From: an uncultured Candidatus Saccharibacteria bacterium | GTDB lineage: Bacteria > Patescibacteriota > Minisyncoccia > Minisyncoccales > JAGGXC01 | DNA length: 40,881 nucleotides | Assembly (NCBI GenBank): GCA_964391535.1 | Contig: CAYMMJ010000001.1 | Coordinates: forward strand, 1 to 40,881 | Reading direction: 5' to 3' | Shown here: positions 1 to 40,881 of the stretch, piece by piece | How positions within the stretch are numbered: the first letter of the stretch is position 1 | Layout: the number at the start of each line of letters is the position of its first letter | The notes under the pieces: generated by a model | What the model was told of the DNA's origin: nothing | Seen by the model: the letters and a program-made list of their open reading frames with translations, nothing else | Database searches by the model: none | Made by a program: the position numbers and the translations under genes

Positions 1-1
1 C

Positions 2-439
2 CCCACCCAGAAAACCGTTGTGGTGAGCGTGGAAATGTTTAACAAGACATTAGACGAAGGAAGAGCAGGAGACAATGTTGGAATTTTGCTTCGAGGAATA
101 AAAAAAGAAGACATTGAAAGAGGTCAGGTTTTAGCAAAACCTGGTTCAATTACTCCCCACACCGAATTTGAAGGGGAAGTTTATGTTTTAACTAAAGAAG
201 AAGGAGGAAGACATACTCCGTTCTTTTCCGGCTACAAGCCTCAGTTCTATATCAGAACAACAGATGTAACAGGAGAAGTAACCTTGCCCGAAGGAACAGA
301 AATGGTAATGCCGGGAGATACGGTAACTGTTAAAGTCAAGTTGATTGCACCTGTAGCTCTTGAAGAAAAACAAAGGTTTGCTATCAGAGAAGGAGGAAAG
401 ACAGTTGGTGCTGGAGTAGTTACCAAAATAATAAAATAA
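2..439 (+). CDS. tuf: Elongation factor Tu, C-terminal fragment (5' end lies outside the window)
   Basis: Frame is open to the window edge. [33 protein letters not shown] and [16 protein letters not shown] are conserved EF-Tu domain II/III sequence. rpsJ follows, as in str-S10 clusters. Confidence 0.95.
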
Positions 440-481
440 CAAAAGTTTAAAAATAATATTCGTAATGTTGTAAATCCTGAG

Positions 482-835
482 ATGGCTCCGAAAAAGAAAG
501 AATCTTCTAAGAAAAAAGAACAAGATCAAGAAAAACCTAAGCTTAGAGTGAAACTTAGGGCTTATGATCATAAAATTATTGACAATAGCGCTCGACAGAT
601 CGTGGAGAGTATTTTGCGGTGTGGTGCAAAAGTGATAGGTCCAATTCCTTTACCTACCGAAATTCATAAATATACGGTTAATCGTTCTACTTTTGTACAT
701 AAGGATTCGAGAGAGCAGTTTGAGATGAGGGTTCATAAAAGATTGATTGAAATCCCAAATCCGAATTCAAAAATTATTGATACTCTCAGAGATCTTACTT
801 TACCGGCAGGAGTGGATATAGAGATTAAAACTTAG
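482..835 (+). CDS. rpsJ: 30S ribosomal protein S10 (uS10) with a short Lys-rich N-terminal extension
   Basis: RVKLRAYDH...IGPIPLPT...[20 protein letters not shown] is the S10 core. Position is directly after tuf. Confidence 0.95.
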
Positions 836-897
836 TTTATCTCTCTTAAAAATAATTATGATAATTTGTTTAAAAGAAAGTTGATTTTTAGATTCCG

Positions 898-935
898 AGC
901 CTAGTTTGAGAAGCTGGGCTAGAAGCCCAGTTTTT
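898..935 (+). promoter_or_regulatory. Candidate intrinsic terminator with a competing antiterminator helix in the rpsJ-rplC spacer
   Basis: Terminator: CTGGGC (914-919) / GCCCAG (925-930), 5-nt loop, then T5 (931-935). Alternative helix: AGCCTAG (898-904) pairs with CTGGGCT (914-920), 7 bp including one G-U, and sequesters the 5' arm of the terminator. Confidence 0.4.
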
Positions 936-949
936 CATTGAAGAGATTT

Positions 950-1543
950 ATGTCTAAATTCATTCTTGGAAAAAAATTAGAAATGTCTCAAATCTTTAAG
1001 GAGAACGGAGAAGTAGTTCCGGTAACTTTAGTTGAGGCAGGACCTTGTCAAGTGGTACAGGTAAAAACAAAAGAAAAAGACGGATATGGAGCGGTGCAGA
1101 TAGGATTTGAGAAGATTAAAAAACAAAAAAAGGTAAAAAAGACGATGAAAGGAAAAGAATTTAAGTATCTTAGAGAATTCAAAGGAACCCAAGATTTAAA
1201 AGTTGGAGACCAAATAGATGTCTCTATTTTTAAGGAAGGCGAAAAAGTAAAGATTTCGGGCTTTTCCAAAGGAAAAGGTTTTCAAGGAGCAGTGAAGCGA
1301 TGGGGTTTTTCTGGCAGAGGAGCTTCTCATGGAGTAAAACATGAGGCTCGCACTCTGGGTTCGGTGGGATCTTCCTTCCCTCAAAGAGTTATTAAAGGAA
1401 GAAAAATGCCCGGGCGCATGGGATTTAGGAGAGTGACAATAAAAAATTTAGAAATAGTAAAAATAGATAAAGCAAATAATATTTTAGTGATTAAAGGCGC
1501 CATACCTGGAAGAAAAGGCACGTTATTGGAAATTCAAGGATAA
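950..1543 (+). CDS. rplC: 50S ribosomal protein L3 (uL3)
   Basis: KGKGFQGAVKRWGFSG..ASHG motif and operon position. I prefer ATG 950 (MSKFILGKK...) over the in-frame TTG at 938 used by the ORF track. Confidence 0.93.
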   Translation: MSKFILGKKLEMSQIFKENGEVVPVTLVEAGPCQVVQVKTKEKDGYGAVQIGFEKIKKQKKVKKTMKGKEFKYLREFKGTQDLKVGDQIDVSIFKEGEKVKISGFSKGKGFQGAVKRWGFSGRGASHGVKHEARTLGSVGSSFPQRVIKGRKMPGRMGFRRVTIKNLEIVKIDKANNILVIKGAIPGRKGTLLEIQG

Positions 1544-1574
1544 AAAATGCACCTTTGGCTTTTGCCTCCGGTGC
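1542..1574 (-). terminator. Intrinsic terminator for the minus-strand mini-gene
   Basis: Minus-strand read: GCACC-GGA-GGC-AAAA-GCC-AAA-GGTGC followed by ATTTTTT. The U-tract is the complement of A1542-1547 and overlaps the rplC stop codon. No T-run follows the same hairpin on the + strand. Confidence 0.55.
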
Positions 1575-1603
1575 CGAAAGAACAAAGAGAGAAAGGATTA
1601 TTT

Positions 1604-1643
1604 TCTCGGATGCGTAACTAGCATCTCGGATGTGTAAGTAGCA
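1604..1643. repeat. 20-nt direct tandem duplication (18/20 identical)
   Basis: TCTCGGATGCGTAACTAGCA (1604-1623) is immediately followed by TCTCGGATGTGTAAGTAGCA (1624-1643). It spans the stop codon of the minus-strand mini-gene. Confidence 0.85.
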
Positions 1644-1812
1644 TATCTGCTATGGTATATATAGTGAATAGGAAGACTGCTGCAAATGTACATATTACCA
1701 TTTTTGTCGCTGATTCTCCGGTTATATAGTAATACACTGCTAGAGCCGCGCTTATCCCTGATACTGTTAATAGAAGTTCTACTCCAGCAAATAGCCACCA
1801 CCATTTATTCAT
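1618..1812 (-). CDS. Small hydrophobic protein (64 aa, two predicted transmembrane helices), antisense to the S10 operon
   Basis: ATG 1812 is preceded by GAGGTGAT (1823-1816). Hydrophobic segments are WWWLFAGVELLLTVSGISAALAVYYYI and MVICTFAAVFLFTIYTIADMLL. It has its own promoter and terminator (separate features). I recognise no family. Confidence 0.6.
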   Translation of the reverse strand: MNKWWWLFAGVELLLTVSGISAALAVYYYITGESATKMVICTFAAVFLFTIYTIADMLLTHPRC

Positions 1813-1839
1813 TTCATCACCTCATTGAGTTACGTTATA

Positions 1840-1868
1840 ATTTTAACATAAAATTTTATGAATGTCAA
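1840..1868 (-). promoter_or_regulatory. Sigma70-type promoter for the mini-gene: TTGACA-17-TAAAAT
   Basis: Reverse complement of 1863-1868 is TTGACA, overlapping rplD codons 2-4. A 17-nt spacer follows, and the reverse complement of 1840-1845 is TAAAAT. Predicted TSS is near 1833, giving a ~20-nt leader that contains the SD. Confidence 0.55.
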
Positions 1869-2505
1869 GGTGTACAATCAAGAGGGAAAGAAAACAGGAG
1901 AGATTTCTCTTCCAAAAGAGATTTTTGGAGTTGCGCTTAACTCTGATTTGGTTCATCAGGTGGCTGTTTCTCAAATGGCTAATCGCAGAAAACCAATTGC
2001 TCACACAAAAGACAGAGGAGAAGTTTCAGGAGGGGGAAGAAAACCGTGGCGTCAAAAAGGAACAGGACGAGCAAGGCATGGTTCTATTCGTTCTCCTATT
2101 TGGATAGGAGGAGGTGTGGCTTTTGGGCCAAGGAAAGAGAAAAGATTTGAGAAGAAAATTCCCAAGAAAATGAAAAGAAAAGCATTATTTATGGTTCTGT
2201 CCGCTAAAGCAAAGGAAGGTTTATTAATAGTGATTGAAGATTTGAAGTTGGAAAAAATTAAAACTAAGCTAATAACTAATATTTTGAATAAACTTCCGTC
2301 AAAGAATCAAAGCTGTTTGGTTGCTTTGCCAAAGGTTGACAAGAATGTGGTTCTGTCTGCCAGAAATATCCCTAAGATAGAAACAATAGAAGCACGCAAC
2401 CTGAATGTCTTAGACCTGCTCTCTTTCAAGTATTTGATAATGCCCAAGGATTCAATAAAAGTGGTTAAAGAAACTTTTCTTAAAAAAGAAAATAAGAAAA
2501 AATAA
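1858..2505 (+). CDS. rplD: 50S ribosomal protein L4 (uL4)
   Basis: GGGRKPWRQKGTGRARHGSIRSPIWIGGGVAFGP motif and operon position. Confidence 0.95.
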   Translation: MNVKVYNQEGKKTGEISLPKEIFGVALNSDLVHQVAVSQMANRRKPIAHTKDRGEVSGGGRKPWRQKGTGRARHGSIRSPIWIGGGVAFGPRKEKRFEKKIPKKMKRKALFMVLSAKAKEGLLIVIEDLKLEKIKTKLITNILNKLPSKNQSCLVALPKVDKNVVLSARNIPKIETIEARNLNVLDLLSFKYLIMPKDSIKVVKETFLKKENKKK

Positions 2506-2516
2506 AATTGTTCAAT

Positions 2517-2984
2517 ATGGCAATTTTAGATATCCTAAAAAAGAAGAAAGAAAAGACTCCAAAAAAGCCTTCAAAAAAAGAAAAGCTGGAGAAGGTGGCT
2601 AAAAAATCAGCTGTTCAAAAAAAAGAAGAGAAGAAAGAAAAGATAGAAAAGCCAAAAGAAAAGAAGGTAAGAGAAAAACGAGGTACAGGAGGGAATAAAT
2701 ACATCCTTTCCTATAGAATAATGAAACGGCCTCACATTACCGAAAAAGCTACAAAACTTAGTGAGAAAAATGAATATGTTTTTGAGGTATATCCTTACGC
2801 CAACAAAACAGAGATTAAAAAATCAATAGAAAGCCTATATGGTGTTGATGTTTTAGACGTGAGAACAGTTGTTGTGCCTCGAAAGAGAAGAAGATTGGGG
2901 AGGACGCAAGGTTTTAAGAAAGGATATAAAAAAGCGATTGTTAAAATAAAAGAAGGCCAGAAGATAGAAATCTTGCCAAGATAA
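2517..2984 (+). CDS. rplW: 50S ribosomal protein L23 (uL23) with a ~65-aa Lys/Glu-rich N-terminal extension
   Basis: The C-terminal ~90 aa ([11 protein letters not shown]...YVFEV...[16 protein letters not shown]) form the L23 core. ATG 2517 is preferred over the in-frame TTG at 2508. Confidence 0.9.
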
Positions 2985-2985
2985 T

Positions 2986-3816
2986 ATGAAAAAATATAAA
3001 CCAACAACTCCCACAAGGAGACATATGACAACGAAAGATTTTTCCGTTCTGACTAAGAAAAAGCCGGAAAAAAAACTTACTAAGCCTTTAAAGAAAACAG
3101 GAGGACGGAATAACGCTGGAAGAATTACAGTAAGGCATCGTGGAGGAGGTTCAAAGAAACTTTATAGAATAGTAGAATTCGGTCAAAAAAGATTAGATGT
3201 GCCAGCAAAGGTTATTGCTTTGGAATACGATCCTAACAGAACTGCTTTCCTTGCCTTACTTCAATATTCTGATGGAGAAAAAAAATACATTATTGCCCCT
3301 CATAACTTAAGAGTAGGAGATGAAATCTTGTTTTCGGAAAAAGCTCCTGTTTCTATTGGAAATAGAATGAAGTTAAAAAATATACCTGTAGGAACAGTGG
3401 TGCATAATATTGAACTTATGCCGGGTCAAGGAGGAAGGCTTGTAAGAAGCGCAGGTTCTGGTGCTGTTGTATTAGCTCACGAAGGTAAGTTTTGTCATCT
3501 TAAAATGCCCTCTACCGAAATCAGAAAAGTTCCCGCAGAGTGTTTTGCTTCAATTGGAGAAGTTTCTTGTCCGGAACATAGATTTGTGAAAATAGGAAAA
3601 GCAGGACGCTCAAGACATAGAGGCAGGAGACCTACTGTTAGAGGGTCAGCAATGGGAGCGTCTGATCATCCTCATGGAGGAGGAGAAGGAAGATCTCCAA
3701 TTGGATTAAAATATCCAAAGACTCCGTGGGGAAAACCAGCAAAAGGAGTAAAGACAAGAAAAAAGAAAAAACCGTCGGATAAATTAATAATATCTCGAAG
3801 AAAGAAAAAGAAATAA
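2986..3816 (+). CDS. rplB: 50S ribosomal protein L2 (uL2)
   Basis: [21 protein letters not shown] and [11 protein letters not shown] motifs. Lys-rich C-terminal tail. Confidence 0.97.
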
Positions 3817-3822
3817 AAATAT

Positions 3823-4146
3823 ATGCCTCGATCAATTAAAAAAGGTCCATTTGTAGATCCAAAACTTCTTAAAAAGATGGAGAAGTTTAGGGCAGAGAAG
3901 GATAAGATGGTAATTAAAACTTGGTCGCGTGATTCAACCATTACTCCAGAAATGGTAGGTTTTACATTTGGGGTGCATAATGGCAAAGAACATATCCCAG
4001 TAAAGGTAACAGAAGAGATGGTGGGGCATAAATTAGGAGAGTTCGCTCCTACTACTAAGTTTTTCCGGCACGGAGGAAAAATGCAGAGAGAATTAGAATC
4101 AAAAGCCGCTGCTCAGGAAAAAAGAAAAACAGAACAATCTAAGTAA
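3823..4146 (+). CDS. rpsS: 30S ribosomal protein S19 (uS19)
   Basis: [11 protein letters not shown]...HNGK.HIPV.V...[16 protein letters not shown]. Confidence 0.96.
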
Positions 4147-4157
4147 AAATTTAGAGT

Positions 4158-4703
4158 ATGGAAGTTAAAGTTAAATTAAGACATTTAAGAATAGCGCCTC
4201 GAAAAGTTCGTTTGATAGCCGATTTGATTAGAGGAAAAGGAGCTATAGAAGCGCAGGCTTTGTTGAATTTTTGTAAGAAAAGGGCAGCTTTACCAGTATC
4301 GAAACTTTTGAAGTCAGCCTTGGCTAACGCTAAAAATAATTTAAACATAGAAGAATCAAATTTATTTATTTCAAAAATCACTGTCGATGAGGGGCCTAAG
4401 TTAAAAAGATGGAGGCCTCGTTCAAGAGGGCAAGCTTTTGAGATTCAAAAAAAGACTTCCCATATTACTTTAGTTTTAAAAGAAAAAGAAGAAACAAAGG
4501 AGAAGAGAACAAAAAAAACTAAGAAGGCAAAAGAATCTAAACCTTCTTCTATTAGAGAAGAGAAACCAGAAATCTCAAAAGAAAAACCGGAAGGAGTTGA
4601 GAGGTCAGACAAAATAGCTAAGAAAGTAAAACCTAAAAAAGAATTTCAAAAACCATTTACTCGAAAAATAACACCCAAAATGTTTAGAAGAAAAGCATTT
4701 TAG
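4158..4703 (+). CDS. rplV: 50S ribosomal protein L22 (uL22) with a ~70-aa Lys/Glu-rich C-terminal extension
   Basis: The N-terminal ~110 aa (LRIAPRKVRLIADLIRG...EGP.LKRWRPRSRGQA..I.KKTSHIT) form the L22 core. The tail is low complexity. Confidence 0.93.
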   Translation: MEVKVKLRHLRIAPRKVRLIADLIRGKGAIEAQALLNFCKKRAALPVSKLLKSALANAKNNLNIEESNLFISKITVDEGPKLKRWRPRSRGQAFEIQKKTSHITLVLKEKEETKEKRTKKTKKAKESKPSSIREEKPEISKEKPEGVERSDKIAKKVKPKKEFQKPFTRKITPKMFRRKAF

Positions 4704-4719
4704 CGATTATAATAAAGAT

Positions 4720-5361
4720 ATGGCTCACAAAGTTCACCCAAAAGTATTTAGAATAAAAGAAACTGCGCACTGGAATTCTCGCTGGATAGAAAAAAAAGAT
4801 TTTTCTAAAAATTTAGAAGAAGATTTTAGAATTAGAGAGTTTCTTTCTGACAAGTTAAAAAATGCCGGCGTGGAAAAAATCGAGATTGAGAGATTCCCCG
4901 GAAAAATTAATGTGATTATCTATTGTGCTCGACCAGGATTGGCGATTGGTAGAGGAGGAGAAGGTATTGAGAAGCTAAGAGAAGAATTAATCAAGAAAAT
5001 TTTAAAAATAGAGAAAAAGAAAGAACTAAAATTAGAAATTCAGGGCATTAAGAATCCTTGGACGAGTGCAACATTGGTGAGCCAATGGATTGCTCAACAG
5101 TTGGAAAGAAGAACTCCCTACAGAAGAGTTTTAAAAAGAGCCTTGAGTAAAGTGATGACTAATAGAGACATAAAAGGAGTAAAGTTAGAAGTATCTGGAA
5201 GGTTAAACGGGACAGAGATTGCTCGCAAAGAGTGGCTAAAAGAAGGAAAACTTCCTCGGCAGACCATAAGAGCAGATATTGATTACGGAGAATCAAGGGC
5301 TCATTGTACATACGGAACAATTGGAGTAAAGGTTTGGATGTACAAAGGCGAAAAACTTTAA
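4720..5361 (+). CDS. rpsC: 30S ribosomal protein S3 (uS3)
   Basis: HKVHP..FR......W.S.W; KH domain [14 protein letters not shown]; ...GRLNG.EIAR.EW..EG..P..T.RADIDY. Confidence 0.96.
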
Positions 5362-5378
5362 GGAAAAGATGTTTTAAT

Positions 5379-5789
5379 ATGCAGTTAGCGCCAAAGAAAA
5401 CAAAACATAGAAAATGGCAAAAAGGAAGAGCAAAAGGAATAGAAACACGGGGAACCGAACTTAAATTCGGGACATTCGGTCTTAAAAGTTTGGATACGAA
5501 ATGGATTACTGCTCGACAAATTGAAGCGGCACGGAGAGTTATAATTAGATATATTAGAAAAGGAGGAAAGTTGTGGATTAGAATTTTTCCCGACAAACCT
5601 ATTACTAGAAAAGGGACAGAAGTTCCTATGGGCGGAGGAAAAGGAAGTGTTGAGTTCTATGTTGCTTGGGTAAAAAAGGGACGAATTTTATTTGAGTTAG
5701 AAGGAATTTCTGAAGATAAAGCCAGAGAAGCTTTGAGAAAAGCGGGTGATAAATTGCCTGTGAAAACCAAAATTATTAAAAAACAATGA
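5379..5789 (+). CDS. rplP: 50S ribosomal protein L16 (uL16)
   Basis: [20 protein letters not shown] is the typical L16 N-terminus. The track start at 5304 would overlap rpsC by 58 nt, so I chose ATG 5379. The stop TGA overlaps the rpmC ATG (ATGA). Confidence 0.93.
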
Positions 5790-5974
5790 AGATAAATCAG
5801 TTACGTCAAAAATCAAAATCAGAGCTTCAGAAAATGCTTGCTGAGCTTCGAGAGAAATTACGGGAAATGAAGTTTAATTTAGCCTCTGGAAAGGTAAAAA
5901 AGATAAGCGAAATCAGAGAGTTAAGAAAAGATATTGCTCGAATACTAACTATTTTAAACGAGAAAAGAGATTAA
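5786..5974 (+). CDS. rpmC: 50S ribosomal protein L29 (uL29)
   Basis: Size, [23 protein letters not shown] motif and operon position. Confidence 0.9.
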
Positions 5975-5978
5975 AATT

Positions 5979-6215
5979 ATGCCTAAACGTCAATTAAAAG
6001 GAATAATAATTTCTTGTAAGATGCAAAAAACTGTGGTTGTGAAGGTTGGTAGGACAAAAATACACCCAAAGTATAAGAAAAGATATATCGTTCATAAGAA
6101 ATATAAAGCGCATTGCGACATTGCTGATTTAAAAGAAGGGGATAAAGTTATGATTGAAGAATGTCGTCCGGTGAGCAAGGAAAAAAAATGGAAGGTGATT
6201 AAAAAAATAGATTAG
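5979..6215 (+). CDS. rpsQ: 30S ribosomal protein S17 (uS17)
   Basis: G.I.S.KM.KTVVV.V.R...HP.YKK...H.KKYKAH motif and position. Confidence 0.93.
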   Translation: MPKRQLKGIIISCKMQKTVVVKVGRTKIHPKYKKRYIVHKKYKAHCDIADLKEGDKVMIEECRPVSKEKKWKVIKKID

Positions 6216-6227
6216 TTTTAAATATCT

Positions 6228-6596
6228 ATGATTCAAGAAAGAACAATGTTAAATGTAGCCGATAATAGTGGAGCAAAACTGATCCAGTGTATTAAAGTTC
6301 CCGGCGGTACTCGAAGGAGATACGCTCAAATCGGCGATATAATTGTTGCTTCGGTGAAAAAAGCCGAGCCTCGCAAGGAAGTTAAAAAGCATCAGGTAGT
6401 TCGAGCAGTTGTTGTTCGTCAGAAAAGAAATTTTCGTCGAAAAGACGGTACCTATATTCGTTTTAGCGAAAACGCTGCTGTAATTTTAGGACCCAAAAAA
6501 GAGCCAAAAGGAGGAAGAATTTTTGGGCCTATACCGCGAGAGATAAAAGAAAAAGGGTTTAAAACAATAGCCAATTTAGCCCCAGAATTAGTTTAA
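6228..6596 (+). CDS. rplN: 50S ribosomal protein L14 (uL14)
   Basis: [17 protein letters not shown]...[10 protein letters not shown]. 122 aa. Confidence 0.97.
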
Positions 6597-6608
6597 GAAA
6601 ACAAGAAT

Positions 6609-6914
6609 ATGAAGATTAAAAAAGGAGACCAAGTTTTAGTTATTTCGGGGAAATATCGTGGCAAAAAAGGTAAAGTTATTAAGGCTTTGCCAGAAAAAGA
6701 GAGAATAGTTGTCGAGGGAGTAAATATTGTTAAGAAACATGTTCGTCCCCGTAAATCAGGAGAGAAAGGTCAGGTTGTTGAAATGCCGGCTCCTTTTCAT
6801 GTTTCTAATGTAAAATTGATATGCCCTAACTGTAAACAGCCGACCCGAGTTGGTTACAAAATCGAGGGAAAAAAGAAATATCGAATTTGCAAAAAATGTA
6901 AAAAAGAAATATGA
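6609..6914 (+). CDS. rplX: 50S ribosomal protein L24 (uL24) with a four-Cys C-terminal ribbon
   Basis: IKKGDQVLVISGKYRGKKGKV...VEGVNIVKKH KOW core. C-terminus reads CPNC...CKKC. Confidence 0.94.
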   Translation: MKIKKGDQVLVISGKYRGKKGKVIKALPEKERIVVEGVNIVKKHVRPRKSGEKGQVVEMPAPFHVSNVKLICPNCKQPTRVGYKIEGKKKYRICKKCKKEI

Positions 6915-7480
6915 TAATTCATTTGAAAGAAAAATATAATAAGGAGGCGATTCCTAAAATGAAAGAGAAGTTTGGCTATAAAAATAATCTGGCCGTGCCT
7001 TCTATAAAGAAAGTAGTGGTAAACGTTGGGTTTGGAAAGCATATAACTGGGAAAACCGGTCAGGAAAGAGATAAGATTATAGATTCTTTTATAAAAGATC
7101 TTGCTTTAATAACAGGTCAAAAACCAGTTCTAAGAAATGCCAGAAAGTCGATTTCTAGTTTCAAAGTTCGTAAAGGAATGCCTGTTGGAGCTGTTTGTAC
7201 TTTGAGGGGTCAGAAAATGTATGATTTTTTAGAAAGGTTAATTCATATTGCTCTTCCTCGTTCGCGAGATTTTAAAGGAATTAGTCAAAAGTCTGTAGAC
7301 AGGGAAGGAAATCTAACAGTTGGGATTAAGGAACACATTGTCTTTCCTGAAGTGTCTCCTGAGAGAGCTAAACAAATTTTTGGATTTGAGATTACAATAG
7401 TAACTAATGCAAAAACGAAAGAAGAAGGGCTGGAACTTTTTAAATTACTTGGATTTCCGATAAAAAAAGAAAATGCCTAA
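6911..7480 (+). CDS. rplE: 50S ribosomal protein L5 (uL5)
   Basis: [21 protein letters not shown]...[11 protein letters not shown]...[23 protein letters not shown]. Confidence 0.96.
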
Positions 7481-7658
7481 AAAATCACAAATTGTTAAAT
7501 CAAAAAAACAACCAAAATTTAAAACTCGGGTCGTTCGACGTTGTTTTAGATGTGGAAGAAAAAGAGGGTATATGAGAAAATTCGGATTATGCAGGATATG
7601 TTTTAGAGAAATGGCTAATCGTGGACTAATCCCGGGTGTCAAAAAATCGTCTTGGTAA
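7473..7658 (+). CDS. rpsN: 30S ribosomal protein S14, short zinc-binding type Z (uS14)
   Basis: 61 aa with [20 protein letters not shown] (CxxC...CxxC). Confidence 0.95.
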
Positions 7659-7670
7659 AATGATAAAATT

Positions 7671-8060
7671 ATGACTGATCCAATAGCCGACATGTTAACC
7701 AGAATAAGAAACGCTCAAATGGCTTCATTAAGTGAAGTAAGGATTCCTTTTTCTCGTCTTAAATATGAAATTGCGCGTATTCTGGAAGAGAATAAGTTTG
7801 TAGAAAAAGTAGAGAGGACAGGAAGGGGAAATAGAAAAAGTATCAAAATTTATCTGAAATATACAGAAGGAGAACCAGCCATTTCTGGAATTAAGAGGGT
7901 GTCCAAACCAGGTCATAGGGTATACTTGCCAGTGAAAAAAATTAAAAGAGTGAAAGAAGGATTTGGTATTGCTATTATTTCTACTCCAAAAGGATTAATG
8001 ACAGATAAAATGGCAAGACGTAATAAAACTGGGGGGGAGATAATTTGTGAAGTTTGGTAA
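7671..8060 (+). CDS. rpsH: 30S ribosomal protein S8 (uS8)
   Basis: TDPIADMLTRIRNA motif. 129 aa. Confidence 0.97.
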   Translation: MTDPIADMLTRIRNAQMASLSEVRIPFSRLKYEIARILEENKFVEKVERTGRGNRKSIKIYLKYTEGEPAISGIKRVSKPGHRVYLPVKKIKRVKEGFGIAIISTPKGLMTDKMARRNKTGGEIICEVW

Positions 8061-8080
8061 AATTATTTAATTATTAGTAT

Positions 8081-8626
8081 ATGTCTCGAATAGGAAAAAA
8101 ACCAATTGAAATACCGAAAGATGCAGAAGTTAAAATAGAAAATAGAACTATTATAGTGAAAGGGCCAAAAGGCGAATTATCTTATCAGTATCGTCCTGAA
8201 ATTTCTATCGAGTTAAAGGACGGAAAAATTATTGTTTTTCCTCAGAAAAAAACAAAAAAAACCAGTGCTTTCTGGGGGTTAACAAGGGCGCTTCTTGCTA
8301 ATATGATTAAGGGCGTTGTGGAAGGGTTTGAGAAAAAATTAGAAATAAGAGGAATAGGATATAGAGCTGCTCTTGAGGGAGAAGACCTTGTTCTCAATCT
8401 TGGTTTTTCGCACCCCGTAAAGATTAAGAAACCCGAAGGAATAAAATTTAGCGTGGAAAAAAACATTATTAGCGTTCAAGGAATTGACAAACAGCTTGTT
8501 GGGCAAATAGCCGCAAAAATCAGAAAACTTCGTCCACCTGAACCTTATAAAGGAAAAGGCATAAGATATTTAGGCGAAGAAGTTATCAAGAAAGAAGGAA
8601 AGAAGGCGGCTACAACTACTCAATAG
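8081..8626 (+). CDS. rplF: 50S ribosomal protein L6 (uL6)
   Basis: [12 protein letters not shown].......I.VKGPKGEL...EIRGIGYRA. Confidence 0.96.
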
Positions 8627-8640
8627 TAATTAAAGTTATT

Positions 8641-9024
8641 ATGACTCTTTGCGATAAATTACAGAGAAGGTTAAGACGTCATCGTCGCATAAGAAGTAAA
8701 GTTTCGGGTACTTCCCAAGTTCCTCGTCTTTGTGTTTTTCGCTCAAATCGTCATATTTATTGTCAATTGATTGACGACCAGACAGGGAAAGTTATTTTGA
8801 GCGCAAGTGATTATGAGGTGAAGAAGTCGGATACTCCAAAAACTTCTAAAGATAAAAAAGAGGGTACAAAAATAAAAATAGCCTACGAGGTAGGGAAATT
8901 AATTGCCAAAAAAGCCCAGGAAAAGAAAATAAAAAAAGTGGTTTTTGACAGGGGAGGGTTTGTTTATCACGGAAGGGTAAAGGCTCTTGCTCAAGGAGCT
9001 AGAGAGGGAGGACTTGAATTTTAA
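8641..9024 (+). CDS. rplR: 50S ribosomal protein L18 (uL18)
   Basis: [19 protein letters not shown]...[28 protein letters not shown]. Confidence 0.95.
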
Positions 9025-9040
9025 AAAATTAAGCCAAATT

Positions 9041-9529
9041 ATGGAAAAAGTCTCACAGAAAGAAAAAAAACAGGAAACACCTTCTTCTAAAGAAGAATTC
9101 GAATCAAAGTTATTAGACTTAACTCGTACTGAAAGAATGACGAGAGGGGGACGACGTCTTCGCTTCAGGGCAGTCATAGTTGTTGGAGACAGAAAAGGAA
9201 ATGTTGGAATGGGAATAGGAAAAGGATTAGATGTTGCTCAAGCAGTAGAAAAAGCAACTAGAAAAGCCAAAAAACATCTTATAAGAGTTCCTATAGTGAA
9301 TGGTACTATTCCTTTTGAGGTTCAGGCAAAGTACGGAGCCGCGAAAGTTCTACTTCGTCCTCAAAGAAAAGGTAGGGGGCTGGTCGCGGGTGGAACAGTA
9401 AGGGTTATTTGTAGCCTGGCAGGAATAGAAGATATTTCTTCAAAAGTTGTGTCAAAATCAAGAAACAAAATAAATAATGCCAGAGCAGTGTTATCTGCCT
9501 TTAAAAAATTAAAACTAAAGCAAAGATAA
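9041..9529 (+). CDS. rpsE: 30S ribosomal protein S5 (uS5)
   Basis: RGGRRLRFRAVIVVGD..G.VG.G.GK..DV..A..KA motif. ATG 9041 is preferred. The track start at 8987 overlaps the end of rplR. Confidence 0.93.
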   Translation: MEKVSQKEKKQETPSSKEEFESKLLDLTRTERMTRGGRRLRFRAVIVVGDRKGNVGMGIGKGLDVAQAVEKATRKAKKHLIRVPIVNGTIPFEVQAKYGAAKVLLRPQRKGRGLVAGGTVRVICSLAGIEDISSKVVSKSRNKINNARAVLSAFKKLKLKQR

Positions 9530-9534
9530 GTAGT

Positions 9535-9984
9535 ATGCAGATTCATCAATTAAAACCAGAACATTCACGAAAGAAAAAAAAGAGGATTGGCCGAGGGGGC
9601 AAGAAAGGAACTTATTCCGGCAAAGGTATTAAAGGGCAGAAAGCAAGGGCAGGAGCAAAATTTCAACCGATTATTAGAGAATTGATAAAAAAATACCCAA
9701 AGCTTAGAGGATACAAATTTAATCCGATATCTGAAAAACCTGTTATAATTAACTTAGATGTCCTTGAGAAAAATTTTGACCAAAAAGAAAAAGTAACTCC
9801 TCAAGTATTGCTCCAAAAGGGTTTGATTCAAAAAATTAAGGGAAGAATTCCTTCGGTAAAGATTTTAGGAAAGGGAGAAATCAAAAAAACATTAATAATA
9901 CAAGGGTGTCGAGTTTCAAAAAAAGCGAATGAAAAAATAGAAAAAGCAGGGGGAGAAGTCAAAGAGTTAAAAAAACAAAATTAA
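9535..9984 (+). CDS. rplO: 50S ribosomal protein L15 (uL15)
   Basis: KKKKRIGRGGKKGTYSGKGIKGQKAR motif. It starts 5 nt after rpsE, so there is no room for rpmD. Confidence 0.94.
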   Translation: MQIHQLKPEHSRKKKKRIGRGGKKGTYSGKGIKGQKARAGAKFQPIIRELIKKYPKLRGYKFNPISEKPVIINLDVLEKNFDQKEKVTPQVLLQKGLIQKIKGRIPSVKILGKGEIKKTLIIQGCRVSKKANEKIEKAGGEVKELKKQN

Positions 9985-9988
9985 ATTT

Positions 9989-11275
9989 ATGTGGCTTAAG
10001 AACTTATTACAAGTCTTTAAAATTCCCGACTTAAGAAAGAAAATTCTGTTTGTACTAGGAGTATTTGTGGTTTTTAGAATAATGGCAAACATCCCTGTTC
10101 CTGGGATAGACACCTCGAGGTTAAAAGAATTTTTTGCCGGCAACCAGATGCTTGGTCTTATGAATATCTTTACCGGTGGGGCTTTGAGCCGTCTTTCAAT
10201 TGTAATGTTGGGTCTTGGACCATACATTACTGCTGTGATTATTTTGCAACTTTTGACAATGATTTTTCCTCAATTAGAGAAAATGTATAAAGAAGAAGGA
10301 GAAGCCGGTCGTCAAAAAATTAATCAGTATGGAAGGATTCTTGCGGTTCCTCTAGCCGCTCTGCAATCATTTGCCATGCTGACATTATTCCAGCGCCAAG
10401 GGATTATAGGGGAAATGTCACCAGTTTTGCTTGCTACGTCAGTATTGACAGTTGTGGCTGGAAGTGTTTTGTTGATGTGGTTAGGAGAGCTTATTACTGA
10501 AAAAGGGATTGGCAATGGAATTTCTCTTTTGATTTTTGCCGGAATTATTGCTCGAACCCCAATGTCGATATATCAAAGTTATATGGATGTTGGAGGAAAT
10601 CCTTCCCGGATCCCTTCCTATATTTTCTTTTTTGGGATAGCTTTGGTTATAGTTGCAGGAGTAGTTATGATAACCGAGGGAAGAAGAAATATTCCTGTTT
10701 CTTATGCTAAAAGAGTAAGAGGAATGAGGATGTATGGAGGCGTTTCTACATATCTGCCTATGAATATTAATCCGGCAGGAGTAATTCCGATTATCTTTGC
10801 TTTGTCTTTAATGCTCCTTCCGGGAATGATGGCAAATTTCTTTTCTGCACTTGGTGTAGGTGTCTTATCAGATATAGCAGAAAATGTAAATAATCTTTTC
10901 CAAAACCCTTGGTTTTATGGAATTCTCTATTTTATTTTAGTCTTTGCTTTTACTTATTTTTATACAGCCATTACTTTTGATCCTAAAGCGATAGCGGAAA
11001 ATCTTCAGAAAATGGGAGGTTTTGTTCCAGGAATCAGACCGGGAGAGAGCACGGCTCAATTTATTAAATATATTCTAAACAGAATTTTATTTATTGGAGC
11101 CACCTTTCTTGGAATGATAGCGATTCTACCATCAATAATTCAGGGAATTACTGGTATTTCGGCTTTTCGATTCTTGATTGGAGGCACGGCTTTACTGATT
11201 GTAGTCAGTGTTGTCCTTGAGACAATGAAGCAGATTAAAGCCCAACTTAGGATGAGAGAATACGAAACATTTTAA
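9989..11275 (+). CDS. secY: Preprotein translocase subunit SecY
   Basis: 428 aa and multi-pass hydrophobic. IPVPGID, GALSRLSIVMLGLGPYITAVIILQLL and ITEKGIGNGISLLIF motifs. Position after rplO. Confidence 0.97.
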   Translation: MWLKNLLQVFKIPDLRKKILFVLGVFVVFRIMANIPVPGIDTSRLKEFFAGNQMLGLMNIFTGGALSRLSIVMLGLGPYITAVIILQLLTMIFPQLEKMYKEEGEAGRQKINQYGRILAVPLAALQSFAMLTLFQRQGIIGEMSPVLLATSVLTVVAGSVLLMWLGELITEKGIGNGISLLIFAGIIARTPMSIYQSYMDVGGNPSRIPSYIFFFGIALVIVAGVVMITEGRRNIPVSYAKRVRGMRMYGGVSTYLPMNINPAGVIPIIFALSLMLLPGMMANFFSALGVGVLSDIAENVNNLFQNPWFYGILYFILVFAFTYFYTAITFDPKAIAENLQKMGGFVPGIRPGESTAQFIKYILNRILFIGATFLGMIAILPSIIQGITGISAFRFLIGGTALLIVVSVVLETMKQIKAQLRMREYETF

Positions 11276-11377
11276 TTAAAAGAATCGCTTGGTAAAGAAA
11301 TTATTTTTGCCATTCTTCATTTTACTCAGAATCAAACCCAACCCGCCCTCCAGGCAAAAATAATTACTTTACTTTGC

Positions 11378-11400
11378 TTTAATTTAATTTAATTTAATTT
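11378..11400. repeat. Pentanucleotide microsatellite (TTTAA/AATTT, about 4.5 units)
   Basis: tttaatttaatttaatttaattt ends 5 nt before the adk start codon. Confidence 0.8.
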
Positions 11401-11405
11401 TAACT

Positions 11406-12113
11406 ATGAATAAATCAGTTATTATCATTATCGGACCTCCGGGTTCAGGCAAGGGGACACAAGCTTATCTTCTTTCTGAGAAACTAAATCTTCACTATTT
11501 AGAAACATCAAAAATAATAGAAGAGAAATTCGGTCAATCAAATGAAGGAGATTTTGTTGAGGTAAATGGAGAGAAATTTTTCATAGCAAAAGAAAAAGAG
11601 TTGTTTGAAAAAGGAATTTTATGCAGCCCTCCTTTTGTGACTTATCTCATAAAAGAAAAAATAAAGAATCTCTTTGATGAGGGAAAAAACTTAGTTATGG
11701 CTGGCTCCCCCCGCACGCTTTATGAAGGAAGAGCAGTGATTCCTTTGTTGAAAGAACTTTATGGCAAAGAAAACATAGATGTAATTCTAATTGATCTCCC
11801 CGAGGAAGAATCTATTTTTCGAAATTCCCATAGACGTCTTTGTTCTCTGATGAGGCATCCAATTTTATATAATGAGGAGACAAAAAACCTTACTCGATGC
11901 CCCTTAGATGGTTCGAAATTAATTGTTAGGGTTCTTGATAATGTAGAAGTAATGAAAGTAAGAATAAAAGAATATAAAGAAAGAACACTTCCTTTAATAG
12001 ATTATTTCAAGGAAGAAGGATTGAACATTAAAGAAGTGAAAGGTAAACAAACACCGGCCGAACTCCATGAAGATATTTTAAAAGTCTTAGAAATTTCTAA
12101 TGATTCCCATTAA
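11406..12113 (+). CDS. adk: Adenylate kinase
   Basis: P-loop IIIIGPPGSGKGTQA and spc-operon position. The LID region keeps only two Cys (C..MRHP...C.LDG). Confidence 0.9.
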   Translation: MNKSVIIIIGPPGSGKGTQAYLLSEKLNLHYLETSKIIEEKFGQSNEGDFVEVNGEKFFIAKEKELFEKGILCSPPFVTYLIKEKIKNLFDEGKNLVMAGSPRTLYEGRAVIPLLKELYGKENIDVILIDLPEEESIFRNSHRRLCSLMRHPILYNEETKNLTRCPLDGSKLIVRVLDNVEVMKVRIKEYKERTLPLIDYFKEEGLNIKEVKGKQTPAELHEDILKVLEISNDSH

Positions 12114-12846
12114 AACCAAAGAAGAAATTCAGATAATGGAAGAAGGAGCCAGAATTTTGGCTCAGGTTGTGGAGCAGTTGAAAGGGCAAGCAAAACCCGG
12201 TATTACTACAAAAGAATTAGATAAGATTGCAGAAAGCCTTATTTTGAAATTCGGAGCCAAACCTTCTTTTAAGGGATACAACGGTTTTCCTGCCACGCTT
12301 TGTGTTTCGATAAACGAAGAGATTGTTCATGGTATTCCTTCACAACGTAAATTAAAAGAAGGCGATATTGTTTCTCTGGACTTGGGACTTTTCTATAAAG
12401 GATTTCATTCTGATATGGCTCTAACCGTTGGAGTAGGGAAAATATCTCCTGAAGCTCTTCGCCTGATTAGGATTACAAAAGACGTTTTGCGAGTGGCGAT
12501 TCGGAAAGTCAGACCTGGAAATACTACTGGTGATATTGGTAATACTATTCAGAGATATGTTGAGTCACAGGGGTTTGGTGTTGTGCGTGATCTTTGTGGT
12601 CATGGAATCGGGAAAGAACTTCATGAAGAACCCCAGATTTTGAATTACGGAAAAAGACACACAGGTGAGATTATAAAAGAAGGCATGGTGTTTTGTATTG
12701 AACCAATGGTTACAATGGGAGATTGGCGAATTAAGAAATCTCTTGATGGTTATGGTTTTTCAACAAAGGATGGCTCTTTGTCGGCTCACTTTGAGCATGA
12801 AGTAGCAGTAACAAAAGACGGATGTAGAATATTGACGAAGATATAA
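12100..12846 (+). CDS. map: Type I methionine aminopeptidase
   Basis: Metal-ligand context IVSLDLG, HSDMA, CGHGIG, FCIEP and FEHEVAVT. Position after adk. Confidence 0.96.
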   Translation: MIPIKTKEEIQIMEEGARILAQVVEQLKGQAKPGITTKELDKIAESLILKFGAKPSFKGYNGFPATLCVSINEEIVHGIPSQRKLKEGDIVSLDLGLFYKGFHSDMALTVGVGKISPEALRLIRITKDVLRVAIRKVRPGNTTGDIGNTIQRYVESQGFGVVRDLCGHGIGKELHEEPQILNYGKRHTGEIIKEGMVFCIEPMVTMGDWRIKKSLDGYGFSTKDGSLSAHFEHEVAVTKDGCRILTKI

Positions 12847-12883
12847 TTTAAGATATAATTCCTCGGAGATGAGAATTAAAAAA

Positions 12884-12911
12884 GGCGCTCAAGTAGCGTC
12901 TATTTTTTTTT
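12884..12911 (+). terminator. Intrinsic terminator after map
   Basis: GGCGCT (12884-12889) / AGCGTC (12895-12900), 6 bp with one G-U, 5-nt loop, followed by T9 (12903-12911). Confidence 0.6.
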
Positions 12912-12919
12912 CGAGAAAA

Positions 12920-12928
12920 TGTTATAAT
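12920..12928 (+). promoter_or_regulatory. Extended -10 promoter element TGTTATAAT
   Basis: Exact TGnTATAAT match 31 nt upstream of the glycosyltransferase ATG and just downstream of the map terminator. Confidence 0.45.
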
Positions 12929-12959
12929 AAATAAATATTTTTAACTCTCAATCAACACT

Positions 12960-13694
12960 ATGCGTCTTTCAGTAATTATACCTGCTTACAACGAGGAGAA
13001 AAGAATAAATAACACCTTGAAAGAAATAGACAAATACCTTTCCTCGCAGGACTATGATTCTGAAATTATAGTAGTGAGTGATGGTTCAAGAGATAGAACT
13101 GTTGATGTTGTTCGGGAAGCAATGAAGACAATTAAAAACCTCAAACTAATTGATAATGAGCAAAACAGAGGAAAAGGTTTTGTAACAAGGCAAGGAATGC
13201 TTCAGGCAGCAGGAGAATTTCGTTTATTTACGGATGCTGACAATTCCACCACTATTGACCACATAGAGAAGTTTTGGCCATATTTTGAAGAAGGATATGA
13301 TGTGGTTGTTGGTTCAAGAGCAATAAAAGGAGCGATTCTTGATCCTCCTCAAACTTGGTTTAGAAGGCAAACAGGCAGGGCTTTCAGGCTTCTGACAAAT
13401 ATATTTACTGGTTTGTGGGACATTAAAGATACTCAGTGCGGCTTTAAGTGTTTTACTAAAAAAGCAGTGGAGGATATTTTTCCCCGATGTCGAATTGACC
13501 GTTTTTCTTTTGATGTGGAAATGTTGGTTATTGCTAAACTTTTAGGATACAAAGTAAAAGAAGTTCCAATTAGGTGGGTGAATGACCCTCACTCGAAAGT
13601 AAAGTTTAAAAATATGGCAAAAATGGGTTTTGATTTAGTAAAAATAAGACTGAACATAATAAAAAAAGTATATGATAAAAAAACCTCTTTCTAA
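12960..13694 (+). CDS. Family 2 glycosyltransferase (polyprenyl-phosphate hexosyltransferase-like)
   Basis: LSVIIPAYNEE...VVSDGSRD...FTDADNS...GSR...DTQCGFK is the GT-A / GT2 signature seen in dolichyl- or polyprenyl-phosphate glycosyltransferases. Confidence 0.85.
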   Translation: MRLSVIIPAYNEEKRINNTLKEIDKYLSSQDYDSEIIVVSDGSRDRTVDVVREAMKTIKNLKLIDNEQNRGKGFVTRQGMLQAAGEFRLFTDADNSTTIDHIEKFWPYFEEGYDVVVGSRAIKGAILDPPQTWFRRQTGRAFRLLTNIFTGLWDIKDTQCGFKCFTKKAVEDIFPRCRIDRFSFDVEMLVIAKLLGYKVKEVPIRWVNDPHSKVKFKNMAKMGFDLVKIRLNIIKKVYDKKTSF

Positions 13695-14709
13695 ATTTCC
13701 TTCTGAACTCCGTTATGACACTGTTTCACGCGACTGGGTAGTCATTGCTACAGGCAGAGCAAGGCGTCCAGAGACTTTTAAAAAAGAAAAAAGAAAAAAG
13801 AAAAAAGTTTCCAAAAAATTTTGTCCTTTTTGTCGATTAAAGGATCAGGAAATTCCTACTCTTATTTTTTCTCATGGAAAAAGAGTTTTTTTAAAAAATG
13901 GTAAAATTCCTTCTGGCTGGACGACGATTGTTATTCCTAACAAGTATCCTGCATTTTTTCCTTCCTCCGAACTTAATAGGCAAACGGAAGGAGGTATTTA
14001 TCATAAAATCAATGCTGCTGGTTTTCATGAAGTGGTAGTAACTCGTGACCACGATCGTTCGTTAGCGAGATTTTCAATAAAAGAAGTGAAAGAATTAATC
14101 GACGTTTATCAGTCAAGATATTTAGAGTTGATGAAAGAAAAATTTGTTAGCTATATTTCTATTTTTCACAATCATGGTCAGGAAGCCGGTGCTTCAATTG
14201 CTCATCCCCACTCTCAAATTATTACTACTCCTCTTGTTGATGTAGACTTGAGAAACGCTTTGGTTAATTCGAGGAAATTTTTTAGAAAACATAAAAAGTG
14301 TATTTATTGCATAATGGGAGAATGGGAAAGGAAAATAAAGAAGAGAATTGTTTTTGAAAACCGTGATTTTATGGTGGTCTGTCCGTTTGCTTCAAAATCT
14401 GCTTTTGAATTAATTATTTCTCCCAAAAAACATCAGCCATATTTTGAGAAAATGAACGAAAAAGAAAAGCGGCAGTTAGCGGAAGCTTTCAGGGTTGCTA
14501 TGCATAAGTTATATAAAGGATTAGGCGACCCTGCATACAATTTCTATCTTCATACTGCCCCTTGTGACGGAAAGGATTATTCATATTATCACTGGCATTT
14601 TACTATTTTGCCAAAAACTTCTACCTGGGCAGGTTTCGAGTTGGGAGCACGGATTGAAATTTCTACTGTAGAACCAGAAAAAGCCGCTCAATATTTAAGA
14701 AAACAATAA
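13672..14709 (+). CDS. galT: Galactose-1-phosphate uridylyltransferase-like HIT-family nucleotidyltransferase
   Basis: CPFC zinc motif, HPHSQI active-site His-x-His-x-Gln, second half-domain. 345 aa. Overlaps the GT2 gene by 23 nt. Exact substrate cannot be determined from sequence. Confidence 0.75.
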   Translation: MIKKPLSKFPSELRYDTVSRDWVVIATGRARRPETFKKEKRKKKKVSKKFCPFCRLKDQEIPTLIFSHGKRVFLKNGKIPSGWTTIVIPNKYPAFFPSSELNRQTEGGIYHKINAAGFHEVVVTRDHDRSLARFSIKEVKELIDVYQSRYLELMKEKFVSYISIFHNHGQEAGASIAHPHSQIITTPLVDVDLRNALVNSRKFFRKHKKCIYCIMGEWERKIKKRIVFENRDFMVVCPFASKSAFELIISPKKHQPYFEKMNEKEKRQLAEAFRVAMHKLYKGLGDPAYNFYLHTAPCDGKDYSYYHWHFTILPKTSTWAGFELGARIEISTVEPEKAAQYLRKQ

Positions 14710-14718
14710 TTAATTATT

Positions 14719-15474
14719 ATGAAAACGTTTATAGTAGCCAATTGGAAATGTCATCCTAAATCAATTCGAGAAGCAAAAAGACTTTTCGAAAAAATCAAAC
14801 AAGGAGCAAGAAATGTTAGGAAAACAGAAGTAGTGATTTGTCCTCCTTTTGTATATATTCCGAAACTCAAAACTAAAGGTTCAAAAATAAAAATAGGAGC
14901 CCAGAATTGTTTCTGGGAGGACCAGGGAGCGTTTGATGGCGAAGTATCTGTTCCAATGCTTAAAAGTGTAGGCTGTAGCTATATTATTGTGGGTCATTCA
15001 GAAAGACGTCGCTTATTTAAAGAGACGGATTCAATGATTAACAAAAAAGTAAAAGCGGTCATTAAAGAAAATCTTAAGCCAATTCTTTGTATTGGTGAGA
15101 CAGAAGAAGAAAAAAATAAGGGGGAATTTTCCAAAGTGCTTTCTTTTCAGCTCAAAAAGGCTCTGAAGGGTGTATCAAGAAAAGATATTTTAAAATTAAT
15201 AATTGCGTATGAGCCTGTATGGGCCATAGGTTCAGGTAAAGCATGTAGGCCTGTGGAGGCGCAGGTAACAAATCTCTTTATTCGAAAGGTTATGAGCAAA
15301 CTATACAGCAGGAAAGTGGCAGAGGAAATCCCTGTTCTTTATGGAGGAAGTGTAAACGAAAAAAACGCCATTGATTATTTAAAAGAGTCAGGAATGAAAG
15401 GTCTTTTGATTGGAGGCGCTTCTCTTAGATATAAGGAATTTGTGAAAATTATAAAATATTCGGAAGGAATTTGA
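14719..15474 (+). CDS. tpiA: Triosephosphate isomerase
   Basis: ANWKCH, VGHSERR, IAYEPVWAIGSGK, YGGSV and GGASL motifs. Confidence 0.95.
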   Translation: MKTFIVANWKCHPKSIREAKRLFEKIKQGARNVRKTEVVICPPFVYIPKLKTKGSKIKIGAQNCFWEDQGAFDGEVSVPMLKSVGCSYIIVGHSERRRLFKETDSMINKKVKAVIKENLKPILCIGETEEEKNKGEFSKVLSFQLKKALKGVSRKDILKLIIAYEPVWAIGSGKACRPVEAQVTNLFIRKVMSKLYSRKVAEEIPVLYGGSVNEKNAIDYLKESGMKGLLIGGASLRYKEFVKIIKYSEGI

Positions 15475-15500
15475 CAACAAAGGTATTTTTTTGTTATTTT
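15471..15500 (+). promoter_or_regulatory. Possible promoter TTGACA-18-TATTTT
   Basis: TTGACA (15471-15476) overlaps the tpiA stop. A weak -10 (TAnnnT) lies at 15495-15500. Upstream of the DUF458-like gene. Confidence 0.3.
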
Positions 15501-15522
15501 TCCTAAATCATCCCTAACTGTT

Positions 15523-16032
15523 ATGAAGGATATATGTAAAGGAAAATTTTATAATCCAAGCAGAGGCAATCTAAGTTTTAGTGGACTTATTAAAGAGATA
15601 ACTAGCTGGATTAGAGAAAAACCTCAAAGAGAATACGAGGTTATTGTTGGTTGTGACTCTTCCTCTAGCGAGGAACCTCATTTTCCGGTTGCGGTGGTAG
15701 TTTTGAGAAAAGGAGAAGGAGGCAGATTTTTTCTTAGAAAAATAAAGTATAAAAATAAAAAGTTTTTTAACTGGCATCAAAGAATTTTAGAAGAGGTTTT
15801 ACTTTCATGCGATTTAGCTTTGAGTTTGAGAGAAAAATTAAATTCAGAAGTTCAAAAAATTCCTGATATTAAGAAATATCAATTTAAGTATATTCACGCA
15901 GACATCGGAGAAGAAGGCGTTACCAGAGATATGATAAAAGAAGTCACTGGTCTGATTCGCGGTAACGGCTTTGAACCAAAAATAAAACCAGAAGCATATG
16001 TTGCTTCTATTGTAGCTGATAGATTTTCTTAA
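15523..16032 (+). CDS. YkuK/DUF458-like (RNase H-like fold) protein
   Basis: FYNPS.G.LSF near the N-terminus, IVGCDSS, IHADIGEEG and a C-terminal KPEAYVASIVADR resemble my recollection of the YkuK family. Assignment is from memory, not from a search. Confidence 0.55.
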   Translation: MKDICKGKFYNPSRGNLSFSGLIKEITSWIREKPQREYEVIVGCDSSSSEEPHFPVAVVVLRKGEGGRFFLRKIKYKNKKFFNWHQRILEEVLLSCDLALSLREKLNSEVQKIPDIKKYQFKYIHADIGEEGVTRDMIKEVTGLIRGNGFEPKIKPEAYVASIVADRFS

Positions 16033-16060
16033 TCCTTCTTGGGATAGAATTTTTTGTAAT

Positions 16061-16087
16061 TCAGAAATTATATGTTCTGATTTTTTT
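16061..16087 (+). terminator. Intrinsic terminator
   Basis: TCAGAA (16061-16066) / TTCTGA (16075-16080), 8-nt loop, T7 (16081-16087). Confidence 0.5.
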
Positions 16088-16111
16088 ATTTCATGCTTCC
16101 TGTAATTTTAT

Positions 16112-16140
16112 TTGATTTTGTCTTAAGGTAGAGTTAAAAT
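16112..16140 (+). promoter_or_regulatory. Promoter TTGATT-17-TAAAAT positioned for a leaderless alaS mRNA
   Basis: -35 at 16112-16117 and -10 at 16135-16140. The alaS ATG (16147) begins 7 nt after the -10, which is at the expected transcription start. Confidence 0.5.
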
Positions 16141-16146
16141 TAAACT

Positions 16147-17937
16147 ATGGATTCCAAAGAGATACGGAAGAAGTTTTTAGATTTTTTTAAAGAAAACGGG
16201 CATAAGATAGTGCCTTCTTCTTCGCTTATTCCTGCAGATCCAAGCGTGTTATTTACCACCGCTGGAATGCAGCAATTTTCTTTATATCTGGCGGGTGAAA
16301 AAGATGTGTTAAAAGATTTTGGAACAAGGCATCTTGCTTCTTGTCAAAAATGTGTTCGCACAGGCGATATCGAAAATATTGGGGACGATACTCATCATGT
16401 TTTTTTTGAGATGCTCGGTAATTGGTCTGTGGGAGAAGACGAGAATGGATATTTCAGGGAAGGATCGATTAAATATGCTTTAGAATTTTTACTGGATCGT
16501 TTGGGCTTAGACAAGAACCGCCTTTGGGTTACTATTTTCAAAGGAGAGAAGAATATTCCTCGAGACAATGAAGCATTTAATCTTTGCAGGAAAGCGGGGT
16601 TTTCTAAAGAAAGGATACTTGAATTTGGAATGGAAGATAATTTTTGGGGACCGGTATCAGAAACAGGTCCATGCGGGCCATGCCTTGAGATTTTTTATGA
16701 TAGGGGAGAAGAGTTTGGATGCGGGAGACCAGGTTGCGGTCCTAATTGTCCACGGTGCAAGAGATTTGCGGAGTTGTGGACATTGGTCTTTATGGAGTAT
16801 CTCAAAACCCAAAAAGGGGAGTATATTCTTTTAGATCAGAAAAATGTAGATACGGGAATGGGACTTGAGCGATTAACGGCCATATTAAATAACAAACCTT
16901 CTGCTTACGAAACAGATCTTTTCTTGCCTCTGATTTCTAAAATAGAAAGCTTGTCTGGCAGAAAATATCAGGAAAATAAAAGGATTTTTAGGATTCTTGC
17001 CGATCATATCAGAGCTTCTGTTTTTATAGCAAGCGAAGGGATTGTTCCTTCTAATGTAGAAAGGGGATATATTTTAAGAAGACTTTTAAGAAGAATGATG
17101 AGGTTTGGAAGAATGCAGGGATTGAAAAACGGATTTTTGATTGATTTAGGTAAGATAGTAATTGAAAATTATCGTGATATTTATCCGGAAGTGCAGTCTT
17201 ATCAAGCCGATATTTTAACTGTATTTCAGAATGAAGAAGAGAAGTTTGCCAGGACCTTGGAAAGAGGTATAAAGGAAACTATCTCAATTCTTGCACAAGG
17301 CGATATAGAAGGGAAAGATGCTTTTCGGATATACGAAACATATGGTTTTCCTTTAGAGATGATAGAAGAAATTGCAAGAGAAAAAGGAAGGAAGATAAAA
17401 AATAAAGAAAGTTTTCAGGAAGCATTTAAAAAACATCAGGAAATTTCACGTGCCGGGGCTGAGAAGAAATTCGGCGGTATAGGAAAGGGAGCAAGTTATG
17501 AAGCGACAAAGCTTCATACTGCCACTCATCTTCTTCATCAAGCCCTTCGGAAAGTTTTGGGAAATCATGTTCGTCAGATGGGTTCGGATATAAATTCTCA
17601 AAGACTTCGTTTTGATTTCTCACATCCTCAAAAACTAACACCGCAAGAAGTGAAAAAAGTAGAGGATATAGTTAACCAGAAAATTAGAGAAGATTTAGAA
17701 GTAAAGAAGGAAGAGATGACTTATGAACAAGCAGTTAAATCAGGAGCGCTGGCTTTTTTTAAAGAAAAATATCCTCCGCGTGTTAGCGTTTATTCAATAG
17801 GTAAATTCTCTAAAGAGATTTGCGCCGGTCCTCATGTGAAAAGAACTTCTGAATTAGGTCATTTTAGGATTATTAAAGAAGAAAGCTCGGGAGCGGGAGT
17901 GAGGAGGATACGTGCTGTTTTAGAAAAAAACAATTAA
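16147..17937 (+). CDS. alaS: Alanine--tRNA ligase, minimal form (596 aa)
   Basis: FTTAGMQQF, HHVFFEMLGNWS, GPCGPCLEIFYD and VDTGMGLERL catalytic motifs. HTATHLLHQAL and CAGPHV editing-core motifs. The protein ends right after GVRRIRAV. Confidence 0.93.
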   Translation: MDSKEIRKKFLDFFKENGHKIVPSSSLIPADPSVLFTTAGMQQFSLYLAGEKDVLKDFGTRHLASCQKCVRTGDIENIGDDTHHVFFEMLGNWSVGEDENGYFREGSIKYALEFLLDRLGLDKNRLWVTIFKGEKNIPRDNEAFNLCRKAGFSKERILEFGMEDNFWGPVSETGPCGPCLEIFYDRGEEFGCGRPGCGPNCPRCKRFAELWTLVFMEYLKTQKGEYILLDQKNVDTGMGLERLTAILNNKPSAYETDLFLPLISKIESLSGRKYQENKRIFRILADHIRASVFIASEGIVPSNVERGYILRRLLRRMMRFGRMQGLKNGFLIDLGKIVIENYRDIYPEVQSYQADILTVFQNEEEKFARTLERGIKETISILAQGDIEGKDAFRIYETYGFPLEMIEEIAREKGRKIKNKESFQEAFKKHQEISRAGAEKKFGGIGKGASYEATKLHTATHLLHQALRKVLGNHVRQMGSDINSQRLRFDFSHPQKLTPQEVKKVEDIVNQKIREDLEVKKEEMTYEQAVKSGALAFFKEKYPPRVSVYSIGKFSKEICAGPHVKRTSELGHFRIIKEESSGAGVRRIRAVLEKNN

Positions 17938-17938
17938 A

Positions 17939-19201
17939 ATGTCTTCAAAAGAAAACAAAAAAGAAGTAATTGATATTATTCCTCCAAATAGTTTCAGGAG
18001 ATCTTTTGAAACGTTTCCTAAAAAGAGGAACTGGGTTCCTATCTTTAAGTTTAGAAGAGTTGGGAAAAGAAAAATTCTTTCCTTGGTTGGAGTATTGTTT
18101 GTGATTTTAATTCTTTATTCTTTTATTAATGCAAAAGCCCAAGTGAGTGTTGTGCCAAAGATGGAGAAATTTAATTCTGAATTTGTTATTAATATTGATA
18201 AAGATATCGAGAAGGTAGATATTTTTACAGATACGATTCCGGGATACCTTCTGGAAGAAACAAACTCCCTTACTAAATCTTTTCCGGCTTCTGGGAAAAT
18301 TATCACTGCCAAGAAGGCAGAAGGAATTATTAGAGTTTATAACAACTATTCTACCCTTGCTCAACCATTACGGGCAAGTACCCGTTTTATGGCTGCTTCT
18401 GGCGAGATTTTCCGTACACCAACTCGAATAGTAGTTCCTGGCAAAAAAATAGAAAAAGGAAAAGAAGTGCCAGGATATCTAGATGTTAAAGTGGTTGCTG
18501 ATCAACCTGGTGAAGAATACAATATTGGGCCTACTACTTTTTCTATTCCAGGGCTTGTGGGAACTCCTCTTTATACAAAATTCTATGCAAAATCTTTCGA
18601 GCCAATGAAAGGAGGTTTTCGAGGAGAAAAACCTCAAGTTACAGAAGAAGATATTCAGCAAGCACAAGACTCAGTAGTGAATATTCTCAAAGAAGAAGGT
18701 AAGAAAGTAATTGAAAAAAAAGCGTCGGATTCCAACTCAGTTTTATTGAAAGAGGCTCTTTTTCAAGAAGTTCAATCGACTTCTTCTCCAGAGGTGGGGA
18801 CCCAGACAGACAAATTTGATTTTGAGGCGAAAACAAGGTCAATTGCCTTGGTGTTTAAAAAAGATGATTTAGAAAAATTAATAGAGGATAAACTCCCGGA
18901 AGGAAAAAAGATTTATAGTGATAGTTTAGAGTTTCATTGGGATCCTCAAAGTGTTGATTTTAAGTCAGGTAAAATGATAGTGAATTTAAAATTCGCAGGG
19001 AATATTTATCCTGCAATTGATTTAGATAATTTAAGGGAAAAAATTCTTGGGAAAAAGGTCCTTGAGGCAAGAAAAATACTCGAAGCCATGCAAGAGATTT
19101 CAAAAGCAGATATTAAGGTCCGCCCTTTTTGGAGAAAGAGATTACCATCTTCCCAGAAGAGGGTAAAGATAGAATTAGATTTAACCCAAAGGGTTGACTA
19201 A
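17939..19201 (+). CDS. Membrane-anchored hypothetical protein (420 aa)
   Basis: Single N-terminal hydrophobic helix (ILSLVGVLFVILILYSFINA) followed by a large hydrophilic domain. It starts 1 nt after alaS. A vague resemblance to baseplate-J-like proteins is a recollection only. Confidence 0.6.
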   Translation: MSSKENKKEVIDIIPPNSFRRSFETFPKKRNWVPIFKFRRVGKRKILSLVGVLFVILILYSFINAKAQVSVVPKMEKFNSEFVINIDKDIEKVDIFTDTIPGYLLEETNSLTKSFPASGKIITAKKAEGIIRVYNNYSTLAQPLRASTRFMAASGEIFRTPTRIVVPGKKIEKGKEVPGYLDVKVVADQPGEEYNIGPTTFSIPGLVGTPLYTKFYAKSFEPMKGGFRGEKPQVTEEDIQQAQDSVVNILKEEGKKVIEKKASDSNSVLLKEALFQEVQSTSSPEVGTQTDKFDFEAKTRSIALVFKKDDLEKLIEDKLPEGKKIYSDSLEFHWDPQSVDFKSGKMIVNLKFAGNIYPAIDLDNLREKILGKKVLEARKILEAMQEISKADIKVRPFWRKRLPSSQKRVKIELDLTQRVD

Positions 19202-19239
19202 GATATATTTTTTTGCTATCTTATAAGACAAGTTTCTAA

Positions 19240-19482
19240 ATGAATAAAAATACTCATTCTCAGAAAGAGAAAGAAAAAAAAGAATATGTGGAAGGAGTAG
19301 TGCTGGAGGCTCTGCCGAGTGCTTCTTTTAAAGTAAGGATTGAAGATGGTTCAGAAATTTTAGCGCATCTTTCTGGCAAGATAAGGCGTTTTCGGATTAA
19401 AATCTTGCCTGGCGACAGAGTAACAGTGGAAATGTCTCAATACGATAAAAGTAGAGGAAGAATTGTTTATAGAAAAAAATAA
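19240..19482 (+). CDS. infA: Translation initiation factor IF-1
   Basis: [59 protein letters not shown]. Short Lys/Glu-rich N-terminal extension. Confidence 0.95.
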
Positions 19483-19525
19483 TCTTTTTCTTCACTGAAG
19501 TTGCTTTTTAGTTTATTTTTATATT

Positions 19526-19639
19526 ATGAAGGTTCGATCATCAGTTAAAAAAATTTGTAAAAATTGTAAGATCGTGCGGCGCAAAGGTCGGATTTATGTT
19601 ATTTGTAAGAACCCAAAGCACAAGCAAAGACAGGGATAA
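19526..19639 (+). CDS. rpmJ: 50S ribosomal protein L36 (bL36), zinc-binding form
   Basis: Not in the ORF track because it is under 60 aa. My translation is [37 protein letters not shown], 37 aa. It lies between infA and rpsM as expected. Confidence 0.93.
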
Positions 19640-19699
19640 TAATCTTTTTGTTCTTGAAATAAGTTATCAAATTTATTCTATTTAAGGATTTTTTATTTT

Positions 19700-20089
19700 A
19701 TGTTGCGTATCGGAGGAGTAAACATTCCTGATAATAAACAAATTGTTATTGGTTTAACCTATATTTATGGGGTAGGTTTGAGTTTGTCAAAAAAGATATT
19801 AAGCGAAGCAGGTATTGATCCTCAAAGAAGGGGAAAGGATCTTAAATCAGAAGAAGTTAATCGGCTAAAAGAAATTATTGAGAAACGATGTAAAACAGAA
19901 GGAGAATTAAGGCGAGAGAAAATGATGTCTATAAAAAGGTTAAAGGATATAGGTTGTTGGCGCGGAATCAGGCATATGAAAGGTTTACCTGTCAGAGGTC
20001 AACGGACAAGAACCAATAACCGGACTGTTAGAGGTAATGTAAGGAGAACAGTTGGTTCCGGTAAAAGAAAGGCTCCTGCTCCGAAGTAA
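19700..20089 (+). CDS. rpsM: 30S ribosomal protein S13 (uS13)
   Basis: RIGGVNIPDNKQIVIGLTYIYGVG...GLPVRGQRTRTN.RT. Confidence 0.96.
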   Translation: MLRIGGVNIPDNKQIVIGLTYIYGVGLSLSKKILSEAGIDPQRRGKDLKSEEVNRLKEIIEKRCKTEGELRREKMMSIKRLKDIGCWRGIRHMKGLPVRGQRTRTNNRTVRGNVRRTVGSGKRKAPAPK

Positions 20090-20115
20090 TGAATATATAA
20101 AAATATAAAAGCATT

Positions 20116-20568
20116 ATGGGAAAAAAGAGAATAATCAAAAAAAGTCAAGAAGAATTGTTGAAAGAAAGAGAAAAAATAGAAGAGAAACTGCGAAAAGAAG
20201 TTAAGATCAAAACTTCTAAGAAAGTTAGAGAGGGAAGGATTTATATAAAGTCTTCTTATAATAATACTTTAATAACTCTTACTGATTCTTCTGGCAATGT
20301 TTTATCAAGTAGCAGCGCCGGAAAAATTGGATTCAAAGGAACAAAAAAAGCTACTCCTTTTGCCGCTTCTCAAGTAGCCACAAAAATTTGCGAAAGTGCT
20401 AAAAAATTAGGAATAGAGAAAGTAAGTGTGTTTGTAAAAGGAATCGGCTCGGGTAGAGATTCTGCTTTGAGATCTCTAGCTGCTCATGGATTGGATATAA
20501 TTTTAATAAAAGATATTACTCCTATTCCTCATAACGGTTGTCGTCCTCCTAAAGTTAGGCGAGTTTAG
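20116..20568 (+). CDS. rpsK: 30S ribosomal protein S11 (uS11) with a Lys/Glu-rich N-terminal extension
   Basis: YIKSSYNNTLITLTD..GNVL...SAG..GFKG.KK.TPFAA...V.VKG.G.GR.SA.R.L...GL.I..I.D.TPIPHNGCRPPK.RRV. Confidence 0.95.
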   Translation: MGKKRIIKKSQEELLKEREKIEEKLRKEVKIKTSKKVREGRIYIKSSYNNTLITLTDSSGNVLSSSSAGKIGFKGTKKATPFAASQVATKICESAKKLGIEKVSVFVKGIGSGRDSALRSLAAHGLDIILIKDITPIPHNGCRPPKVRRV

Positions 20569-20579
20569 ATAATTAGAAT

Positions 20580-21233
20580 ATGGTTACTACTTCAAAACAA
20601 TCCAAATGTAAAATATGTAGAAGGTTGGGAACAAAACTCTTTCTTAAGGGAGAGAAATGTTTTTCTTCCAAATGTCCAATGGTTAGAAAGCCTTATCCTC
20701 CTGGTAAAAGAAAGAAAAGAAGAACTACAATGTCTGAATATAATAGAGAATTGAGAGAAAAACAAAAATTAAGAAACTGGTACAATTTAGAAGAAACCCA
20801 GTTTAAAAACTATGTCAAAGAAGTTCTTAAGAAAAGAGCACAGTCAGGATCAAAAGAAGGCAAAGATGCTCCTACTATCTTAATTCAAAAGTTGGAAACG
20901 AGATTCGACAATATTGTTTTCAGAATGGGATTTGCTAATTCTAGAGCGCAGGCTCGGCAGTTAATTTCTCACGGTCATTTTTTGATAAACAACAAAAAAG
21001 TTAATATCCCTAGCTACCAACTCAAGAAAGGAGATAAGGTGAGTATAGCTGAAAGTTCTCGGAAGAAAGGCGTTTTTAAAAACCTTGTTGCTCTTTTGAA
21101 GAAGAAACAAACACCTTCTTGGATTTCTTTAGACCCTCAAAAATTAGAAGGAACAATAAAATCCCTCCCTTCTTTAGAGGAGGTTGCTCCTCCAGTAGAA
21201 ATTTCTATGATTTTTGAGTTTTACTCTAGATAA
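20580..21233 (+). CDS. rpsD: 30S ribosomal protein S4 (uS4), zinc-binding form
   Basis: CKICRRLG...KCFSSKC N-terminal Cys cluster and S4 domain (RFDNIVFRMGFA.SRAQARQLISHGHF.IN.KKVNIPSY). Confidence 0.95.
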   Translation: MVTTSKQSKCKICRRLGTKLFLKGEKCFSSKCPMVRKPYPPGKRKKRRTTMSEYNRELREKQKLRNWYNLEETQFKNYVKEVLKKRAQSGSKEGKDAPTILIQKLETRFDNIVFRMGFANSRAQARQLISHGHFLINNKKVNIPSYQLKKGDKVSIAESSRKKGVFKNLVALLKKKQTPSWISLDPQKLEGTIKSLPSLEEVAPPVEISMIFEFYSR

Positions 21234-21278
21234 AATATAATTAATTTATAAAACAGTATTTTAATTAAAAATAAACAT

Positions 21279-22223
21279 ATGATTTTTTTACCCGGTAAAC
21301 CAAAAATTATTGAAAAAAAAGGTAAAAATTTAGCTATTTTTGAGATAGAAGGGCTTTATCCGGGTTACGGAGTTACTGTTGGGAATTCTTTAAGAAGGGT
21401 TCTTCTTTCGTCTTTGGAAGGAGCGGCTGCTACTAAAGTAAAAATTAAAGGAGTCCATCATGAATTTTCTACTATAGATGGCATTTTGGAAGATGTAATT
21501 GTAATTTGCCAGAATCTCAAACAGCTTAGATTCAAAATATACACTTCCGAGCCTCAAAAAGCTACATTGAAGGTTAAGGGAGAAAGAGAAGTAAAAGGGA
21601 AGGATTTTGAACTACCTTCTCAGGTAGAGTTAATTAACCCAGAAGCGCATATTGCTACCCTCACAAGCAAAAATGCGAGCTTGGAGATGGAAATCCAGAT
21701 TGAGAAAGGAATAGGTTATGTTCCTGTAGAACAAAGAGAAAAAGAGAAACTTGCTATAGGAGAGATTCAACTAGATGCTATTTTTACTCCCGTGAAGAGA
21801 GTTGCTTTTCACGTAGAAAATATGAGAGTTGGTAAAAGAACAGATTTTAATAAGCTTCAGATCGAAGTTGAGACGGATGGAACAATTTCTCCAGAAGAAG
21901 CATTAGCCAAAGCATCCGATATTTTAATGAGACATTTTTCTATGATTTCTGAAGAATTTTCAAAATCATCGGAATCTTTAGAAGAAAAGAAAACCCAAAA
22001 GGAAAAAGAAAAGAAAAGCAATTCTCCCACAGATATAAAAATAGATGATCTTAAACTTTCTGCTCGTACAGTTAGTGCCCTGTCTCAAAATGGTATTAAG
22101 ACGCTCGCCGGACTTTTAAGAAAGAAGGAGAAAGACTTACTGGCAATGAAAGGAATGGGCGAGAAGGGGGTAGGAGAAGTTAAGAAAGTAATTAAAAAAT
22201 TAGGCTTTGAACTAAAACAATAA
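21279..22223 (+). CDS. rpoA: DNA-directed RNA polymerase subunit alpha
   Basis: GYGVTVGNSLRRVLLSSLEGAA N-terminal domain, C-terminal HhH domain (LKLSARTVSALSQNGIKTLAGL), and position after rpsD. Confidence 0.96.
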   Translation: MIFLPGKPKIIEKKGKNLAIFEIEGLYPGYGVTVGNSLRRVLLSSLEGAAATKVKIKGVHHEFSTIDGILEDVIVICQNLKQLRFKIYTSEPQKATLKVKGEREVKGKDFELPSQVELINPEAHIATLTSKNASLEMEIQIEKGIGYVPVEQREKEKLAIGEIQLDAIFTPVKRVAFHVENMRVGKRTDFNKLQIEVETDGTISPEEALAKASDILMRHFSMISEEFSKSSESLEEKKTQKEKEKKSNSPTDIKIDDLKLSARTVSALSQNGIKTLAGLLRKKEKDLLAMKGMGEKGVGEVKKVIKKLGFELKQ

Positions 22224-22228
22224 TTTAT

Positions 22229-22576
22229 ATGAGAAAAAGAAAGAAAGGCAGAAAATTTAGCCGAAAAAAAGATCAAAGAGAAGCTTTTTTGAAAAGTCTT
22301 GTAAACAATTTAGTTTTAAAAGAAAGAATTAGAACAACCGAGAGCAGAGCTAAGGAAGTTACTAAAGTTTTACATAGATATATTTCAAAAGCCAAGAAAA
22401 TGGATTTGGCAAAGAGAAGGTTTTTGTTGCGGCATCTTTCTTCTCGGGCAGTGAAAAAGTTAGAAAAGGAAATTGCTCCTCGTTATGCTCAAAGGAAAGG
22501 CGGTTATACGAGGATTATTAAAGTAGGTCCCAGAAAAGGGGACAATGCTAAAATGGTGATAATAGAACTGGTATGA
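22229..22576 (+). CDS. rplQ: 50S ribosomal protein L17 (bL17)
   Basis: GRKFSRKKDQREAFLKSLVNNLVLKERIRTTESRAKEV...GGYTRI.K.GPR.GD.A.M.IIELV. Confidence 0.95.
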   Translation: MRKRKKGRKFSRKKDQREAFLKSLVNNLVLKERIRTTESRAKEVTKVLHRYISKAKKMDLAKRRFLLRHLSSRAVKKLEKEIAPRYAQRKGGYTRIIKVGPRKGDNAKMVIIELV

Positions 22577-22923
22577 TAAAAAGAAAAACCCATATTATAG
22601 ATGCGACTAATAAGGCATTGGGAAGACTTGCTTCTCGAATTTCTGTTTTGCTTCAAGGTAAGGATGAACCAGGTTTTCGGCCCCATGAGGATATGGGTGC
22701 TGTAGTGATAGTGAAAAATGTGGAGAAAATTAAAATAACTCCCAAGAAATTAAAGCAGAAAAAATATTATCGTCATAGTGGATTCTTGGGCGGATTAAAA
22801 GAAACCCCTCTTGAGAAGGTATTTAAGAAAAATCCAGCCGAAGTTCTAAGAAGGGCAGTTTTTGGTATGCTTCCCAAGAACAAATTAAGAGCAAAGAGAA
22901 TAAAAAGATTGAAATTTGAATAA
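22573..22923 (+). CDS. rplM: 50S ribosomal protein L13 (uL13), short form (116 aa)
   Basis: IIDATNKALGRLASRISVLLQGK...YYRHSGFLGGLKE...AVFGMLPKNKL. Both termini are shorter than in E. coli L13 (142 aa). Confidence 0.92.
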   Translation: MIKRKTHIIDATNKALGRLASRISVLLQGKDEPGFRPHEDMGAVVIVKNVEKIKITPKKLKQKKYYRHSGFLGGLKETPLEKVFKKNPAEVLRRAVFGMLPKNKLRAKRIKRLKFE

Positions 22924-22925
22924 AC

Positions 22926-23426
22926 ATGCCACGATCAAAAAAAGAAAAAACTCAACCCAAAAAGATAAAAAAGACTGCCAAAGCCCAGAAACCTTCTTCT
23001 AAAAAAGAAGAAGTTTCTAAGAAAAAAACTAAAGAAGAAAGATATTTTGAGGCAGTGGGAAGAAGAAAAACGGCTGTTGCCAGAGCTCGTCTTTGGCCAA
23101 AAGGAAAAGGAGAATTTATTGTAAACGGCAAACCATATCAAGAATATTTTCCTACCTTAGCATTACAAGATACAGCCACGTCAGCTCTTAAGAAAATGAA
23201 TTGTTTTGAGCAGTTTAGAACTCAGATTTTAGTAAAAGGAGGAGGAGTTAGCGCTCAAGCAGAGGCAGTGAGGCATGCAACTGCTCGAGCCCTTGTTTTG
23301 TTTAATTCAGAATTTAAGAAACGCCTTCGCAAGGCTGGATATCTTACACGTGATCCGCGAATGAAAGAAAGGAAAAAATTTGGATTAAAACGTGCCCGCC
23401 GAGCTCCTCAATGGCAGAAGAGATAA
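22926..23426 (+). CDS. rpsI: 30S ribosomal protein S9 (uS9) with a Lys-rich N-terminal extension
   Basis: AVGRRKTAVARARLWPKGKGEFIVNGK...GGG.SAQAEAVRHA.ARAL...LTRDPRMKERKKFGLKRARRAPQWQKR. Confidence 0.95.
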   Translation: MPRSKKEKTQPKKIKKTAKAQKPSSKKEEVSKKKTKEERYFEAVGRRKTAVARARLWPKGKGEFIVNGKPYQEYFPTLALQDTATSALKKMNCFEQFRTQILVKGGGVSAQAEAVRHATARALVLFNSEFKKRLRKAGYLTRDPRMKERKKFGLKRARRAPQWQKR

Positions 23427-23429
23427 ACT

Positions 23430-24131
23430 ATGCTTAAAGAAATTATTGACAAATATTATCAGGATAAAAGAGATGAGCGGGAGAAGAACAGGTTTTATAT
23501 TAGTGATGCTGGAAAGTGTCCGCGGCAGATATTTTTCAAATTCAAGAAAGCGCCTCGGAAGGAAATGGAGCCTCGGATATTAAGGATTTTTGACCAGGGC
23601 GATTATGTTCATTTAAGATTAATGAGAGATCTTTTCTCTTTGGGAATTGTTGTGGCGTCAGAAATTGATATTCCGCCTCAGCAGGATATCGGAGGAAGAG
23701 CCGATGCTATTGTGAGAATAAACAATGAATTGTATGTAGTAGACTTTAAGAGTATAAACAGCACCATTCTTCAAAAGATGGATAAGCCAAAAGAAGACCA
23801 TATTTTACAAGTTCAACTTTATCTTCATTTCTTTAACTTAAAAAAAGGAATTCTGCTTTATGAGGGAAAAGATAATTCAATGATGAAAGAGTTTTTGGTA
23901 GAGTACGATGAAAATAAAGTTAAAAAAGTTCTTGAAGATTTTAGTCGTCTTAAGGTAAATGTGGAAAAAAATTTGGTTCCTAAACAATTACCCGATTTTC
24001 CCAAGAATTGGCAATGTCAATACTGTCAGTTTAGAGAAATTTGCGAGTTAGCCGGGAAAGATAATATAAAGTGGGACGAGTTTAAAAAAATAATTGAAAA
24101 GCAGAAAAATCATCAAGAGGAAAACAAATAA
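23430..24131 (+). CDS. PD-(D/E)XK nuclease with Cas4/AddB-type four-Cys cluster (stand-alone Cas4-like)
   Basis: Cys30 plus C196-x2-C199-x5-C205. GRADAI (Asp92), VVDFK (Asp105-x-Lys107) and QVQLY (QxxxY) nuclease motifs. No CRISPR array or other cas genes in the window. Confidence 0.7.
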   Translation: MLKEIIDKYYQDKRDEREKNRFYISDAGKCPRQIFFKFKKAPRKEMEPRILRIFDQGDYVHLRLMRDLFSLGIVVASEIDIPPQQDIGGRADAIVRINNELYVVDFKSINSTILQKMDKPKEDHILQVQLYLHFFNLKKGILLYEGKDNSMMKEFLVEYDENKVKKVLEDFSRLKVNVEKNLVPKQLPDFPKNWQCQYCQFREICELAGKDNIKWDEFKKIIEKQKNHQEENK

Positions 24132-24132
24132 A

Positions 24133-24161
24133 AAACAGCCAGATACTTAAGCTGTTTTTTT
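24133..24161 (+). terminator. Intrinsic terminator (weak to moderate)
   Basis: AAACAGC (24133-24139) / GCTGTTT (24151-24157), 11-nt loop, T-run 24155-24161. Confidence 0.45.
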
Positions 24162-24176
24162 ATTTAGTGAAAAATT

Positions 24177-24752
24177 ATGTCAAAAAGACTCAGACGCAGT
24201 TTTTATCTTAGGTCAACATTGGTTGTTGCGCGCGAACTTTTGGGAAAATATTTGGTGAGAAAGACTCAGAAAGGTATAAAGAAAGGAAAAATTGTAGAGG
24301 TAGAAGCATATATTGGACCTAAAGACAAAGCCGCTCATACTTACGGAGGTAAAATTACTAAGAGAAATGAACCAGTATATTTAATAGGAGGGCATACCTA
24401 TATTTATTTATGCTATGGGATGTATTGGATGCTTAATTTAGTTACACAAGATAAGGGGATTCCTGAGTGTGTCCTTATTAGAGCAGTTGAACCAATTACT
24501 GACAAGAAATCCGTGTCTTCTGACTTAACTAACGGTCCAGGAAAACTTTGTCGCTGGTTAGAGATAGACAGGAATCTTAATAAAGAAGATTTGGTAAAAT
24601 CAAAAAGATTGTGGGTAGAAGAAGGCAGCGAAAGAACAAAAAAATCTCAGATTGCCTCGTCCAAGAGAATTGGTATTGATTATGCCAAAGAATGGGCTCA
24701 AAAACCTTGGAGGTTTTATTTAAAAGATAATATCTTTGTTTCAAGAAGATAA
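24177..24752 (+). CDS. mpg: DNA-3-methyladenine glycosylase (Mpg/AAG family)
   Basis: FY.RSTLVVARELLGKYLVR, GKIVEVEAYIGP.DKAAH, VYLIGGHTYIYLCYGMYWMLNLV, VLIRAVEP and GPGKLC motifs. Confidence 0.88.
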   Translation: MSKRLRRSFYLRSTLVVARELLGKYLVRKTQKGIKKGKIVEVEAYIGPKDKAAHTYGGKITKRNEPVYLIGGHTYIYLCYGMYWMLNLVTQDKGIPECVLIRAVEPITDKKSVSSDLTNGPGKLCRWLEIDRNLNKEDLVKSKRLWVEEGSERTKKSQIASSKRIGIDYAKEWAQKPWRFYLKDNIFVSRR

Positions 24753-24768
24753 AAAATGTCTGGGTTTT

Positions 24769-26193
24769 TTAGAATAGAGCTCTCGAAACATAAAGAGTTC
24801 CACTGCTAAGAATATACAATTTTTTGTTGCTTTCGTTGAAAAATATTTCTGGATTTTCAAACTTTTCTATACTTATAATATTAATGCTGTCTCGGTTATC
24901 AACCTCGCTTATTTTTATTTTATCGCCGGTATTAAATAATAAATAATTGTCGTTTAGCCAGAATATATTGTTGATTTTTTTAGAAAAACGAGCAAGAAAA
25001 ACTTTTTCTTGCCTTTTTCTTTGTGGCTGGGAAGGAATATCTTCAAGGAAAATAATTTGGATTTCGTGATCATTTACTGCTGCTAATTTCTTTGAATCAG
25101 GCGAGGTCTTTAATTGATTTGCGAAAATGTTTATTTTCTCGAAATTGCCAGAATTCGAATTAAGTTTATATAATATGTTATTCTCTCTTAGAAGAATCTC
25201 TCTTTTGATTATGTCTATAATGTATGTTGAGTTATTTTTAAATGATAAGGGAACAGTATTTAGAACCTCTGGTGTGTTTTTTAAAGAATCAGATCCATAC
25301 AATAATCCTTTAGTTGTAAGCCAATATATCTTATTATTGTTTATTTTGTAAGTAACTACATCCGCTGTAAATAGTTTGGGAAGATTCTTTGATGGGTTTT
25401 TTTGGTAGTTTATCCAAAAGAGCTCATCTTTGTCTTTTATACTTTTGATAAAAAATAATTCTTGAGTATTATTGGGATTGAATGATGCTTCTTTAGCGTT
25501 ATCAAGTAGCGGAAGAGTAGATATTTCTTTCTCTGGCTGAGCAATCTCTTTTATAAAATATTTTGTCTTTTTTTCGATTTCCGTTTTTAGAAGTATTTTT
25601 TTTGAGTCGTGGCTCCAAATGATTTTTAATAACTTGAGTTTGTTATCTCTTGTATCATTAGAAACAATTTTTTGTTCTAGATCAGTTTCGGTAAGAAGTT
25701 TTCTTTGAGTGTTGTTATCAAGATTAAAAACGTTTAACTCCCATTTCTCTTTATTCATCTTTTTGAGAATCATATATTTTCTGTCAGGCGAGAAAGTAAA
25801 ATCTTGGACATCCGAAGTTAGAGAAGAAAAACCTAAATTCTTTGGAAATAGAGTTATTTCTTTTGCTTCTGTGACAGTTCCGCTTTTTACTTCTAAATTT
25901 TTCTCCCATGAAAAATACCCCTCTTTTTTAATTGTTATCTCGTATTTTTTTGGAATTAGATTGTTTAAGAACGCCTCTCCAAACAAAATATCAGTCTTTT
26001 TTTTGAACTTTCCATCAAGATAAACGTCGGTTTGTCTTGGGACCGTTTTTAGAAAGAGTCCACCTGTTTTTATAAATTTTTTATTTCTAAAATCAAAGCG
26101 GTATCCTTGCGAATAGAATATTGCCAAAGGACATCCTAAAAAAAACAAAATCCCAAAAATTATAATAAGGATATTTCTTATCTTTTTATTCAT
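24769..26193 (-). CDS. Membrane-anchored PEGA-domain protein with a TolB-like beta-propeller repeat region
   Basis: N-terminal helix (ILIIIFGILFFLGCPLAIF). PEGA-like segment (TDVYLDGKFKKKTD...YEITIKKEGYFSWEK). Recurrent SPD.K / SHDSK blade-like motifs. Confidence 0.6.
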   Translation of the reverse strand: MNKKIRNILIIIFGILFFLGCPLAIFYSQGYRFDFRNKKFIKTGGLFLKTVPRQTDVYLDGKFKKKTDILFGEAFLNNLIPKKYEITIKKEGYFSWEKNLEVKSGTVTEAKEITLFPKNLGFSSLTSDVQDFTFSPDRKYMILKKMNKEKWELNVFNLDNNTQRKLLTETDLEQKIVSNDTRDNKLKLLKIIWSHDSKKILLKTEIEKKTKYFIKEIAQPEKEISTLPLLDNAKEASFNPNNTQELFFIKSIKDKDELFWINYQKNPSKNLPKLFTADVVTYKINNNKIYWLTTKGLLYGSDSLKNTPEVLNTVPLSFKNNSTYIIDIIKREILLRENNILYKLNSNSGNFEKINIFANQLKTSPDSKKLAAVNDHEIQIIFLEDIPSQPQRKRQEKVFLARFSKKINNIFWLNDNYLLFNTGDKIKISEVDNRDSINIISIEKFENPEIFFNESNKKLYILSSGTLYVSRALF

Positions 26194-26263
26194 ATTGCTG
26201 TATTAATTATTATATCTCAAAAACCCCTTTTATTGAAGTCAGGCCAATGTATTCTAAGGGGGC

Positions 26264-26292
26264 TTGCGAATTTTAAGATTTTGGCTTAGAAT
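26264..26292 (+). promoter_or_regulatory. Promoter TTGCGA-17-TAGAAT upstream of murA
   Basis: -35 at 26264-26269 and -10 at 26287-26292. The murA ATG at 26303 is 10 nt after the -10, implying a leader of only ~3-4 nt. The TTG of the -35 is the ORF-track start codon. Confidence 0.45.
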
Positions 26293-26302
26293 AAAAAGAC
26301 AT

Positions 26303-27562
26303 ATGCCGGAGAAATTCGTTATTCATGGTAAAAAACCACTAAATGGAATAGTAGAGATATCTGGTTCAAAAAATGCTGCTGGACCGATTTTGGCAGCTTC
26401 TCTTTTAACTGATGAAGATGTGGTAATTGATAATATTCCTCAAGTGGTTGATATTTTAAATATGATAGATGTGCTAAAAGAAATAGGAGCAAAGACAGAA
26501 TGGCTTTCCTCTAGAAGACTTAGGATTAATACTTCTAGTATTGACCCTTCTAAATTAGACGCGGAGAAGGTATCAAGAACAAGAGTGTCTGTGCTTTTAA
26601 TAGGGGCGTTCCTTGCTCGCTTTAAAGAATTTAAAATTGCAAGACCCGGAGGAGATAGGATAGGTGTTCGTCCAATTACTACTCATTTAGAAGCACTTAG
26701 AAAGTTAAATACCAATATATCTGCTGAAGGAGATTTTTATTATTTTTCAAGAAATACCATAGAGGGTAGTGAAATAGTTCTTAAAGAATTCAGTGTTACC
26801 GCTACAGAAAACTTGATTATGGCTTCTTGTCTTGCTTCGGGAAAAACAAAAATTATAGGAGCCGCTGCTGAGCCGCATGTTCAAGCCCTTGGAGAAATGC
26901 TTAATTTAATGGGGGCTCGAATTAGAGGATTAGGAACTCATACGATTGAAATAGAAGGGGTTAATCATTTGAAAGGCACATCATACAAAATTATTCCTGA
27001 TCCCATTGAGGCAGGCACTTTTATGATTATAGGAGCTCTCACAGAAGGACAGATTGAAATAAAAAACGTGCAGCCATCCCATCTTTCTTTATTTTTTGAT
27101 AAACTTGAAGAAGTAGGTGTTAATTTCAAAAAAAATTCCAATTCTATAGTAGTCGACTACTCTCCTAATTTAAAAGCGGCAAAAGTTCAAGCCCTTCCTT
27201 ATCCAGGATTTCCTACAGATCTTTTGCCTCCTATATCTACTTTACTTACTCAAGCGGAAGGAAAAAGTTTAATTCATGATCCTCTTTATGAAAATAGGTT
27301 TGGTCATCTTCAAGAACTTAAAAAAATGGGAGCAGATATTGAATTAGTGGATCCTCATCGTGCTTTAATTTTCGGAAAAACTCCCCTGAAAGGATTAAAG
27401 ATAGAAAGTTGGGATATTAGAGCCGGTGCCTCTTTGGTAATTGCGGGATTAATAGCCCAAGGACAGACAGTGCTTGAAAATATTTTTCAAATAGATAGGG
27501 GGTATGAGAAAATAGAAGAAAAACTTCAAAAATTAGGAGCAGACATTAAACGCATTAAATAA
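26303..27562 (+). CDS. murA: UDP-N-acetylglucosamine 1-carboxyvinyltransferase
   Basis: ISGSKNAAGPIL, RPGGDRIGVRPI..H, FPTD and IDRGYEKIEEKL motifs. ATG 26303 (MPEKFVIHG) is preferred over TTG 26264. Confidence 0.95.
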   Translation: MPEKFVIHGKKPLNGIVEISGSKNAAGPILAASLLTDEDVVIDNIPQVVDILNMIDVLKEIGAKTEWLSSRRLRINTSSIDPSKLDAEKVSRTRVSVLLIGAFLARFKEFKIARPGGDRIGVRPITTHLEALRKLNTNISAEGDFYYFSRNTIEGSEIVLKEFSVTATENLIMASCLASGKTKIIGAAAEPHVQALGEMLNLMGARIRGLGTHTIEIEGVNHLKGTSYKIIPDPIEAGTFMIIGALTEGQIEIKNVQPSHLSLFFDKLEEVGVNFKKNSNSIVVDYSPNLKAAKVQALPYPGFPTDLLPPISTLLTQAEGKSLIHDPLYENRFGHLQELKKMGADIELVDPHRALIFGKTPLKGLKIESWDIRAGASLVIAGLIAQGQTVLENIFQIDRGYEKIEEKLQKLGADIKRIK

Positions 27563-27578
27563 CTAAAATCTATTTAAT

Positions 27579-28592
27579 ATGTTTCTCAAAAAAATTGGTA
27601 TAGACTTGGGAACATGTAATTCATTGGTTTTTTTACCCAAGAAAGGCGTTGTTTTGCAGGAGCCGTCTGTAGTAGCCGTTTGGATGTCAGAAAACAAAAT
27701 TTTGGCGGTAGGAAATGAGGCAAAGGAAATGATTGGCAGGACGCCCGATGAGGTGAGAGTTTATCGTCCTCTTAAGAATGGTGTCATTGCTGATTATAGA
27801 ATTACCCAGGCAATGATAAAATATTTTATTGATTCTGTGATTGGGCGTTTTAGAATATTAAAGCCTGAGTTAATGATATCGGTGCCGGCTGGGATTACTT
27901 CTACCGAGAAGCGAGCCGTAATTGAAGCAGCAACTTTGGCGGGAGCACGACAAGCATTTGTTGCAAAAGAGCCAATACTCGCTGCAATTGGCGCTGGTAT
28001 TCCTATTAATTCATGTTCTGGTCATATGATAGTAGATATTGGCGGGGGAACATCTGAGGTAGCAGTGATATCTCTGGGAGGGATAGTTACTGCGAATTCG
28101 GTAAGGGTGGCAGGAGATAAAATGGATGAGGCTATATCCGATTTTATTAGAAAAAAATATAACCTTGCCGTAGGAGATCAGACAGCTGAAGAAATAAAGA
28201 TCAAAATAGGGACCGCTCTTCCGGAAAAAGAAAAGAAATACTTAGAGATCAGGGGGAGAGACTTAGTATCGGGACTTCCTCGGAATATTAAAATTTCTTC
28301 TCAGGAGGTGTGTGAAGCAATATCAGGACCCTTAAATGATATTGTGCAAGTTATAAAAGCAGTTTTAAGAGATACACCTCCAGAACTCGCGGCTGATATA
28401 ATGGATAAAGGTATGGTTGTTTCTGGAGGAGGAGCCCTTCTTAAAAATATAGATAAATTAATTTCCCAAAAAACAGGAGTTCCTTGTTTTGTAGCCGAAG
28501 ACCCTCTACTTTGCGTTGCTAAAGGCACAGGGATAGTGTTAGAAAGTTTGGATTTATATAAACGTTCTATTATGTCAAAGAAAAAAATATGA
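27579..28592 (+). CDS. mreB: Rod-shape-determining actin homologue MreB
   Basis: IGIDLGTCNSLVF, PLKNGVIADY, VDIGGGTSEVAVISLGG and VVSGGGALL motifs. Confidence 0.95.
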   Translation: MFLKKIGIDLGTCNSLVFLPKKGVVLQEPSVVAVWMSENKILAVGNEAKEMIGRTPDEVRVYRPLKNGVIADYRITQAMIKYFIDSVIGRFRILKPELMISVPAGITSTEKRAVIEAATLAGARQAFVAKEPILAAIGAGIPINSCSGHMIVDIGGGTSEVAVISLGGIVTANSVRVAGDKMDEAISDFIRKKYNLAVGDQTAEEIKIKIGTALPEKEKKYLEIRGRDLVSGLPRNIKISSQEVCEAISGPLNDIVQVIKAVLRDTPPELAADIMDKGMVVSGGGALLKNIDKLISQKTGVPCFVAEDPLLCVAKGTGIVLESLDLYKRSIMSKKKI

Positions 28593-29509
28593 GGATTGTC
28601 GGTCATCATTATATTTGGGAATTGCTTGTAAAATCAAATAAGGCAGGGAAGGTATCTCATGCCTATTTATTTTCTGGGCCCGATAAAGTAGGAAAAAAAA
28701 CACTGGCTTTGGAGTTTATAAAACTTCTAAATTGCCAAGAAGCCGATATTAACAAGAGACCTTGTCAGAAATGTTTTTCTTGCAGGGAGATTGAAAATAA
28801 AGTTTCTCCCGATTTGGTCCTAATAGAGGCTCAAAGAAAGGAAATCCAGATTTCTCAGATAAGAAATTTAAGCTGGAAGTTATCGCTCGAACCATATTCT
28901 AATGTTTTCAAATCGGCTATTATTGATAATGCCCATTTAATGAACAAAGAAGCACAAAGTGCTTTGCTGAAAACATTAGAAGAACCAAGAGGGAGAGCTG
29001 TGATAATTCTTATTACTTCCTTTCCTGAACTTCTACTTCCAACTATTGTTTCTCGTACAGAAAAAATAAGATTTTCTCTTGTTCCTCAAAAAGAGATTAA
29101 AAAATATCTTTTAGAAAAGAACACCTCACCTCAATTAATAGATAAAATTCTTTCGCTTTCTCCCGGCAGACCTGGTGAGGTGATTGAGGTTTTGAACAAT
29201 CCGGAGAAATTAAAAAAGATTGATCAAAAGATAAAAGACCTGGAGAGGTTAATTAATTCTTCAATTGGAGAAAGATTTCGATACGCTAAGAGTGAAAGTC
29301 AAGATTTTAATCAATTGAGAGAAACATTAGATATCTGGTTGAGGTATTTCCGAGACAAACTACGTTCGTCTTTAGAAACTTCATCGGAGAAAAATTCTTT
29401 AGCAAAATACAAAAGAATTATCAATCTTATTCAGGATATAAACCTTCTTCTTTTTAGGACAGAAGTGAATAAAAAGTTGGCTTTGGAGACGTTATTGCTG
29501 GAATTGTAA
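28589..29509 (+). CDS. holB: DNA polymerase III subunit delta'
   Basis: HAYLFSGPDKVGKKTLA P-loop-like motif, CQKCFSC zinc module, and SALLKTLEEP sensor motif. ATGA overlap with mreB. Confidence 0.85.
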   Translation: MRIVGHHYIWELLVKSNKAGKVSHAYLFSGPDKVGKKTLALEFIKLLNCQEADINKRPCQKCFSCREIENKVSPDLVLIEAQRKEIQISQIRNLSWKLSLEPYSNVFKSAIIDNAHLMNKEAQSALLKTLEEPRGRAVIILITSFPELLLPTIVSRTEKIRFSLVPQKEIKKYLLEKNTSPQLIDKILSLSPGRPGEVIEVLNNPEKLKKIDQKIKDLERLINSSIGERFRYAKSESQDFNQLRETLDIWLRYFRDKLRSSLETSSEKNSLAKYKRIINLIQDINLLLFRTEVNKKLALETLLLEL

Positions 29510-29519
29510 AAACCTTTGT

Positions 29520-29548
29520 TTGCTATATTCATTAATCTTTGTTATATT
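29520..29548 (+). promoter_or_regulatory. Promoter TTGCTA-17-TATATT positioned for a near-leaderless frr mRNA
   Basis: -35 at 29520-29525 and -10 at 29543-29548. The frr ATG at 29557 is 8 nt after the -10. Confidence 0.45.
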
Positions 29549-29556
29549 TTTAATAT

Positions 29557-30114
29557 ATGGAATATCAAGAAATTATAAACAAAATAAAACCCGAATTAGA
29601 AAAAGTCATTTCTTTTTTAGATAGAGAGTTATCTAAAGTAAGAACAAGCGGGGCATCTATTTCTTTAATAGAAGATATTCAAGTAGATTGTTTTGGTCAA
29701 AAGATGCTCCTAAAACAACTGGCAGCAATTTCTGCACCAGAACCGCGTTTAATTGTAATTCAGCCATGGGATGATTCCTATATTGAATCTATTCAAAAAG
29801 CCCTTGAAAAGGCAAACATTGGAGCAAATCCTATAGTAGATAAGAAAATTATTCGGCTTTCACTTCCGCCTTTAACCGAAGAATATCGTCAGAGTTTAGT
29901 GAAACTCCTTTCTGAAAAAAGAGAAAATGCCCGAAAAACTATAAGACATTGGAGAGAAGAAGCCTGGAAAGAGATACAAGAAAAATTCAGAGAAGGAGAA
30001 CTTTCCGAAGACGCCAAATACAAAGGAAAAGATAAACTTCAGGAACTAATTGACGAATATAACGAAAAGGTTGATAATAAAGTGGAGAAAAAGAAAAAAG
30101 AAATAGAACTCTAA
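29557..30114 (+). CDS. frr: Ribosome recycling factor
   Basis: 185 aa. ...LSKVRTSGASISLIEDIQVD.FG....LKQLAAIS.PE.R...IQPWD...IE.IQKAL..ANIGANP. Confidence 0.94.
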   Translation: MEYQEIINKIKPELEKVISFLDRELSKVRTSGASISLIEDIQVDCFGQKMLLKQLAAISAPEPRLIVIQPWDDSYIESIQKALEKANIGANPIVDKKIIRLSLPPLTEEYRQSLVKLLSEKRENARKTIRHWREEAWKEIQEKFREGELSEDAKYKGKDKLQELIDEYNEKVDNKVEKKKKEIEL

Positions 30115-30119
30115 ACTAT

Positions 30120-31250
30120 ATGATTCTTGCTATCGTTGTTTTTATTTTTATTTTGAGTTTTTTGGTTATTATTCACGAGTTTGCTCATTTTATTTTGGCA
30201 AAAAAAATGGGGGTAAAAGTAGAAGAATTTGGTATCGGCTACCCCCCCGCTGTATGGAAGAAAAGGATAGGAGAAACTCTCTACTCTATAAATATTATTC
30301 CTATTGGAGGGTTTGTTAAACTATATGGAGAAGAAGGGGAGAGTTCAATAAAGGAAGAAAGGAGTTTTGCCTCAAAAAGCCCATTGCAAAGAGCAGTTAT
30401 TATTACTGGAGGTGTAGCGATGAATTTTCTGGTTGCAGTTATTATTTTTTATTTTATGCTTTGGTCGTCTGGTTTTTCTTCTCAGATACCTTTGATATTT
30501 GATTACAAATTTCCTTTTGGTGAACAAAGGAGTTCCCCAATGATTATTGGAGTTGCCAAGGATTCCCCGGCAGATTACGCTGGTTTGAGAAGTCAGGATC
30601 TTATAGTTGAAGGAAACGGTATGCAATTTAAAAATTCAAGAGAATTCATTGAATTTATAGACGGAAATAAAGGAAAAGAAGTCACTTTGGTTGTAAAAAA
30701 TCTTATTAGTGGCAAGACCAGGCAAGTAAAAGCAATTCCTCGAGTTAATCCTCCCAAAAACGAAGGAGCATTAGGTGTGGCCATAGACGATATTAGTGAG
30801 ATAAGCTATCAAAAACCGTGGGAAAAACTAACTGCGGGATTTCTTCACTCACTTAACCTATCTCATTATTCTTTAGTGGGGCTTGGTTATTATGTAAAAG
30901 TTTCTCTTTCTCAAAGAAATGTTGAACCATTGGCTTCTTCTGTAGTGGGTCCGGTAGGTATTCTTGCTCTGACAAGAATAACTCTTCAGGAAGGAATTTA
31001 TCAAATAGTGTTGCTTATTGCTTTAGTTTCTTTGGCATTGTGCATAGTGAACATTTTACCTATTCCTCCTTTAGATGGTGGAAGATTAGTTTTTATTTTT
31101 TCAGAAGCAATTACAGGGAAAAGAGTATCTCCAAAAATAGAAGAAAGAGTTCAGCAAATAGGAATGATATTTTTTATCATTCTTTTTATCTTGGTTACCT
31201 CAAAAGATATTTTTCAATTCAAGGATATATTATTTAAAGGCCTATTTTAA
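30120..31250 (+). CDS. rseP: RseP-like M50 site-2 zinc metalloprotease
   Basis: HEFAHF zinc motif within the first TM helix, a single PDZ-like segment, and a C-terminal NILPIPPLDGG motif. Confidence 0.88.
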   Translation: MILAIVVFIFILSFLVIIHEFAHFILAKKMGVKVEEFGIGYPPAVWKKRIGETLYSINIIPIGGFVKLYGEEGESSIKEERSFASKSPLQRAVIITGGVAMNFLVAVIIFYFMLWSSGFSSQIPLIFDYKFPFGEQRSSPMIIGVAKDSPADYAGLRSQDLIVEGNGMQFKNSREFIEFIDGNKGKEVTLVVKNLISGKTRQVKAIPRVNPPKNEGALGVAIDDISEISYQKPWEKLTAGFLHSLNLSHYSLVGLGYYVKVSLSQRNVEPLASSVVGPVGILALTRITLQEGIYQIVLLIALVSLALCIVNILPIPPLDGGRLVFIFSEAITGKRVSPKIEERVQQIGMIFFIILFILVTSKDIFQFKDILFKGLF

Positions 31251-31263
31251 TAATCATTAAAAT

Positions 31264-33660
31264 ATGAAAAAGAAACAAAAACATATTCTTTGGTTTGAAG
31301 AAATTTCTATCAAAGACGTTCCATTAGTCGGAGGAAAAAATGCTTCCTTGGGAGAAATGTTTTCTTCTCTGGCAAAAAAAGGGGTAAATGTTCCCAATGG
31401 TTTTGCCCTTACTTCGGCTGCTTATTGGTACTTCCTAAAAAAGAATAAAATCGATAAAAAATTGGAAGATATTTTTAGGAAATTTAGGCCAGATAGTTTT
31501 ACAAGTTTGAGAAAAACAGGAAAGGCGGCACGCCAGCTGATTATGAAGGCAGATTTCCCCAAAGATCTAAAAGAAGAGATTATTGTAAGCTATAATAAGT
31601 TGTCAAAGAAATATGGATTCAAGAACATAGATGTAGCCGTTAGAAGTTCTGCTACAGCCGAAGATCTTCCTTCTGCTTCTTTCGCTGGTCAGCAAGAAAC
31701 CTATCTTAATATTTCTGGAAAAGAAAAGCTGCTTAAAGCAATTAAAAAGTGTATGGCTTCTTTGTTTACCGACAGAGCCATTTCTTACAGAGAACAGAAG
31801 GGTTTTAATCATTTAAAAATTGCTCTTTCGGTTGGCGTTCAGAAAATGGTTAGATCTGATTTAGCGTCAGCGGGAATTATGTTTAGTTTAGATACAGAAA
31901 CAGGGTTTAGAAACGTCATCTTAATTAATGGCATTTACGGAATTGGTGAGATGATTGTCCAAGGTAAGATCACTCCCGATCAATTTTATGTATTTAAACC
32001 GACCCTCAAGAAGGGTTTTGCGTCAATAATTGCAAAGAATCTTGGGCGAAAAAGTAAAAAATACGTATACAGTAAATCCGGAGGATTAAAAGAAGTAGAG
32101 GTTTCAAAAGAAAAACAACTAAAGTTTTGTCTAAGCGATAAAGAAATTTTAACTCTAGCAAGATGGGCCCAGATTATTGAGAATCATTATTCAAAAAAAG
32201 CGGGGAAGTGGGTTCCTCAAGATATGGAGTGGGCAAAAGATGGCAAGACGGGTCAATTGTTTATTGTTCAGGCGCGTCCCGAGACCGTCCATTCGATAGA
32301 GAACAGAAATGTTTTTGAAGAATACCAAATAAAAGCTTCTTCTAAGCCTATTCTTAAAGGAATTGCTATTGGTAATAAGATTGCTCAAGGTAGGGCAAAA
32401 ATTATTTCCGATATTTCTAAGGCTTCTCATTTCAGAAAAGGAGAAATTCTGGTTACAAAAATGACTGACCCCGACTGGGTGCCGGTTATGAGAATTGCTT
32501 CAGCAATTGTTACTGACGAGGGAAGTAAAACCTGTCATGCTGCAATAGTAGCAAGGGAATTAGGAATACCTTGTATTGTCGGTTCTCAGAAGGCAACCAA
32601 AGTTCTTAAGTCAGGACAGGAGATTACCGTTGATTGCACACAAGGTTTAGATGGAAGAGTTTTCTTGGGTAAAGTTCCGTTTAAGATTAAAAGATACAAT
32701 CTTAGGAAAGTTCCAAAGTTAAAAACAAAAATAATGGTAAATATTGGCGCTCCTGAAATTGCTTTCAAAACTTCTTTTTTGCCAAACGACGGAGTGGGTT
32801 TAGCTCGAGAAGAATTTATTATAGCCGAGAAAATCAGAATTCATCCTTTAGCGCTTTATCATTTTTCTAGATTAAAAGATAAAAAACTTAAAAAGAAAAT
32901 TGAGGAAATTACTCGAGGATATAAAGACAAAAAACAATATTTTATTGATAAACTTGCTGAGGGAGTTGCTCAAATTGCTGCTGCTTTTTGGCCCAAGCCA
33001 GTGATTGTAAGATTATCTGACTTTAAAACAAAAGAATACAGGGGATTGATTGGAGGATATTTATTTGAGGGAAAAGAGGCAAATCCTATGCTTGGTTTTA
33101 GAGGAGCGTCTAGGTATCTAGATAATGAATTCAAACCAGCATTTGAAATGGAATGTTTGGCAATTAAGAAAGCAAGAGAGAAATTTGGCTTAAAAAACAT
33201 TGTAATAATGGTTCCCTTTTGCCGGACGCCAGAAGAAGGCAGGGGAGTTGTGAAATTAATGGAAAAATATGGATTAAAACAACACAAAGACGGGCTCAAA
33301 ATTATTGTAATGTGCGAGATCCCTTCCAATGTAATTTTAGCAGACGAATTCTTGAGAATTTTTGACGGAATGAGTATTGGATCCAACGATTTAACGCAGT
33401 TAACTTTAGGTATGGATAGAGATAATGCTCGTATTGTTTATATTGCCGATGAGAGAAATAAAGCGGTAAAGGAAATGATTAAAAAAGTTATAAATCTTTG
33501 CAATAGAAGGAAAAAGTACTGCGGCATATGTGGACAGGCGCCGAGCGACTTTCCTGACTTTGCTGAATTTATAATGAAGGAGGGAATTCAAAGTATGTCT
33601 CTTAATCCTGACACGGTTATTCCAACGATTTTAAAATTGGCTAAAATAAAAAAGAGGTGA
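31264..33660 (+). CDS. ppsA: Phosphoenolpyruvate synthase (pyruvate, water dikinase)
   Basis: 798 aa. N-terminal ATP-grasp (VGGKNASLGEM). Phospho-His domain (GSKTCHAAIVARELGIPCIVG). C-terminal PEP-utilising TIM barrel (SIGSNDLTQLTLG). Confidence 0.95.
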   Translation: MKKKQKHILWFEEISIKDVPLVGGKNASLGEMFSSLAKKGVNVPNGFALTSAAYWYFLKKNKIDKKLEDIFRKFRPDSFTSLRKTGKAARQLIMKADFPKDLKEEIIVSYNKLSKKYGFKNIDVAVRSSATAEDLPSASFAGQQETYLNISGKEKLLKAIKKCMASLFTDRAISYREQKGFNHLKIALSVGVQKMVRSDLASAGIMFSLDTETGFRNVILINGIYGIGEMIVQGKITPDQFYVFKPTLKKGFASIIAKNLGRKSKKYVYSKSGGLKEVEVSKEKQLKFCLSDKEILTLARWAQIIENHYSKKAGKWVPQDMEWAKDGKTGQLFIVQARPETVHSIENRNVFEEYQIKASSKPILKGIAIGNKIAQGRAKIISDISKASHFRKGEILVTKMTDPDWVPVMRIASAIVTDEGSKTCHAAIVARELGIPCIVGSQKATKVLKSGQEITVDCTQGLDGRVFLGKVPFKIKRYNLRKVPKLKTKIMVNIGAPEIAFKTSFLPNDGVGLAREEFIIAEKIRIHPLALYHFSRLKDKKLKKKIEEITRGYKDKKQYFIDKLAEGVAQIAAAFWPKPVIVRLSDFKTKEYRGLIGGYLFEGKEANPMLGFRGASRYLDNEFKPAFEMECLAIKKAREKFGLKNIVIMVPFCRTPEEGRGVVKLMEKYGLKQHKDGLKIIVMCEIPSNVILADEFLRIFDGMSIGSNDLTQLTLGMDRDNARIVYIADERNKAVKEMIKKVINLCNRRKKYCGICGQAPSDFPDFAEFIMKEGIQSMSLNPDTVIPTILKLAKIKKR

Positions 33661-33706
33661 TATAATTAAAATATCCAAAAAGGTCTAAAAATAATTTATT
33701 AAAAAT

Positions 33707-34816
33707 ATGTCAAAAATTACTTTGAGTATCATTAAAGCCGATGTAGGAAGCATTGGCGGACATATAAAGCCGAGCCAGGAAATGATTAAAGCAGTTGAGA
33801 ATCACATAAGACGTAAAGGCAAAGGTCTTTTAATTGATTTTTATGTTAGCCATACGGGCGATGATATTGCTATTCTCTCAACTCACAAAAAAGGAGCTTT
33901 GAATCCAAAAGTCCATAAACTTTGCTGGGATGCTTTTCTAGAAGCCACAAAAATAGCCAAAAAGCAAGGTTTATATGGAGCGGGTCAAGACTTACTTAAG
34001 AGTTCGTTTTCTGGCAATGTTAAAGGAATGGGGCCAGCGGTAGCGGAAATAGAAATGGACGAAAGACCTGCTGAGCCATTTCTTTTCTTTGCTGCTGACA
34101 AGACTGAACCGGGTGCTTTTAACTTGCCTTTGTATCTTACTTTTTGTGATCCAATGTATACAGCGGGGTTTGTTCTCTCTCCTGTGTTGAAAAAAGGTTT
34201 TAGATTTGTAATTATGGATGTCTCTTACACTAAAGCTGACAAAATAATAGAGTTGAATTCTCCAGAACAAATATACGATATAGCTACCCTCCTGCGAGAC
34301 AATGGAAGATTTGTAGTTGAAAGCATTTGGTCAAGAGCAACAGGAGAACAAGTAGTTTCTGCTTCTACTACACGACTTCATAATATTGCTGGCAAATATG
34401 TAGGCAAGGACGATCCAGTAATGCTGGTGAGAACCCAAAAGAATTTTCCAGCAACGGGAGAAGTGCTGGAACCATATACGATTTCCCATTACGTTTCAGG
34501 ATTTATGCGTGGTTCCCACACCGGACCCTTGATGCCGGTTAAGAAAAATTCTTCAATCTCTTTCTTTGATGGTCCTCCGGTTGTAAGTTGCTTGGCATTT
34601 TCAGTAAAAAATGGTAAATTAACAGGACCAGCAGATGTTTTTGACCATCCATATTGGGATTATGTTCGAGATAAGGCTTCGAAAAAAGCCGAAGAGATAA
34701 GACGTCAAGGGTTTTTTGGATCAGCGATGCTACCAATGACAGAGCTTGAATATACAGGTGTGATGGAAACATTAAAAACACTGGAAAAACAATTTGTTAT
34801 TCGAAAAAAGAAATAA
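33707..34816 (+). CDS. fbp: Bifunctional fructose-1,6-bisphosphate aldolase/phosphatase (class V FBPase, archaeal type)
   Basis: SIIKADVGSIGGH, LYGAGQDLL.SSFSGNVKGMGP, ADKTEPGAFNLPLY, AGKYVGKDDPVMLVR, MRGSHTGPLMPV and FDGPP align along the whole length with the archaeal FBP A/P family as I remember it. Confidence 0.9.
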   Translation: MSKITLSIIKADVGSIGGHIKPSQEMIKAVENHIRRKGKGLLIDFYVSHTGDDIAILSTHKKGALNPKVHKLCWDAFLEATKIAKKQGLYGAGQDLLKSSFSGNVKGMGPAVAEIEMDERPAEPFLFFAADKTEPGAFNLPLYLTFCDPMYTAGFVLSPVLKKGFRFVIMDVSYTKADKIIELNSPEQIYDIATLLRDNGRFVVESIWSRATGEQVVSASTTRLHNIAGKYVGKDDPVMLVRTQKNFPATGEVLEPYTISHYVSGFMRGSHTGPLMPVKKNSSISFFDGPPVVSCLAFSVKNGKLTGPADVFDHPYWDYVRDKASKKAEEIRRQGFFGSAMLPMTELEYTGVMETLKTLEKQFVIRKKK

Positions 34817-34834
34817 ATAATTAAGTTATAAATT

Positions 34835-35053
34835 ATGAAAATTATACACGAAAAATCAAAATGTATTGGTTGTGGGGTATGTGCTAGTATGTGTGATAAG
34901 TATTTCGAGATGGGAGAAGATGGAAAATCCCATCTAAAAAGCAGTAAAGAGGTAGGAGAAGGAAAGTACGAACTAGAAGTTGATGATGCAGGATGTGCCA
35001 AAGAGGCGGCTGAGTCTTGTCCTGTTCAGTGCATTCATATAGTAAATGAGTAA
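34835..35053 (+). CDS. Small single-cluster [4Fe-4S]/[3Fe-4S]-type ferredoxin
   Basis: 72 aa. CIGCGVCASMC near the N-terminus and a C-terminal CP (ESCPVQCI). Confidence 0.8.
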   Translation: MKIIHEKSKCIGCGVCASMCDKYFEMGEDGKSHLKSSKEVGEGKYELEVDDAGCAKEAAESCPVQCIHIVNE

Positions 35054-35105
35054 AGTAATTTTATTAGAGAAGAGGATATAAATTAAATCTTTATTTTGTA
35101 AAGGT

Positions 35106-35798
35106 ATGTTGACTATTTCTGCAAAGACCAGAGAAAAATTAAAAAGAAAAGCAAAACTACTAAGGAAAGAAAAAAAGATTCCTGCTGTTTTGTATGGCCA
35201 CAAAGTAAAAAGTACTCCCCTTGAGATTGATTATAGAGATTTTGAAAGAATTTATAGAGAAGCAGGAGAAAGCTCTTTGGTTACTTTGAAGATTGAAGGA
35301 GACAAAAAAGCATATCAGGTTCTTGTGCATGATATTCAAAGAGATCCTTTAAGTGGGGAATTCATACATGTTGATTTTTATCAACCTTCTCTAACCGAAA
35401 AAACAGAAGCAAATATTCCTCTGAAGTTTGTTGGAGAATCTGAAGCTGTTAAAAACTTAGGCGGAACATTAGTTAAAAATATCTTAGAAGTAGAAGTAAA
35501 AGCATTTCCTCAAGATCTTCCGCACGAAATAGAAGTTGATATAAGCAAGCTTAAAACTTTTGATGACCATATAAAAATTTCCGACTTAAATCTTCCAGAG
35601 AGAGTAGAAATAATTAGGGATCCTGGAGAAATCATAGTTTCTGTCACACCTCCTCAAAAAGAAGAAGTTGAAAAACCAAAAGAAGAGGAATCTAAAGAAG
35701 AAAAAACAGAGAAGAAAGGAGAGAAGACAAAAGAAGAGGAGAAGGAAGACAAGCAAGAAAGAAAGAAACAAGAAGGAGAGCAAAAAGGGGAGAAATAA
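35106..35798 (+). CDS. rplY: 50S ribosomal protein L25 / Ctc form (bL25) with a Glu/Lys-rich tail
   Basis: KKIPAVLYGHK........DY..F......AGESSL..L.I.G......VLVHD.Q.DP.....IHVDF. Two-domain Ctc length plus a low-complexity tail. Confidence 0.9.
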   Translation: MLTISAKTREKLKRKAKLLRKEKKIPAVLYGHKVKSTPLEIDYRDFERIYREAGESSLVTLKIEGDKKAYQVLVHDIQRDPLSGEFIHVDFYQPSLTEKTEANIPLKFVGESEAVKNLGGTLVKNILEVEVKAFPQDLPHEIEVDISKLKTFDDHIKISDLNLPERVEIIRDPGEIIVSVTPPQKEEVEKPKEEESKEEKTEKKGEKTKEEEKEDKQERKKQEGEQKGEK

Positions 35799-35805
35799 AG
35801 TTTCT

Positions 35806-37206
35806 ATGAAAGAGACATTTGTTAGAGTCAAAAAAGCACTTTTGATTATTTTACTGGTAGTTCTTGTTTTACCAGGGATCAAGATATTGGCTCAGGTAAA
35901 TGAAGATATGGAAAAGATTTGCGAGATGGATAGAATTGAGTCGGAGTGTGACAAAATTTCTCCTACTGATTGTCGTAAACTCCTTGAAAAATGCGATAAA
36001 TATTTTCAAGAAAAGAGTGCGGAAATTGAAAGAGATATTTCTCGCACCGAGGCAGAGAAAAAAACACTCCAAAATCAGATATATGTTTTGAGGAATAAAA
36101 TAAAAAGCCTTGATTACCAGATATATCAGAATAACTTGATGATAAAAGATCTAAATTTTCAGATTGAAGATACTCAGTCATCAATTGAAAAAACAAGCAA
36201 CAAGATAGAAGAATCAAAGAGAAAATTAACCAACATTCTTAGAGAAATTTACGAACAAGATCAGCGCTCTACTATTGAAATCCTTCTGGGAGAAAATGAA
36301 TTGTCTGATTTTTTTGACAATTTAGTTGCCCTGGAGGCTCTTAATGCTAAAAACCGTGAACTTCTGCAAGATATAAAGGCTTTAAAGTCCGAATTAGAAA
36401 ATCAGAAAGAAGCATTAGACGAAGAAAAGGGAGAGTTGGAAAGCGCAGTGAAAATTCAGATGTTACAGAAACAAGAAAGCGCTAAAACTAAGAAACAACA
36501 GGAGTATTATCTTAAATTAACTGAGACAGAGTACCAGAAGCAAATTAAAGAAAAACAAGAGATTGAGAAAAAAGCAGCAGAGATTAGGTCACGGATATTT
36601 GAATTAATTGGCGTTCCTAAAGCTCCCACTTTTGGTGAAGCATTAGAAATTGCCAAGTATGTAGAAACACTTACTGGTATTAGACCAGCGTTTTTATTAG
36701 CTATCCTAACTCAGGAGTCGAACATTGGAAAAAACGTGGGGCAGTGCTATTTAACCGATCCAAAAACCGGTGCAGGTATATATGTTAAAAGCGGAACAAA
36801 AACCTCGCGGGTTATGAATCCTAAACGCGATGTAGGACCGTTTTTAAGTATTTGTAAGGCTCTTGGTAGAGATCCTTATCATACATTAGTTTCCTGTCCA
36901 ATGAGTTATGGTTGGGGAGGAGCAATGGGGCCTGGTCAATTTATTCCTTCCACTTGGGTTTTATATAAGGATAAAGTCAAGTCTGTTATTGGTAAAGATC
37001 CAGATCCTTGGGAGATAAAAGATGCTTTTCTTGCAACAGGTATTTATCTAAAAGAACTTGGAGGAACCCAAAATGAATGGAGAGCAGCAATGAGGTATTT
37101 CTCCGGAGCTACCTGGAAAAAGTATGAAGAGTTTTATGGAAATTCAGTAATATCCTTAGCTAAGAAATATCAGTCAGATATTGAAGTTCTTGAAAGTCAA
37201 AAGTAG
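35806..37206 (+). CDS. Secreted or membrane-anchored coiled-coil protein with a C-terminal MltB-like lytic transglycosylase domain
   Basis: N-terminal helix ALLIILLVVLVLPG and a long heptad-rich region. The C-terminal domain has LAILTQESNIG (catalytic Glu-Ser context) and GAMGPGQFIPSTW. ATG 35806 is preferred. The track start at 35668 runs through the L25 tail in another frame. Confidence 0.7.
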   Translation: MKETFVRVKKALLIILLVVLVLPGIKILAQVNEDMEKICEMDRIESECDKISPTDCRKLLEKCDKYFQEKSAEIERDISRTEAEKKTLQNQIYVLRNKIKSLDYQIYQNNLMIKDLNFQIEDTQSSIEKTSNKIEESKRKLTNILREIYEQDQRSTIEILLGENELSDFFDNLVALEALNAKNRELLQDIKALKSELENQKEALDEEKGELESAVKIQMLQKQESAKTKKQQEYYLKLTETEYQKQIKEKQEIEKKAAEIRSRIFELIGVPKAPTFGEALEIAKYVETLTGIRPAFLLAILTQESNIGKNVGQCYLTDPKTGAGIYVKSGTKTSRVMNPKRDVGPFLSICKALGRDPYHTLVSCPMSYGWGGAMGPGQFIPSTWVLYKDKVKSVIGKDPDPWEIKDAFLATGIYLKELGGTQNEWRAAMRYFSGATWKKYEEFYGNSVISLAKKYQSDIEVLESQK

Positions 37207-37231
37207 TAAGTGTATATCAATTAAAAGAAAT

Positions 37232-37260
37232 AAAAAACTCACCTTTGCGGTGATTTTTTT
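37232..37260. terminator. Bidirectional intrinsic terminator between convergent genes
   Basis: A6 (37232-37237), TCACC (37239-37243) / GGTGA (37249-37253), 5-nt loop, T7 (37254-37260). Confidence 0.55.
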
Positions 37261-37275
37261 AATATTTTCTTAATA

Positions 37276-38028
37276 TTATTTTAGAAGTTTGTTTATCTTT
37301 TTTATAATAGGATCTAATTTTCCGTCTAATATTTTATCGATATCGTGCCATGATTTTTTTATTCTATGATCTGTTATTCTATCCTGAGGGAAATTGTACG
37401 TTCTTATTTTTTCTGCTCGGTCAGCCGATCCTATCTGGGTTTTTCTTTCTCCTGCCAGTTCTTCTTGGGTTTTTTTTCTTTCTATTTCTAAAAGCCGGGC
37501 CGCCAAGATGCTTAAGGCATTTTCTTTATTTTCTAGTTGGTTTCTTTCAGTTTGTGAGGTTACTACTATACCTGTAGGAATATGAGTAATTCTTACTGCC
37601 GTTTCTCTCCGGTTTACATACTGTCCCCCGGGACCAGATGCTCTATAGTAATCTATTTTTAAATCTTCTGGTTTTATTTTTATTTCTGTCTTTGTTGGTT
37701 TTGGCAAAATAGCTACACTAGCAGTGGAAGTATGAATTCTTCCTCCTTTCTCTGTTTTTGGGATTCTTTGTACTCTGTGGACGCCTGCTTCGTGCCGTAA
37801 TTTATCCCAGGTGTTCTCTCCCTTTAGTTCAAAGATTACCTGTTTTATGCCACCCAGCGAAGTAGGATGAGAATCTAATAATTTTTGTGTCCATCCCTGA
37901 GATTTAGCGTAGTTAGTATACATCCGAAATAAGTCATTAGCAAAAAGAGCCGCTTCTTCTCCTCCAGCTCCTGCTCGTATTTCAACAATTACTGCCTTAC
38001 TTTCATTTTTAAAAGCAGAATCACTCAT
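37276..38028 (-). CDS. prfA: Peptide chain release factor 1 lacking N-terminal domain 1 (250 aa)
   Basis: RVQRIPKTEKGGRIHTS carries the PxT tripeptide typical of RF1, not the SPF of RF2. SGPGGQYVN carries GGQ. The protein begins at the equivalent of about E. coli RF1 residue 100 (EIRAGAGGEEAALFANDLFRMY). Confidence 0.85.
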   Translation of the reverse strand: MSDSAFKNESKAVIVEIRAGAGGEEAALFANDLFRMYTNYAKSQGWTQKLLDSHPTSLGGIKQVIFELKGENTWDKLRHEAGVHRVQRIPKTEKGGRIHTSTASVAILPKPTKTEIKIKPEDLKIDYYRASGPGGQYVNRRETAVRITHIPTGIVVTSQTERNQLENKENALSILAARLLEIERKKTQEELAGERKTQIGSADRAEKIRTYNFPQDRITDHRIKKSWHDIDKILDGKLDPIIKKINKLLK

Positions 38029-38030
38029 TA

Positions 38031-38273
38031 TTACTTTTTATGTTTTGATTTTTCTTTATTTATCCTTTCTTTTTTTGCTAATCTTTTTCTGAATTTTTCT
38101 ACCCTTCCCATTTTATCTATAATTTTCCCTTTTCCTGTATAAAACGGATGACAGTTAGAACAAATCTCAATTTCAATAAATTCTTTAGTTGATCCAACTT
38201 CAAAAATATTTCCACATGCGCACTGGACTTTTGCTTTTGGATAGTATTTGGGGTGTATGTCTTTTTTTGGCAT
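38031..38273 (-). CDS. rpmE: 50S ribosomal protein L31 (bL31), zinc-binding type A
   Basis: KKDIHPKYY...CACG...[11 protein letters not shown]. Its stop codon is 2 nt from the prfA ATG. Confidence 0.94.
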
Positions 38274-38286
38274 AATTTATATATTT

Positions 38287-38315
38287 ATATTAACTAAGAT
38301 AATAATAAAAATCAA
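38287..38315 (-). promoter_or_regulatory. Proximal rpmE promoter TTGATT-17-TAATAT
   Basis: Reverse complement of 38310-38315 is TTGATT, and of 38287-38292 is TAATAT. The rpmE ATG (38273) is 13 nt after the -10, so the leader is only a few nt. Confidence 0.45.
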
Positions 38316-38334
38316 GCAGGGCGCCAAGATATTA

Positions 38335-38485
38335 AATAAAGATGGTGTGTTAATGACACACCATATAATGAACAGAAAAGTGGAAGAGGAAAGGTACCCT
38401 TTACTTCCTGCTAGGAGGGGATGGGATGCCTCGTTTAGAGAATAAGATAATAGAGTACCTTTCCTCATTGTGCCATTAGGCACAT
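38335..38485 (-). ncRNA. Candidate structured RNA: small RNA or rpmE-prfA leader/attenuator. Strand assignment is tentative.
   Basis: Perfect 12-bp long-range helix (38386-38397 with 38455-38466). Perfect 9-bp hairpin (38342-38350 / 38356-38364) followed on the minus strand by CTTTATTTAAT. 6-bp hairpin (38469-38474 / 38479-38484). Consensus promoter immediately upstream on the minus strand. Confidence 0.4.
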
Positions 38486-38489
38486 TTTA

Positions 38490-38517
38490 ATATTATTCAA
38501 ATTATGATTTTTGTCAA
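38490..38517 (-). promoter_or_regulatory. Promoter TTGACA-16-TAATAT reading toward rpmE
   Basis: Reverse complement of 38512-38517 is TTGACA, and of 38490-38495 is TAATAT. It lies 7 bp from the -35 of the divergent rpsB promoter. Confidence 0.5.
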
Positions 38518-38524
38518 GAGTGTC

Positions 38525-38553
38525 TTGATTATTTTAAGAAACCTTGATATATT
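38525..38553 (+). promoter_or_regulatory. rpsB promoter TTGATT-17-TATATT
   Basis: -35 at 38525-38530 and -10 at 38548-38553, about 30 nt upstream of the rpsB ATG. Confidence 0.5.
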
Positions 38554-38582
38554 AGATATTGTTTGTTATTATTATATTTGTT

Positions 38583-39323
38583 ATGAGCCCAATTAGCAAA
38601 CAAAAAGAATCTATTGATCTTGGTTCTCATAGTAAAGGAAAAGATTTTAAACTTAGTAACCAGGAAATGATGGAGGCGGGTCTTCATTTTGGTCATCGTA
38701 TATCTCGTTCTCATCCTAAAATGAAACCGTATATCTTTGGAGTGAGAGGCACAGTTCATATTATCGACTTGGAAAAAACAGCTGAAAAATTAGAGGAGGC
38801 CCTTAATTTTATTAAAGACCTGGTTTCTCAAGGAAAAACCTTAATGATAGTAGGAACCAAGATACAGGCAAAAGATATTGTAAAGAAAGTGGCCCAAGAT
38901 TGTAAGTTACCTTATGTAAATCAACGTTGGGTTGGTGGTACATTCACTAACTTTGATGTTATTAAAAAAAGAGTTGACTATTTTAAAGATCTTGAGAGAA
39001 AAAGAAAAGAAAATGAGTTTGAGAAGTATACAAAAAAAGAAAAAGCAAAGATTGATAAAGAAATTAGCGAGCTTGAGGAAAAATTCGGAGGAATCAAAGA
39101 CCTTGAGAAACTCCCGGATGCTATTTTTGTAATAGATATGAACAAAGAAAAAGTAGCCATAAGAGAAGCAAAAAAGAAAGGAATTAAGATAATAGCTATT
39201 GCTGATACTAATGTTGATCCTGCGTTAGCTGATTATCCTATTCCTGCCAATGATGATGCTATATCTTCAATAAAATATATTTTAGATAAACTATCTCAAG
39301 TAATTAAAAAATATAAAAAGTAA
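38583..39323 (+). CDS. rpsB: 30S ribosomal protein S2 (uS2)
   Basis: MMEAGLHFGHRISRSHPKMKPYIFG, IIDLEKT, GGTFTN and VIDMNKEKVAIREAKKKGIKIIAIADTN motifs. ATG 38583 is preferred over the TTG at 38559. Confidence 0.94.
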   Translation: MSPISKQKESIDLGSHSKGKDFKLSNQEMMEAGLHFGHRISRSHPKMKPYIFGVRGTVHIIDLEKTAEKLEEALNFIKDLVSQGKTLMIVGTKIQAKDIVKKVAQDCKLPYVNQRWVGGTFTNFDVIKKRVDYFKDLERKRKENEFEKYTKKEKAKIDKEISELEEKFGGIKDLEKLPDAIFVIDMNKEKVAIREAKKKGIKIIAIADTNVDPALADYPIPANDDAISSIKYILDKLSQVIKKYKK

Positions 39324-39324
39324 T

Positions 39325-39909
39325 ATGGTTTCTATTGATCAAGTCAAACAATTAAGAAAAGAAACTAATGTTTCTGTAATAGATTGCAAAAAAGCTCTTG
39401 AGGAAGCAGGAGGAGATATTGAAAAAGCAAGGGAAATTTTAAGAAAGTGGGGTAAAGACTTCGCCTTAACGAAAACAGGAAGAGAAGTAAGTCAGGGTAT
39501 AGTTGAAACATATGTTCATCCAAACAAAAAAATTGGTGTGATGGTTCAAATCCACTGCGAAACGGATTTCGTTGCTCGTTCTGATGAATTCAAGAAACTA
39601 GCTCACGAGCTTTGTTTGCAGATAGCGGCGATGCGACCCCTTTATTTAAAGTCAGAGGATATTCCTGAAGAGTCTTTGGAAGGAGAAAAAGAGATATATA
39701 AGGAACAGTTTAAGAATTCTGGAAAGCCTCAAAAAATAATAGACGAAATCATTGAAGGCAAGCTTAAGAAATACAAGGAGGAAATATCACTTCTATCTCA
39801 ACCTTGGATTAAAGACGATAATAAGACTATCAAAGATCTTATAGATGAATATATTAATCTGCTTGGCGAAAATATATTGGTAAAGAAGTTCGTCCGTTAC
39901 GAAATTTAA
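39325..39909 (+). CDS. tsf: Elongation factor Ts (short form, 194 aa)
   Basis: VKQLRKETNVSVIDCKKALEEAGGDIEKAREILRKWG UBA-like N-terminus, HCETDFVARSDEF, and position after rpsB. Confidence 0.94.
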   Translation: MVSIDQVKQLRKETNVSVIDCKKALEEAGGDIEKAREILRKWGKDFALTKTGREVSQGIVETYVHPNKKIGVMVQIHCETDFVARSDEFKKLAHELCLQIAAMRPLYLKSEDIPEESLEGEKEIYKEQFKNSGKPQKIIDEIIEGKLKKYKEEISLLSQPWIKDDNKTIKDLIDEYINLLGENILVKKFVRYEI

Positions 39910-39914
39910 TTATT

Positions 39915-40280
39915 ATGGACGAATTAATCGCGAAAATTATTTTAAGTGGGAGTTTAATAGGAGTAGGAACGATTATCTTCCGCAAGATGCCAGTTCTTGC
40001 GCAGTTACCCGAAGACGAAATTCAGGAAACTGTTTTTGTTGTAAGTCCTGTAAATCTGATTAAATCTTGTGTTGCGAAAATTAAAGCGTTTCATTTAAAT
40101 CTTTTATTGCAAAAAGTGCTTTCCAAGATTAGAGTTTTAACATTAGTTGTAGAAAGAAAAACTGAGGATAAACTTCGTAGATTAAGAGAAGAATCCAAAA
40201 GAAAAAAAGAAATAATAAATGATAATTATTGGGAGGAACTGAAGAAAGCAAAAAAAACAGAAGAAGACGAAATTTTGTAA
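39915..40280 (+). CDS. Hypothetical small protein with an N-terminal hydrophobic helix and a charged C-terminus
   Basis: KIILSGSLIGVGTIIF helix followed by a Lys/Glu-rich tail. Tight spacing after tsf. No family recognised. Confidence 0.5.
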   Translation: MDELIAKIILSGSLIGVGTIIFRKMPVLAQLPEDEIQETVFVVSPVNLIKSCVAKIKAFHLNLLLQKVLSKIRVLTLVVERKTEDKLRRLREESKRKKEIINDNYWEELKKAKKTEEDEIL

Positions 40281-40293
40281 GCAAATAATGAGT

Positions 40294-40365
40294 GCCACCT
40301 TAGCTCAATGGTAGAGCAACGGTTTTGTAAACCGTAGGTTCGCGGTTCGAGCCCGCGAGGTGGCT
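40294..40365 (+). tRNA. tRNA-Thr (anticodon UGU)
   Basis: Acceptor GCCACCT/AGGTGGC. D-arm AGCTCAATGGTAGAGC. Anticodon stem ACGGT/ACCGT with loop TTTGTAA. T-arm CGCGG-TTCGAGC-CCGCG. Discriminator T. CCA is not encoded. Confidence 0.9.
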
Positions 40366-40372
40366 ATAGGAC

Positions 40373-40400
40373 TTGACAAGTAATTTTGGAAAGATAAAAT
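40373..40400 (+). promoter_or_regulatory. rRNA operon promoter TTGACA-16-TAAAAT
   Basis: -35 at 40373-40378 and -10 at 40395-40400, about 190 nt upstream of the 16S 5' end. Confidence 0.55.
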
Positions 40401-40431
40401 AAAATAGTAATAAAAGAAAATATATGTAAAA

Positions 40432-40493
40432 GCAGGATTCGAAAAACTGAAGACATCTTAGATAAAACAGGAAGATGTTTCCTGCTTTTGTTT
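40432..40493 (+). promoter_or_regulatory. rRNA-leader hairpin (boxB-like) followed by a T-rich run
   Basis: GCAGGA (40432-40437) / TCCTGC (40480-40485) plus inner ACATCTT (40453-40459) / AAGATGT (40472-40478), then TTTTGTTT. Confidence 0.4.
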
Positions 40494-40501
40494 AGAAAAA
40501 A

Positions 40502-40514
40502 TGTTCGTTGAAAA
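40502..40514 (+). promoter_or_regulatory. boxA-like antitermination element
   Basis: TGTTCGTTGAAAA differs at one position from the Gram-positive-type boxA TGTTCTTTGAAAA as I recall it. It lies between the promoter and the 16S gene. Confidence 0.45.
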
Positions 40515-40586
40515 TGGAATAAGGATAGGAAAAGAGAGAACAGTAAATCTTATTTTGTGGGTATTTTTGAGTTGTTCCAAACTTTT

Positions 40587-40881
<295 letters not shown>

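Follow-up and report, generated by a model that had tools for sequence, protein, structure and literature searches.

The spacer between the ribosomal protein genes rplC and rplD in the S10 operon of a Parcubacteria (CPR) bacterium is occupied, on the minus strand, by what sequence comparison indicates is a real, old and fast-evolving accessory gene. The window (the whole stretch of DNA that was analysed, 40,881 nt or 41 kb) had been described in an earlier note as holding a self-contained antisense cassette at this position, and the proposal was borne out: the ORF appears to be a coding gene, homologous peptides are encoded at the same position elsewhere, and the expression signals around it are conserved. 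The same architecture was seen in independent assemblies and in divergent lineages, which places the cassette beyond chance. With about even confidence, we propose further that this is an independently expressed accessory gene, set head-on within the S10 operon, whose type-I-toxin-like peptide would be gated by operon transcription. A literature search turned up no description of an antisense cassette inside an S10 operon, in agreement with what had been stated before, and the antisense rplC-rplD arrangement appears to be new to the literature.

Features of the antisense cassette

The rplC-rplD spacer measures 314 nt, from the rplC stop codon (TAA, 1541-1543) to the rplD ATG at 1858, whereas the neighbouring junctions measure 1-11 nt; the earlier note had contrasted the long spacer with operon junctions of 0-20 nt. 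The cassette fills the spacer entirely, and every minus-strand feature that had been claimed could be read from the sequence at the positions given in Table 1. Inspection of the other long gaps in the window identified no further copies of the cassette; these gaps correspond to L29, S17, S14, IF-1, L36, L31 and ferredoxin.

Table 1. Coordinates of the antisense cassette and its flanking genes in the window
Feature	Position	Strand	Remarks
rplC (uL3), upstream flank	950..1543	+	Pfam PF00297
Intrinsic terminator, hairpin and A-U6	1542..1574	-	U-run overlaps the rplC stop codon
Conserved pyrimidine-rich 3'UTR, GAGAAAATAATCC..TCTCTCTTTG.TCTTTCG	1575..1617	-	
20-nt tandem duplication	1604..1643		2 copies, 90% identical; 3' end of the ORF
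ORF, 64 codons and TAG stop, product MNKWWWLFAGVELLLTVSGISAALAVYYYITGESATKMVICTFAAVFLFTIYTIADMLLTHPRC	1618..1812	-	Predicted two-helix membrane hairpin
Predicted short 5'UTR	1813..1835	-	Start site predicted near 1833; 89% identical to L081
Shine-Dalgarno (SD), GAGGTGAT	1823-1816	-	Followed by 3 nt, then ATG at 1812
Extended -10, TGT-TAAAAT	1840..1848	-	Hexamer TAAAAT at 1845-1840; promoter spacer 17 nt
-35 hexamer, TTGACA	1863..1868	-	Reverse complement of rplD codons 2-4 (AAT GTC AAG)
rplD (uL4), downstream flank	1858..2505	+	Pfam PF00573, E = 2.4e-67; codons 2-4 double as the antisense -35

The promoter that had been read as TTGACA-17 nt-TAAAAT, with its -35 overlapping rplD codons 2-4, was recovered as an 11/12 match to consensus with an extended -10 TG, and the rplD start codon falls within its 17-nt spacer (1846-1862). 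No other site in the first 12 kb matches a promoter as well, and the putative 16S promoter in the window has identical hexamers, TTGACA/TAAAAT. Since five further 11/12 sites occur in the remainder of the window, a single promoter match is not decisive alone. On the minus strand, the terminator stem is formed by GCACC (1574-1570) and GGTGC (1553-1549) with an inner GGC/GCC pair, followed by A and T6 (1547-1542); the predicted fold has an energy of -14 kcal/mol (z = -2.9). On the plus strand the hairpin is followed by CGAAAGAAC, which contains no T-run. Both halves of the earlier description, a minus-strand U6 overlapping the rplC stop codon and a plus strand free of a T-run, were therefore correct, and no plus-strand terminator was found in the spacer. 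An Rfam search of the spacer returned nothing at the gathering threshold, and permissive settings gave only chance matches (E = 0.7-5).

The 8-nt SD was found as described, 3 nt ahead of the ATG. When scored against the canonical 16S tail, its duplex reached -13.0 kcal/mol, the strongest of the 47 starts in the window; the second-best start reached -8.8 kcal/mol and most were above -3, so that the claim of a single strong SD in the window holds. We infer the function of this SD in the peptide mRNA, since the 16S gene is represented in the window by its first 297 nt only and contigs with the neighbouring gene likewise end within the rRNA. SD-driven translation from the conserved GGAGGTGAT would have as its premise an intact 16S tail, ...GAUCACCUCCUU (CCUCC), and approximately half of Parcubacteria 16S sequences are without a detectable anti-SD motif (PMC9297842). 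Sequestration of the SD, or pairing between the 5' and 3' ends of the mRNA, was considered but gained no clear support: whole-mRNA folds were not more stable than those of shuffled sequences (full-length z -0.5 to -0.9), SD/3'UTR duplexes were no better than those with shuffled 3'UTRs, and such pairing occurred in the MFE structure of L082 only.

The 64-aa peptide has a GRAVY of 0.98 and the two long hydrophobic segments that had been claimed for it, which the structure model rendered as helices at residues 4-31 and 36-60 (pLDDT 72). The 20-nt duplication shifts the stop codon yet rebuilds nearly the same C-terminus, MLLTHPRC-stop as compared to the ancestral-type MLVTHPRK-stop; it is also present in contig L084 (99.6% identical).

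Homologues and variability of the ORF

A phmmer search of 1.84 billion representatives identified only P0001 (E = 2e-12, 59% identical to the window peptide) and P0002 (E = 2.5e-7, 52% identical), both of which lie antisense to the operon, between rplC and rplD, in one related Nealsonbacteria-like species. A third homologue, the remote L028 peptide (P0003), is encoded within the rplC-rplD spacer and scored 20.2 bits against the family profile, the best of 2000 shuffles reaching 11.0; a profile search of proteins recovered only P0001-P0003. The family core reads SGI..A.AVY.YI.G....I..F.A.FLF, with 22 invariant columns. Antisense placement between rplC and rplD was observed in L081, L082, L083, L086 and L089-L092, and when metagenomes were scanned with the peptide profile, hits were confined to the window's own species, L081 and a contig resembling L082. 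The profile-HMM search that had been suggested matched no described family and found homologues only at the rplC-rplD locus: scans of Pfam, PHROGs and NCBIfam with the window peptide and eight others, related or analogous, produced no hit above the cut-offs. Searches of viral contigs with the peptide profile and with the terminator DNA were both negative. In a word-indexed search, the L014 peptide had no match among proteins and the window peptide was missing from 5.8 billion non-redundant protein clusters; routine gene calling overlooks such genes.

Strains that are ~99% identical in the flanks carry ORF alleles that are ~50% identical, or a deletion. The dN/dS of the ORF is ~0.9 (0.8-1.1) and allele differences are evenly distributed over the three codon positions. 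Both values are what neutral DNA would be expected to give; the coding status rests on the retention of the ORF, the hydrophobicity of its product and the existence of a remote homologue. Three alleles have an open ORF even though the 48-50 core codons have taken 27-36 substitutions, together with in-frame indels. In simulations of random substitutions, the ORF stayed open in 4-8% of full-length trials and in 17-28% of core-only trials, and hydrophobicity was kept better than in 90-97% of the simulations. A second reading frame is also almost open. The ORF is deleted in the conspecific genome L002 and absent from the next species, L001, demonstrating that it is dispensable. In L002, a perfect promoter, SD and terminator surround the deleted ORF, and the flanks are 100% identical to those of L081, indicating that the deletion is simply recent. 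The earlier note had offered decay of the ORF in close relatives as grounds for refutation, and here the outcome was divided: three divergent alleles are open and a remote homologue exists, but the L002 deletion, the L001 absence and a dN/dS of ~0.9 point the other way.

The non-coding ends of the cassette present a different picture from the ORF. Between species, the promoter, SD and 3'UTR are 89-95% identical, at an r-protein dS of 1.0-1.3 and with 44-81% identity in the other spacers; the 3'UTR and terminator together are ~95% identical to those of L081 and L082, compared to the same 44-81% elsewhere, and the terminator is conserved in L002, L081 and L082. Every pair of ORF alleles has a dS of 0.37-0.50, whereas the background dS is 0.015-0.06 within species and 1.0-1.3 between them. 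L081 and L082 diverge in a segment whose limits are exactly those of the ORF, start codon and stop codon included. The species of the window and that of L081 were recovered from one common sample; JGI sample 3300013103 contains both L084 and L081. Mutagenesis of the DGR type is an unlikely cause of this hypervariability, as the alleles also differ by in-frame indels and have a C-terminal tail that cannot be aligned, and transitions dominate the spectrum.

Recurrence of the layout in Parcubacteria

Comparison of spacers in relatives, as had been proposed, revealed that ORF-bearing antisense cassettes recur with promoter, SD and terminator conserved. The architecture was defined by a TTGACA -35 supplied by rplD codons 2-4 and a -10 close to consensus ahead of the rplD ATG, together with a long SD, a short ORF for a hydrophobic peptide and, beside the rplC stop codon, a terminator acting on the minus strand; it was seen in the window, L002/L081/L082, L014, L028, L029, L040 and L045. 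The layout is therefore common to at least six divergent Parcubacteria lineages, with L4 identities of only 48-85% and promoters matching at 11-12 of 12 positions. The SD is long in most of these lineages and weak in L014; the encoded peptide is a two-TM protein of 57-77 aa, except in L045 (one hydrophobic segment); and a hairpin with a U-run is found in most, though the hairpin is not clear in L028. The terminator adjoins the rplC stop codon at those loci where the cassette takes up the whole spacer; in L040 and L045 it comes directly after the ORF and not next to rplC. Only the L028 peptide is related to the window family, those of L014, L029, L040 and L045 having no detectable kinship to it. 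On the L4 tree, the distribution of the cassette is patchy. Elsewhere, the rplC-rplD spacer holds HicAB-like genes (L038), GIY-YIG genes (L045, L056) or a duplicated rplC 3' end (L015). Similar compact antisense peptide genes lie in the rpsJ-rplC spacer of L029 and L038.

The TTGACA hexamer is located at rplD +11..+6 in every cassette-bearing lineage. Its reverse complement TGTCAA occurs in rplD codons 2-4 at all eight cassette or remnant loci, versus 3 of 37 cassette-free loci (Fisher p = 8e-7, with loci treated as independent and no correction for phylogeny). Codon 2 of rplD in the cassette loci specifies N, L or S (xxT), the usual residue being K; the cassette forces an amino-acid change in L4 that perfects the antisense promoter. 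In L081, L082 and L002 the -10 is TGT-TATAAT, giving a 12/12 promoter match. Older losses of the ORF (L013, L017, L030) have lost the -10 as well, which argues that the promoter serves the ORF. A promoter scan of the plus strand of the spacer revealed only a 9/12 site (1825-1854), whose transcript would start within rplD and would miss the peptide mRNA. The scan revealed no promoter for a dedicated antitoxin sRNA, and the only antisense RNA would be operon read-through.

That the ORF arose by chance in a decaying, functionless intergenic insert is hardly credible: a dN/dS near 1, flat codon-position differences and a nearly open second frame would suit such an origin, but significant homologues at the same locus, a promoter, SD and terminator architecture conserved in at least six lineages, and rplD codons that co-vary with the cassette speak against it.

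Possible functions and significance

In the type-I-toxin-like reading that we favour, a sigma-70-type promoter would start a minus-strand transcript of ~290 nt near 1833, the unusually long SD would draw ribosomes in a genome that otherwise lacks SDs, the 64-aa product would enter the membrane as a two-helix hairpin, and the transcript would stop at the hairpin and U6 adjoining the rplC stop codon. Since the cassette fills the spacer and no plus-strand terminator lies in it, operon RNA polymerases must cross the antisense promoter; in addition, the peptide mRNA is complementary over its full length to the operon mRNA. Together, these properties would keep the peptide low under heavy ribosomal transcription and let it rise at shutdown, with promoter occlusion, collision and duplex RNA as the candidate routes of repression. 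The peptide would then be membrane-active and would arrest growth or serve in stress, with the operon transcript taking the place of an antitoxin. We infer the transcription, translation, inverse coupling to the operon and toxicity of the cassette from its sequence. A strong plus-strand hairpin with a U-run upstream of rplC, at 907-937, may lower the operon read-through that the model needs. The patchy distribution, the within-species deletion, the dN/dS of 0.8-1.1 and the HicAB-like and GIY-YIG genes in the same spacer lend the cassette a toxin-like or selfish flavour.

The earlier likening of the peptide to type I toxins or holins stood in part: the product is a small hydrophobic two-TM peptide, but an antitoxin sRNA promoter, family homology and phage context were not found. 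Like the type I toxin-antitoxin systems hok/sok, tisB/istR-1, fst/RNAII, txpA/ratA and bsrG/SR4, the cassette encodes a small, very hydrophobic membrane peptide with the opposite strand predicted to be transcribed across its mRNA, carries strong expression signals that would call for restraint, and exhibits patchy distribution, rapid sequence turnover and frequent loss. Unlike those systems, in which a short antitoxin RNA has its own promoter, its only partner is an essential polycistronic r-protein mRNA. A single TM helix and a length of 20-60 aa are usual among known type I toxins, whereas the cassette peptides have two TM helices and 57-77 aa; homology to type I toxin families was not detectable in Pfam, NCBIfam or PHROG, and the folded, SD-sequestering mRNA of type I systems found no support here. 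Convergent-promoter interference, or the excludon, shares with the cassette a strong head-on promoter and outputs expected to be mutually exclusive. In contrast to an excludon, the cassette spans ~330 bp, lies wholly within one intergenic spacer of an essential operon, places its -35 in the first rplD codons and encodes a peptide, with interference being predicted in this case. Class II holins (two-TM, N-in/C-in; S21 68) resemble the peptide in their ~60-70 aa, short loop and short polar C-terminus; however, the cassette is flanked by rplC and rplD, with no phage context, nearby endolysin or dual-start motif, and its peptide has no PHROG match and none on the viral contigs. Pmp3/YqaE (PF01679), YtjA-type and stress-induced small membrane proteins are alike in size and hairpin topology, but they are conserved under purifying selection, whereas the cassette peptide is hypervariable, dispensable and without a Pfam or NCBIfam match. 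The E. coli S10 leader (L4 autogenous control) is also a regulatory feature tied to rplD and the S10 operon. That leader is a plus-strand RNA upstream of rpsJ which is bound by L4, as opposed to an antisense gene, and no Rfam r-protein leader matched the cassette spacer.

It is possible, if unlikely, that the cassette encodes an ordinary accessory small membrane protein (a transporter modulator or an envelope/stress factor) that is constitutively and strongly expressed from its own promoter and SD, its antisense orientation being incidental, with no meaningful operon coupling and no toxicity. Consistent with such a protein are expression signals that are both complete and strong, a two-TM hairpin of the kind seen in many benign small membrane proteins, the lack of any antitoxin RNA found and the antisense peptide genes in the rpsJ-rplC spacer of L029 and L038, and the minus-strand-only terminator looks built to protect operon read-through and not to regulate. 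A dN/dS near 1, with ~50%-divergent alleles and a deletion in a population 98-99% identical, would be unexpected for it, as would the very patchy distribution; moreover, a consensus promoter pointing head-on into the most transcribed operon would be costly unless the conflict matters.

We consider it improbable that the antisense promoter or its RNA is the functional product, throttling or processing the operon transcript between rplC and rplD so that tuf-rpsJ-rplC would be uncoupled from rplD and the downstream genes, with the ORF as a passenger. The far greater conservation of the promoter, 5'UTR and 3'UTR/terminator than of the ORF, the ORF dN/dS of ~1, the altered rplD codon 2 that perfects the -35, and L002, which keeps its perfect signals in the absence of the ORF, would all be accommodated. 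The L002 deletion is simply recent, though, and the earlier losses in L013, L017 and L030 took the -10 with them; an ORF that has stayed open through in-frame indels, its hydrophobicity conserved, in three alleles and a remote homologue argues for the peptide. A conserved long SD at the correct spacing would be pointless in a non-coding RNA, and neither rplD nor its initiation region is covered by the transcript.

Little credence can be given to the idea that the cassette is no more than a selfish passenger of an insertion hot spot, which brings the cell no benefit and persists and spreads among co-occurring Parcubacteria by homologous recombination via the conserved r-protein flanks, possibly aided by free-standing GIY-YIG nucleases. 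No nuclease or recombinase lies beside the window cassette, the cassette was not found on viral contigs, and random recombination breakpoints would not make the L081/L082 divergent segment coincide with the exact ORF, although the HicAB-like, GIY-YIG and duplicated rplC sequences hosted by the spacer elsewhere, an ORF divergence decoupled from that of the host (dS 0.37-0.50 in all allele pairs), the single sample shared by the window and L081 species, and the co-variation of the first rplD codons with the cassette all suit such an element. Selfishness would in any case be compatible with toxin function rather than an alternative to it.

A bolder form of the toxin-like reading, which we regard as rather unlikely, is that the cassette constitutes an ancient growth-state switch of the S10 operon in Parcubacteria, with a promoter drawn from rplD codons 2-4, in which operon transcription acts as the antitoxin by occlusion, collision and duplex RNA and the peptide is made, from an SD-dependent message, only when ribosome synthesis stops. 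The ORF would then be hypervariable by diversifying or balancing selection, with trans-specific alleles in strains that are 99% identical elsewhere, and phage, or the host cell of the episymbiont, may exert this selection through interactions at the membrane. If such a switch were true, the cassette would also rank among a small number of messages that depend on an SD in cells where translation otherwise proceeds without one.

The genomes of CPR/Patescibacteria are tiny, few regulators are known in them, and experimental genetics hardly exists for the group. In such cells, an antisense gene conserved within the most conserved bacterial operon would be a compact means of tying a membrane-active peptide to the rate of ribosome synthesis. 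The cassette also offers a natural test of the SD mechanism in lineages otherwise without SDs, whose 16S reportedly often has no detectable anti-SD, a natural convergent-promoter system in an essential operon, and a hypervariable small ORF with presence/absence polymorphism that is traceable in metagenomes.

Signals of the antisense cassette

The + strand of the window (35% GC overall) opens inside tuf and continues with rpsJ, rplC, rplD, rplW, rplB and onward, and its 3' end holds a tRNA and the initial 297 nt of a 16S rRNA gene. Among GTDB contigs with one genome per species, the nearest L4 sequences are those of Candidatus Nealsonbacteria and other Parcubacteria/Patescibacteria MAGs, with identities of no more than 85%. 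The earlier note had proposed a minus-strand gene for a 64-residue peptide between rplC and rplD, and its promoter, Shine-Dalgarno (SD) sequence, open reading frame and terminator were all confirmed in the sequence (table). The JGI metagenome contig L084 matches 4.3 kb of the window at 99.6% identity and carries an identical rplC-rplD spacer; because this match is independent, the cassette is not an assembly artefact of a single data set. Of the 17 mismatches between the two sequences, 12 are concentrated in a hypervariable, low-complexity stretch of 100 nt. At the 3' end of the peptide ORF both carry a tandem duplication, which moves the stop from an ancestral AGA-AAA-TAA to TAG and leaves the C-terminus almost unchanged.

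Coordinates of the cassette and of other features in the window and in related operons
Feature	Sequence	Position	Strand	Details
rplC-rplD spacer	window	1544-1857		314 nt
Promoter	window	TTGACA 1868-1863; TG-n-TAAAAT 1848-1840	minus	17-nt spacing
SD GAGGTGAT	window	1823-1816	minus	3 nt ahead of ATG 1812
Peptide ORF	window	ATG 1812 to 1618	minus	64 codons
Terminator	window	hairpin 1574-1549; A-T6 1548-1542	minus	T-run overlaps rplC stop
Tandem duplication	window	1604-1643		20 nt; copies 90% identical
Promoter-like TTGACA-16-TAAAAT	window	40373-40400	+	between tRNA (40294-40365) and 16S start (40585)
Hypervariable stretch	window	2498-2597		rplD end and lysine-rich N-terminal extension of rplW
14-bp hairpin UGAGAAGCUGGGCU/AGCCCAGUUUUUCA	window	907-937	+	rpsJ-rplC spacer; U-run end, 13 nt before rplC ATG
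AGCCTAG	window	897-903		upstream of the 14-bp hairpin
Spacer with AGGTGGGC-ATG-AAT	L013	2907-3000	minus	94 nt; 6-codon ORF follows; no -10
HicB/HicA-like pair	L038	2450-3000	+	rplC-rplD spacer
GIY-YIG ORF	L045	1448-2259		rplC-rplD spacer; ~90 aa
GIY-YIG ORF	L056	2225-3000		rplC-rplD spacer; ~90 aa
Second copy of rplC 3' end	L015	2546-2724		rplC-rplD spacer
Hydrophobic-peptide cassette	L029	1739-1972	minus	rpsJ-rplC spacer; 77 aa
Hydrophobic-peptide cassette	L038	1565-1786	minus	rpsJ-rplC spacer; 73 aa

The cassette promoter is the best match within the first 12 kb of the window (11/12 plus the TG), and five more 11/12 sites occur elsewhere in the window. One of the five, just upstream of the 16S rRNA gene, has both hexamers, TTGACA and TAAAAT, which suggests that the organism uses them as genuine promoter elements. 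The terminator has a folding energy of -14 kcal/mol (z = -2.9); its hairpin lacks a T-run on the + strand, as had been claimed, and the + strand of the spacer has no terminator. Also upheld was the view that this SD is the only strong one in the window: it pairs with the canonical 16S tail at -13.0 kcal/mol, the second best among 47 gene starts reaching -8.8 and most giving about 0 to -3. No convincing SD was found at the other starts examined in the window, where upstream regions are A/T-rich, and initiation in this genome appears to be SD-independent throughout, with essentially no SD use.

Homologues and alleles of the peptide

Prediction gave two hydrophobic segments, as the earlier description had it, modelled as helices at residues 4-31 and 36-60 (pLDDT 72). 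The peptide is absent from a word-indexed protein collection; an exhaustive phmmer search against 1.84 billion representatives recovered two homologues, P0001 (71 aa, 59% identity, E = 2e-12) and P0002 (63 aa, 52% identity, E = 2.5e-7), and the genes for both lie on the antisense strand of the rplC-rplD spacer. When the three peptides were combined into a profile, it scored 20.2 bits against P0003, the antisense peptide of the more distant locus L028, versus a maximum of 11.0 in 2000 composition-matched shuffles; six contigs carry the P0003 gene, again between rplC and rplD. No family in Pfam, NCBIfam, PHROG or Rfam matches the cassette, and no viral relatives of it were found.

The two close homologues come from one related species, whose loci have flanks of 98-99.9% nucleotide identity and exist in three states: P0001 (L081), P0002 (L082, L083 and L086) and a ~210-nt deletion (L002) that spares the promoter, SD, first six codons and terminator, leaving a 19-codon remnant. 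In strains with ~98-99% identical flanking genes the peptide alleles are only ~50% identical, and the divergence between L081 and L082 is confined exactly to the ORF, beginning at its start codon and ending at its stop; the non-coding sequence on both sides is identical. Between these two loci dS is 0.48 in the peptide ORF and 0.015-0.06 in the r-protein genes; between the window species and the L081 species the values are 0.37-0.50 and 1.0-1.3. Because the ORF values are similar within and between species while those of the r-protein genes are very different, the alleles are decoupled from host phylogeny, which could reflect an old polymorphism or exchange between species; the same sample yielded both species. 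Between them the promoter/5'UTR is 89% and the 3'UTR/terminator 95% identical, as against 44-81% for other intergenic spacers. In the next species (L001) the rplC-rplD spacer is 7 nt long and lacks a cassette.

Between the three close alleles there are 27-36 substitutions in 48-50 alignable core codons, as well as in-frame indels, and all frames are open. When these substitutions were placed at random in simulations, the frame stayed open in 17-28% of trials (core) or 4-8% (full length), and only 3-10% of trials retained hydrophobicity to the observed degree. The ORF dN/dS of 0.8-1.1 and the even spread of differences over the three codon positions therefore point to weak amino-acid constraint beyond retention of the hydrophobic hairpin. 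The earlier note had proposed comparing relatives for an ORF conserved with synonymous variation, and the outcome is mixed: the frame is open in the three alleles, deleted in L002 and absent from L001, and dN/dS is near 1.

The same layout in other lineages

The rplC-rplD spacer measures 0-20 nt in most of the ~49 Patescibacteria loci compared. Long spacers occur in L014, L028, L029, L040 and L045, each with one short antisense ORF (57-77 aa) encoding two hydrophobic segments, or one in L045. The top promoter in all five scores 11-12/12 and places its TTGACA precisely at +11..+6 of rplD. A long SD of the AAGGAG/GGAGGTGAT kind, separated from the start by 6-9 nt, is present in four of them, the exception being L014 with a weak GGTGA; a minus-strand terminator is clear in four, L028 having just a U7 run at the stop codon of rplC. 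On the L4 neighbour-joining tree the lineages with a cassette are dispersed. Most of these peptides, which are unrelated or hardly related to one another, are preceded at proper spacing by a conserved 8-12-nt stretch complementary to the canonical 16S tail; this is indirect evidence that the 16S tail of the lineage is intact and that cassette messages may be special in using it. Tsurumaki et al. (PMC9297842) report that only 48% of the 16S sequences from Parcubacteria have a detectable CCTCCT anti-SD motif.

TGTCAA at rplD codons 2-4, the reverse complement of the -35, was present in 8/8 cassette or remnant loci versus 3/37 others (Fisher p = 8e-7, loci counted without phylogenetic correction). 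Since the motif demands a T at the third position of codon 2, which then encodes Asn, Leu or Ser and not the usual Lys, the antisense -35 has shaped the N-terminus of L4. Three loci (L013, L017 and L030) keep TGTCAA and have lost the -10 along with having no ORF, which speaks for a promoter that serves the ORF. The L013 spacer probably represents what is left of a decayed cassette similar to that of its sister lineage L014.

Other inserts share the spacer, which looks like an insertion hot spot in Parcubacteria: a HicB/HicA-like pair, GIY-YIG ORFs flanked by GC-rich repeats, and a partial rplC duplicate. The rpsJ-rplC spacers of L029 and L038 hold antisense hydrophobic-peptide cassettes that are each equipped with a strong SD and a terminator, and whose -35 (TTGACA or TTGACT) directly adjoins the rplC ATG. 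In the window, the rpsJ-rplC spacer contains a hairpin (-21.3 kcal/mol, z = -3.1; core CTGGGC..GCCCAG-TTTTT conserved in L081) that resembles an intrinsic terminator or an attenuator within the operon, and the AGCCTAG upstream of it could allow alternative pairing.

Expression and possible role

Complete, conserved transcription and translation signals surround a fast-evolving hydrophobic ORF at a conserved position, and we consider it very probable that the cassette is a real, expressed peptide gene. Transcription would run from ~1833 to ~1545, and the mRNA would be translated through its own SD and the peptide inserted into the membrane. Because the cassette sits head-on in the operon, heavy operon transcription would block its promoter by occlusion or collision and provide fully complementary RNA; through this interference, peptide output would be favoured once r-protein transcription falls. 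In its working the cassette comes closest to type I toxin modules or to interference switches with convergent promoters, but it differs from type I toxin-antitoxin (TA) systems in that no dedicated antitoxin RNA and no homology to known toxins were found, and its genomic context sets the peptide apart from holins. A full-text literature search found no description of an antisense peptide gene inside an S10 operon, in line with the earlier note, nor of type I toxins in Patescibacteria.

The most likely reading of its role is toxin-like, in the style of type I TA, because the cassette is dispensable, evolves fast and has a patchy distribution, the same spacer hosts TA and nuclease genes in other lineages, and the expression signals are strong enough to require restraint. 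Against this reading, a dedicated antitoxin promoter was looked for and not found, folding analyses gave no support for mRNA structure and SD sequestration, the peptide has two TM helices, and dN/dS is near 1; moreover, the strong + strand hairpin and U-run upstream of rplC might limit read-through. A toxin-like peptide inversely coupled to the operon is thus held only tentatively, and the joint statement, a real expressed gene with such coupling, stands at about even chances. Of the original interpretation, then, the gene and its conserved layout stand, and the regulatory and toxin logic is plausible. Given the HicAB-like, GIY-YIG and duplicated rplC inserts and the rpsJ-rplC cassettes, the operon spacers are a recurrent home for small genes, possibly selfish ones.

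Follow-up and report, generated by a model that had tools for sequence, protein, structure and literature searches.

Textbook bacterial class-I release factors are built of four domains, of which domain 1 is the module that docks onto ribosomal protein L11 and RF3. The prfA gene described here encodes an RF1 of only 250 aa, and it raises the question of whether a protein without this module can be the working RF1 of its genome. The gene lies in a window of 40,881 nucleotides (the whole stretch of DNA that was analysed), which is contig C1 of a 506-kb assembly, from a bacterium of the candidate phyla radiation (CPR), in 54 contigs with an estimated completeness of 96.6%. The features of the gene and of its upstream neighbour are the following.

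37276–38028, minus strand: prfA, a 250-aa RF1 made of domains 2, 3 and 4 only (open reading frame, Pfam, NCBIfam, PDB alignment, AlphaFold, dN/dS)
37753–37761, minus strand: PKT, the PxT 'anticodon' of RF1, residues 90–92 (read from the sequence)
37621–37629, minus strand: GGQ catalytic motif, residues 134–136 (read from the sequence)
38031–38273, minus strand: rpmE, ribosomal protein L31 of 80 aa, with its TAA at 38033–38031 (open reading frame, Pfam, NCBIfam)

By orthology, motifs and fold the prfA product is RF1, and it misses two features that define the family, namely domain 1 and an equivalog-level score. The RF-1 domain of Pfam (PF00472) is complete (E = 3.3e-40), and the PCRF domain (PF03462) is matched over model positions 96–194 of 194 only (E = 3.8e-45). 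The two RF1 models of NCBIfam match from position 100 of 347 (NF001859, 377.7 bits, cut-off 400) and from position 108 of 361 (TIGR00019, 374.7 bits, cut-off 423.25). Both scores fall below the equivalog cut-offs because the first third of the protein, domain 1, is missing. The RF2 model gives the same product 252 bits, against 375–378 bits from the RF1 models. The first-pass annotation had taken the gene for an RF1 with PKT and GGQ that begins at the equivalent of about residue 100 of E. coli RF1 and has no domain 1, and this description was borne out in all its parts. Alignments begin at about residue 99–108, and all models and structures align from about residue 100–108 only.

The remaining domains agree closely with canonical RF1, of which T. 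maritima (1RQ0), T. thermophilus (4V63) and E. coli (2B3T) provide structures. Residues 10–245 of the product aligned without a gap to residues 85–320 of T. maritima RF1 in a phmmer search of the PDB, and equally gap-free to residues 105–340 of T. thermophilus RF1 and 108–344 of E. coli RF1. Over domains 2–4 it is 52–55% identical to the T. maritima and T. thermophilus proteins. The PxT, GGQ, switch-loop and alpha-5 decoding residues of canonical RF1 are all kept, whereas its N-terminal three-helix domain 1 of about 100 aa is absent. The decoding residues that flank PxT, VQRIPKTEKGGRIHTST, align with VQRVPVTESGGRIHTST of T. maritima RF1. An AlphaFold prediction that drew on 53 short orthologues (pLDDT 81.8, pTM 0.78) fits the compact form of T. 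maritima RF1 seen in the crystal; Foldseek aligned it with 1rq0 over 238 columns at a TMq of 0.82–0.83 and an rmsd of 2.1–2.6 Å. With the acidic domain 1 (pI about 5) lost, the protein has a pI of about 9.8.

Domain 1 is not hidden upstream of the gene, as had also been argued from the sequence at first sight. An in-frame stop three codons 5' of the ATG (38028–38026, minus strand) closes the frame at 253 aa, and a complete rpmE (Pfam Ribosomal_L31, 5.6e-29) ends 2 nt (38030–38029) before the ATG in a different frame. A read-through fusion of L31 and RF1 was considered and ruled out: the A of the prfA start codon lies 5 nt from the first base of the rpmE stop, which puts the genes in different frames, and in relatives with the short form the spacing ranges from −14 to +80 nt.

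The termination machinery of the genome

We examined which other termination genes accompany the short prfA. Only two class-I release factor genes are present in the genome, prfA on C1 and an RF2 gene on C34, so that prfA is the sole RF1-type gene; a second, full-length prfA was not found in this 96.6%-complete assembly. The first-pass annotation had held that TGA is a genuine stop here and that an RF2 must exist elsewhere, and both statements proved correct. The RF2 carries SPF and GGQ, and its gene contains a programmed +1 frameshift site of the classical type (...GGGGGACTGT CTT TGA C...). The 377-aa frameshifted composite scores 425 bits with TIGR00020 over model positions 2–352 of 353. As this product matches the model end to end, RF2 is full length, and TGA does serve as a stop; the question raised in the first-pass annotation, whether RF2 is truncated like RF1, thus has a negative answer. 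Stop codons of 369 long ORFs are TAA in 261, TGA in 56 and TAG in 52. TAG can be read by RF1 only, and its use in 52 of the 369 therefore means that RF1 activity is required.

RF3 is absent from this lineage, which answers another question of the first-pass annotation. No prfC passed the TIGR00503 profile in this genome, in 61 of 61 genomes examined from its order or in 146 of 146 sampled across the phylum, while control genomes with known RF3 were detected. The best TIGR00503 match here is the 700-aa EF-G, whose score of about 190 bits is far from the cut-off of 467. The sole strong RF3-like match in the order is a partial frame of 312 aa with 334 bits (G032:C4:2576-3496). It comes from a genome that is 79% complete and also has no matches for RF1 or L11, and it may be a contaminant or a fragment.

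A search for prmC likewise gave no match in this genome or its family (G000–G006), an absence that for this genome rests on an assembly in 54 contigs and is accordingly not absolute, which in principle holds for other genes too. PrmC-like genes occur in about 19 other genomes of the order whatever the length of their RF1, with no clear link between the two (7 short-RF1 and 11 full-RF1 genomes). These genes all stay under the TIGR03534 cut-off (133–193 bits against 199), and most match from model position 40–55 or so only, in frames of 208–270 aa (for example G051:C7:1974-2681 and G040:C2:4609-5244). PrmC of this order may thus be shortened at its N-terminus as well.

The ribosomal partner of domain 1 is in place. 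L11 is full length (model positions 1–139 of 140) in 58 of the 61 genomes of the order and shows no co-variation with RF1 length among 28 short-RF1 and 26 full-RF1 genomes. Its P-rich helix (ATPAPPvGP), which is the domain-1 contact of RF1 in E. coli (PMC3677378), is equally conserved in both groups, and the entropy of the L11 N-terminal domain is 0.84 in short-RF1 genomes versus 0.89 in full-RF1 genomes.

Short and full-length RF1 across the order

The survey of release-factor lengths, taken up from the first-pass annotation, used one genome per family of the order. RF1 lengths were bimodal, with 27 short forms of 240–253 aa, 29 full-length forms of 342–366 aa, and one exceptional case (G007). 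The short form is thus found in 28 of 57 families when G007, with its unrelated N-terminus, is included. The short proteins all start 3–15 residues before the first strand of domain 2, (V/I)I(V/M)EIR. GGQ is kept in 27 of 27 short and 29 of 29 full-length relatives. RF2 open frames are at least 304 aa long across the whole order sample, RF2 having kept its domain 1 throughout. A hand count over 139 genomes of the class gave about 64 whose match to the RF1 model starts no earlier than position 94, 17 intermediate ones and 58 of full length. An even sample of the phylum, mainly from other classes, contained only a handful of short forms, about 100 of 140 genomes passing the full-length cut-off. 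Genome size does not differ visibly with RF1 length within the order, both groups being at about 0.6 Mb by eye.

The exceptional RF1 frame (L029, G007:C13:3691-7128) is 342–357 aa long; roughly its first 100 aa bear no relation to domain 1, and an internal Met would give a protein of about 273 aa. In that genome rpmE lies on the opposite strand; the locus is rearranged, and RF1 may have acquired a replacement N-terminus.

The short gene is under purifying selection. The dN/dS of short prfA is 0.03–0.11, and 0.03–0.05 in comparison with two same-genus genomes, for which synonymous change is near saturation. Among 53 short orthologues 67 columns are invariant, and these include all decoding and catalytic motifs (P90 and T92 of PxT; G134, G135 and Q136 of GGQ). 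Many orthologues of 240–260 aa, 68–89% identical, are found on independent contigs from JGI, ENA, NCBI and Logan. Same-genus genomes carry the same 250-aa form at 85–89% identity, and the N-terminus aligns among the members of the genus.

The short form is orthologous to canonical RF1 as represented by TIGR00019 and NF001859, and it occupies the same rpmE-prfA locus as its full-length relatives. Directly upstream on the same strand lies rpmE, in 26 short-form loci of the order (the window included) and in 28 of its 29 full-length ones; whichever the length of RF1, the spacing is mostly −14 to +24 nt. Since full-length relatives share it, the tight junction is ancestral.

Domain 1 was lost independently and repeatedly. 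A maximum likelihood tree built from the domains common to both forms intermingles short and full-length proteins. The tree is weakly resolved, 29 of its 54 inner branches being open; its well-supported branches force at least three changes of state, which is a lower bound on the number of independent losses. A single clade of short forms was rejected by the AU test (delta-lnL 123, p = 0.0048). The clearest case is that of G045, with a short RF1, and G051, with a full-length one. They are mutually closest by RF1 (87% aa identity) and also by L11, which lies on other contigs (92.8% aa and 89% nt identity, more than in any other pair). Across rpmE-prfA the two DNAs share about 90% identity, apart from a single clean, in-frame gap of some 290 nt, which removes domain 1 and leaves the first four codons in place (MPDI versus MANI).

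We also compared the middle residue of PxT, encoded in this prfA by 37756–37758. It is Lys or Arg in 17 of 27 short RF1s versus 4 of 29 full-length RF1s of the order, the commonest residue in the latter being Glu. A link of this residue to the short form is not claimed, as a test on phylogenetically independent pairs has only three supported contrasts and no power, and the members of the recent pair G045/G051 both have PET. The net charge of domains 2–4 is +14.7 in short and +11.2 in full-length forms, a raw trend without phylogenetic correction.

Proposed function and alternative explanations

We consider it very likely that this prfA is the sole, functional and general-purpose RF1 of its genome, which has lost domain 1 by an in-frame deletion and works without RF3. 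The deletion would have taken out about 100 codons, corresponding to the N-terminal helical domain 1, and would have retained the original start region and the ancestral tight junction with rpmE. It may have been tolerated because domain 1 is unneeded for codon recognition or catalysis. The gene is predicted to be the downstream member of an rpmE-prfA operon and to be translated there through, in all probability, termination-reinitiation; the first-pass annotation had called the two genes translationally coupled, of which the 2-nt spacing is confirmed and the coupling is what that spacing suggests. UAA and UAG would be decoded through the intact domain 2/4 (the PKT loop, the tip of helix alpha-5 and the switch loop), and peptidyl-tRNA would be hydrolysed through the intact GGQ domain 3.

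Domain 1 bridges the N-terminal domain of L11 and domain 3 of RF3 (PMC3677378). The short RF1 would act as a tRNA-sized, strongly basic factor of three domains that does not touch the N-terminal domain of L11. With RF3 lacking throughout the phylum, it would also be without that partner. Once the peptide is released, it may dissociate from the ribosome unaided or be helped off by intersubunit rotation and RRF/EF-G; spontaneous dissociation is possible for both RF1 and RF2 (PMC6742477). Loss of RF3 is permissive for loss of domain 1 and not sufficient for it: domain 1 is retained in half of the order and in most of the genomes from other classes that likewise lack RF3.

The nearest precedent is an engineered one. 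As cited in PMC1586002, E. coli RF1 without domain 1 kept its codon specificity, release in vitro and function in vivo, and its interaction with RF3 and its stimulation of RF3 were abolished (Mora, Zavialov, Ehrenberg and Buckingham, 2003, Mol Microbiol 50:1467). By that account the truncated protein has the same architecture of domains 2–4 as the product described here, and it was engineered, placed in an RF3-containing host and accompanied by a growth cost. This prfA, in contrast, is natural, under selection and the sole copy in an RF3-less lineage, and its form has arisen repeatedly. Nature would seem to have repeated a laboratory truncation that leaves RF1 working. Reviewer comments in PMC1586002 hint at a biochemical asymmetry between RF1 and RF2, in the role of domain 1 and on ribosomes devoid of L11, and the retention of domain 1 by RF2 would fit these older hints.

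Whether the deletion was adaptive is a separate matter. Loss of domain 1 could be a re-tuning of termination in RF3-less, ultra-small bacteria and not reductive drift, a proposal that we regard as doubtful. E. coli RF1 is the factor most dependent on RF3 for its recycling. Removal of the L11 anchor would, on the adaptive proposal, let RF1 fall off the ribosome unaided, and the extra positive charge on domains 2–4, perhaps together with the Lys of the PxT loop, would restore its on-rate. If true, the proposal would explain why the same clean deletion recurred at least three times in one order, why the short form reaches about half of the class, and why RF2 never underwent the deletion. The sister pair G045/G051 would then be a natural before-and-after experiment.

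Another explanation is that RF1 is being phased out, the short protein being impaired in part while its lineage gives up UAG termination and prfA is headed for complete loss. TAG is indeed a minority stop in this genome, at about 14%. A genome of the same order that is 100% complete in 20 contigs (G024) has only one class-I release factor gene, which is RF2-like (C9:704-1561); it may be a relative without RF1, in which TAG is unused or reassigned, or else the absence may be an assembly gap. However, TAG is about as frequent here as TGA, the short form persists in dozens of families, and the low dN/dS and the invariance of all decoding and catalytic residues are at odds with a decaying gene. 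We hold a phase-out to be improbable.

It also seems very improbable that domain 1 is supplied in trans, through a split gene or through substitution by another protein such as the co-translated L31 with its lysine-rich C-terminal tail. Coupling across 2 nt could favour co-assembly of L31 and RF1, and L31 does have a basic tail of 15 aa beyond the end of its Pfam model. Yet an equally tight junction exists in many full-length genomes and is thus ancestral and unlinked to truncation, and in the short-form genome G007 rpmE is not even on the same strand. L31 sits at the central protuberance and a subunit bridge, far from the L11 stalk. As to a split gene, a domain-1 HMM built from the 29 full-length relatives and the RF2 of this genome was run against six-frame ORFs of at least 30 aa and found RF2 only, the next match having an E-value of 0.085. 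The free-standing domain-1-like ORF that had been thought worth looking for is thus not present among these frames.

That the protein is a specialised rescue or alternative release factor of the PrfH or ArfB kind, and not the general RF1, is hardly credible. PrfH (RF-H, TIGR03072) and ArfB/ICT1 are natural class-I release factor relatives that, like the short RF1, have no domain 1 and keep GGQ. PrfH has decoding motifs of its own and an obligatory RtcB-like partner, ArfB and ICT1 consist of a GGQ domain and a C-terminal basic tail without a decoding domain, and PrfH and ArfB are accessory or rescue factors beside a full RF1. The prfA product does match their models weakly, at 88.4 bits for TIGR03072 (cut-off 166.65) and, over the GGQ region only, 43.2 bits for NF006718 (cut-off 100), far under these cut-offs and far from its RF1 scores. 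Unlike these proteins, it is a sole general RF1 with a full decoding domain, in a genome that uses TAG stops. It retains PxT and all RF1 decoding residues, its upstream gene is rpmE and not an RtcB-like partner, and short forms are interleaved with full-length RF1 orthologues at the same rpmE-prfA locus.

The source assembly is fragmented and of metagenome type, but an assembly or sequencing error at the rpmE-prfA junction, or a pseudogene, can be dismissed, since the dN/dS values, the invariant columns and the orthologues from the same genus and from many independent contigs exclude both.

A functional RF1 of domains 2–4 would matter in several respects. Repeated independent deletions have made a short RF1 normal for roughly half of a very large class of uncultured bacteria, and nature would thereby confirm that RF1 can do without domain 1 whereas RF2 apparently cannot. 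Pairs of related short and full-length factors allow kinetic and structural tests of the role of domain 1 without RF3. Databases label the short RF1s as 'PCRF domain-containing protein' only. Because these proteins fall below the equivalog cut-offs, annotation pipelines may call prfA missing in many CPR genomes. In the literature searched, outside which most subscription journals lay, we found no description of a natural RF1 without domain 1 in the CPR. On this reading a sole RF1 without domain 1 is a new architectural variant of RF1, of which a prior report may exist.

Neighbouring elements of the rpmE-prfA locus

Two further features flank the gene pair.

37239–37253, minus strand: terminator-like hairpin followed by a U-run, 23 nt 3' of the prfA stop (consensus scan)
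38299–38353, minus strand: two overlapping sigma-70-like promoter matches, candidates, upstream of rpmE (9/12 each, a level of which shuffles of the region yield about seven matches)

The hairpin is likely to be the end of the rpmE-prfA transcript, and a bidirectional one shared with the convergent gene on the plus strand. This convergent gene is an ORF of 512 aa (35668–37206, plus strand). Its first 45 residues are extremely rich in Lys and Arg; a hydrophobic stretch comes next, then a long central part resembling a coiled coil, and the C-terminal part is globular.

Between rpsB and rpmE lies an element of 156 nt (38335–38490, minus strand) that folds into three hairpins, one of them with a long stem of about 80 nt, and that ends in a terminator-like hairpin with a U-run about 60 nt before the start of rpmE. 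Its minimum free energy is −53.6 kcal/mol (z = −7.4 versus shuffles). It matched nothing in Rfam at a threshold as lax as E = 1, and a same-genus genome (L018) has a counterpart with about 70% identity over 118 nt. The element could be a small RNA gene or a leader or attenuator of rpmE. Farther along, the window carries a tRNA-Thr (TGT) at 40294–40365 (plus strand) and, at 40585–40881 (plus strand), the first 292 nt of a 16S rRNA that runs off the end of the contig.

Follow-up and report, generated by a model that had tools for sequence, protein, structure and literature searches.

The window analysed here, the whole stretch of 40,881 nucleotides, belongs to an uncultivated, ultra-small bacterium of the CPR/Patescibacteria whose genome is low in GC (35%). 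Its genes for ribosomal proteins L31 (rpmE) and S2 (rpsB) are transcribed divergently from a spacer that measures 309 nt (38274-38582), the length already given in a sequence-only reading of this DNA. Divergent rpmE and rpsB genes with rpmE upstream of rpsB are common in the group and were found in 52 of 80 species representatives, with spacers mostly of 60-200 nt. Both genes are preceded by a promoter-like site (Table 1). The rpmE site is 82% identical between the window and the related contig L001 and scores 9/12 in another relative, L151. Its -35 box, CTTGATTTTT, is the same as that of relatives devoid of the element described below (L088 and L152-154), in which the CTTGATTTTT...TAATAT site is the sole rpmE promoter. 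The rpsB promoter stands back-to-back with the -35 box of the element, 7 bp apart, and the same rpsB box is kept in the relatives without the element.

Between these two promoters, the sequence-only reading had described four hairpins, a minus-strand promoter and a 17-codon plus-strand ORF, all of which we recovered at their positions. The 12-bp stem is formed by GAGGAAAGGTAC (38386-38397) and its exact complement at 38455-38466, enclosing a 57-nt loop; three matches with at most one mismatch were counted, against 0.25 expected. Allowing for one non-Watson-Crick position, each arm can be lengthened to 15 nt, and the loop then measures 51 nt (helix B). The perfect 9-bp hairpin (helix C) scored as terminator-like on the minus strand, where it is followed by CTTTATTTAA, and the 6-bp hairpin (helix A) was equally present. 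The TTGACA-16-TAATAT promoter matches the consensus at 10 of 12 positions. The fourth hairpin, at 38382-38408, had been proposed to compete with the long stem; it does exist in the window but is unconserved, even within the species, since L001 carries a 7-nt deletion in this region and has lost it, and in two variants of the window's own species, L082 and L084, its CTTCC arm is one T short, which weakens it.

Table 1. Genes and predicted features at the rpmE-rpsB locus, with positions in the window.
Feature	Position	Strand	Description
Short RF1 gene	37276-38028	minus	Pfam; directly downstream of rpmE
rpmE (L31)	38031-38273	minus	Pfam
rpmE promoter-like site	38287-38315	minus	-35 TTGATT 38315-38310, 17 nt, -10 TAATAT 38292-38287; context, outside the RNA, downstream of the element's predicted terminator
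Helix C, terminator-like	38331-38364	minus	9-bp hairpin 38342-38364, then CUUUAUUUAAU
U-rich linker	38365-38385	minus	CUUCCACUUUUCUGUUCAUUAUAU, single-stranded, from helix B to the terminator
Helix B	38386-38466	minus	15-bp stem, 38452-38466 paired with 38386-38400; 51-nt pyrimidine-rich loop
Exposed C/U-rich tract	38413-38429	minus	GCAUCCCAUCCCCUCCU, in the helix B loop; plus strand AGGAGGGGATGGGATGC
Helix A, 5' hairpin	38469-38484	minus	UGUGCC-UAAU-GGCACA, at the predicted start
Predicted transcription start	~38483-38485	minus	
Predicted promoter of the element	38490-38517	minus	-35 TTGACA 38517-38512, 16-nt spacer, -10 TAATAT 38495-38490; 10/12
rpsB promoter	38525-38553	plus	TTGATT-17-TATATT (TG-extended); context
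rpsB (S2)	from ATG 38583	plus	Pfam; tsf next
tRNA-Thr, then start of 16S			beyond rpsB-tsf; the window ends at about position 292 of the 16S

Folding predictions indicated far more structure than expected by chance. On 171 nt of the spacer, z-scores against shuffled sequences reached -6.5 for the plus strand and -7.1 for the minus strand, and the predicted 150-nt minus-strand transcript (38484-38335) reached -8.1. The orthologous elements of L001 and L150, introduced below, yielded -7.1 and -5.0, respectively.

The element was found in four close lineages only (RF1 identity of at least 84%), always in the rpmE-rpsB spacer. These are the window type, made up of the near-identical contigs L081-085 and L115 of the same species; L150, whose RF1 is 92% identical to that of the window; the L001 type (L001, L110 and L146-148; RF1 ~90%, S2 78%); and L151 (RF1 84%). 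Samples and records that contain these contigs include JGI 3300013103, ENA ERZ27248458, SRR26701722 and GCA_021163265.1. Both L150 and L151 were retrieved by an RF1-based search, and the S2-based neighbours L086-L088 are without the element. It is absent from the next relatives, namely L086-088 (S2 at most 74%) and L152-154 (RF1 80-81%). In L152-154 the site is reduced to a bare ATCAAG-AG-CTTGAT junction with the -35 boxes back-to-back (...AATCAAG-AG-CTTGATTTTT...), and L088 displays a short hairpin only. Judged by these relatives, the element represents an insert of ~200 nt that separates two promoters ancestrally back-to-back. Both edges of this insert bear TCAAG, which has the appearance of a short duplication. 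A 17-bp stem with a ~55-nt loop in L086 was considered as a homolog and rejected, as it possesses neither promoter nor terminator and resembles the element only trivially.

No second copy of the element was detected in the 40.9-kb window, and no genuine copy beyond the orthologous locus in metagenome, viral, phage and plasmid collections. A pattern scan of metagenomes with GAGGAAAG-N10-35-GGGATGGGATGC returned 54 hits, 52 of which were chance matches in GC-rich DNA; the genuine ones were L110 and L115, types already known. One of the chance hits resembles RNase P RNA, judged by its GAGGAAAGTCCGG motif alone. The corresponding scan of viral contigs gave two hits, both by chance, and BLAST of the element against phages and plasmids gave no match. 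A REP- or MITE-like repeat was consequently dismissed, the element being single-copy in 40.9 kb and confined elsewhere to the orthologous locus.

All orthologous elements carry a near-consensus promoter: TTGACA-16-TAAAAT in L001 (11/12), TTGACA-17-TAAAAT in L151 (11/12) and TTGACA-16-TAATAT in L150 (10/12). This promoter is the best site of the scanned region in L001 and L151 and the joint best in the window and L150. A minus-strand hairpin followed by a U-run is present at the same place in 4/4 lineages; these promoter and terminator calls are consensus matches made on sequence. On the plus strand, no promoter placed to transcribe the element recurs across the four lineages and a terminator-like site was flagged in just two of the four. 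The strand could also be read from the helices themselves. Read on the minus strand, both the non-Watson-Crick position of helix B and the SNP 38343 T>C that L085 carries in helix C form U·G wobbles, whereas on the plus strand each would be a C·A mismatch; as predicted pairings, these wobbles, including that of a population SNP, are compatible with the minus strand only.

The spacers of relatives had been proposed as a test for covariation, and their alignment bore out the helices. Since MAFFT could not align L151 and helix A of L001, the pair tables used by our scripts were hand-made, and the automated covariation count was limited to helix B in three lineages. By pair table, all 15 pairs of helix B are kept in the four lineages, 11 of them double-changed and none broken, four lineages amounting effectively to three or four independent comparisons. 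In the three-lineage count, helix B is 100% paired with five pairs double-changed, and its covariation score of 0.40 compares with 0.23 in shuffles (0/500 shuffles reaching 0.40); when its partners were slid by 1-3 columns as a control, pairing fell to 50-63%. RNAalifold predicted helices A, B and C unaided. Helix A, of 5-6 bp across lineages, is retained by L150 and L001 (AUGCC/GGCAU, where one double change has replaced a G-C pair by A-U); L151 shows no evident counterpart. The stem of helix C differs between lineages (GUGUGU in the window, GUGUGC/GCACAC in L001, GUGUAG/CUACAC in L151 and GCGUUA/UAACGC in L150), a freedom that suits an ordinary intrinsic terminator, as this hairpin is predicted to be. 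Within the species, four variants fall inside the element, three at loop or unpaired positions and one in a stem, where it gives U·G; the population SNP 38478 A>G falls in the loop of helix A.

Single-stranded parts are conserved as well. The loop of helix B remains pyrimidine-rich and 45-51 nt long over the four lineages, and GCAUCCCAUCCC within it is invariant in the window, L150 and L001. The C/U-rich tract, single-copy in the window, reads GCAUCCCAUCCCCUUCU in L150 and GCAUCCCAUCCCUCCUC in L001, and GCUCCUCUCUCCUCA occupies the same place in L151. The linker between helix B and the terminator retains the motif UGUUC(A/U)UU(A/G)UAU in the window, L001 and L151, with the variant UGCUCAUUAU in L150. 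Between the window and L001, identity amounts to 74% in the promoter of the element and 67% in the linker, the loop 12-mer being invariant; it is 57% at four-fold degenerate sites of the flanking genes and 31%, effectively random for the composition, in the stretch past the terminator. A covariance model built from three lineages recognized L151 at a marginal score (12.7 bits, E ~0.05 in its 5.7 kb with filters off), although this match was the best of its locus and had the position and strand expected. Because recognition is only marginal, the homology of L151 relies mainly on position and architecture. The same model found no match in 80 other relatives.

Coding potential was evaluated on both strands. 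The 17-codon ORF (38426-38479, translating to MPRLENKIIEYLSSLCH*) is present, and the sequence-only reading had suggested that it could be translated from AGGAGG located 7 nt upstream of its ATG. This suggestion found no support: peptide, length and frame all differ in L001, where the product would have 37-42 aa, and the two lineages translate the shared CTTTCCTC in frames that do not coincide. More generally, the start, frame and length of ORFs on either strand differ between the window and L001 and none is conserved, and the alignment of the element contains indels of 1, 4 and 7 nt. In L150, CCUUCU (AGAAGG) replaces the Shine-Dalgarno-like letters. AGGAGG is itself common within coding regions. 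An SD-like sequence precedes only 3 of 45 window genes, and the 16S 3' ends of six relatives (GGAUCAUCUCAU, GGAUCACUCAAU and similar) have lost CCUCC, which together make an SD-driven small ORF implausible and likewise indicate that the C-rich loop is not a classical seed of the anti-SD type. A literature search on SD usage in Patescibacteria returned nothing usable. A type I toxin-antitoxin system was also considered and rejected, MPRLENKIIEYLSSLCH being neither hydrophobic nor conserved.

The sequence-only reading had failed to match the element to SRP, 6S, tmRNA or RNase P RNA by eye, and an Rfam scan was equally unable to place it in a family. At gathering score, the whole window yielded the 16S and one tRNA only. 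At E ≤ 10, hits in the spacer were eukaryotic or enterobacterial families of 8-14 bits, which we regard as spurious, and the L001 ortholog behaved likewise. None of the Rfam models for SRP, 6S, tmRNA, RNase P RNA, L31 leaders, the S2/rpsB leader, RsaE, riboswitches or ribozymes matched in the window or in L001.

The central proposal of the sequence-only reading, a discrete structured minus-strand element of ~150 nt with its own consensus promoter that ends at the 9-bp hairpin, is supported by these results, the predicted promoter, the long helix with its compensatory changes and the hairpin with its U-run recurring on the minus strand in four lineages. This comparison showed helices maintained by compensatory substitutions, predicted signals all on one strand and no conserved ORF, and it supports the element well as a structured and probably transcribed RNA. 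Two functions had been put forward, a stand-alone small RNA or a long rpmE-prfA leader. The former is favoured and the latter less so, because the ancestral -35 box of rpmE, CTTGATTTTT, persists past the terminator and because no L31-leader match was obtained. We weighed a candidate clade-restricted, independently transcribed non-coding small RNA gene of ~150 nt (minus strand, ~38485-38335), a reading we hold with slightly more confidence than doubt, against four other explanations.

A leader function, which we regard as rather unlikely, would make the promoter of the element a distal second promoter of the L31-RF1 operon rpmE-prfA, the structured RNA the long leader of that operon and the hairpin with its U-run a regulated terminator, responding for instance to L31 or to translation status, with the 150-nt species as the attenuated product. 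The element does lie directly upstream of rpmE on the same strand, its terminator ending ~15 nt before the rpmE -35 box, and it is found at the rpmE-rpsB locus always and nowhere else; autoregulatory L31 leaders exist, moreover, in other phyla. Against this, the interval between the element and rpmE is not free of promoters, as that of a 5' UTR would be: the ancestral rpmE promoter box, which relatives without the element also use, sits between terminator and gene. Nor did the one competing hairpin of the window, itself unconserved, provide a conserved antiterminator pairing, the terminator stem is free to vary in sequence, and no L31 or other ribosomal-protein leader appeared in Rfam at E < 10, in the window or in L001. 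Even so, transcription may read through from the element into rpmE. It seems extremely improbable that the element belongs, in divergent form, to some known family of housekeeping or regulatory RNAs (SRP/4.5S, 6S, a ribosomal-protein leader or a riboswitch) and is missed by current models. CPR RNAs are often divergent, and a size of ~150 nt with a strong predicted promoter would suit a housekeeping RNA, but Rfam gave no gathering-score hit and only nonsense at E < 10 in both the window and L001, and the AGCA/GGAA-like letters of the window loop are missing in L001 and L151. The SRP and 6S readings were rejected on anatomy: the 5' and 3' ends are unpaired, so that the closing stem typical of either RNA is lacking. 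Finally, close relatives with RF1 identities of 81% or less do without the element, unlike what would be expected of an essential RNA.

An origin and maintenance at the DNA level would require no RNA at all. The palindrome inserted between the divergent promoters could be neutral, for example a remnant of some small insertion, or serve as a cruciform or as a binding site for a protein, and the arms of the inverted repeat could be kept complementary by template-switch concerted evolution without selection on RNA. The neighbourhood lends this some substance: perfect inverted repeats of at least 10 bp that exceed every same-site shuffle occur in 8 of 37 related spacers, L001 included (repeats in other relatives being of 13 bp in L002, 15 bp in L088, 16 bp in L049, 13 bp in L076 and 10 bp in L086), and those of L088 and L002 sit directly between the -35 boxes, where transcription is not expected. 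As relatives thus carry unrelated palindromes or repeats at this site, some without a usable promoter, the site appears to tolerate or attract hairpin-forming DNA, and the TCAAG edges of the insert agree with a duplication. We nevertheless give this explanation little credence, since it leaves unaccounted for a near-consensus promoter and a hairpin with U-run on one strand in four lineages, exceptions to pairing that are wobbles on one strand only, an invariant loop 12-mer and a conserved linker; in addition, a 15-bp stem with a 45-51-nt spacer would make a poor cruciform. Transcription in the opposite direction, as a plus-strand mRNA with a strong Shine-Dalgarno sequence (AGGAGG, 7 nt, AUG and a short ORF) or as an rpsB leader, is very unlikely. 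It could draw on AGGAGG/GGAGGG and AUG within a block invariant between the window and L001, and on the TTTT that follows the 38469-38484 hairpin of the window on that strand. Opposed to it are the divergence of the peptide and of the SD letters described above, the rarity of SD sequences in the window with the CCUCC-less 16S of the six relatives, the C·A mismatches that arise on the plus strand, and the lack of a recurrent, suitably placed promoter, the conserved rpsB promoter lying downstream of the element.

Under the preferred reading of an independent small RNA gene, a ~200-nt insertion between the ancestral rpmE and rpsB -35 boxes would have taken place in one narrow Nealsonbacteria/Minisyncoccales-like CPR/Patescibacteria clade. 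A near-consensus sigma-70 promoter would drive an RNA consisting successively of the 5' hairpin, the 15-bp helix with its 45-51-nt loop, the U-rich linker and the terminator hairpin, and this terminator would separate the small RNA transcript from rpmE-prfA, itself served by its own promoter. The working part would be the exposed C/U-rich tract (GCAUCCCAUCCC...) presented by the long stem. It would operate in trans, and its partner would be either a target RNA, paired through a purine-rich sequence, or a protein with affinity for single-stranded pyrimidine-rich sequences. When the C-rich tract was scanned for duplexes along all 40 kb of the window, no target stood out.

A more specific proposal, speculative and decidedly unlikely in our estimation, is that of a recent riboregulator installed in a divergent ribosomal-protein promoter region of a CPR clade that has given up Shine-Dalgarno initiation, with the C-rich loop AUCCCAUCCCCUCCU as its working part. 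This invariant loop resembles the lost 16S anti-SD tail, and it might trap stretches of purine-rich mRNA, or else a protein of the translation apparatus that binds single-stranded pyrimidines. If this were true, the amount of RNA produced would be tied to ribosome synthesis, since its promoter adjoins the rpsB promoter back-to-back, and it would be among the first defined regulatory RNAs of Patescibacteria; a non-exhaustive search of the literature on small or regulatory RNAs of CPR bacteria found almost nothing. Within the weight that its narrow distribution allows, the locus offers a small RNA gene candidate with comparative support in CPR, in which the helices, the predicted promoter and terminator and a possible working loop are all mapped. 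The four lineages with the element and the next relatives with an empty site indicate a recent origin and would further provide a before-and-after picture of the birth of an RNA gene between promoters. As the clade appears to be without SD sites and without a 16S anti-SD, the conserved C-rich loop cannot act in the textbook way, and with SD pairing out, its target becomes a worthwhile question.

Among known systems, the element shares with REP- and MITE-like inserts the long intergenic inverted repeats, an insert-like origin with TCAAG edges and a site at which relatives have other palindromes, but it differs from them in being single-copy, in lacking terminal inverted repeats at the insert ends and in carrying conserved strand-specific transcription signals. 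With the L31 (rpmE) leaders and the S2 (rpsB) leader of Rfam it has in common that it is a structured RNA in a ribosomal-protein neighbourhood, and with the L31 leaders in particular a location next to rpmE, on its strand and directly upstream. In contrast to such leaders, it has its own predicted promoter and terminator, with the rpmE promoter intervening, and it matches none of the covariance models; it also lies outside the rpsB mRNA, since it precedes the rpsB promoter and is read from the opposite strand. Trans-acting small RNAs such as RsaE/RoxS in Firmicutes and RNAIII in Staphylococcus, the latter through its UCCC loops, expose C-rich seeds in unpaired loops, and the usual target of such seeds is the G-rich Shine-Dalgarno site. 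Like these, the element appears as a stand-alone gene of ~100-150 nt with its own promoter and intrinsic terminator (both predicted here), folds into a stable stem with an unpaired C-rich tract and has a U-rich single strand before the terminator. It differs in showing no sequence or structure homology to them and no Rfam match at E < 10, in the great size of the loop that holds its tract (45-51 nt, above a closing helix of 15 bp), and in its host, a CPR bacterium. Its class of targets must differ too, because SD sequences are nearly unused (3/45) and the 16S of the clade has no anti-SD. Although not a member of that family, the element would, by analogy, work most like the C-rich-loop small RNAs of Firmicutes of the RsaE/RoxS type.

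In the promoter region of the element, a candidate small RNA gene of about 150 nt on the minus strand between the divergent rpmE (L31) and rpsB (S2) genes, 7 bp separate the element -35 box (TGTCAA on the plus strand) from the rpsB -35 box (TTGATT). The near-palindrome TCAAGAGTGTCTTGA formed by these two back-to-back boxes mirrors the junction ATCAAG-AG-CTTGAT, the ancestral arrangement seen in relatives, and the element and rpsB promoters may compete or share regulation. The site of the element, between the two -35 boxes, is occupied in other relatives by unrelated long palindromes or by short repeats, either tandem or dispersed. Palindromes exceeding those of every shuffle were found in 8 of 37 rpmE-rpsB spacers, L001, a contig whose spacer contains the element, being counted among the eight. 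From these sequence comparisons, this part of the rpmE-rpsB spacer looks like a hotspot for inserts that form hairpins.

The element was identical among L001-type contigs originating from different samples, and a 7-nt indel corresponding to one TAAATTA repeat unit was observed just outside it, in the rpmE 5' region, when L147 (positions 2240-2258) was compared with L146. Helix B, the 15-bp stem of the element, has its 5' base duplicated in tandem in L150; the extra copy can pair with a downstream part of the linker in the minimum-free-energy fold, and the duplication hints at slippage in the purine run at this base.

Features of the rpmE-rpsB spacer, its neighbourhood and related contigs
Feature	Location	Strand	Description
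Near-palindrome of two -35 boxes	window 38505-38531		
Tandem duplication of helix B 5' base	L150:66-93		CGAGGAAA-GAGGAAAGAUACCC
Repeat-bearing rpmE-rpsB spacers	L002, L003, L010, L030, L049, L076, L086, L088		
Spacer palindrome	L002		13 bp
Spacer palindrome	L049		16 bp
Spacer stem	L086		17 bp, ~55-nt loop
Spacer stem	L088		15 bp, perfect, 4-nt loop
RF1	37276-38028	minus	250 aa only
16S 3' ends inspected	L009:6148-6200, L017:6354-, L018:6624-, L036:6446-, L046:6465-, L047:6645-		

The PCRF domain match of the RF1 encoded downstream of rpmE begins only at profile position 96, indicating that the N-terminal part is missing. This short form is common to most close relatives, and forms of 345-390 aa occur in some others. 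RF1 starts 2 nt past the rpmE stop in the window, and in L146 there is a 4-nt overlap between these genes, an arrangement which suggests that they would be translationally coupled. The SLT/PcsB-like gene runs upstream in the ORF list (window 35668-35805) to a TTG start, giving a K/R-rich, highly basic N-terminus; this extension is probably an artefact, because gene callers place the start on related contigs at an ATG giving 466-468 aa.

Upstream GGAG, GAGG or AGGA motifs were found for only 3 of the 45 long ORFs across the window. The anti-Shine-Dalgarno CCUCC is gone from the 16S rRNA tails (GGAUCAUCUCAU, GGAUCACUCAAU, GGAUCAUUACAU and similar) of six related genomes; the 16S 3' end of the window's own genome falls outside the window. 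Judged from sequence, translation in the genome of the window appears to be initiated without Shine-Dalgarno sites.
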